Of a stretch of 24,813 nt of DNA, positions 1 through 24,813 are shown piece by piece; within the stretch, counting starts at the first letter, position 1, and every line of letters begins with the position of its first letter. This DNA comes from a virus (lineage: Duplodnaviria > Heunggongvirae > Uroviricota > Caudoviricetes). The stretch is from IMG/VR virus record IMGVR_UViG_3300037524_001291; one strand, 5' to 3'. Under the pieces are notes generated by a model. That model ran no database searches and was not told the DNA's origin. It saw only the letters and a program-made list of their open reading frames with translations. The position numbers and the translations under genes are program-made.

Positions 1-351
1 CAGAGTATTGGGTTTTTTAGTTTTGTTATTAAAGAGGATATTAGATGCTCTATCAAGACAAACCATATCACCTACTTTAAGATTTCCTAAACACTCTAAA
101 ACAATACCTTTACTACTTAATACTTTTATTCTGTGTTCTTCAGTACCTTCTAAATCAAAAGAAGGAGAGTTTATTATATAAGTCTGTTCTCCCCCTCCAG
201 AATAGAAATGAGATGCCTTAAAATTATCCATTACAAATATCTCTTCATCACATACAGCAAAACCCTCACTATCAAAGGTATTATTATGTGGTATATCCTC
301 AATCTTAATATACCCAAGAGAAGTATGTACTCTCGTTCCTTTCGTTATGCA
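1..351 (-). mobile_element. Intein (N-terminal splicing region) inserted in Walker A of the clamp loader
   Basis: Directly after GSGK comes CITKGTRVHTSLGYIKIEDI (block A, Cys1 at 349-351), then LEGTEEHRIKV (block B TxxH) and NLKVGDMV. The C-terminal end lies outside the window. Confidence 0.88.
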
Positions 352-495
352 TTTGCCACTACCCCAAGCTCCCTCTAATATTAGGGTTTTGGGTGATGTT
401 TCTGGGTTCTTTAGTATAGCCTTTAACACCTTAATATTCTCTTCCTGTCCTGCCATTTCTCCCCAAGTTTTTGGTCTTAATTGGTCTGTCAACAT
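1..495 (-). CDS. Clamp loader AAA+ ATPase (DnaX/RFC-like), 5' part, intein-interrupted; runs off the left edge
   Basis: Not in the ORF track. Hand translation from ATG 495 (RBS GGGAGTGAG): MLTDQLRPKTWGEMAGQEENIKVLKAILKNPETSPKTLILEGAWGSGK. This has the RPKT..E..GQ clamp-loader N-terminal motif and a Walker A GxxGxGK. The frame is open to position 1. Confidence 0.88.
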   Translation of the reverse strand, partial: MLTDQLRPKTWGEMAGQEENIKVLKAILKNPETSPKTLILEGAWGSGKCITKGTRVHTSLGYIKIEDIPHNNTFDSEGFAVCDEEIFVMDNFKASHFYSGGGEQTYIINSPSFDLEGTEEHRIKVLSSKGIVLECLGNLKVGDMVCLDRASNILFNNKTKKPNTL

Positions 496-546
496 AAAAT
501 AAATCTCACTCCCTTTATAAAAATAGATATCTATAATAATATACGT

Positions 547-582
547 AAAAACCTATCTTTTATTTTCAAAAGATAGGTTTTT
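547..582 (-). terminator. Intrinsic terminator-like hairpin downstream of the 640-aa ORF
   Basis: Inverted repeat AAAAACCTATCTTTT / AAAAGATAGGTTTTT with A/T tails on both sides. Confidence 0.7.
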
Positions 583-623
583 AAAAAGACAAAAATTGAT
601 TGGTATAAAATAATATCTTATTT

Positions 624-2546
624 TTAGGTTCTTTTCAAGCTTTCCACTAAGTAAGAAAGATTTGCTATTTTTTTAAGATTAAAGAACTCGTCTAATTTAA
701 ACTCTTTTACTACATTATCTATAAGTATCCTATCAATTAGGGATAATACTATATAAGGGTCTCCTCCAGCATCCATACCATAGTCTTTTATATCTCTTTT
801 AAATTTTCCAAAACTCATATCAACCTTATCTCTAAACTCATTGACAGCATCATCTGTAGTGTAGGCATCTTCACCTTCTCTAGCTTTAGTGACCTTAATA
901 AGAATTTCCTGTATAGTTCCACCTCTTAAAGGCATGTCAACCACATCAAAAATAGTATCTACAGGGCAATATAACTTTTGAAGATATTTAGCTATTTTAT
1001 TAAGCATCATTTCTTTAGTAGGAGAAGCCTTAGATGTAAGTATTTCTTTTTTAGCTTGAGAAACATCTATATTATTTCCAGAAGCAGAATTTAGATTTTT
1101 CATAATTTCTTTAGTGATATTATTTCTTACATCTTTAACACTATAAAGCTCCACTTCAAATTCTGGAATAGCACTAGATTTAGCTTTAACATTAAAGATA
1201 AGAGGGGCTTTAACTTTAAGAGTACACCCACGAACTAAAGAAGCTTCAAAATTAATATCTTTTTGAGTATTAGGGTCTTGTGTAGTTATGTTATAGACCT
1301 GAGAAACACCATATTCCCCTATACTTTGTTCAAGAGCATAATTTAAAATATCATGACTCTTATGATATTTTTCTATATCTACTACAATATCAAACATTTT
1401 ATCTACTTTAAAAGCATATTTGTCACCTAAAAACTTTAAAAAAACACAATCAGCAATTACATCAGCTATATGTATTTTAAAGTTATTGGGTATCAGATCT
1501 AGTTCCGAAAGTAATAAATCAGCTTGACCTCTTAGAGTATCTTCTACATTAGTTTTAGTATTTATTTCAATGTCTAAGACTCCTTTACCTTTAGGTAGGG
1601 GTAGGTAGCTATTAGCCCAATCCACAGTATATTTTAGTTTTCCACTTTTTTTAATACTCTCTACATCTAATATACAATCAAAGGATTCATTGTATAGAGG
1701 GAAAGAGTAGACAGCCTTGTATACTTTATTAGTTATACTAAATAAATTATCTGCTATGAGATTATAGACAGCTTGTTCAAGATTTCCATTAACATCACTT
1801 TTAGGGAGAATGTAGTTAGTATCCTTAGCTCCAAAAACACCAATTATTTTAAAAGTATAGTTACTAGGAGTTTCATCTATCTTTTCAGCAGTACCTTTGG
1901 CATTAATCAGATAAAAATCTACTATTAAAGGTTTTAAATTTATAGTAGGTACAGTAGGTTTTGGTGGGGCTGTTTGAGAGGGTGTTTGAATCGTTGTAGG
2001 TGCTGTTTGTGTAGAATGTTGAGTAACAATTCCCTGACCTCTAACTTTTATAAGAGCCATAGTTCCATCGGGGTCAGGCTTAGCTTTCATAGCAAAAGCA
2101 GAAGTAGCATATTCTCCATCGAAATCGATCATACATTGATTTATTCTTGTTTTAGCTGTAAAAGTTTGAAAATCTACTTTATCAGGATAGAATTTATAGA
2201 CATTAAGACCATAATTTCTAAATAGGGCTTTCATGTCACCACCATAACTTTTTTTAGCTTCATCTTCAACCTTTTTCATATCAAAGAATACAACACCCTC
2301 ATTAACAAGAGTATGGGCATTTTGATAGTTTATATCTAAGATACCACAGTTCTCATTAAGATATTCATGTATCTTACAAGCACAATGGTCACACAGTTTC
2401 ATGTCAAACACCTTAAAAACAGGTAAAGAGTTCTCAAAGCATGTTGTACAAGATCCTATTTCTGTAGTATTACACTCTTCAAGAGTTCTTATAAGTCTTT
2501 TATTAGCTAAAAACTCCTCTGTAACTTCTTTCATTAAATCATTCAT
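624..2546 (-). CDS. Hypothetical protein, 640 aa, with N-terminal Cys motif (CxxC...CxxC) and Thr/Pro-rich linker
   Basis: Long ORF with RBS GGAGG. Contains CTTC..CDHC and TQTAPTTIQTPSQTAPPKP. No family recognised. Confidence 0.75.
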   Translation of the reverse strand: MNDLMKEVTEEFLANKRLIRTLEECNTTEIGSCTTCFENSLPVFKVFDMKLCDHCACKIHEYLNENCGILDINYQNAHTLVNEGVVFFDMKKVEDEAKKSYGGDMKALFRNYGLNVYKFYPDKVDFQTFTAKTRINQCMIDFDGEYATSAFAMKAKPDPDGTMALIKVRGQGIVTQHSTQTAPTTIQTPSQTAPPKPTVPTINLKPLIVDFYLINAKGTAEKIDETPSNYTFKIIGVFGAKDTNYILPKSDVNGNLEQAVYNLIADNLFSITNKVYKAVYSFPLYNESFDCILDVESIKKSGKLKYTVDWANSYLPLPKGKGVLDIEINTKTNVEDTLRGQADLLLSELDLIPNNFKIHIADVIADCVFLKFLGDKYAFKVDKMFDIVVDIEKYHKSHDILNYALEQSIGEYGVSQVYNITTQDPNTQKDINFEASLVRGCTLKVKAPLIFNVKAKSSAIPEFEVELYSVKDVRNNITKEIMKNLNSASGNNIDVSQAKKEILTSKASPTKEMMLNKIAKYLQKLYCPVDTIFDVVDMPLRGGTIQEILIKVTKAREGEDAYTTDDAVNEFRDKVDMSFGKFKRDIKDYGMDAGGDPYIVLSLIDRILIDNVVKEFKLDEFFNLKKIANLSYLVESLKRT

Positions 2547-2549
2547 AAC

Positions 2550-3257
2550 TCAGCCTCCATTTCTTTTGGATATATAAATAAAATCAGTATATCCTTTTGT
2601 GGGTAATGCTTTATCTACAGTTTTCCAATTATCTATTAATGTATATTTATAACCTCTAGTATCTAAAGCTTTTAATATTTTTTTAAATAGGGTATCCATT
2701 TTAAGGGTATCAGCTGTAGCTCCTCTAAAGTCTATATCTAAAGAATCTGAGGAATTTCGAGGTCTCGGTAACAACTTAGTTAAAGGTAATCCTATAATTT
2801 TATCGGCATCTAGGTTAGACATAAGAGATTTCAGGTCTTCAATAGTTATTTCTCCCTGAGTAAGAGGTAGACCAGGAGTAAGTACTTGAACTTCCCCACG
2901 AGTAAACAGAGTATTAACTTGCTCAGGAGTAAGCATTTGAAAACCCGACATATTAAATTTATTAAAAGTTGATTCTGTTTGTTTACCTGTTATAGCATTA
3001 ATTCTAACATACACATAATGACTATATGTTTTAGTTCCCATAGTATCACTATAAGTATCTCCAGCAACAGTAGTACATCTCCAGAAAGAACCTTTAGGGA
3101 GGTCTTTATAGATTTCTTTTATAATCCTAATAGTATCCCCATGTTTTTTTCCATTAGGTGTAGAGTTATCCTCATTAGGGGGCACTAGTGGTGGTGATTT
3201 TGCTTCTTTAATAAGGTGTAAACCATCTAATATAGGAGAGTGTTTTACATCTTTCAT
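2550..3257 (-). CDS. Hypothetical protein, paralog of 3275-3862; candidate internal head protein
   Basis: RBS AGGAG. Leader PILDGLHLIKE. C-terminal TLFKKILKALDTRGYK resembles TIYKKLKLALERRGIK in the neighbour. Confidence 0.7.
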   Translation of the reverse strand: MKDVKHSPILDGLHLIKEAKSPPLVPPNEDNSTPNGKKHGDTIRIIKEIYKDLPKGSFWRCTTVAGDTYSDTMGTKTYSHYVYVRINAITGKQTESTFNKFNMSGFQMLTPEQVNTLFTRGEVQVLTPGLPLTQGEITIEDLKSLMSNLDADKIIGLPLTKLLPRPRNSSDSLDIDFRGATADTLKMDTLFKKILKALDTRGYKYTLIDNWKTVDKALPTKGYTDFIYISKRNGG

Positions 3258-3274
3258 AATTATACTCCTTTTAA

Positions 3275-3862
3275 TTATATTTGAATTTTATCTATAAAAA
3301 GGTATCTGGTATCTTTAAAATTAGGTATATCATGGACTTTAATACCTCTACGTTCTAGGGCTAGCTTTAATTTTTTGTAGATAGTTTCTCTCTGTACATC
3401 ACCTTCTCCTAAGTAGATCATATAATATCTTCCTGAGGAACTCATAAGTCTAGGTATTGAACCTTTGAAGAGTTTATCTAACCCAAGATTTTTTACTACA
3501 TCTTTAATAGCACTGTAATCTACTTCACCCTTTTTCAGATCTTCTTCGGATTCTATAGGTAAGAGTTTCCCATCATCTACGAAAGATTTTATATTATCTA
3601 AACTAGAAGCCACCCAATTACCCTTGCCTAGAATGGAAGTAGGAGTACCATCTTTTTTTAATCTTGCTAACACAGCATTTTCTTTGGGGTAATTAGGGTC
3701 TTCGGGAACACTGTGTAATATAAGAATATCTCCAGGAATACCAAACTTACTACCAACCAAGACTTTAAATCTATCTCCTTTTTTAGGAGTATAGGTTTCA
3801 TTTATTAGGGTATTATCTCTCCTATTTTGTAATGCTTCTAGAATAACACTATATTTAGACAT
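3275..3862 (-). CDS. Hypothetical protein, paralog of 2550-3257; candidate internal head protein
   Basis: RBS AGGAG. Leader SVILEALQNRRDNTLINE. Confidence 0.7.
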   Translation of the reverse strand: MSKYSVILEALQNRRDNTLINETYTPKKGDRFKVLVGSKFGIPGDILILHSVPEDPNYPKENAVLARLKKDGTPTSILGKGNWVASSLDNIKSFVDDGKLLPIESEEDLKKGEVDYSAIKDVVKNLGLDKLFKGSIPRLMSSSGRYYMIYLGEGDVQRETIYKKLKLALERRGIKVHDIPNFKDTRYLFIDKIQI

Positions 3863-3872
3863 ATACGAACTC

Positions 3873-4733
3873 CTATACTAATATTCGACTTTTTTCGATT
3901 TTTTGTAGTCCTCTCATATCGAATTTCACTCTTATTTCTTCTTTGCTTCTAAGAGGTGTATCATGTGGTATTTCAGGTAGTACGGGTATTAGATTTTTAC
4001 CTGTTTGAGAGATGTAGAATGTTCCATTAATTAGGTTATGAATTTCATCTCCTACTTGAGGTAATATTCTTTGGTATTCTACCTCAAACATATTAGTATT
4101 TCCCATGTAAGGATTGGCTATTTTAGCTCCAGAAGGTATATACATACTTACAGGGTAAGTAATTGTATAATAAGAGTTTGCATCAGCAAGGTTATTGTTA
4201 TCATAGATGCCTTCAGTAACATCTCTTTTAGTTTTTACATCAGTGTTTTTTGCAATAGAAATCATACCCTCTTTTTCCCACTTACTTATATAACTATTTC
4301 CTTGATACCAAGGCTTACCTGCGAGTTCTTTTCCTGTCGTTATATTTACCTGAGTTAACACATAATCTCCACTACCACCATCATAATCAGTAATCTTCCA
4401 GTATGTACCTACTTTAATTCTTTTATAATTTAAATCTTTTTCAATTTTAATAATAGTATTAAGACCATAAGGCACATCATAATTCCCTATTTTTGCTTCA
4501 TTAAGACTCTTTTTTCTTGAATTAAAAAGAGCTTCTACAACTCTTCTTATTTTTACATTTGAGTTTTCTTGAGCATTGGCTATTTTACCACCTGATTGTT
4601 TATATACACCAGTAACAAGAGCCCAGTACTGATCACTTTCTTTATCTATATCTTTATACTGTTTTTCGACAATTTTTTTAGCTTTTTCCCAAAGCTCTTC
4701 ATTTTTCTTTCCTTTAACAAACGTAGCAGGCAT
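3873..4733 (-). CDS. Hypothetical phage protein with a small helical N-terminal module (MP..E.LWEKAK...YWALVTGVYK) and an internal leader-like motif
   Basis: RBS AGGAGATG. Internal RRVVEALFNSRKKSLNE followed by a KVGTYWKI..VNITTGK domain. Confidence 0.7.
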   Translation of the reverse strand: MPATFVKGKKNEELWEKAKKIVEKQYKDIDKESDQYWALVTGVYKQSGGKIANAQENSNVKIRRVVEALFNSRKKSLNEAKIGNYDVPYGLNTIIKIEKDLNYKRIKVGTYWKITDYDGGSGDYVLTQVNITTGKELAGKPWYQGNSYISKWEKEGMISIAKNTDVKTKRDVTEGIYDNNNLADANSYYTITYPVSMYIPSGAKIANPYMGNTNMFEVEYQRILPQVGDEIHNLINGTFYISQTGKNLIPVLPEIPHDTPLRSKEEIRVKFDMRGLQKIEKSRILV

Positions 4734-4759
4734 ATAAATTCATCTCCTTAAAAGTAGTA

Positions 4760-5029
4760 TTATATTAGGACTTTAGTTTTCAATTGGTTTGTTATTTCTG
4801 TAGAAACTTCTTTTAATAGTTTATCTCTGACAGCTTTGTGCACAGAATTGGTTAAAGTATCAATAGCTCTTAGATCATAACTTCCCATTTTCTCATACAT
4901 TTTTGAAACAACAGCCTTTATAAAATTTTTTGTTTCAAGATCAAAGGTCATAATAGCACCCTCATTTATATCTCTCTCTTTTTTTACTACTTTTAGTGTT
5001 TCTATGATACTATTTTTTGTATCTATCAT
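4760..5029 (-). CDS. 89-aa hypothetical protein, tandem paralog of 5050-5319
   Basis: RBS GGAGGG. N-terminus MIDTKNSIIETLKVVKKERDINEG. Confidence 0.75.
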   Translation of the reverse strand: MIDTKNSIIETLKVVKKERDINEGAIMTFDLETKNFIKAVVSKMYEKMGSYDLRAIDTLTNSVHKAVRDKLLKEVSTEITNQLKTKVLI

Positions 5030-5049
5030 AATAACCCTCCTACTTATCC

Positions 5050-5319
5050 TTATTTTAGTCCTTTTTTAAACATATTCATTATTTCGTCTGATACTATTTT
5101 AAAAACATCCTGTCCTACACGTTCATGAAGATAATCACTCCATGTTTCAATCATTTCAGGTGTTTTATCCGTTCCAAACTTAGTAAGGAATTCTTTTACA
5201 AACTCGGTTAGAAACATTTGAATGATGATATCATAATCCTTCATCATTCCTTCATTTATCCCTTTTTCTCTTTTTACTACTTTTAGTGTTTCTATGATAT
5301 CGTTCTTTGTATCTTTCAT
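5050..5319 (-). CDS. 89-aa hypothetical protein, tandem paralog of 4760-5029
   Basis: The ORF track starts at 5340, but RBS GGGAGAGGA favours ATG 5319 (MKDTKNDIIETLKVVKREKGINEG), which gives the same length as its paralog. Confidence 0.75.
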   Translation of the reverse strand: MKDTKNDIIETLKVVKREKGINEGMMKDYDIIIQMFLTEFVKEFLTKFGTDKTPEMIETWSDYLHERVGQDVFKIVSDEIMNMFKKGLK

Positions 5320-5332
5320 AAGAATCCTCTCC

Positions 5333-5941
5333 CTAGTCAAAAATAAGTACTAACTCATTATTAATTTTATAATATGTATCTGTACTACCTAATTCGACAT
5401 TCTTCAAACTTACTAGGGTAAATTTTGTTTTCTTTTTGTTTGTAAATTCTACATACTTGTATGCAAAGCTTTCTGTTTTATATCCCTCTAATTTTCTTCC
5501 AAAGATACCATAAGTATTAATACTTTCTATAAAAGCATCAAAAACTTCTCTAGATACACCTAGGCGTTTAACTACTTCTGGTTCTGTAAGTTCTTTACCT
5601 ACACTCTCTCGAATTAATCTTAGACCCTCTAAAACAGTAAATTTATTCTCATACTCCTTAACTATATCCTTCATTTGAGAATTTATCTTAGATAAATTAA
5701 TCTCATTAGCATAAAAGGAAGCTACATCACCCTGTAATCTCTCTCTAAAAGATTTTAAGGATTTATCCCCACTGTTCATAGTTCTTTTATATACTAGATC
5801 TACCAAATTACGATATTTTTCTAGGGTAGCCTTATCAAATTTATCTAAACTAGTTTTACTTGACTCAGATAGAGTACCATCACATACACTCTCCCTAACC
5901 AACCTCAAGCTTTCTATAATACTACCTATTACTTTTTTCAT
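5333..5941 (-). CDS. Hypothetical protein with two copies of the leader motif; candidate internal head protein
   Basis: RBS AAGGGAG. SIIESLRLVRESV at the N-terminus and TVLEGLRLIRESV internally. Confidence 0.72.
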   Translation of the reverse strand: MKKVIGSIIESLRLVRESVCDGTLSESSKTSLDKFDKATLEKYRNLVDLVYKRTMNSGDKSLKSFRERLQGDVASFYANEINLSKINSQMKDIVKEYENKFTVLEGLRLIRESVGKELTEPEVVKRLGVSREVFDAFIESINTYGIFGRKLEGYKTESFAYKYVEFTNKKKTKFTLVSLKNVELGSTDTYYKINNELVLIFD

Positions 5942-5956
5942 TTTAGTTTCTCCCTT

Positions 5957-6490
5957 CTATACTGACACACTAATTTTTTTATTAGCTATTTTAGCTAACT
6001 GTCCAGCGTATTTCATCATACCTTTTCTAGCAGCTTCTAATTGTTTAACAGAGAGAGTACCTCTCTCACTATACTGTTTAGCAAGACTTGTTAAGAATTT
6101 AGAATCATAACTACTAAACCCAACAGAATTAACCTCTCCTGTTTGCTCTTGTCTTTTTTCTGTATCAGTCTGAAGACTATAAATAACTTTTAGTGCTCTA
6201 TATACAGCCTTATCATTTTTTGATAGTAATTCCTTAATCTCATCCTTAGTCCATACCTTCTGCTCACCCGCTACTTCTTCTAATAGGGTGTAGATAAAGC
6301 TTTCAGGTATAGATACTTGAAGTCCTGAGATAATAGAGGCTTGTCTTGTAATCATAGGTATATTTCTAGTACTTCTTATTTCCTCAATACTAGAACTTCC
6401 AGAGGCTACACCTATTCTTGTTTGGTTAGCCATAAATAGACCTTTTAACATATTCATATTTAATACCTTATTTGCATCAGTACTTCCCAT
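5957..6490 (-). CDS. Conserved phage hypothetical protein
   Basis: RBS GGAGGA. The C-terminal half has the QT..E......N.VGFS.YD.KFLTSLA.Q.....LS.KQL..A.K.M.KY..QL pattern that I recall from phage hypothetical proteins; function unknown. Confidence 0.72.
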   Translation of the reverse strand: MGSTDANKVLNMNMLKGLFMANQTRIGVASGSSSIEEIRSTRNIPMITRQASIISGLQVSIPESFIYTLLEEVAGEQKVWTKDEIKELLSKNDKAVYRALKVIYSLQTDTEKRQEQTGEVNSVGFSSYDSKFLTSLAKQYSERGTLSVKQLEAARKGMMKYAGQLAKIANKKISVSV

Positions 6491-6582
6491 AGAAATTCCT
6501 CCAATAAAAAAGTAGAACCTTTATAACACAGATTCTACTTTATATATATAATCTCTTTTAATACTAACTAAATTAATTTACT

Positions 6583-6960
6583 CTAAGAAAGGTATGCGTT
6601 GATTTCATATCTTCCTGTCTGTTCCATTTTGTACCAACTTAATACTAACATAGAGTCTGAGATAGGTACAAATTCTTGGGTATCATTATCATAGATAACA
6701 AGGTCAAAAGATGTGTGTGATCTGTCTCCTAAAAGCATACCTGACCATTCCTCACCAGACTCATCTACAGGTAGTATATAAGATTCTTTTAGAATATTAA
6801 ATATCTCTTTTAGGGGTATTTTGGGGAAATATCCACTACCGTACTCTTTTTGAAGTCTTGATGTAACAAATTTTCTAATATTTGCAGGGAGTTTTTTAGG
6901 TTTTCCGTCCATATTTATTTTGGCAGTACTTTCTGTAATTGAATTTACCTGTCTTCTCAT
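6583..6960 (-). CDS. Hypothetical protein
   Basis: The ORF track starts at 7029. RBS AGAGAGG supports ATG 6960 (MRRQVNSITES...). Confidence 0.7.
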   Translation of the reverse strand: MRRQVNSITESTAKINMDGKPKKLPANIRKFVTSRLQKEYGSGYFPKIPLKEIFNILKESYILPVDESGEEWSGMLLGDRSHTSFDLVIYDNDTQEFVPISDSMLVLSWYKMEQTGRYEINAYLS

Positions 6961-7032
6961 AAAAATACCTCTCTTACATATAATTTTTAATAATATTTTA
7001 TAGTATTTGTATATAAGAGAGTTATTCATTTA

Positions 7033-8283
7033 CTACTTTAAAATAATTTGATGTTTTATTCTAAAGTACATCCAATTATTTTTCATGTTTATGTCATTCA
7101 TATCCAAAATCTTCTCATTGAACTGTCTTTTGTACTTACTTATCATAGATACCAACTTAGATGTATAAAGCTTGTCTATATCCATCATATAGATATGTAT
7201 ATCTTTAGATTCTACTAAAGATACAAACAAATCTTTGATAGGTTTATCACAATTATTGTAATCATCTTCTCTAGGAGTACCTTTAATCTTAGTTTGAAAG
7301 TAATCATCATTTATCCATACCTTAATCCAATATAATTGATTCTCAGTGAGAGTTTTTCCACTCTCATGCTGAGTTTTAATACTGGCTAACAGAGTACTAC
7401 TAGGGTACTTTTTACATAAATCTCCTAACATACCAACAAGTACTTTATACTGCTCTTCTTTTTGAGCTTGAGTTTGGGTATCAACAGGAGGAGTATTAGT
7501 TTGAGTACTAGTTTGAGTACTAGTTTGAGTATTAGTTTGAGTATTAGTTTGAGTATCAACAGTAGACATTATTTCATTTAGTATTATCTCAAAAGGGTTT
7601 CCATTAGAAACAATTATTGGGTCTACAGAAGGAGTAAGTGTTTGAGTTACAGGAGGAGTTGTTATTGTTTGAGTTACGGTAGGAGTTGTTACTTTTGGTT
7701 TATTAGGTCCTCTAGTTCTTTTAAGTGTATTTCCTACTATAGGTTTTTTGTCTTCATTGTATTTAATAGCTTCATCTATAGAAAGACTTCTTATAAAATC
7801 TTCATCTTCTGGATGTAATCTACTAAAATCCACTTCTTCCCAAAAGGGTTTGAACCATTCGAGATTAAGTTTTTTAATTTCCTGTAGTTTCTCCCATACA
7901 TCCATGTTTGTTTTTCTCCAAAGAAGCATATCATGGAAGTCTTTCATAGTAGTTTCAATTTTAGAAAATTCTTTTATCTGTTCTTTACTTAAGTCAAGCA
8001 TAACAGCAACACAAGTTGACCCTACAACTTTTTCAATACCAGTATCTATTGTAACTAATACATATTCATATCTAATAGGGTGACCACATCCATCAAGAGT
8101 ACATTTATTTGAGATAGATTTATTGGGTTGTAATTTGTTATCTATAAGTGTTTTTATCTTTAGATTATTGTTTTCATAAGCTTTTAGTAGTTGTAAAGCC
8201 TCAGCGTACTTGATTCTTCTTGATGCTCTTCTTCTCAATGCTCTTCTTTTTCTTAGAATTGATATTATACTATTTGTTCTCAT
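7033..8283 (-). CDS. Hypothetical protein with a putative Zn-binding module (CTLDGCGHPIRYEY...VGSTCV) and a Thr/Gln-rich repeat linker
   Basis: The ORF track starts at 8292. RBS GAGGATGAT favours ATG 8283. Preceded by a consensus sigma-A promoter, so probably an early gene. Confidence 0.75.
   Translation of the reverse strand: MRTNSIISILRKRRALRRRASRRIKYAEALQLLKAYENNNLKIKTLIDNKLQPNKSISNKCTLDGCGHPIRYEYVLVTIDTGIEKVVGSTCVAVMLDLSKEQIKEFSKIETTMKDFHDMLLWRKTNMDVWEKLQEIKKLNLEWFKPFWEEVDFSRLHPEDEDFIRSLSIDEAIKYNEDKKPIVGNTLKRTRGPNKPKVTTPTVTQTITTPPVTQTLTPSVDPIIVSNGNPFEIILNEIMSTVDTQTNTQTNTQTSTQTSTQTNTPPVDTQTQAQKEEQYKVLVGMLGDLCKKYPSSTLLASIKTQHESGKTLTENQLYWIKVWINDDYFQTKIKGTPREDDYNNCDKPIKDLFVSLVESKDIHIYMMDIDKLYTSKLVSMISKYKRQFNEKILDMNDINMKNNWMYFRIKHQIILK
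7491..7556. repeat. 12-bp tandem repeat GAGTA(T/C)TAGTTT x5.5, encoding TQTN/TQTS
   Basis: Units start at 7491, 7503, 7515, 7527 and 7539, with a partial unit at 7551. Confidence 0.9.
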
Positions 8284-8334
8284 ATAAATCATCCTCCTCT
8301 AAATTAAAAAACACCCATATTTACCCCACAGTTT

Positions 8335-8364
8335 AATTATACCATAGGTTAATATGAATGTCAA
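8335..8364 (-). promoter_or_regulatory. Sigma-A/70 consensus promoter (TTGACA-17-TATAAT, extended TG)
   Basis: Minus strand reads TTGACA ttcatattaacctatgg TATAAT. Confidence 0.85.
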
Positions 8365-8400
8365 TAGCAGTAAATCTAAATAATGAGATAGCAATACTAT

Positions 8401-8922
8401 TTAGTTTAGAAGAATTAGTTTTCCATTAATAGATGCGTTAAGGTATCTAGAGAAAGGAAAAGATTTTTTATTTAGTATTAGGGTATTTTTTATCTTAGAA
8501 AAAGAGTAGATATCTCCTACAGTATATCTTTTTACAGTAGAGGTTGTTGTATCAAAAAGAGCTTCAATAGTGTGTTTAGAAAATAGGAATCTAAAGAGAA
8601 TCATATGGGTATCTGATTTATTAGTGCTTTTAAAGTCAGGTCTTATAAAGAGTTTTAAATCAGATACTTTATATTCTAGTGTAGGTGATTCAAATCCTAT
8701 TATTTTTATATCCTTGATAGGTACGCCTATAAGGACTATATTTGAAGATTCTTCTATAAAATCTAACTCTACCCCATTCAAGCTTAGTCTAAACGATACT
8801 TTAGGGTCATTTGAGTCTATTACAGGTAGAATTTGGTCTGATACAAAGACTTCTTTATTAGAATTATAAATCTCTTTTCTTATTAATGATAAGTATGACA
8901 TATTCTGAGCTAAAATTCCCAT
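8401..8922 (-). CDS. Hypothetical protein
   Basis: 173-aa ORF with RBS AAGGAGTGAG. Confidence 0.65.
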   Translation of the reverse strand: MGILAQNMSYLSLIRKEIYNSNKEVFVSDQILPVIDSNDPKVSFRLSLNGVELDFIEESSNIVLIGVPIKDIKIIGFESPTLEYKVSDLKLFIRPDFKSTNKSDTHMILFRFLFSKHTIEALFDTTTSTVKRYTVGDIYSFSKIKNTLILNKKSFPFSRYLNASINGKLILLN

Positions 8923-8979
8923 GAAAACTCACTCCTTCTAAAAAATTAATATATGAGTATATATAAGTTAGTAGTATTT

Positions 8980-9960
8980 TTAATCTAGAGAAAAGTTACC
9001 ATTTAAGAAAGTATCTATTATAGAAGAGTAAGAATCCAAAGTAAAACCAAATCCACAGGCGAAAGGATGACCTCCACCATTAGGGTCTATTTGTTTTGCT
9101 ATTTTTGTAAGATCTAAGTTCTCGGCTATAAGGTGATTTGACCTTCTTAGAGAGCCTCTAGTTTCATTTAGATCAATTAGTACTACAAAAAGAAGTTCCT
9201 TATTATTTTCAAAGATGTAATCTGCTGTTTCTGATCGGTAAAGTCCTCCAAAACCTATACCATAAGAACAGTTTTGTCCTTTATATGTTATGGGTTTTAC
9301 AGTTATGTTCATATACTTCATGTAATTATTTTTAATCTTTTTAAGTGTATCTACCATAGCAGTTTCAGTATCAGTTAGTTCTATACTAGGGTCAATCAGA
9401 AACCTAGCTTTCATATTTTGAATCCCTAAAGCATTCTGTAAAGCTAAGATATTTTCTATAGAATCTCTCCAAGCTATAAAGTCCTCACTTTGTCTAGACT
9501 TAGTATCCCATAAATCAGTTACAACAACTAAAGGTTTATAAGAATCTAACATTTCCTTCATTTCAGGTGTATTAGCGAGATTATATAAGTATCTAAATAC
9601 TAACATTGTAGCACTATCACCCTCTTGAATAGAAGCCCATTCAAAATCAGTACCTTCTTCTCTTCCTCTACCAAGCATTTTTTGAGAGGTATCATGATGA
9701 TCTATTAAGATTTTTTTATTGGGTAGAGTATTTAAGATATTAGCAACATCATAAGACATACACACATCAGTTACTATAATAATGGTATCCTCGTCATACT
9801 CCCTACTATTAATATAAGCTAATATTTTTTCATCTATACTTTTTCCAGTATTACAGGTCTCAGTAGAATGACCGTACCCCAACATATTAAAATATCTACA
9901 CATCAATAAATTTGAAACTACCCCATCTAAATCCCCATGCGAAAAACATTTAATTCTCAT
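8980..9960 (-). CDS. DHH family phosphoesterase with C-terminal DHHA1 (oligoribonuclease NrnB/NrnA-like)
   Basis: Motifs HGDLDG, IIVTD, IDHH, DLWD and GGGHPFACG. Confidence 0.88.
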   Translation of the reverse strand: MRIKCFSHGDLDGVVSNLLMCRYFNMLGYGHSTETCNTGKSIDEKILAYINSREYDEDTIIIVTDVCMSYDVANILNTLPNKKILIDHHDTSQKMLGRGREEGTDFEWASIQEGDSATMLVFRYLYNLANTPEMKEMLDSYKPLVVVTDLWDTKSRQSEDFIAWRDSIENILALQNALGIQNMKARFLIDPSIELTDTETAMVDTLKKIKNNYMKYMNITVKPITYKGQNCSYGIGFGGLYRSETADYIFENNKELLFVVLIDLNETRGSLRRSNHLIAENLDLTKIAKQIDPNGGGHPFACGFGFTLDSYSSIIDTFLNGNFSLD

Positions 9961-10003
9961 TTTAAACTCCCCTTCCTAAATTACAGAATAACCCCACAGT
10001 TTA

Positions 10004-10032
10004 ATTATACCATAAACTAATAAAAAAGTCAA
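10004..10032 (-). promoter_or_regulatory. Sigma-A promoter (TTGACT-17-TATAAT)
   Basis: Minus strand reads TTGACT tttttattagtttatgg TATAAT. It shares 24 nt with the 8335 promoter. Confidence 0.8.
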
Positions 10033-10075
10033 GAATAGTAGTCCTATCTTAGTATTTTAATTTAAATATGAAAAA

Positions 10076-10099
10076 GGTAAGGATATAAGTATCCTTACC
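10076..10099 (-). terminator. Intrinsic terminator hairpin
   Basis: GGTAAGGATA-TAAG-TATCCTTACC, followed by a T-run on the minus strand. Confidence 0.75.
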
Positions 10100-10116
10100 A
10101 GAGATATTTTACAGGA

Positions 10117-10770
10117 TTAATCTTCTTGAGCTAGTTCATTTATTTGTTCATGTAGTACTTCCTCTAGCTGAGTTCTAGATATATAGCCTTTATCTATTAG
10201 TTTATCCCCTAATTTTCTTCTATATGAGGCAATACAATTGACTCTCATTTCTACTAGGGCTATTTTTATGTTATGGCTATTTTTTTGAGCTTCTATCTGT
10301 CTTTCGTAGGAATTTTTTTCATGTTCTCTAAAGGTATTGAATAGGTTATTGATAACGTCCAAGCTTTTATTTTGCATATCTTTAAACTGTCTTCCTATTT
10401 CCTCAAGTTTATCTTCTTCTCCGATTCTAAGGGTTTGAAACCTTACAAGTTCTTCTGTAAGGGTTGTAAATTTATTAGTCATTTTCTCATATACATTTTG
10501 TGAAGATACAAAAGATTTTTCTAGGGATTTTAGTTGAATAACATAAGGGTCAATACTAGCTGATACAGCTTTACCAGTAGCACTAGATGAGATTTTTAGT
10601 AATACAACTACAGCAATAATTAGTACTATAGCTATTACTAAGAAAGCATAAACAATAAAATTATCTGTTGGTGCTTCTGTAGTAGCTTTAGTTACTTGTT
10701 CACTGAACACACCTTTTACGATCTCAGTAATAGCTTTTATTTGTTCGGTAGATAGGTTATTAGAGTTCAT
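10117..10770 (-). CDS. Single-pass membrane protein with a coiled coil and a C-terminal MshEN-like motif
   Basis: TM segment FIVYAFLVIAIVLIIAVVVLL. C-terminal KLGDKLIDKGYISRTQLEEVLHEQ. The ORF track starts at 10779; RBS GGAGATGAT favours 10770. Confidence 0.75.
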   Translation of the reverse strand: MNSNNLSTEQIKAITEIVKGVFSEQVTKATTEAPTDNFIVYAFLVIAIVLIIAVVVLLKISSSATGKAVSASIDPYVIQLKSLEKSFVSSQNVYEKMTNKFTTLTEELVRFQTLRIGEEDKLEEIGRQFKDMQNKSLDVINNLFNTFREHEKNSYERQIEAQKNSHNIKIALVEMRVNCIASYRRKLGDKLIDKGYISRTQLEEVLHEQINELAQED

Positions 10771-10775
10771 GTGAA

Positions 10776-11042
10776 TCATCTCCTTATTTTAGTATTTGAA
10801 AATTTTGATAGTTTTTGTAGAGTATAATTAAGTTCTTTAGATAAGACAAGCAATTCCCAAAGAAGGAAAAAGGATGTTAAGAAAGTTAGGGATATTCCAG
10901 AGAAAAATATAAGAGTTTCAAAGAGATTGTGAGGGTAGAGTTCTGTACCTAAAATAAGTGAGAGTAGTATAGGAATTAATACGCAAATAGTAACATATAT
11001 TATAATTCTTAAAGATCTGTTTGAGTGTATAAAAAGTTTCAT
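10776..11042 (-). CDS. Small two-TM membrane protein
   Basis: Two hydrophobic segments and a basic C-terminus; RBS AGGAG. Confidence 0.7.
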   Translation of the reverse strand: MKLFIHSNRSLRIIIYVTICVLIPILLSLILGTELYPHNLFETLIFFSGISLTFLTSFFLLWELLVLSKELNYTLQKLSKFSNTKIRR

Positions 11043-11054
11043 AATAGGGTTCTC

Positions 11055-11426
11055 CTAATCCAAGGTAGTATTTTCTCTTTCTATTTTTCGAGAGCAGTAC
11101 ATGTAGAGTCTATTTATATCTGTATCTAGTTTAGATAAGGTATTTTTATTACTGTTTTCTAGTTTTTCCATTCTATCTGAAATATGTTTAAGAGCTGATG
11201 TAACAAGTTCTTTTTGACCTTCTCCTCTCTTAAAGATATCTTTTTCGTAGTTATCTAGTTTAGAGATAAGAGATTTTAGTTCAAGGGTAATATCAGAATA
11301 TGAGGTCATTATGTTTGTAATAGTTTCTGTTTGTTTCTTCATATTTTTTATAATAACAAAAGATAGTAAAGATAAACAAATAACTATGAAGCCGTAGAGC
11401 AAAGCTAGAAATAGTGGTATTGTCAT
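11055..11426 (-). CDS. N-terminal TM plus coiled-coil protein (holin-like architecture possible)
   Basis: RBS GGAGGTG. Hydrophobic residues 3-27, then a heptad-like helical region. Confidence 0.7.
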   Translation of the reverse strand: MTIPLFLALLYGFIVICLSLLSFVIIKNMKKQTETITNIMTSYSDITLELKSLISKLDNYEKDIFKRGEGQKELVTSALKHISDRMEKLENSNKNTLSKLDTDINRLYMYCSRKIERENTTLD

Positions 11427-11452
11427 AAAATCACCTCCAACCTACAGATAAA

Positions 11453-11935
11453 TTAAAAAGAGTCTTCTAAGACATCTTCATGTAAAAATGAGTATAATTT
11501 ATAATCTACAAAACTCTCTATTTTATCTAAATCATCAGTTACAAACTTAAAAATCATATTTTTTTGTTCAGTATCACATATAATATCTTTGACTTTATTT
11601 TGTAGAGATAATGCCATAGGTTCTATCCAATCATCACAAAAGAGGTAAAGATATTTTTGTAGGTAGTGAATTAACTCATGAGCGATACTTACCCATTGTT
11701 TAGTATTATATGAAAGTTCTATAAAAAGAATATTAGGGTTATTACTTATAATATCTATATCTTCTGAATAATCTTCAAAAACAATGTATAGAAGTCTTTC
11801 TATATCTTCTATGGATAGAGTTTTCTCAATAGTTCTATAAAAATTCATAAGCTCTATAACATCTTTAAGAGCTTTCTTACTTATAATCATCTTGTATAGT
11901 GCTTTATTTCTAGTATATTCAAAGGATACATCCAT
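11453..11935 (-). CDS. Hypothetical protein with an HExxH zinc-metallopeptidase-like motif
   Basis: SIAHELIHYLQ with a downstream E (WIEPMA). The ORF track starts at 11944. Confidence 0.6.
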   Translation of the reverse strand: MDVSFEYTRNKALYKMIISKKALKDVIELMNFYRTIEKTLSIEDIERLLYIVFEDYSEDIDIISNNPNILFIELSYNTKQWVSIAHELIHYLQKYLYLFCDDWIEPMALSLQNKVKDIICDTEQKNMIFKFVTDDLDKIESFVDYKLYSFLHEDVLEDSF

Positions 11936-11967
11936 TGTTACCATCCCCTTTATATTTTGTATATAAA

Positions 11968-11999
11968 AAAGTCTAACCTTTTATTAGGGTTAGACTTTT
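11968..11999 (-). terminator. Intrinsic terminator hairpin
   Basis: AAAGTCTAACC...GGTTAGACTTTT, downstream of the three tagged genes. Confidence 0.75.
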
Positions 12000-12025
12000 A
12001 GGGTATTTATTAAGATAAAAGTAAG

Positions 12026-12766
12026 TTATAATAAGTCTTTAACTCTAGCTTTTAAATCTGATAAAGGGGCTACTTCTTTTCTTACTTTGCCATCTAATTT
12101 TGTATCTCCAAAGATTTTTTTATCTCCATCTACCAAAGCTTCTCCACATACCTGAGCATTTTCAAATATCCTAGCTTTTCCAGAGACTTCAGCATTTCCA
12201 TATACCTTGGCGTTATCATATACCTGAGCATTTCCATATACCCAAGCATTTCCATATACCCAAGCTTCTCCATATACCTGAGCATATTCATATACTTTAG
12301 CATTTCCAAATACCTGAGCTTTTCCATATATTTTAGTACTGTCATATACCCAAGCTTCTCCATATACTCTAGCATTTCCAAATACCTCAGCATTTCCAAA
12401 TACCTCAGCTTCTCCAGCTATCCAAGCTTCCCCATATACTTGAGCTTCTCCATATACCTCAGCATCCTCAAATACCTCAACAGTTCCAGATACTTTAGCT
12501 TTTCCATATACTTTAGCATTTCCAGCTACTATTACACTTCCATCCACTCGAGCATTTTCAGCTATAACAGCATTATCAAGCACTCTAGCTTTTCCACCTA
12601 CCCAACAGGTAAGAAGATGAGATAGGTTATCTTCTTTTTCTATATACCCCCCAAGTTCCCCCTTTTTTACAAACTTAAAAGACCTTAGAGCTTTTATTCT
12701 TGTTAGGGTTATTCCATTTACTTCAATTGTATCATCTTTTACAAACTCATATTTTTTATTAGTCAT
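12026..12766 (-). CDS. Hexapeptide-repeat (left-handed beta-helix) phage protein with the shared C-terminal tag
   Basis: N-terminal RIKALRSF..VKKGELGGYIEKEDNLS..CWV followed by many [GE]NA[EKQW]V[YF] hexads. Ends RKEVAPLSDLKARVKDLL. The ORF track starts at 12778; RBS GGAGTGAT favours 12766. Confidence 0.85.
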   Translation of the reverse strand: MTNKKYEFVKDDTIEVNGITLTRIKALRSFKFVKKGELGGYIEKEDNLSHLLTCWVGGKARVLDNAVIAENARVDGSVIVAGNAKVYGKAKVSGTVEVFEDAEVYGEAQVYGEAWIAGEAEVFGNAEVFGNARVYGEAWVYDSTKIYGKAQVFGNAKVYEYAQVYGEAWVYGNAWVYGNAQVYDNAKVYGNAEVSGKARIFENAQVCGEALVDGDKKIFGDTKLDGKVRKEVAPLSDLKARVKDLL

Positions 12767-12782
12767 TAGATTAATCACTCCT

Positions 12783-13214
12783 CTATAATAGGTCTTTGAC
12801 TCTATCTTTTAAATCAGATAGAGGTGCTACTTCTCTCCTTTTAAGGAGTTCGTTGTAATCAACAATTTTACCATCATCAATAATTGCTAATATTTTTTCC
12901 TTTCCAATCTGATAACCACTAGCAGTAACTAATCTAGTGGGGGTTTCTCTTTTAAAAATATACTCATCCATACTTACAATCTTAACCCAATCAGGCCACT
13001 TAGATGAGCCTAGATTTCTAGGCTCATATGAGGCTACATTATATTTCCTATTCAATTCTAGTTTTGTCTTCCGAGTTACTCTAGAGAGAAAATCAGTAAG
13101 TCTACCATAAGGAGCTTCATCTCTTTTACGTACATGTCCTTTAGGTATATCATCTACATTTGTATTTGCTTTATACTCACTCTCACTTATTACTTTATAA
13201 ATTAAATCATCCAT
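12783..13214 (-). CDS. Hypothetical protein with the shared C-terminal tag
   Basis: RBS AGGAGTGAT. Ends RREVAPLSDLKDRVKDLL. Confidence 0.75.
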   Translation of the reverse strand: MDDLIYKVISESEYKANTNVDDIPKGHVRKRDEAPYGRLTDFLSRVTRKTKLELNRKYNVASYEPRNLGSSKWPDWVKIVSMDEYIFKRETPTRLVTASGYQIGKEKILAIIDDGKIVDYNELLKRREVAPLSDLKDRVKDLL

Positions 13215-13231
13215 ATAGATTAATCACTCCT

Positions 13232-13573
13232 TTATAATAGGTCTTTTACTCTATTTTTTAAATCAGAGAGAGGTGCTACTTCTCTTCTCTCAGTATTTTT
13301 AATAGGGGAAACTTGTTTTCTTGTTACTCCTCTGGTGATATCATTAATTTCATCAGGAGTAAACCCATTTCTTTTTAAGGCTTGTATGAAAGGGTCTATC
13401 ATATCACTACCATAAGCTTGACCTCCCCAAACTTCTATAACAGCTTTTGTTCTTCTAACAAGTTTAACCATATCTTTTATAACTAGAGCCATCTTAGAAG
13501 CATCAGAGGATTTCTTCAAGTTTCTAGCTCTCATATAATCTTTATCTTCGGGTTCAATATAATTAACATTCAT
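13232..13573 (-). CDS. Hypothetical protein with the shared C-terminal tag
   Basis: Ends RREVAPLSDLKNRVKDLL. The ORF track starts at 13582; ATG 13573 is likely. Confidence 0.75.
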   Translation of the reverse strand: MNVNYIEPEDKDYMRARNLKKSSDASKMALVIKDMVKLVRRTKAVIEVWGGQAYGSDMIDPFIQALKRNGFTPDEINDITRGVTRKQVSPIKNTERREVAPLSDLKNRVKDLL

Positions 13574-13588
13574 AAATATCACTACTCC

Positions 13589-14323
13589 TCATATAATATT
13601 ATTTTCTTCGGCTTTATCTAACCATAAAGGAAATTCTTTTAATAGGGCATCATAGAGGTCTTCTTCTGACATAGAATCTATATTAGATATCTCAAAAAAA
13701 TTTACATTGTCAATAAATCTACCAGAAAGGTTATCTAATTTACTGAGGAAATTAAATTCATTTCCCCAAGTCCCCACAAACTGGAAGAAGTTTTCTGTTT
13801 TCGAGCTATCTATTATTGCTTTTTCAGACTCCCATCTATCGGTATTATCTCCATCGGTAATAAAGATATTAAATACAGGTAATTTCTTATTTATATCAGT
13901 TTTTACTTTAAAGCCTAAAAGTCTTTTAATTTTTACAAAGAGTTTATACCAAAAGGTTTTTTGAGGGTCAAATTTTATAGAGTTAATTACGGGAGCATAG
14001 TAAGTTCCTCCACCAATAAGAGATTTTGATGTTATAAATTTATGTACATAACCCTCAAAGTTATTTATATCTAGGTCATTTAATTTAAAGTATTTATCTG
14101 AGAATACCCACATCCCTAAAACCCCATTAGGAGTAAGTTTAGATGCTATAGGAAAGATTTTTTCAACAATACTCTGAACTTTCCCAGAAGAATAAGCACC
14201 ACACATAGAACCCGAAATATCCAAGACAAGATTTACCTTACAGATTATTTCTCTTTGTGTTATCTTTTTTAGACTTACTGTAACTTTTGCTTCTCTTTCT
14301 TTTAACAGATTTACTTTTGACAT
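13589..14323 (-). CDS. vWA domain protein (TerF C-terminal / Ter stress-response type)
   Basis: MIDAS LVLDISGSM, GGTYYAPVI, FITDG, FFQFVG, LDNLSGRFIDNVNFF and LYDALLKEFPLWL. Confidence 0.88.
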   Translation of the reverse strand: MSKVNLLKEREAKVTVSLKKITQREIICKVNLVLDISGSMCGAYSSGKVQSIVEKIFPIASKLTPNGVLGMWVFSDKYFKLNDLDINNFEGYVHKFITSKSLIGGGTYYAPVINSIKFDPQKTFWYKLFVKIKRLLGFKVKTDINKKLPVFNIFITDGDNTDRWESEKAIIDSSKTENFFQFVGTWGNEFNFLSKLDNLSGRFIDNVNFFEISNIDSMSEEDLYDALLKEFPLWLDKAEENNII

Positions 14324-14420
14324 TGTACACTTCCTCTATCTTAGTATTTTAAAGTTATATATAAAAAATCCCCTAAAAAGTTCTAGTGGGATCTATTTTA
14401 TAGATTTTAAGTTATTAGAC

Positions 14421-14445
14421 TGACCCTAAGTATTATTTAGGGTCA
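14421..14445 (-). terminator. Hairpin downstream of 14454-14741
   Basis: TGACCCTAA...TTAGGGTCA inverted repeat; the T-tail is weak. Confidence 0.55.
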
Positions 14446-14453
14446 GGTAATAC

Positions 14454-14741
14454 CTACAATACTATTACATCTTTGTAATTTGCATATAAGTATTTATAAT
14501 CAGAATCAATGTCTTCATTAGCAAAAGAGTATTTCGCTACAATATTACCTTTTTCTTTTATGGTAGGGTCTTCATTAAGTTCCTTCATAACATCATCATT
14601 ATTTCGATTATTATAGTAATAGATAGGGTCTGTCACAAAACTAGAAAAAACATACTCTACCATAGTTGTATGTACCTTCAATTTTCCATCTCCATTACCT
14701 AAAGCTACCTTAGTACCACTCGTAATAATAAAAAGTTTCAT
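14454..14741 (-). CDS. Hypothetical protein
   Basis: The ORF track starts at 14753; ATG 14741 follows RBS GAGAGGA. It has its own sigma-A promoter. Confidence 0.65.
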   Translation of the reverse strand: MKLFIITSGTKVALGNGDGKLKVHTTMVEYVFSSFVTDPIYYYNNRNNDDVMKELNEDPTIKEKGNIVAKYSFANEDIDSDYKYLYANYKDVIVL

Positions 14742-14795
14742 AATGTAACACATCCTCTCTCAATTAACTTTCCCCCATACTTCCCCTACTATTTA

Positions 14796-14824
14796 AGTAT
14801 ACCATAATTAAATATAAAAGTCAA
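14796..14824 (-). promoter_or_regulatory. Sigma-A promoter (TTGACT-17-TATACT)
   Basis: Minus strand reads TTGACT tttatatttaattatgg TATACT. Confidence 0.75.
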
Positions 14825-14846
14825 GATAATAAAACAGCCTCACTAT

Positions 14847-15074
14847 TTAGACTTTTTCTATCTCATTATACTTAATTAAGGTTTCTAATTCTTTGGCATT
14901 AATACACAAAGAAGATATATCAGGTATAATCTGTCCTGTTTTAGGATGTAGTTGAGCGAGTTCGTAGGTTCTGTTATGTATATCATATTTTATGACTTTC
15001 CAGAAGGATTTTTTCATCATTTTTCCTTTGATAGGGTTCTTGTTATAAAGTATATCTCCAAAACTAATGGTCAT
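14847..15074 (-). CDS. Small hypothetical protein, a stand-alone copy of the K.SFWKV..L....KTG beta domain
   Basis: RBS GGAGG. KKSFWKVIKY...YELAQLHPKTGQ resembles domains in the 2550, 3873 and 22966 ORFs. Confidence 0.65.
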   Translation of the reverse strand: MTISFGDILYNKNPIKGKMMKKSFWKVIKYDIHNRTYELAQLHPKTGQIIPDISSLCINAKELETLIKYNEIEKV

Positions 15075-15097
15075 GGTATAGCCTCCATTAAATAGAG

Positions 15098-15124
15098 AAT
15101 GATAGTACTTTCTGTACTATCATT
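15098..15124 (-). terminator. Hairpin right after the micropeptide gene
   Basis: AATGATAGTAC-TTTCT-GTACTATCATT, a perfect 11-bp stem. Confidence 0.6.
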
Positions 15125-15134
15125 GCTTTTTGTA

Positions 15135-15182
15135 CTATTTTCCTCCACCTTTTCCACCTTTTTTTCCACCTTTACATGGCAT
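15135..15182 (-). CDS. 15-aa Gly/Lys micropeptide MPCKGGKKGGKGGGK
   Basis: Runs from ATG 15182 to TAG 15135, with RBS AAGGTAGGTGAG, an upstream TTATATA motif and a downstream hairpin. Too short for the ORF track. Confidence 0.6.
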   Translation of the reverse strand: MPCKGGKKGGKGGGK

Positions 15183-15231
15183 AAAGCTCACCTACCTTTC
15201 TTTTATTATATATAAAAGAAATTCAGAGTGC

Positions 15232-15705
15232 TTATTTATCTTTCAGAACAGTATCTATAGCTCTTATAACCTCTGTGAACTTAGATATGTTTGAATATTT
15301 TCTTCTAAAATTTTCTAGTTCCTTTAAAGCTTGTAAAAGTATTTGTTCATTATAGTAATCATTAGATATTGCTAAGGATATAGATACATATCTACGTGAA
15401 TTTGGCTCTATATCTCTTATACTAACAAAGGCTCTTACAGGCTCTACCTCAGTATTATTACTATCTCCCACACTTACTACCACAATGTTTCTTATCATTT
15501 GTTGAGCTTGTGTTATTCTATGTTTTTCAGCGGCTACAACATCATCCCACTCAAAACATTTATGTAGAGGAGCTTCAACATCCCTAGACTCATCCACCAC
15601 AGTCTTAGGGTTTATTTCTCCTGTTCGTTTCTCTATATCTGTTAGTACTTCTCCAACTACCTGAGCATCTGCTGGAAAGGTTTTTACTCTCCATTGAAAT
15701 ACCAC
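15232..15705 (-). CDS. Conserved phage protein (LH..FEWDD..AA...R..QA..I family), putative accessory of the RAMP/array locus
   Basis: GTG start after RBS GGGAGATGAT. Motifs PLHKCFEWDDVVAAEKHRITQAQQMIR and ALKELENFRRKY. Lies directly downstream of the array. Confidence 0.8.
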   Translation of the reverse strand: MVFQWRVKTFPADAQVVGEVLTDIEKRTGEINPKTVVDESRDVEAPLHKCFEWDDVVAAEKHRITQAQQMIRNIVVVSVGDSNNTEVEPVRAFVSIRDIEPNSRRYVSISLAISNDYYNEQILLQALKELENFRRKYSNISKFTEVIRAIDTVLKDK

Positions 15706-15723
15706 TAAATATCATCTCCCTTC

Positions 15724-16069
15724 TGAGTTGGTTATCCATACTAACCAACTCAAACCATGACTGCCATAACAAAACGCACCTTAACCCACAAGACCATGAC
15801 TGCCATACATCAACTTGCCAAAACAAAACCAACATCAACGAACCTCGACTTAACACACCTCGACTGCCTTACACCAACTTACACAGACTCAACATACATC
15901 ACAGGAACCTAACGTAACTTACCTTGACTTACCACGACTGCCACAACACATCAAAACATAACACACCAAAACCCACCCAAACCTACCAAGACTGCCTTAA
16001 CTTACCTAAACTTACCAAACCAGAACTATCCTCAACCTACCATGTACAAGAGTGTTTATACAAACACTC
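15724..16069 (-). ncRNA. Putative guide-RNA array of KKY-NN pentamers with GGCAGTC delimiters (VIPR-RNA-like), capped by hairpins
   Basis: 52 in-register 5-nt units in five segments (9, 10, 14, 12, 7). GACTGCC occurs on the + strand at 15759, 15798, 15862, 15936 and 15990, with spacings 39, 64, 74 and 54 (all 5n+4). 5' hairpin at 16050-16069 and 3' hairpin at 15724-15752. Confidence 0.8.
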
Positions 16070-16086
16070 GGTATCTTATTAGGGTA

Positions 16087-16734
16087 TTATAGACCTTCTA
16101 TTCTATACATACCAAATTGACCCGATTTTTCAGGTCTCCATTCACCTATACCACAAGAGAACCCTCCATAGTTGAGTAGATTAATAATTTGTTCAGCAGA
16201 AATAACATTTACCATATAAGTTATAGTTAATTCAGCACTCCATTCTTTGAACTCTCCTCTATAACGTAAATCAGCAGAGGTTCCTTGAAGTCTTACCATA
16301 TCTTCTCTTATATTAGGGGTTCCATGTATTTCAACAAATTCTCCTTCAATGTAAAAAGCTCCTAGAATTGATACTTTATCCTTTGACATTTTAGCTCTAT
16401 AACTAGCAGAAGCAGCGGCTAGTTTAAAGGCTATAGAAGGGAATTGAAATTTTGCACCGTTATTTATAGCTTCTTCAAAATCCTCTATAGTAAATTCTGT
16501 TGGCATTTCTGTTTTCCAATACATACTCTCAATAAAATCTCTTACAGGATTTCTTTTCTCTTTAGGTTTTTTTACTTCCTGTGTCTGTACTCCTAACATC
16601 TCTTTTTTAGCTTTCTCAGACCAGCTGTGCATTATCAGAGGAGTAACTCCAACTACTTTTACTCGAATAGTTTTCAATTGAATTCCTGGAATCTCCACTA
16701 ACATAGAACTTTCCTTTGCTTTTTTTACAGTCAT
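16087..16734 (-). CDS. Solo RAMP / Cas7-like RNA-binding protein (Vipr-like effector)
   Basis: RAMP-like motif order: beta1 IRVKVVGVTPLIMH; FQFPSIAFKLAAASA (compare the IPGSSLKG helix); and a C-terminal Gly-rich loop GGFSCGIGEWRPEKSGQFGMYRI. No other cas genes in the window. The ORF track starts at 16743; RBS GAGGTATGAT favours 16734. Confidence 0.78.
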   Translation of the reverse strand: MTVKKAKESSMLVEIPGIQLKTIRVKVVGVTPLIMHSWSEKAKKEMLGVQTQEVKKPKEKRNPVRDFIESMYWKTEMPTEFTIEDFEEAINNGAKFQFPSIAFKLAAASASYRAKMSKDKVSILGAFYIEGEFVEIHGTPNIREDMVRLQGTSADLRYRGEFKEWSAELTITYMVNVISAEQIINLLNYGGFSCGIGEWRPEKSGQFGMYRIEGL

Positions 16735-16781
16735 ACAAATCATACCTCTCTAAATTATTCTACTCAATTTATTACTTTATT

Positions 16782-16810
16782 ACTATAACATGTAAACATA
16801 ATAAAATCAA
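16782..16810 (-). promoter_or_regulatory. Sigma-A promoter of the RAMP/array operon (TTGATT-17-TATAGT, extended TG)
   Basis: Minus strand reads TTGATT ttattatgtttacatgt TATAGT. Confidence 0.65.
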
Positions 16811-16833
16811 TATAATAAGTTTAATAGAGTAAA

Positions 16834-16861
16834 ACTCTCCTATAAATTTATATAGGAGAGT
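16834..16861 (-). terminator. Intrinsic terminator after the TROVE gene
   Basis: ACTCTCCTATA...TATAGGAGAGT stem followed by TTT on the minus strand. Confidence 0.7.
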
Positions 16862-16926
16862 ATAAGAAAGAGGTGTGTTTAACAAGTTCACTGACAATAT
16901 CGTTATTTACCTGTTATTTTCTTTTT

Positions 16927-18579
16927 TCAGCGTTTACCCTTAAGTTTATCTAGTAGTAAGTCTATAACCTTCTTAATATCTTTATCTTTTCCCATCATAT
17001 TTTGGATGTTTATAACTTCTAAGAATCTTTCTGAGAATCCAGTAGCTAGAATCTTTGTATTAGAAGCGGTATTAAACACAGCAAAATCATTCCCTAAAAG
17101 GTTGTTTAGTATTATTTTTTTGAATACTCCTTTGGAAATAAGTTTGTTTATATGAGCTTCAGGAGTACCTATCATACTTCCATTTCTATATGTTCTCTCT
17201 CCAAAAGTTAATGTATTAGTCTTTGAATCATATCCATAACAATCATTATCTGAAAGAAGTATAAGACTATCATATTTGGTATTCGTAGCTTCAATAGTAT
17301 CTAAAGCTATTTTTAATTGCGTACCACTTACATCCATACTCATTTTTATAGCTTTTACAATATCCATTACAGGAGCTTTATTAGAGATATCAACTTTTCT
17401 ACATGAGTTAGAGAATACATACAAATCCCCTACACCACATTTATAAGCGATAGCTCCTAGAACAGCAGACATATCCAAAGCTGTTACCACAGATTTATCT
17501 GATAGTTTATCATTCATAGAACCTGACCTATCTAACAGAATACAATTGATACCCTCTAAAGGGGTTACATTAGATACAGATATATCTAAGGCATCACTTA
17601 AAGCTTCTTTAAGTGAGTTTATAATTACTTTAGTAGGATATCCATCTAACTCATTATAAGCTGAATAGAATCTAAAAGGTAGTAATCTTGATTGTTTAAC
17701 CTCTTTAGGGTCTCTTAGTCTTTTACAAACTGTTTCTAGAGTTTTTTGGTCATTAAAAACATCCTTTTTATATAGGGATACTAGGTTCTTTAGTATATTT
17801 TGTAGTATATCGTCTTCAACAGCTTTAATAAGTCCAGAGTTATCCCGAGTTTTTGTTTGACCTTTTTTAACTGATTCAGTGTTAATGGTAGCTTTCCCAT
17901 CTCCTACTTTAACATTACCTTCTCTAAGTTCTTTGAAGAACTTTTCAAAGTCTTTATTTTTAGGTTTAGGTCTTAATAGTCTCATACAATCTCTTAGGGT
18001 TACATCAGAGTTATTGCTAAGACCTTTTGATAGTTTAAATTTATCATAAGACTCAAACTTTCTTTTTAGTGTTTTCCTTAACTGCATAGGTAGTGCTTCA
18101 TTTCTTTTCCCTACTATGTCAATATAGTCTGAGCTTCTTTTATCGAACATGACCATCTGAGTGGACATTATTGTTACGATATCTTTAGCTCTTTGAATGA
18201 TGTTATCAGCGTACTCATATATTCTATTTTTTCCTTTAGAGTCTATAAAATTCTTACCTAAGAATCTATCATCATTAAAGACAATAGAAAGAATATTTAG
18301 GGGATAGTCTATCATATTGCATAATCTCCCTAGTTCAGCAATCTTTAGGATGTACTCTTTATCTGACTCTGGTATTCTTTGTATTCTTTCGTATAAAGTT
18401 TTAAACTCTGATACAGCATTCTTTTTCTCATAGTAAGTGCTTTCCCCAAAGAATGAACCTAAAACTTGTGAGAATAAAGTTTCAAGGTCTGACATTTGAT
18501 GTACAGTAGTACCCTCATGATTCACAGTTGGTTTAAACATGTTCTGTAGATTTGTTACTTGTTTTTTAAAATTAGCCAT
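16927..18579 (-). CDS. TROVE domain / Ro60-like RNA-binding protein with C-terminal vWA
   Basis: TVNHEG, FFGESTYY, LRDCMRLLRPKP, ILKNL, LRDPKEVKQSRLLPFRFYSAY, MIDAS LLDRSGSM and ILLSD; 550 aa. Confidence 0.9.
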   Translation of the reverse strand: MANFKKQVTNLQNMFKPTVNHEGTTVHQMSDLETLFSQVLGSFFGESTYYEKKNAVSEFKTLYERIQRIPESDKEYILKIAELGRLCNMIDYPLNILSIVFNDDRFLGKNFIDSKGKNRIYEYADNIIQRAKDIVTIMSTQMVMFDKRSSDYIDIVGKRNEALPMQLRKTLKRKFESYDKFKLSKGLSNNSDVTLRDCMRLLRPKPKNKDFEKFFKELREGNVKVGDGKATINTESVKKGQTKTRDNSGLIKAVEDDILQNILKNLVSLYKKDVFNDQKTLETVCKRLRDPKEVKQSRLLPFRFYSAYNELDGYPTKVIINSLKEALSDALDISVSNVTPLEGINCILLDRSGSMNDKLSDKSVVTALDMSAVLGAIAYKCGVGDLYVFSNSCRKVDISNKAPVMDIVKAIKMSMDVSGTQLKIALDTIEATNTKYDSLILLSDNDCYGYDSKTNTLTFGERTYRNGSMIGTPEAHINKLISKGVFKKIILNNLLGNDFAVFNTASNTKILATGFSERFLEVINIQNMMGKDKDIKKVIDLLLDKLKGKR

Positions 18580-18628
18580 TTCTAAAATTCCTCCTCAATA
18601 TTATTCTTAAATTCCTCTTACATTCCTC

Positions 18629-19096
18629 TTAAATTCCCTTAAAAGTAGGTGGTATATATTTATGTACATCTATACCTGACTCTTTTAGGATATTTAGAGA
18701 TTTTTCGTTAGGGTAATCTTCAGCATAGACTACTCGAACAATACCAGAACTACTAATCATTCTAGCACATAAAACACAAGGTTGAACTGTTGTATATAGA
18801 ACACTTTCTTTTATATTAGGACCACCCATATAAGCACACTGTAAGATAGCATTAGCTTCAGCATGTAAAGATTTACAAATGTCTAATCTCTCACCAGAGG
18901 GTATCCCCATCTTTTCCCTAAGACATCCACCATCATCACAATGTCTACTCCATTTAGGAGAGCCATTGTATCCAGTAGCAATTATTCTATGCTCTCTAAC
19001 AAGTACAGCACCTACATGTCTTCTAAGGCAGGTAGACCTTTTTTTAACTATTTGAGCAATCTCCATAAAATAAGAAGTCCAATCGGGTCTCTCCAT
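18629..19096 (-). CDS. dCMP deaminase (CMP/dCMP deaminase, Zn-binding)
   Basis: RPDWTSYFM, RSTCLRRHVGA, TGYNG, HAEANA and PCVLC. The ORF track starts at 19108. Confidence 0.93.
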   Translation of the reverse strand: MERPDWTSYFMEIAQIVKKRSTCLRRHVGAVLVREHRIIATGYNGSPKWSRHCDDGGCLREKMGIPSGERLDICKSLHAEANAILQCAYMGGPNIKESVLYTTVQPCVLCARMISSSGIVRVVYAEDYPNEKSLNILKESGIDVHKYIPPTFKGI

Positions 19097-19126
19097 AGAT
19101 AATCCCATCCTTATGTTTTATTTTGA

Positions 19127-19197
19127 CTAGGGAATTAGGATTTGAACCCAAACTATAACAGCCAAAGTGTCATGTGCTACCATTACACTATTCCCTA
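19127..19197 (-). tRNA. tRNA-Gln(TTG)
   Basis: Acceptor TAGGGAA/TTCCCTA, anticodon arm TGACA-CTTTGGC-TGTTA, T-loop GTTCAAATC. No CCA encoded. Confidence 0.88.
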
Positions 19198-19202
19198 CTA
19201 TA

Positions 19203-19490
19203 CTATTCTATATCTACATAAGCGTTTCCTACCAAATTACCATTATGATGTCCCCAACCTTCTCTAATAGCCATACTCATTAAAACCATGGCATCAGATA
19301 TTGAGGGTATTTTAGCTTGACCTCTAGCACCTTGTAAATTACCATTAGGTTTCTTCCAAATAAATCTGTACCCCAATTCCTCATAATCACAAAATTCATA
19401 CCTACAATATTGAAAACAAAGCTTCCATTCACCTTCATTACCTAAACTCACACTATTTAAAACTACTACCCTCGTCTGTTTTTCTATCAT
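19203..19490 (-). CDS. Conserved hypothetical protein
   Basis: RBS GAGGGG. Contains WKLCFQYCRY..GYRFIWKKPNGNLQGARGQAKIP. It has its own sigma-A promoter. Confidence 0.75.
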   Translation of the reverse strand: MIEKQTRVVVLNSVSLGNEGEWKLCFQYCRYEFCDYEELGYRFIWKKPNGNLQGARGQAKIPSISDAMVLMSMAIREGWGHHNGNLVGNAYVDIE

Positions 19491-19531
19491 TTTTATATCC
19501 CCTCTTATCGTATTCTTATCAGTAGAATATA

Positions 19532-19560
19532 AGTATACTCATAAGAGTATTATAAGTCAA
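19532..19560 (-). promoter_or_regulatory. Sigma-A promoter (TTGACT-17-TATACT)
   Basis: Minus strand reads TTGACT tataatactcttatgag TATACT. Confidence 0.7.
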
Positions 19561-19570
19561 GAGGGAAATT

Positions 19571-20197
19571 TTAGTTGTATTCGATAAAATCTTCCCAAAC
19601 GGTAATAGGGTAGCTATTAACAGATCCAAATCTCTCATCATTTGTTTCGCATTTTCTAATTTCAATAGAATGGCTTCTACAATAAGCTGAGAGTTGTTTA
19701 CCTATATCCTGACATTGTTTTAATGACCAACCTTTATTGAAGACATTGTTATATTTTGCTACAGTAAAGAATTTAAGGGATTCATTTAGGGCTATTTCTA
19801 AGGTTTCATTTTCTTCCATTAATCCAAAGATTTTACGTTCGGCTTCAATAGCTCTATTATGTGCTATATGAAAAGCTCTTTCCATTATTTTATCAGGAGA
19901 GTTCCAAGCTTCTTCACACTGTATAAAATATTTACGAAACTGTCTTCCTTTTTCAGATCTTTGTATCATACATAATTCTTTAGCCATTGATAGGGTTATC
20001 TCATGATCTATACCAGGTCTCCCTCCTGTACTTTCGTTCAAAATTGACCGAAAGTCCTTACCCTCTGTAAAACCAAACTCACACATACGTGGAAACCAAT
20101 GTCTATATTCTGTAGATATCTCAAGTGCTTCATGTAATTCTCTCCCATTTACGGTAGGTTTTTCTCCCTCATACTTAACCATTATAAATTCTTCCAT
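19571..20197 (-). CDS. AntA/AntB-family phage antirepressor-like protein
   Basis: VNGRELHEALE..T.Y..WF.RM.E.GF.EG.DF, GGRP, MAKELCMIQRSEKGRQFRKYFI.CE.AWN. The ORF track starts at 20212. Confidence 0.88.
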   Translation of the reverse strand: MEEFIMVKYEGEKPTVNGRELHEALEISTEYRHWFPRMCEFGFTEGKDFRSILNESTGGRPGIDHEITLSMAKELCMIQRSEKGRQFRKYFIQCEEAWNSPDKIMERAFHIAHNRAIEAERKIFGLMEENETLEIALNESLKFFTVAKYNNVFNKGWSLKQCQDIGKQLSAYCRSHSIEIRKCETNDERFGSVNSYPITVWEDFIEYN

Positions 20198-20307
20198 ATG
20201 ACCCATCCCCATATATAATATTTCTCTTCTTACGTAAAAAGAGTATCACTATCTTATTATATTCCTCTTACAAATACTAGAGATTAGGTAATTTATGATA
20301 GGAGAAT

Positions 20308-20344
20308 ATAAGAAAGAAGGAATTTTTAGCTCCTCCTTTCTTAT
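20308..20344 (-). terminator. Hairpin (copy 1 of a 29-bp repeat) downstream of dam
   Basis: ATAAGAAAGAAGGAA-TTTTTAG-CTCCTCCTTTCTTAT stem-loop. Confidence 0.6.
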
Positions 20345-20360
20345 CTCTGACCAATCTTAC

Positions 20361-21194
20361 CTAACTCATAGTTTTTATATATAAACTCTCTTCAACATAT
20401 CCAACTTTTTGGTCTTTTAAACATTTAAAACTACTTTTTCCACTTGACACATACACATGCCTAGTATAAATATCTGTTGGAACTGTATATGTATTGTTAA
20501 TTTCAGATCTTCTACCATCAAAGCTAAAAATATAATTTGATTTCAGCTGTCTTAAATAATTCCAAAATTTATCATAATCAATCTTACCAAAATACATACC
20601 TTTTGTATTTGCGTAAGGTGGGTCTAAATAAACAAAATCATTAATGTTAGTTCTTATATCACTATAATCTCTACAAATAAACTCAACATTGTACTTATTT
20701 AACCTACTACTCCAATCGTTTATTATTGTCATTAAGGTGTTTGGATTAATACCACCCCTAGAAAAGTGCAGTGAAGTATTAAATTCCCCCTTGGAATTGT
20801 ATCTTATTAGTCCATTTACACATGTCCTACTAAGGAATAGAAAATCACTAGGGTATCTCATCTGATTAAATCTTTTTCTAATTAAGTAGAAAAACTCTTT
20901 TCGCCTTTCTATATCCTCATCTTTGTTTAATTCTATCCAAAATAAATTATACTTTTCGTATAACTCTTGTGGATTTTCTTTTATTCTATTCCACAGACTT
21001 ATTAAATCATTATTAATATCGGAACAAATGTATTTTTTTACTTTAATATCCGAGTGTAATAGATTAAATAAGACACTTGCTCCACCAACAAAGGGTTCAT
21101 AATATATATCAATTTCTTTTGGAAATAAGTTTATAATATAATCAGCTTGACTTCTTTTACTACCACTCCATTTTATTACAGGTTGTAATTTCAT
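20361..21194 (-). CDS. dam: DNA adenine methyltransferase, Dam/D12 class
   Basis: KWSGSKR, motif I YYEPFVGGASV, SDIN, NGLIRYNSKGEFN and motif IV YLDPPY. Confidence 0.9.
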   Translation of the reverse strand: MKLQPVIKWSGSKRSQADYIINLFPKEIDIYYEPFVGGASVLFNLLHSDIKVKKYICSDINNDLISLWNRIKENPQELYEKYNLFWIELNKDEDIERRKEFFYLIRKRFNQMRYPSDFLFLSRTCVNGLIRYNSKGEFNTSLHFSRGGINPNTLMTIINDWSSRLNKYNVEFICRDYSDIRTNINDFVYLDPPYANTKGMYFGKIDYDKFWNYLRQLKSNYIFSFDGRRSEINNTYTVPTDIYTRHVYVSSGKSSFKCLKDQKVGYVEESLYIKTMS

Positions 21195-21269
21195 ATACTC
21201 TCCTTAAAGAAGTTAATAAAATCTATCTTTTCTAAATTGAGTCTACAGGTATAAGTCCTAATATTAGAA

Positions 21270-21311
21270 GATAAGAAAGGAGGAGTTTTTAGCTCCTCCC
21301 AAACTCTTATC
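21270..21311 (-). terminator. Hairpin (copy 2 of the 29-bp repeat) between the 192-aa gene and dam
   Basis: GGAGGAG-TTTTTAG-CTCCTCC core with outer GATAAGA/TCTTATC. Confidence 0.6.
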
Positions 21312-21339
21312 TAAGTATATTTAGGTAAAGTTCTAAAAA

Positions 21340-21918
21340 TTATTCGAAAAGACTAGAGATAATAGCAACAGCTACATCATAAGCTTTCTTTTCCTCAGTT
21401 CTAATTTCGTCTACACCACCAGTAAAATTCTTTTGTTCTACTGTAGTAGCGAGAGGGGTTGCACCAGAACCACTAGCAACAGCTGTAAAAGTTTTTCCTG
21501 TGATACCATTAATAGCAGCAGTAATTAGGGTAGCAGTATTCTTTGCGTTATCTGGTACTCCAGGTGAAGCAGTAGTTCCAAGAGTTACAAGAATATCATT
21601 ACCATCTAATTCAGCAGCGAGAGAAGCATTTGCTCCCTCATCAATAACTACTTCGATAGTAAGATTATTACCAAGTAGCCAAGCTGTATTTGCTGTGATT
21701 GTAATGAGACCATTATCCCCAGCTCCTATAGTAGTACTAGCTGCTACAGGTGCTGTATAAGAAGGAGCGTCCATTTTTGAGATTTGGTAGAGTGTTACAG
21801 CACTACATTCGTCACCCTTACTAGCTTTTTTTACAAGCTCGTTAACAAAATCTAGGGTGGGTTTTGGTGTGTTAAATTTTGTACCTATTTTTATTGAGTT
21901 GTTCTTTAATGAAAACAT
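21340..21918 (-). CDS. Hypothetical, probable virion structural protein (Ala/Thr/Gly-rich beta domain resembling tail-sheath inserted domains)
   Basis: RBS AAGGAGG. Contains ITITA...GNNLTIEVV...ILVTLGT...TATLITAAING...NFTGGVD. The structural role is inferred. Confidence 0.6.
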   Translation of the reverse strand: MFSLKNNSIKIGTKFNTPKPTLDFVNELVKKASKGDECSAVTLYQISKMDAPSYTAPVAASTTIGAGDNGLITITANTAWLLGNNLTIEVVIDEGANASLAAELDGNDILVTLGTTASPGVPDNAKNTATLITAAINGITGKTFTAVASGSGATPLATTVEQKNFTGGVDEIRTEEKKAYDVAVAIISSLFE

Positions 21919-22172
21919 AATATTTCCTCCTTTTAATAATATACTAAAAAATCTATCATACTAGTATATAAGTTATTAAAAATTTTTCTTTAGGGAGTTT
22001 AATTAGAATCTTAGAGAAAATAAAAAAATTCCTGTTACATTCCATTTTAGATGTGAGAATATAACAAGAATTAGGGGAGTAACTAATTTAGTATTACATA
22101 GATATATTTACATCCTACTACAAAACAACATATTGTACAAGTAAGTACATTAATCATATGTCCAACACTATC

Positions 22173-22364
22173 CTAAAGAAATAATTTTGTTAGAAGAATT
22201 ATTAGGGATATTCCTACCCCAACACAGATTAAAAGAAAGGGTATTATATATTCTATTCCCATAAGGCATCCAACATTAGAAGTATTTTTTGAATCTTTTT
22301 TATAAATTAACCATGCTAAAAGAAAAGCTGATATAGGTATTCCGATAACAATATATTTCCACAT
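22173..22364 (-). CDS. Small two-TM membrane protein
   Basis: RBS AAGAGG and two hydrophobic segments. The ORF track starts at 22370. Confidence 0.6.
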   Translation of the reverse strand: MWKYIVIGIPISAFLLAWLIYKKDSKNTSNVGCLMGIEYIIPFLLICVGVGISLIILLTKLFL

Positions 22365-22538
22365 ATACAATAAACCTCTTTTCTTTTTATTGAGAGAATG
22401 TAGCCAGATAGGTAATTCTTCAGTTTACCTATCCAACTTTCCAAACCACTTCCCCATACTCTAAGGATACATCCTAAAACCAAAACTGAAATTCAGTAAT
22501 AAGATAACGGTGGTTATATATTTAGGGATTACTTCCTA

Positions 22539-22619
22539 TGTGAGTGAGAGGACTTGAACCTCCACAGGTTTCCCCACTTGAGCCTAAATCAAGCGTGTAT
22601 GCCATTTCACCACACTCAC
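22539..22619 (-). tRNA. tRNA-Leu(TAG)
   Basis: Acceptor GTGAGTG/CACTCAC, anticodon arm CTTGA-TTTAGGC-TCAAG, long variable arm, T-loop GTTCAAGTC. Confidence 0.9.
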
Positions 22620-22630
22620 GTATTTTATAA

Positions 22631-22703
22631 AGGTCATAACAAGACTCGAACTTGTGTATAAAGGTTTTGCAGACCTTAGCCTTACCAACTTGGCTATATG
22701 ACC
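22631..22703 (-). tRNA. tRNA-Cys(GCA)
   Basis: Acceptor GGTCATA/TATGACC, discriminator U, anticodon arm AAGGT-CTGCAAA-ACCTT. Confidence 0.9.
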
Positions 22704-22742
22704 ATAACTAGGGTAGTGTATCTACCCATAGTTTACTAAATT

Positions 22743-22937
22743 TTAAGAATTATTACTGTCTGAGTAATGTCCACCACCGTAAGAATTTCTATTATAACTT
22801 TGTTTTCTAGCTCTTCTACAAGCTAAACATCGTATAGGGTCATTGTTGAATCCCTTCTCCTGATAAAACTCTTGTTCTCCTACAGTAAAAATAAAAGGAC
22901 TACCACAATCTTTACAAACCAAGTCTTTATCCTGCAT
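22743..22937 (-). CDS. Zinc-ribbon protein (zf-trcl-like, common in Clostridia)
   Basis: MQDKDLVCKDCG..FIFTVGEQEFY.EKGF.N.P.RC..CR..RK; RBS AAGGTGAGG. Confidence 0.88.
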   Translation of the reverse strand: MQDKDLVCKDCGSPFIFTVGEQEFYQEKGFNNDPIRCLACRRARKQSYNRNSYGGGHYSDSNNS

Positions 22938-22965
22938 AGTTTTATTACCTCACCTTATAGTATAA

Positions 22966-23370
22966 TCACATATTTTTTTCAGAAAGAGCTTCTTCTAGAG
23001 TATCAAATACTTTAACACTTCTAGAACTTAAACTAGTGCTGTATCCCGAACCAGAAAGATTGTCATCCATCTTCCATATATCAGTACTCCAATTAGTAGC
23101 AAGTGCTTTAGTTTTCATATCAATCTTCCTAAGAGCAAATTCATTGTCACTTGTAGGTCCCATAGTACCACCATATTCTTTTGGACCTACTATTTTATAA
23201 ATACTTCCTTTTTTGTAGGAATCTCTTCCAGAAGACTTTATTCCAACATAGGGTACATCTTTTAAAAATAGTAAATAACTTCCGATTTTAGGAGCTTTTT
23301 TTGGTCTTGTATACTCAGAAGCCTCAAATATCCTACTCAAACCTTCAATAATCAAATCAGATTTTCTCAT
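22966..23370 (-). CDS. Hypothetical protein with the shared leader (LIIEGLSRIFE); candidate internal head protein
   Basis: The ORF track starts at 23409. RBS GGAGGGTGG supports ATG 23370. Confidence 0.7.
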   Translation of the reverse strand: MRKSDLIIEGLSRIFEASEYTRPKKAPKIGSYLLFLKDVPYVGIKSSGRDSYKKGSIYKIVGPKEYGGTMGPTSDNEFALRKIDMKTKALATNWSTDIWKMDDNLSGSGYSTSLSSRSVKVFDTLEEALSEKNM

Positions 23371-23467
23371 AATACCACCCTCCAATAAACTAAAATAATA
23401 TCTATACATGTATATAAAAACTTTTTTATTTCCTGAGAGTATTATAAGATAGCGTTTTTGCTACATA

Positions 23468-23498
23468 TTCAGAGTCCTACCAACTGAGCTACTGGTCA
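23468..23498 (-). pseudogene. tRNA 5'-half / D-arm remnant
   Basis: Minus strand reads TGACCAG-TAGCTCAGTTGGTAGGAC-TCTGAA. It has a canonical D-loop but no T-arm or 3' acceptor strand. Confidence 0.45.
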
Positions 23499-23584
23499 AA
23501 ATATAAGGTAACAAATCACACTAGGGTACTTATTCTAATATATCGTACAATCTTCGTTTGACTTTGTAATTTGTGTTCCTTAAG

Positions 23585-23658
23585 TGGGTCTTAGTGGACT
23601 CGAACCACTGACAAATCGGTTATGAGCCGACTACTCTAACCAGCTGAGATAAAGACCC
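23585..23658 (-). tRNA. tRNA-CAT, probably Ile2 (lysidine type); Met not excluded
   Basis: Acceptor GGGTCTT/AAGACCC and anticodon arm GTCGG-CTCATAA-CCGAT. It lacks the initiator C1:A72 pair and GGG/CCC stem. Confidence 0.85.
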
Positions 23659-23686
23659 TAAATAAACAAACTTTATAAATATTACA

Positions 23687-23759
23687 TGACACATACAGGG
23701 ATCGAACCTGCGAGTCCATGGATGAAAACCATATGTCTTAACCACTTGACTAATGTGCC
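23687..23759 (-). tRNA. tRNA-Glu(TTC)
   Basis: Acceptor GGCACAT/ATGTGTC, anticodon arm TATGG-TTTTCAT-CCATG, T-loop GTTCGATC. Confidence 0.9.
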
Positions 23760-23766
23760 ATTTAAA

Positions 23767-23839
23767 TGGAATCTGTGGGAGTTGAACCCACGCTCCCCTG
23801 CGTGCAAGGCAGGTGCTTTCCCGACTAAGCTAAGACCCC
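23767..23839 (-). tRNA. tRNA-Ala(TGC)
   Basis: Acceptor GGGGTCT/AGATTCC with G3:U70, anticodon arm CCTGC-CTTGCAC-GCAGG. Confidence 0.92.
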
Positions 23840-23844
23840 AAAAA

Positions 23845-23915
23845 AGCAGAATATCAGAATCGAACTGATAACCAGAGATTGGAAATCTCTCATTTTACCA
23901 TTAAACTAATTCTGC
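23845..23915 (-). tRNA. tRNA-Gly(TCC)
   Basis: Acceptor GCAGAAT/ATTCTGC, discriminator U, anticodon arm AGAGA-TTTCCAA-TCTCT. Confidence 0.9.
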
Positions 23916-23919
23916 ATAC

Positions 23920-24318
23920 CTATTCTACAATATCCACTTTAATAAGTTCTTGTTTACTAGCAGGTAAAGGAGTTCCAAAATCTACAGTATGACCTCCATT
24001 AGGGGTTCTGTGCCATGCTAGTCTATTTCTAAGAACTTGAATCATATCGTACCCTATCTTACTAGTTTCAGGACATTTAGGGTTATATATACCCCAATGA
24101 GCGTATCCTTTGAGTTCGGGGTATACAATATCTCTTATTTCTTCTATCTTTTTATCTATATCATCTCTAGCTTTTTGGTTTCTCCATATTTCAGTATTAT
24201 TTTCCCATAGTTTAGTCATTTCATGAAATTGACCCATGATAACTCTACTATAGATATCTAAGGCTTCTTGAATAATTCCTGCTTGTAGTTCATTTACTTC
24301 TAGATGTATTTTAGGCAT
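23920..24318 (-). CDS. Hypothetical phage protein
   Basis: 132-aa ORF with RBS GGAGAG, overlapping the stop of the upstream gene. Confidence 0.72.
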   Translation of the reverse strand: MPKIHLEVNELQAGIIQEALDIYSRVIMGQFHEMTKLWENNTEIWRNQKARDDIDKKIEEIRDIVYPELKGYAHWGIYNPKCPETSKIGYDMIQVLRNRLAWHRTPNGGHTVDFGTPLPASKQELIKVDIVE

Positions 24319-24556
24319 TTTTTCTCTCCAACATTCTATTTAAGAAATATGTATTTTCATGTGTTTTTTTTACCCACTTTATCCACTCACCACACTCATA
24401 ACAATCAGCTCTTATTTGAACCCTACCATCTTTCATTTCAAAAGAAGTTAATATAGCTTCTCCACAAGTCTGAATTAATCCACAACTACGGCATACAAGT
24501 TCTTCTACTTCTATACCTTTTGGTGCAAAAATATCAACTTTTGAAATATAAATCAT
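24311..24556 (-). CDS. Small zinc-finger protein (CxxC...CxxC)
   Basis: CRSCG and CYECGEWIKWV. The start codon is uncertain. Confidence 0.65.
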   Translation of the reverse strand: MIYISKVDIFAPKGIEVEELVCRSCGLIQTCGEAILTSFEMKDGRVQIRADCYECGEWIKWVKKTHENTYFLNRMLERKNA

Positions 24557-24813
24557 CTCCTTTAAATTTAATGTCTATGTTCCCTAGCAGAAAACGCTTA
24601 ATTTTATCTTTTCTTATTTTTAATAAATCCTTATAACTCTTATAGGTAAACACTTTTAAGGTTTTTATCTCTAAATCTCATTTTCTCAACTATAGATATT
24701 ATGTATTTTTTCACCTGTTTTATGTTACTTCAAGAGTAAAAACTATTTGTATTATTTTAACAAAAATCCCTATGAGTATTTCCTACAAATATTATTAGGG
24801 ATTTATATTAAAA

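Follow-up and report, generated by a model that had tools for sequence, protein, structure and literature searches.

VIPR (Viral Interference Programmable Repeat) is a CRISPR-related, RNA-guided DNA silencer described in preprints of 2026 (10.64898/2026.04.26.720920), and represents a new form of RNA-guided DNA recognition that has been proposed as an ancestor of CRISPR effectors. According to the published descriptions, a VIPR locus comprises a RAMP protein (Vipr), vrRNAs composed of 9-16 YNNGG repeats and usually one 'vap' gene out of vap1 to vap6, and is carried mostly by phages and proviruses. One Vipr protomer is reported to occupy each repeat, such that GGY is sequestered and NN reads double-stranded DNA with one base skipped per unit, which results in the silencing of transcription; in the SUSP1 system, disturbance of the GGY motifs is described as abolishing silencing. 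Cryo-EM of SUSP1 Vipr assigned the contacts to the repeat triplet to H17 and D177 for G1, R138 and W178 for G2, and R179 and C173 for Y3 (10.64898/2026.04.26.720927); G1 is read by hydrogen bonds and the Y3 pocket excludes purines (10.64898/2026.04.26.720927). Seven VIPR types (I-VII) are said in the VIPR preprint to use the same pentamer logic, with targets found under the same rule for other types, and the preprint reports no self-targets for other VIPR systems. Some loci are described as 'staggered arrays', in which vrRNAs arise from '1 nt overlapping positions', in the wording of one figure legend (10.64898/2026.04.26.720920, fig. S18).

Within the 24,813-nucleotide stretch of DNA analyzed here (the window), positions 15232-16810 had been proposed in an initial annotation to hold a non-CRISPR RNA-guided system resembling VIPR; such systems do exist (10.64898/2026.04.26.720920, 10.64898/2026.04.26.720927 and 10.64898/2026.10.15.759431), and the parts claimed for the locus were found on the minus strand at or near the positions assigned to them, in the order promoter-like site, 215-aa ORF, 381-nt gap and 157-aa ORF. 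With a probability of roughly 0.88, we consider this locus to be a complete phage VIPR system of the staggered-array kind, consisting of vipr, an array of five vrRNAs and an accessory gene, all on the minus strand. VIPR is already known as a kind of system and the locus reveals no new kind; what is worth recording is the relaxed triplet of a small subclade, the staggered GGCA/GUY junction (the slash marks the joint), and a large accessory family without a match to any solved fold. The genes and signals that flank the array are the following:

16834-16861, minus strand: terminator-like hairpin then T-run (16861-16834 in the direction of reading), behind the TROVE gene
16782-16810, minus strand: promoter-like motif ahead of vipr (TTGATT, 17 nt, extended TG, TATAGT; consensus scan, 9/12 matches)
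16087-16734, minus strand: vipr, a 215-aa stand-alone RAMP (Cas7-like) protein by its PDB 36pp match and RAMP-fold model
16086-16115, minus strand: highest-scoring promoter-like motif in the region (TTGGTA, 18 nt, TATAAT; 10/12 matches), overlapping the vipr stop codon
15232-15705, minus strand: accessory (vap-like) gene for a 157-aa FEWDD-family protein (phrog_15946 match; pI 5.5)

A TROVE/Ro60-vWA gene (16927-18579) lies directly upstream of vipr, and the terminator that had been proposed behind it was seen as a hairpin followed by a T-run. The sigma-A promoter called at 16782-16810 fared less well; the motif is present, but such matches are no commoner in the region than in shuffled sequence (10 found against 8.2 expected from shuffles, which is not above chance), so that this site is no more than a plausible promoter. 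The higher-scoring match at 16086-16115 could be the array's own promoter. The setting is that of a phage, as indicated by seven tRNA genes in the window, PHROG matches and relatives on viral contigs. The 215-aa protein was also found on a 98-kb NCBI assembly contig and on a second contig, of about 162 kb; the contig that includes the window has the accessions GCA_025491015.1 and JAOQIA010000032.1. The locus is a well-defined VIPR example in a large, low-GC phage (32% GC across the locus, the most AT-rich among the loci compared); searches with the DNA and with the TROVE protein revealed no close phage relative. The statement that cas genes and CRISPR repeats are missing was upheld for the window: no cas family was matched in Pfam by any ORF of at least 100 aa in these 24.8 kb, which form part of a contig with a length of about 98-162 kb, and no CRISPR-like repeats were detected in the same stretch. 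A class 1 CRISPR-Cas effector was considered as an identity for the locus and rejected, given the lack of partner cas genes and of a repeat-spacer array in the window, and a repeat period of 5 nt.

Judged by sequence homology and modelled structure, the 215-aa protein is a Vipr homologue with the Cas7/Csm3 RAMP fold, in agreement with the RAMP/Cas7-like identity first suggested from sequence motifs, all of which are present in the translation. As a single sequence, it matched PDB 36pp ('SUSP1 Vipr protein') with an E value of 3.4e-7, and a profile built from 27 sequences matched the same entry with an E value of 6.8e-10; the alignment covers the segment from the thumb to the G-loop (CGIGEWRP versus CGVGDWRP in SUSP1), and beyond the last 60 residues the two proteins have little identity. 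The protein also matches phrog_4652, and no Pfam family was found for it. Its ORF is open from an ATG at 16743 as well, which would give a 218-aa form; the public gene call is of 215 aa. An AlphaFold model (pLDDT 85, pTM 0.80) was compared with known structures, and the top Foldseek matches were all Csm3/Cas7 proteins, namely type III-A Csm3, type VII Cas7 and Cas7-11 (best E 4e-5); the comparison with Cas7/Csm3 that had been put forward as a check thus gave a match, with a VIA-align Z of 10.2 against Csm3 and an rmsd of 3.6 over 154 residues.

The SUSP1 residues H17, R138, C173, D177, W178 and R179 align to H36, R159, C194, E198, W199 and R200 of the window protein, each of which is either unchanged across 27 relatives or kept in at least 90% of them. 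Position 198 in the G-loop carries glutamic acid in place of SUSP1 D177, a D-to-E change. By this alignment, the 215-aa protein retains the amino acids with which SUSP1 Vipr holds its repeat triplet.

The region between the two ORFs was parsed on the minus strand, from 16041 to 15761, into 57 in-phase pentamers with no indel, arranged as five guides of 10, 11, 15, 13 and 8 units. Position 1 of the unit is G in 50 cases (88%) and T in 7, position 2 is G in 27, T in 29 and A in 1, and all but one of the 57 units (98%) have a pyrimidine at position 3; positions 4-5 are variable, and every unit except one has at least one G at positions 1-2. The relaxed KKY triplet that had been read from the array was confirmed by this parse. 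Each segment closes with GGCAG, the final G of which also opens the segment that follows (GTCNN); a GGCA junction shifts the register by one base, and this is the 'staggered array' of 10.64898/2026.04.26.720920. The initial annotation had envisaged a single RNA coated continuously with one subunit per 5 nt; the 5-nt units stand, but in place of one continuous coat there are five staggered guides joined by the 4-nt GGCA. The elements of the array, in the direction of reading, are:

16050-16069, minus strand: weak 8-bp hairpin between the vipr stop and the first unit (-8.9 kcal/mol, z -1.9)
15992-16041, minus strand: vrRNA 1, 10 units by the unit parse, ending in GGCAG
15938-15992, minus strand: vrRNA 2, 11 units, its first base being the last G of the GGCAG before it (spacing 54 nt)
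15864-15938, minus strand: vrRNA 3, 15 units (junction spacing 74 nt)
15800-15864, minus strand: vrRNA 4, 13 units (junction spacing 64 nt)
15761-15800, minus strand: vrRNA 5, 8 units (junction spacing 39 nt)
15722-15754, minus strand: stable 13-bp hairpin at the array end (-17.5 kcal/mol, z -3.4; 0/200 shuffles as stable)

The heptamer GGCAGTC occurs five times, always in the array and nowhere else in the window, and the four spacings between its copies (54, 74, 64 and 39 nt) are all 4 mod 5; no GGCA junction precedes the first guide. In a scan of both strands of the window, consecutive KKY-NN runs of 15, 13, 8 and 8 units were found in the array alone, with no runs of six or more anywhere else, and the longest run in 50 shuffles was of 5 units. 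The guides are predicted to be unstructured. Hairpins had been noted at both ends of the array, and both are present, the one at the 3' end stable but the one at the 5' end weak; the latter is missing from most relatives, in which the array begins right after the vipr stop codon. The 3' hairpin has no T-run; next to it come the ribosome-binding site and then the GTG with which the accessory gene begins.

In a large protein collection, over 7,900 proteins proved to be related to Vipr. Eighty related loci on viral contigs (IMG/VR) were examined, and the arrays of 70 were parsed into in-phase units. In almost all of the 80, the 5-nt periodicity was strongest between vipr and the FEWDD gene, so that the pairing of a 5-periodic array and a FEWDD gene with vipr, which had been put forward as a check of the first reading, was borne out in nearly every locus; the three-part module of vipr, array and accessory gene is kept across thousands of relatives. 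The relatives' arrays have GGCA/GGY junctions, mostly in register, and guides of 9-15 units. The window differs at position 2 of the triplet, where its G fraction of 0.45-0.47 is the lowest of all, compared with 0.64-1.00 in the 70 relatives. Relaxed G-K-Y units and GGCAGTY junctions are also seen in the two closest relatives, both metagenomic (69% and 64% identity), one of them with 16 junctions, and their NN content is different. Because it is common to these two relatives with different NN, the relaxed G-[G/T]-Y triplet is, on comparison of the sequences, a trait of the subclade and not the decay of one copy.

When Vipr sequences with the relaxed code were compared with those with the strict code, many lineage-specific differences were seen, none of them in the G-loop core, and the comparison singled out no determinant of the relaxed position 2. 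The SUSP1 structure offers a possible rationale: since G2 is held there by stacking and a salt bridge, a U may be allowed at this position. The array can be regarded as a natural experiment on the code, in which position 2 tolerates U and positions 1 and 3 stay fixed, and this tolerance agrees with the base-specific contacts in the SUSP1 structure.

The accessory gene was originally taken as a feature of this copy. It is present, but it is not peculiar to the window; a FEWDD homologue was found in 76 of the 80 related loci, usually right behind the array, and is thus a regular partner in the clade. The GTG start of the 157-aa ORF is backed by homologues that begin with MVFQW or MIYKW. A profile of the FEWDD family matched 14,049 cluster representatives, nearly all of them stand-alone proteins of 145-245 aa, which, together with the number of Vipr relatives, makes the staggered-array clade with a FEWDD gene very large. 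The family is acidic (median pI 5.3). For the window protein, neither a Pfam family nor a sequence match in the PDB was found. Its model is of high confidence (pLDDT 91.6), and comparison with solved folds gave Foldseek E values of 0.76 or worse and VIA-align Z scores of 5 or less, the latter over the C-terminal helical hairpin only; the only structural matches were three uncharacterized viral models. The protein is homologous to gp44 of Gordonia phage Pipp and gp50 of Mycobacterium phage Donkeykong, and comparison with the vap1 product of Escherichia phage HK3, a felixounavirus of the SUSP1 type, showed the two to be unrelated (BLASTP E 52, hhalign probability 0.2%). Our best guess is that the FEWDD protein is a helper of silencing or assembly, and not a nuclease.

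Several described systems resemble the locus to differing degrees. As far as the published account goes, staggered-array VIPR has the same stand-alone Vipr, a 1-nt overlap between guides and one small accessory gene, is phage-borne, and is without cas genes or CRISPR; the difference lies in the code, which is GGY with GGCA/GGY junctions in that account and G-[G/U]-Y with GGCA/GUC in the window. The window consensus YNNGK is absent from the alternatives named in the preprint's methods text (NNNGG, YNNNG and NNNNG), but may be covered by the logos in its figures. Type II VIPR of SUSP1, an Escherichia phage system, shares with the window a homologous Vipr, the triplet-contact residues and, presumably, a filament with one protomer per unit, and its published guide length of 9-16 units is close to the 8-15 units seen here. 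In SUSP1 each vrRNA stands apart from the others, has a length of about 100 nt and carries a 3' tail with a pseudoknot, whereas the guides of the window abut and lack a tail; the SUSP1-type phage HK3 has vipr followed by vap1 and then the array, whereas in the window the array lies between both genes. [quoted passage not shown] Their sequence identity to the Vipr of the window is only 8-22%, however, and the Cas7 period is 6 nt on an arbitrary spacer, as opposed to 5 nt with a conserved triplet; unlike the loci of such effectors, the window has no Cas10, Cas5, Cas6 or Cas1 gene and no CRISPR repeat.

Two actinobacteriophages carry modules of the same Vipr clade, Pipp (gp42-gp44) and Donkeykong (gp48-gp50), with Vipr identities of 40% and 33%, respectively, and with accessory proteins of the same FEWDD family (E 2e-27; hhalign probability 99.5%). 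Unlike the window, both have arrays with canonical GGY and GGCAGGC junctions. Both are high-GC temperate phages in which the module is near the integrase or immunity region, and in Donkeykong the array is upstream of vipr.

By homology with SUSP1, each pentamer of the array would be bound by one Vipr protomer, and the protomers would polymerize into a helical filament in which the triplet is hidden and the NN pairs are displayed. Such a filament would be expected to recognize double-stranded DNA, passing over one target base in each unit, and to silence transcription in a competing element, for which a rival phage, prophage or satellite is the likeliest candidate. We further propose that the register break at GGCA/GUY may end one filament and start the next, which would yield guides of 8-15 units. 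DNA silencing at the window locus is thus an expectation drawn by analogy.

Targets were sought for the guides of the window under several skips. Self-targets in the window were limited to chance-level matches at skips of 0-2, and at a skip of 3 the array matched itself. For guides 3 and 4, scans of viral and metagenome contigs with the exact 1-nt-skip pattern yielded no match, and neither did a scan of genome contigs for guide 4; guide 2 had none in viral or metagenome contigs and two in genome contigs, in unrelated MAGs, which is about the chance number. Guide 1 gave nine matches in viral contigs, again about the number expected by chance, in A-rich stretches coding for lysine and glutamate, and the skipped base was not at the wobble position. 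Seeds of 8 units from guides 3 and 4 gave 9 and 14 matches, respectively, none of which extended beyond chance; the best extension reached 22/26 and has a stop codon in the NNx frame. These scans of the collections allowed no mismatches and were of low power. When 266 guides of relatives were compared with about 0.5 Mb of loci, there was no clear excess for a skip of 1 and no convincing match, the counts at a threshold of at least 0.85 being 27 for skip 1 and 16-19 for the other skips.

The low content of G at position 2, below that of every other locus compared, invites the reading that this is a VIPR locus with an eroding array, in which GTT and TGT triplets represent the decay of GGY and some or all of the guides no longer load. 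The reported loss of SUSP1 silencing upon disturbance of GGY, and the failure of the searches to yield a target, would accord with it. Decay of this sort would have had to spare the pyrimidine at position 3 (98%), the G at position 1 (88%) and at least one G in all units but one, as well as the register at every junction spacing, and both ORFs are intact. Moreover, the closest relatives combine the same relaxed code with different NN and up to 16 junctions, which points to selection, and we regard erosion as unlikely. A ribonucleoprotein of the VIPR family might instead depart from the reading of double-stranded DNA at a skip of one base (by reading RNA, by a different skip length, or through a decoy or regulatory role), in which case the SUSP1 mechanism would not be transferable to this clade. 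Consistent with this are the limited identity to SUSP1 Vipr outside the C-terminal segment, an accessory protein unrelated to SUSP1-type vap1, staggered arrays that have no 3' pseudoknot tail, and the empty target search, including the relatives' guides, for which a skip of 1 had no clear advantage over 0, 2 or 3. The conservation of the RNA-contact residues argues against such a departure, as does the pentamer logic, with its common target rule, attributed to all seven types in the VIPR preprint; the target searches themselves had little power, being confined to exact matches or a very small target set. We consider a different mode of reading to be very unlikely.

The region could also be viewed without reference to VIPR, as a G/T-rich repetitive coding sequence or as a Y-RNA-like partner of the TROVE/Ro60 protein encoded directly upstream; equivalent regions are annotated as protein genes in GenBank (Pipp gp43 and Donkeykong gp48). 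A 5-nt period is, however, incompatible with codons, and the three sense frames of the array contain 5-8 stop codons each. Loci without a TROVE gene still carry the array together with vipr and the FEWDD gene, no structure is predicted for the guides, in contrast to Y RNAs, and a search of Rfam returned no match; this explanation is scarcely credible. A staggered-array VIPR system remains the reading that we adopt.

A bolder form of that reading is that the window and its two closest relatives constitute a functional VIPR subclade with a G-[G/U]-Y code, GGCA/GUY junctions and an abundant acidic accessory protein of no known fold, which would act by a step so far undescribed for VIPR; its Vipr would take U as well as G at position 2 of the triplet. 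We put this forward tentatively, as a possibility with the odds against it; if true, a functional relaxed subclade would make the GGY rule less strict than published and would hint at a new effector or assembly factor. Arrays of this kind are at present annotated as protein genes in public phage records: Pipp gp43 and Donkeykong gp48, both entered as hypothetical proteins, are GGY-NN arrays.

Two coding sequences annotated as hypothetical proteins in actinobacteriophages, gp43 of Gordonia phage Pipp and gp48 of Mycobacterium phage Donkeykong, are GGY-NN vrRNA arrays:

L081:3123-3392 (Pipp locus, MN234179.1), gp43 CDS, vrRNA array
L097:1007-1393 (Donkeykong locus, NC_051648.1), gp48 CDS, vrRNA array

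GGCAGGC junctions are present in both, and each array is adjoined by homologues of Vipr and of the FEWDD accessory protein; in Donkeykong, the elements are ordered array, vipr, accessory gene. Run-through calling affected P0130, a homologue of the accessory protein; because the called start falls within the upstream array, the N-terminal 55 residues of P0130 are a spurious Gly/Arg/Trp-rich extension, and such calls may be common among the accessory-protein family. In the array of the closest relative (L095:1977-2076), a run of N represents a scaffold gap, suggesting that low-complexity VIPR arrays break assemblies and are under-represented in metagenomic contigs.

Within the window array (15761-16041, minus strand), the second triplet position tended to switch between G and U in successive units; 31 of 43 neighbour pairs alternated, versus 23 expected (permutation p ~0.01), and this alternation accounts for the period-10 signal obtained by both TRF and autocorrelation. 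The alternation was not seen in the arrays of the two closest relatives and was weak in some others, and may therefore be due to chance. The accessory gene and a tiny Gly/Lys-rich ORF are followed downstream by a perfect hairpin, at which transcription of the VIPR unit could terminate:

15098-15124, 11-bp perfect hairpin

Directly upstream of the VIPR module is a TROVE gene:

16927-18579, minus strand, TROVE/Ro60-like protein with a vWA domain

Apart from tRNAs, no Rfam family, Y-RNA included, scored above threshold in the window. The TROVE gene is missing from related VIPR loci; gene and module are therefore probably independent of each other.

Elsewhere in the window, most ORFs lacked a Pfam family, the recognisable phage genes being:

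8980-9960, minus strand, DHH/DHHA1 phosphoesterase
18629-19108, minus strand, dCMP deaminase
19571-20212, minus strand, AntA/AntB antirepressor-domain protein
20361-21194, minus strand, D12-class N6-adenine DNA methyltransferase

A further tandem repeat lies within ORF 12026-12778, in which the repeated units code for a beta-solenoid (matches to the Pfam YdcK repeat and bactofilin):

12055-12630, minus strand, 18-nt unit in ~22 tandem copies

What the first reader, a model, noticed from the sequence alone, without database searches (positions are those of the whole stretch)
15753..16041. Decoded array: 52 in-register KKY-NN units forming five discrete guides separated by GGCA
Minus strand, unit by unit. 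S1: GGTag GTTga GGAta GTTct GGTtt GGTaa GTTta GGTaa GTTaa. S2: GTCtt GGTag GTTtg GGTgg GTTtt GGTgt GTTat GTTtt GATgt GTTgt. S3: GTCgt GGTaa GTCaa GGTaa GTTac GTTag GTTcc TGTga TGTat GTTga GTCtg TGTaa GTTgg TGTaa. S4: GTCga GGTgt GTTaa GTCga GGTtc GTTga TGTtg GTTtt GTTtt GGCaa GTTga TGTat. S5: GTCat GGTct TGTgg GTTaa GGTgc GTTtt GTTat. GGCA follows each segment, and after the last one come GTCat GGTtt and the 3' hairpin. Triplet counts are GTT 22, GGT 13, GTC 7, TGT 7, GGC 1, GGA 1, GAT 1, so 50 of 52 are KKY, while NN varies freely. The register never slips except at the 4-nt GGCA, and every GGCA is followed by GTC-NN-GGT. A decaying microsatellite would not concentrate variation in two fixed positions like this. 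Inference: the NN strings are the payload: S1 AG GA TA CT TT AA TA AA AA; S2 TT AG TG GG TT GT AT TT GT GT; S3 GT AA AA AA AC AG CC GA AT GA TG AA GG AA; S4 GA GT AA GA TC GA TG TT TT AA GA AT; S5 AT CT GG AA GC TT AT. GGCAGTC may be a processing or polymerisation-boundary site. If targets are gapped NN-x-NN-x, they could track codon positions 1-2 and ignore wobble. I saw no self-target by eye, but did not search exhaustively.
Basis: partly seen in the sequence, partly recalled or inferred. Interest (0 to 1): 0.88.

Follow-up and report, generated by a model that had tools for sequence, protein, structure and literature searches.

The report
Phage VIPR guide-RNA array (staggered type)
The 5-base repeat tract is the guide-RNA array of a VIPR system, a CRISPR-like phage gene-silencing system first described in 2026 preprints, so it is a real and well-read feature but a new member of a known kind, and I could not find what its five guides target.

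Summary
On the minus strand, 16041-15753 holds 52 in-register G-K-Y-N-N pentamers in five blocks. Each block ends in GGCA followed by GTC-NN-GGT.

The gene just upstream (16087-16743) is a lone Cas7-like RAMP that matches the solved SUSP1 Vipr protein and keeps its RNA-contact residues. The gene just downstream (15232-15705) is a conserved accessory partner.

The same trio of gene, array and gene recurs in the 80 related viral loci fetched. 253 boundary-delimited guides of mostly 8-16 units were parsed in 67 of them. G-K-Y is fixed and NN is free. Whole guides turn over between near-identical relatives.

This is VIPR (bioRxiv 10.64898/2026.04.26.720920 and .720927), in its "staggered" array form, where neighbouring guides share one G (GGCAG|GTC).

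That is the published 1-nt-skip rule. I re-found the rule in this clade: one guide spells EDMVRIGMGT of rival vipr genes.

For the window's own five guides I found no target. I searched the window, the related loci, and the viral, genome and metagenome collections.

Local peculiarities are U at scaffold position 2 in over half the units, no 3' tail, and an accessory protein unrelated to vap1.

This scan has noted VIPR many times on other DNA.

The parts
16782..16810 (-). Promoter-like site (TTGATT-17-TATAGT with TG) upstream of vipr. It is the likely start of the vipr-array-vap transcript.
   Evidence: Consensus scan only. It lies after a terminator-like hairpin at 16861-16834 that follows the TROVE gene. 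Weak evidence.
16087..16743 (-). vipr: a lone RAMP/Cas7-like protein. The ORF is 218 aa; the database gene call is 215 aa and starts at 16734.
   Evidence: The profile of 37 homologues hits PDB 36pp 'SUSP1 Vipr protein' at E 4.7e-11; the single sequence hits it at 3.4e-7. The AF2 model has pLDDT 89. Foldseek and VIA top hits are Csm3, Cmr4 and Cas7 chains, with Z up to 9.7. H39, R162, E201, W202 and R203 align with SUSP1 H17, R138, D177, W178 and R179, which hold G1 and G2.
16050..16069 (-). 8-bp hairpin between the vipr stop codon and the first guide.
   Evidence: It is not seen in the high-GC relatives whose arrays I read (L001, L003). Function unknown.
15997..16041 (-). Guide S1, 9 units. 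NN string: AG GA TA CT TT AA TA AA AA.
15943..15992 (-). Guide S2, 10 units. NN string: TT AG TG GG TT GT AT TT GT GT. Preceded by GGCA at 15993-15996.
15869..15938 (-). Guide S3, 14 units. NN string: GT AA AA AA AC AG CC GA AT GA TG AA GG AA. Preceded by GGCA at 15939-15942.
15805..15864 (-). Guide S4, 12 units. NN string: GA GT AA GA TC GA TG TT TT AA GA AT. Preceded by GGCA at 15865-15868.
15766..15800 (-). Guide S5, 7 units, which is short. NN string: AT CT GG AA GC TT AT. Preceded by GGCA at 15801-15804 and followed by GGCA at 15762-15765.
   Evidence: Only 4 of the 253 guides parsed in relatives have fewer than 8 units.
15725..15761 (-). End of the array: GTCat GGTtt, then a perfect 10-bp hairpin (15751-15725) just before the vap ribosome-binding site.
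   Evidence: A similar terminal hairpin closes the array of relative L113.
15232..15705 (-). Candidate vap (vipr-accessory protein), 157 aa, FEWDD motif, phrog_15946.
   Evidence: It is found next to vipr in 76 of 80 related loci, on either side of the array. It is 36% identical to Gordonia phage Pipp gp44. It shows no similarity to the SUSP1-type vap1. The AF2 model has pLDDT 92. The N-terminal domain gives weak winged-helix-like matches at Z 5-7.

Best explanation
The tract is the guide-RNA (vrRNA) array of a phage VIPR system, arranged vipr - array - vap.

By homology with the characterised SUSP1 and P. fulva systems, the transcript is coated by Vipr protomers, one per 5-nt unit. Each G-K-Y trinucleotide is flipped into protein pockets. 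The two free bases of each unit are presented for pairing.

The resulting filament reads double-stranded DNA two bases at a time and skips every third base. In genes the skipped base is usually the codon wobble. Binding represses transcription of a competing mobile element.

Here five guides lie head to tail with no tail or hairpin between them. The last unit of one guide (GGCAG) and the first unit of the next (GUCnn) share one G. This 1-nt frame slip delimits the guides.

Shown here: the anatomy, the protein homology, the conserved contact residues, conservation across the clade, guide turnover, and the skip rule acting in this clade.

Inferred: transcription, processing at GGCAG|G, ribonucleoprotein assembly and silencing for this particular locus.

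Unknown: the targets.
For: - Exact parse and statistics of the array.
- Vipr homology to the solved SUSP1 Vipr, with conserved G1 and G2 contact residues. The model has a RAMP fold.
- Of 80 viral loci found through the Vipr homologue, nearly all carry same-strand pentamer arrays beside it.
- 253 boundary-delimited guides lie in 67 of those loci, mostly 8-16 units long with a mode of 10. G1 is 94% G, position 2 is G 71% / T 25%, position 3 is C or T in 95%, and NN is free.
- Only vipr and the 157-aa gene are conserved around the arrays.
- Loci whose Vipr is 94-99% identical mostly share no guides.
- Against the 1.3 Mb of related-locus sequence searched (both strands), the 1-nt skip gives 87 hits at 85% or more. 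The 0-nt skip gives 2, the 2-nt skip 4, and shuffled guides 5.
- Those hits are led by one guide that spells EDMVRIGMGT in frame 0 of 34 rival vipr genes. The carrier's own vipr matches only 15 of 22.
- No self-target exists in the window.
- The array RNA is predicted unstructured, z -0.49, as expected for a protein-coated guide.
- Published mechanism and array types: 10.64898/2026.04.26.720920 and 10.64898/2026.04.26.720927.
Against: - No DNA matching any of the five guides under the 1-nt-skip rule was found beyond chance.
- Position 2 of the scaffold is U in 30 of 53 units, and position 1 is U in 7, against the canonical GGY.
- S5 has only 7 units.
- There are no expression data.
- According to the paper's text, staggered arrays were not among the architectures confirmed by small-RNA sequencing.
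Confidence: 0.92

Rival explanations
1. The tract is a VIPR-derived array that no longer works as five guides. It would be a decaying array, tolerated after loss of targets, or one long unprocessed RNA.
For: No targets were found. The scaffold is relaxed (G-K-Y). S5 is short and a truncated sixth start (GTCat GGTtt) follows it.
Against: - All five boundaries are intact and in register.
- 50 of 52 units keep KKY.
- vipr and vap are intact, and the Vipr contact residues are conserved.
- The nearest relatives (63-69% Vipr identity) use the same GTY/GGT/TGT units and the same boundaries with entirely different guides. The relaxed scaffold is therefore a lineage trait under selection, not decay.
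Confidence: 0.04
2. The tract is an RNA partner or sponge for the adjacent TROVE/Ro60-like protein (a Y-RNA analogue), or for a TRAP-like ring protein that reads triplets spaced by two bases.
For: A TROVE/Ro60-like gene lies just upstream. A related phage contig also has TROVE before vipr. The triplet-plus-2-nt spacing resembles TRAP sites; this last point is from my own knowledge.
Against: - None of the 80 related loci has a TROVE gene near the array.
- No Y-RNA or any other Rfam family matches.
- The RNA lacks a conserved stem.
- The array always travels with the RAMP gene instead.
Confidence: 0.02
3. The tract acts at the DNA level, as replication-origin iterons, a packaging site, bent DNA, or a decaying microsatellite.
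For: It is an intergenic tandem repeat. In relatives the neighbours are often replication genes. TRF reports only weak 10-bp periods.
Against: - The strand is fixed relative to vipr in all loci.
- Variation is confined to two of every five positions.
- Blocks of about 10 units are delimited by a conserved 7-mer with a -1 frame slip.
- Whole blocks are replaced between near-identical phages.
- One block matches rival genes codon by codon.

None of this is expected of iterons or slippage.
Confidence: 0.02

Closest known systems
VIPR systems with 'staggered' vrRNA arrays (bioRxiv 10.64898/2026.04.26.720920, fig. S18 legend)
   Same: - A lone Vipr RAMP plus one accessory gene, in a phage.
- Arrays of 5-nt units with a fixed trinucleotide and free NN.
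- Neighbouring guides overlap by 1 nt, here GGCAG|GUC.
- No spacer, hairpin or ribozyme lies between guides.
   Different: - The scaffold is G-K-Y, not GGY: GUU or GUC in 30 units and UGU in 7.
- The paper's text does not say which of its seven types uses staggered arrays, so I cannot assign a type.
- Staggered processing was not among the architectures the paper confirmed by small-RNA sequencing.
Type II VIPR of Escherichia phage SUSP1 and a Pseudomonas fulva prophage (Vipr, vap1, vrRNAs; PDB 36pp)
   Same: - The Vipr fold and the residues that grip G1 and G2.
- The 5-nt unit.
- Guide lengths of 9-16 units.
- The vipr-vap gene pair.
- The 1-nt-skip rule, re-found in this clade.
   Different: - Vipr identity is only about 25%.
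- Type II vrRNAs are separate ~100-nt RNAs, each with an invariable structured 3' tail (a pseudoknot). Here there is no tail.
- The accessory protein has no detectable similarity to vap1.
Class 1 CRISPR Cas7 backbone filaments (Csm3, Cmr4, Cas7)
   Same: The RAMP fold with G-loop and thumb, and one protomer per repeat unit of the guide, with periodic base flipping.
   Different: - Periodicity is 5 nt with three bases flipped, against 6 nt with one flipped.
- There are no CRISPR repeats, no other cas genes and no adaptation module.
- Target pairing is non-contiguous.

Membership tests
VIPR | A Vipr protein: a single-RRM RAMP with G-loop and thumb, homologous to the characterised Vipr | tested here: met
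   PDB 36pp 'SUSP1 Vipr protein' is hit at E 4.7e-11 by the profile and 3.4e-7 by the single sequence. The model has pLDDT 89, and its top structural matches are Csm3, Cmr4 and Cas7 chains.
VIPR | Residues that hold the GGY bases are conserved (SUSP1 H17, R138, D177, W178, R179) | tested here: met
   H39, R162, E201, W202 and R203 align to them. H39, R162, E201 and R203 are invariant in 37 homologues and W202 is at least 90% conserved. D177 is replaced by E.
VIPR | vrRNA made of tandem 5-nt units with a fixed GGY (or related consensus) and hypervariable NN, 9-16 units per guide | tested here: met
   There are 52 units, 50 of them KKY, with free NN, in guides of 9, 10, 14, 12 and 7 units. Two deviations: position 2 is U in 30 of 53 units, and S5 is short.
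VIPR | A minimal locus of vipr plus one accessory gene flanked by the non-coding array, carried by a virus | tested here: met
   The order vipr - array - 157-aa gene stands here. The pair is conserved in 76 of 80 viral loci. The window carries phage genes and 7 tRNA genes.
VIPR | A recognised array architecture (tailed, staggered, ribozyme-interspersed or single) | tested here: met
   The staggered form is met: GGCAG and GTCnn share one G at all five boundaries, and the same is seen at 253 guides in relatives. The type II tail with pseudoknot is absent.
VIPR | Guides match natural DNA targets under the 1-nt-skip rule, with the skip base at the codon wobble | tested here: inconclusive
   No target above chance was found for the window's S1-S5 in any collection. 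The rule is met within the clade: the L013/L019 guide matches 34 rival vipr genes at 19-20 of 22 bases in frame 0.
VIPR | No self-targeting by the array's own guides | tested here: met
   The best window matches of S1-S5 under the 1-nt skip are no better than shuffled guides.
VIPR | The vrRNAs are expressed, processed and co-purify with Vipr, and they silence matched DNA | not testable with these tools
   This needs small-RNA sequencing, pull-down and reporter assays.
Ro60 / Y RNA | A Y-RNA-like stem or tRNA-like module next to a TROVE gene, and co-conservation of the RNA with TROVE | tested here: not met
   No Rfam match. There is no stable structure, z -0.49. TROVE is absent from all 80 related array loci.
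CRISPR array | Direct repeats of 20-50 nt alternating with spacers, together with cas genes | tested here: not met
   The only repeats are the 5-nt units and the 7-nt boundary. No Cas family other than the RAMP was found among the neighbours.

The most novel reading that the evidence does not exclude
This AT-rich large-phage lineage may run a relaxed VIPR code. The scaffold would need only one G within positions 1-2 (GGU, GUU, GUC or UGU). Tail-less guides would be delimited solely by a 1-nt frame slip at GGCAG|GUY-NN-GGU. That would imply a boundary or processing mechanism not yet demonstrated for any VIPR system, such as termination of the Vipr filament at the 4-nt unit followed by host RNase trimming. 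The accessory protein (FEWDD family) is unrelated to vap1.
Probability: 0.3. Interest if true: 0.45.

Novelty: new member of a known kind. Interest (0 to 1): 0.3.

Why it matters
VIPR is a newly described class of RNA-guided DNA recognition, and this locus adds one more natural example. It comes from a low-GC phage of about 160 kb and shows how far the GGY scaffold can relax. It is also a clean example of the tail-less staggered array, whose processing has not been shown experimentally.

For the scan, the value is mainly as a settled annotation:
- The tract is not a microsatellite, a replication origin or a Y RNA.
- Genes annotated over such arrays are false. An example is 'gp43' of Gordonia phage Pipp.

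The clade-level result is independent support for the published skip rule and for VIPR-against-VIPR conflict. One guide spells a conserved Vipr motif of rival phages, while the carrier's own gene carries escaping substitutions.

Tried and rejected
**Early ideas, dropped once the RAMP homology and clade conservation were seen**
- A TRAP-like ring protein binding the RNA.
- A terminase small-subunit or pac site.
- Origin iterons.
- Two-tetrad G-quadruplexes.
- Primase recognition sites.

**Searches that found nothing**
- Rfam: no family matches.
- Nucleotide BLAST of the region against GenBank phages: no match.

**Target hunt for S1-S5 under the 1-nt-skip rule**
- Window: nothing better than shuffled guides.
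- 80 related loci: nothing.
- Nearest relatives L112-L114, tested in both directions: nothing.
- IMG/VR, exact full-length S3, S4 and S2: 0 hits.
- IMG/VR, 9-unit seeds: S3 units 5-13 and 1-9 gave 0 hits; S4 units 2-10 gave 4 hits; S4 units 4-12 gave 1 hit. All of these extend by only 1-2 of the 6 remaining bases, so they are chance.
- Species-genome and metagenome collections, S3 units 5-13: 9 and 15 hits. They fall in unrelated contexts and mostly in short open frames.
- The best of these, 24 of 28 bases in L096/L103, lies in an AT-rich contig with almost no ORFs and has no second guide hit. I rejected it.
- The source assembly (GCA_025491015.1) and the Logan runs could not be searched.

**Other checks that led nowhere**
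- No Vipr alignment column tracks the use of GU against GG units.
- The promoter-like TTGGTA-18-TATAAT at 16115-16086 is not conserved in relatives. Its -35 lies in the conserved FGMY codons, so I do not count it.
- The window's guides share no NN string with any of the 216 guides of relatives.
- I ran no complex prediction, because I make no binding claim that needs one.

Full report
**1. The observation**

I read the minus strand from 16300 to 15500 and parsed 16041..15753 by script.
- Five blocks hold 9, 10, 14, 12 and 7 pentamers. Each block is followed by GGCA, and each GGCA is followed by GTC-NN-GGT.
- After the fifth GGCA come GTCat GGTtt and a perfect 10-bp hairpin (15751-15725), just before the ribosome-binding site of the next gene.
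- Position 1 is G in 46 of 53 units. Position 2 is T in 30 and G in 22. Position 3 is T in 43 and C in 9. Positions 4-5 are mixed.
- Given the tract's own composition, 51 of 53 KKY units has P of about 1e-26. Period-5 power exceeds all 2000 shuffles.
- The tract fills the gap between two minus-strand ORFs, 16087-16743 and 15232-15705.

**2. What travels with it**

The upstream ORF has no Pfam family. It belongs to phrog_4652.

A scan of IMG/VR with this protein returned 80 loci at 39-57% identity. Nearly all of them carry pentamer arrays on the same strand, just downstream of the gene or one gene further on.

Only two proteins are conserved around the arrays: this one, and the homologue of the 157-aa ORF, which is present in 76 of 80 loci. 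The array lies either between the two genes or after both. The wider neighbourhoods differ and include DNA polymerase, primase, SbcC-like proteins, methylases and sometimes structural genes. The three-part module is therefore what is conserved.

The TROVE/Ro60-like gene at 16927-18579 is not part of the module. It is absent from all 80 loci. One closer relative does keep it upstream, as ordinary synteny.

**3. Identity**

- A profile of 37 homologues (A1) hits PDB 36pp, 'SUSP1 Vipr protein', at E 4.7e-11. The single sequence hits it at 3.4e-7.
- The AlphaFold model has pLDDT 89. It matches Csm3, Cmr4, Cas7 and Cas7-11 RAMPs by Foldseek. By VIA-align, Z reaches 9.7 and 47 of the top 50 chains are CRISPR RAMPs.
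- The literature search found three 2026 preprints that describe VIPR systems. A fourth recovers VIPR arrays from entropy periodicity.

From those papers:
- vrRNAs are runs of 9-16 YNNGG units.
- One Vipr protomer binds each unit and sequesters GGY.
- The NN bases pair with double-stranded DNA while every third target base is skipped, usually the codon wobble.
- Binding silences transcription of rival satellites, prophages and other VIPR systems.
- There are seven types with six vap families. Array architectures include 'staggered arrays', in which vrRNAs overlap by 1 nt.

The SUSP1 residues that hold G1 (H17, D177) and G2 (R138, W178), and R179, align with H39, E201, R162, W202 and R203 here. 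These are invariant or nearly invariant in the clade.

The boundary GGCAG|GTCnn is a 1-nt overlap of the unit GGCag with the unit GTCnn. That is the staggered architecture.

**4. The clade behaves as VIPR should**

I used the boundary motif GGCAG[GT][CT] with spacing of 4 mod 5.
- This parsed 253 guides (216 unique) in 67 loci. They are mostly 8-16 units long, with a mode of 10. G1 is 94% G, position 2 is G 71% / T 25%, position 3 is C 52% / T 43%, and NN is close to free.
- Loci with 94-99% identical Vipr mostly share no guide at all. Examples are L015/L023 and L009/L010.

I then scanned all unique guides of nine or more units against the 1.3 Mb of related-locus sequence searched (both strands).
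- The 1-nt skip gave 87 hits at 85% or more. The 0-nt skip gave 2, the 2-nt skip gave 4, and shuffled guides gave 5. The 3-nt skip only re-finds each guide's own DNA.
- The signal is dominated by one event. The first guide of L013 and L019 (GA GA AT GT CG AT GG AT GG AC TT) reads codon positions 1-2 of EDMVRIGMGT, the conserved thumb motif of Vipr.
- It matches 20 of 22 bases in 12 rival loci and 19 of 22 in 22 more, always in frame 0, with wobble bases that differ among targets.
- The carriers' own vipr reads EDMCRIGQGS and matches only 15 of 22.

This independently reproduces the published rule in this clade. It also fits the published VIPR-against-VIPR conflict.

**5. The window's own guides**

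- No self-target exists. This agrees with the papers' control.
- No target was found in the 80 loci or in the nearest relatives.
One more went to the species genomes and one to the metagenomes.
- Exact full-length S2, S3 and S4 gave nothing. Nine-unit seeds gave only hits that fail to extend. The best, 24 of 28, sits in an AT-rich contig with almost no ORFs.
- The same phage is present, with an identical array, in NCBI assembly GCA_025491015.1 and in two sequencing runs. Those records could not be searched.

The targets therefore remain unknown. This is weak evidence against function, because the host and its mobile elements are probably not in the collections I could scan with exact patterns.

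**6. How this copy differs**

- **Relaxed scaffold.** GUU or GUC make up 30 units and UGU 7, so G-K-Y replaces GGY. The window is the extreme of the clade, with 58% GT at positions 1-2 in its four boundary-delimited guides. The nearest relatives (L112 at 69%, L113/L114 at 63% Vipr identity, GC 33-35%) use the same units and the boundary GGCAGTY-NN-GGT, with unrelated guides. GC content does not fully explain this: L001 at 40% GC uses 83% GG. No Vipr column tracks it. Variant and degenerate trinucleotides are already reported, so this is a minor variant.
- **No 3' tail.** The array RNA is predicted unstructured, z -0.49.
- **A different accessory protein.** It shows no similarity to SUSP1-type vap1. 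It is 36% identical to Gordonia phage Pipp gp44. Its model (pLDDT 92) has an N-terminal domain with weak winged-helix-like matches at Z 5-7, and a C-terminal helical hairpin. This is compatible with the DNA-binding vaps described in the paper but is not proven.

**7. Verdict**

The locus is a new member of a known kind. Transcription, processing at the boundary and silencing are inferred by homology, and the targets are unknown.

This scan has already logged VIPR arrays many times on other DNA: 787 notes in at least 390 genomes. It also logged a note on this same window.

Noticed in passing
L013:4612-4675 and L019 (same guide); targets such as L001:4415-4447: An anti-vipr guide spells EDMVRIGMGT, the Vipr thumb motif. 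It matches 34 rival vipr genes at 19-20 of 22 NN bases in codon frame 0. The carrier's own vipr has V>C, M>Q and T>S at that site and matches only 15 of 22.
   Followed up: yes
L109:3123-3392 (Gordonia phage Pipp, MN234179.1 33093-33362): The annotated CDS 'gp43, hypothetical protein' between the Vipr homologue (gp42) and the vap homologue (gp44) is really a staggered GGC-NN array with GGCAGGC boundaries. It is a likely false gene call in cultured actinophages.
   Followed up: partly
window 16927-18579 (-), with tRNA-Gln at 19127-19197: The phage encodes a TROVE/Ro60-like protein with a vWA domain, followed by a strong terminator. No Y-RNA-like family was detected anywhere in the window. A relative at 62% Vipr identity also has TROVE directly upstream of vipr.
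   Followed up: partly
window 19127-19197 and 22539-23915 (-): There are seven tRNA genes (Gln, Leu, Cys, Met, Glu, Ala, Gly). The same phage occurs on a contig of up to 161 kb, so it is a large phage, with 31% GC in this window.
   Followed up: no
L006:4740-4798, L034, L067, L068, L069: Five loci, most with Vipr well under 80% identical to one another, carry nearly the same 11-unit NN string (AA GG AA AT GC GA TT GC CT GG TA) on different G-K-Y scaffolds. This suggests a shared, unidentified target.
   Followed up: no
L112:1946-2441: Two neighbouring guides of the closest relative share a six-unit substring (GG AT GC TG GG TT) at different offsets, as if they tile one target site.
   Followed up: no
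window 12125-12524 within ORF 12026-12778 (-): An 18-nt (6-aa) tandem repeat of about 22 copies lies inside a phrog_5070 protein.
   Followed up: no
window 13589-14323 (-): A vWA-TerF-like protein (Pfam E 6e-52) lies a few genes downstream of the VIPR module. It is not conserved with the module in relatives.
   Followed up: no
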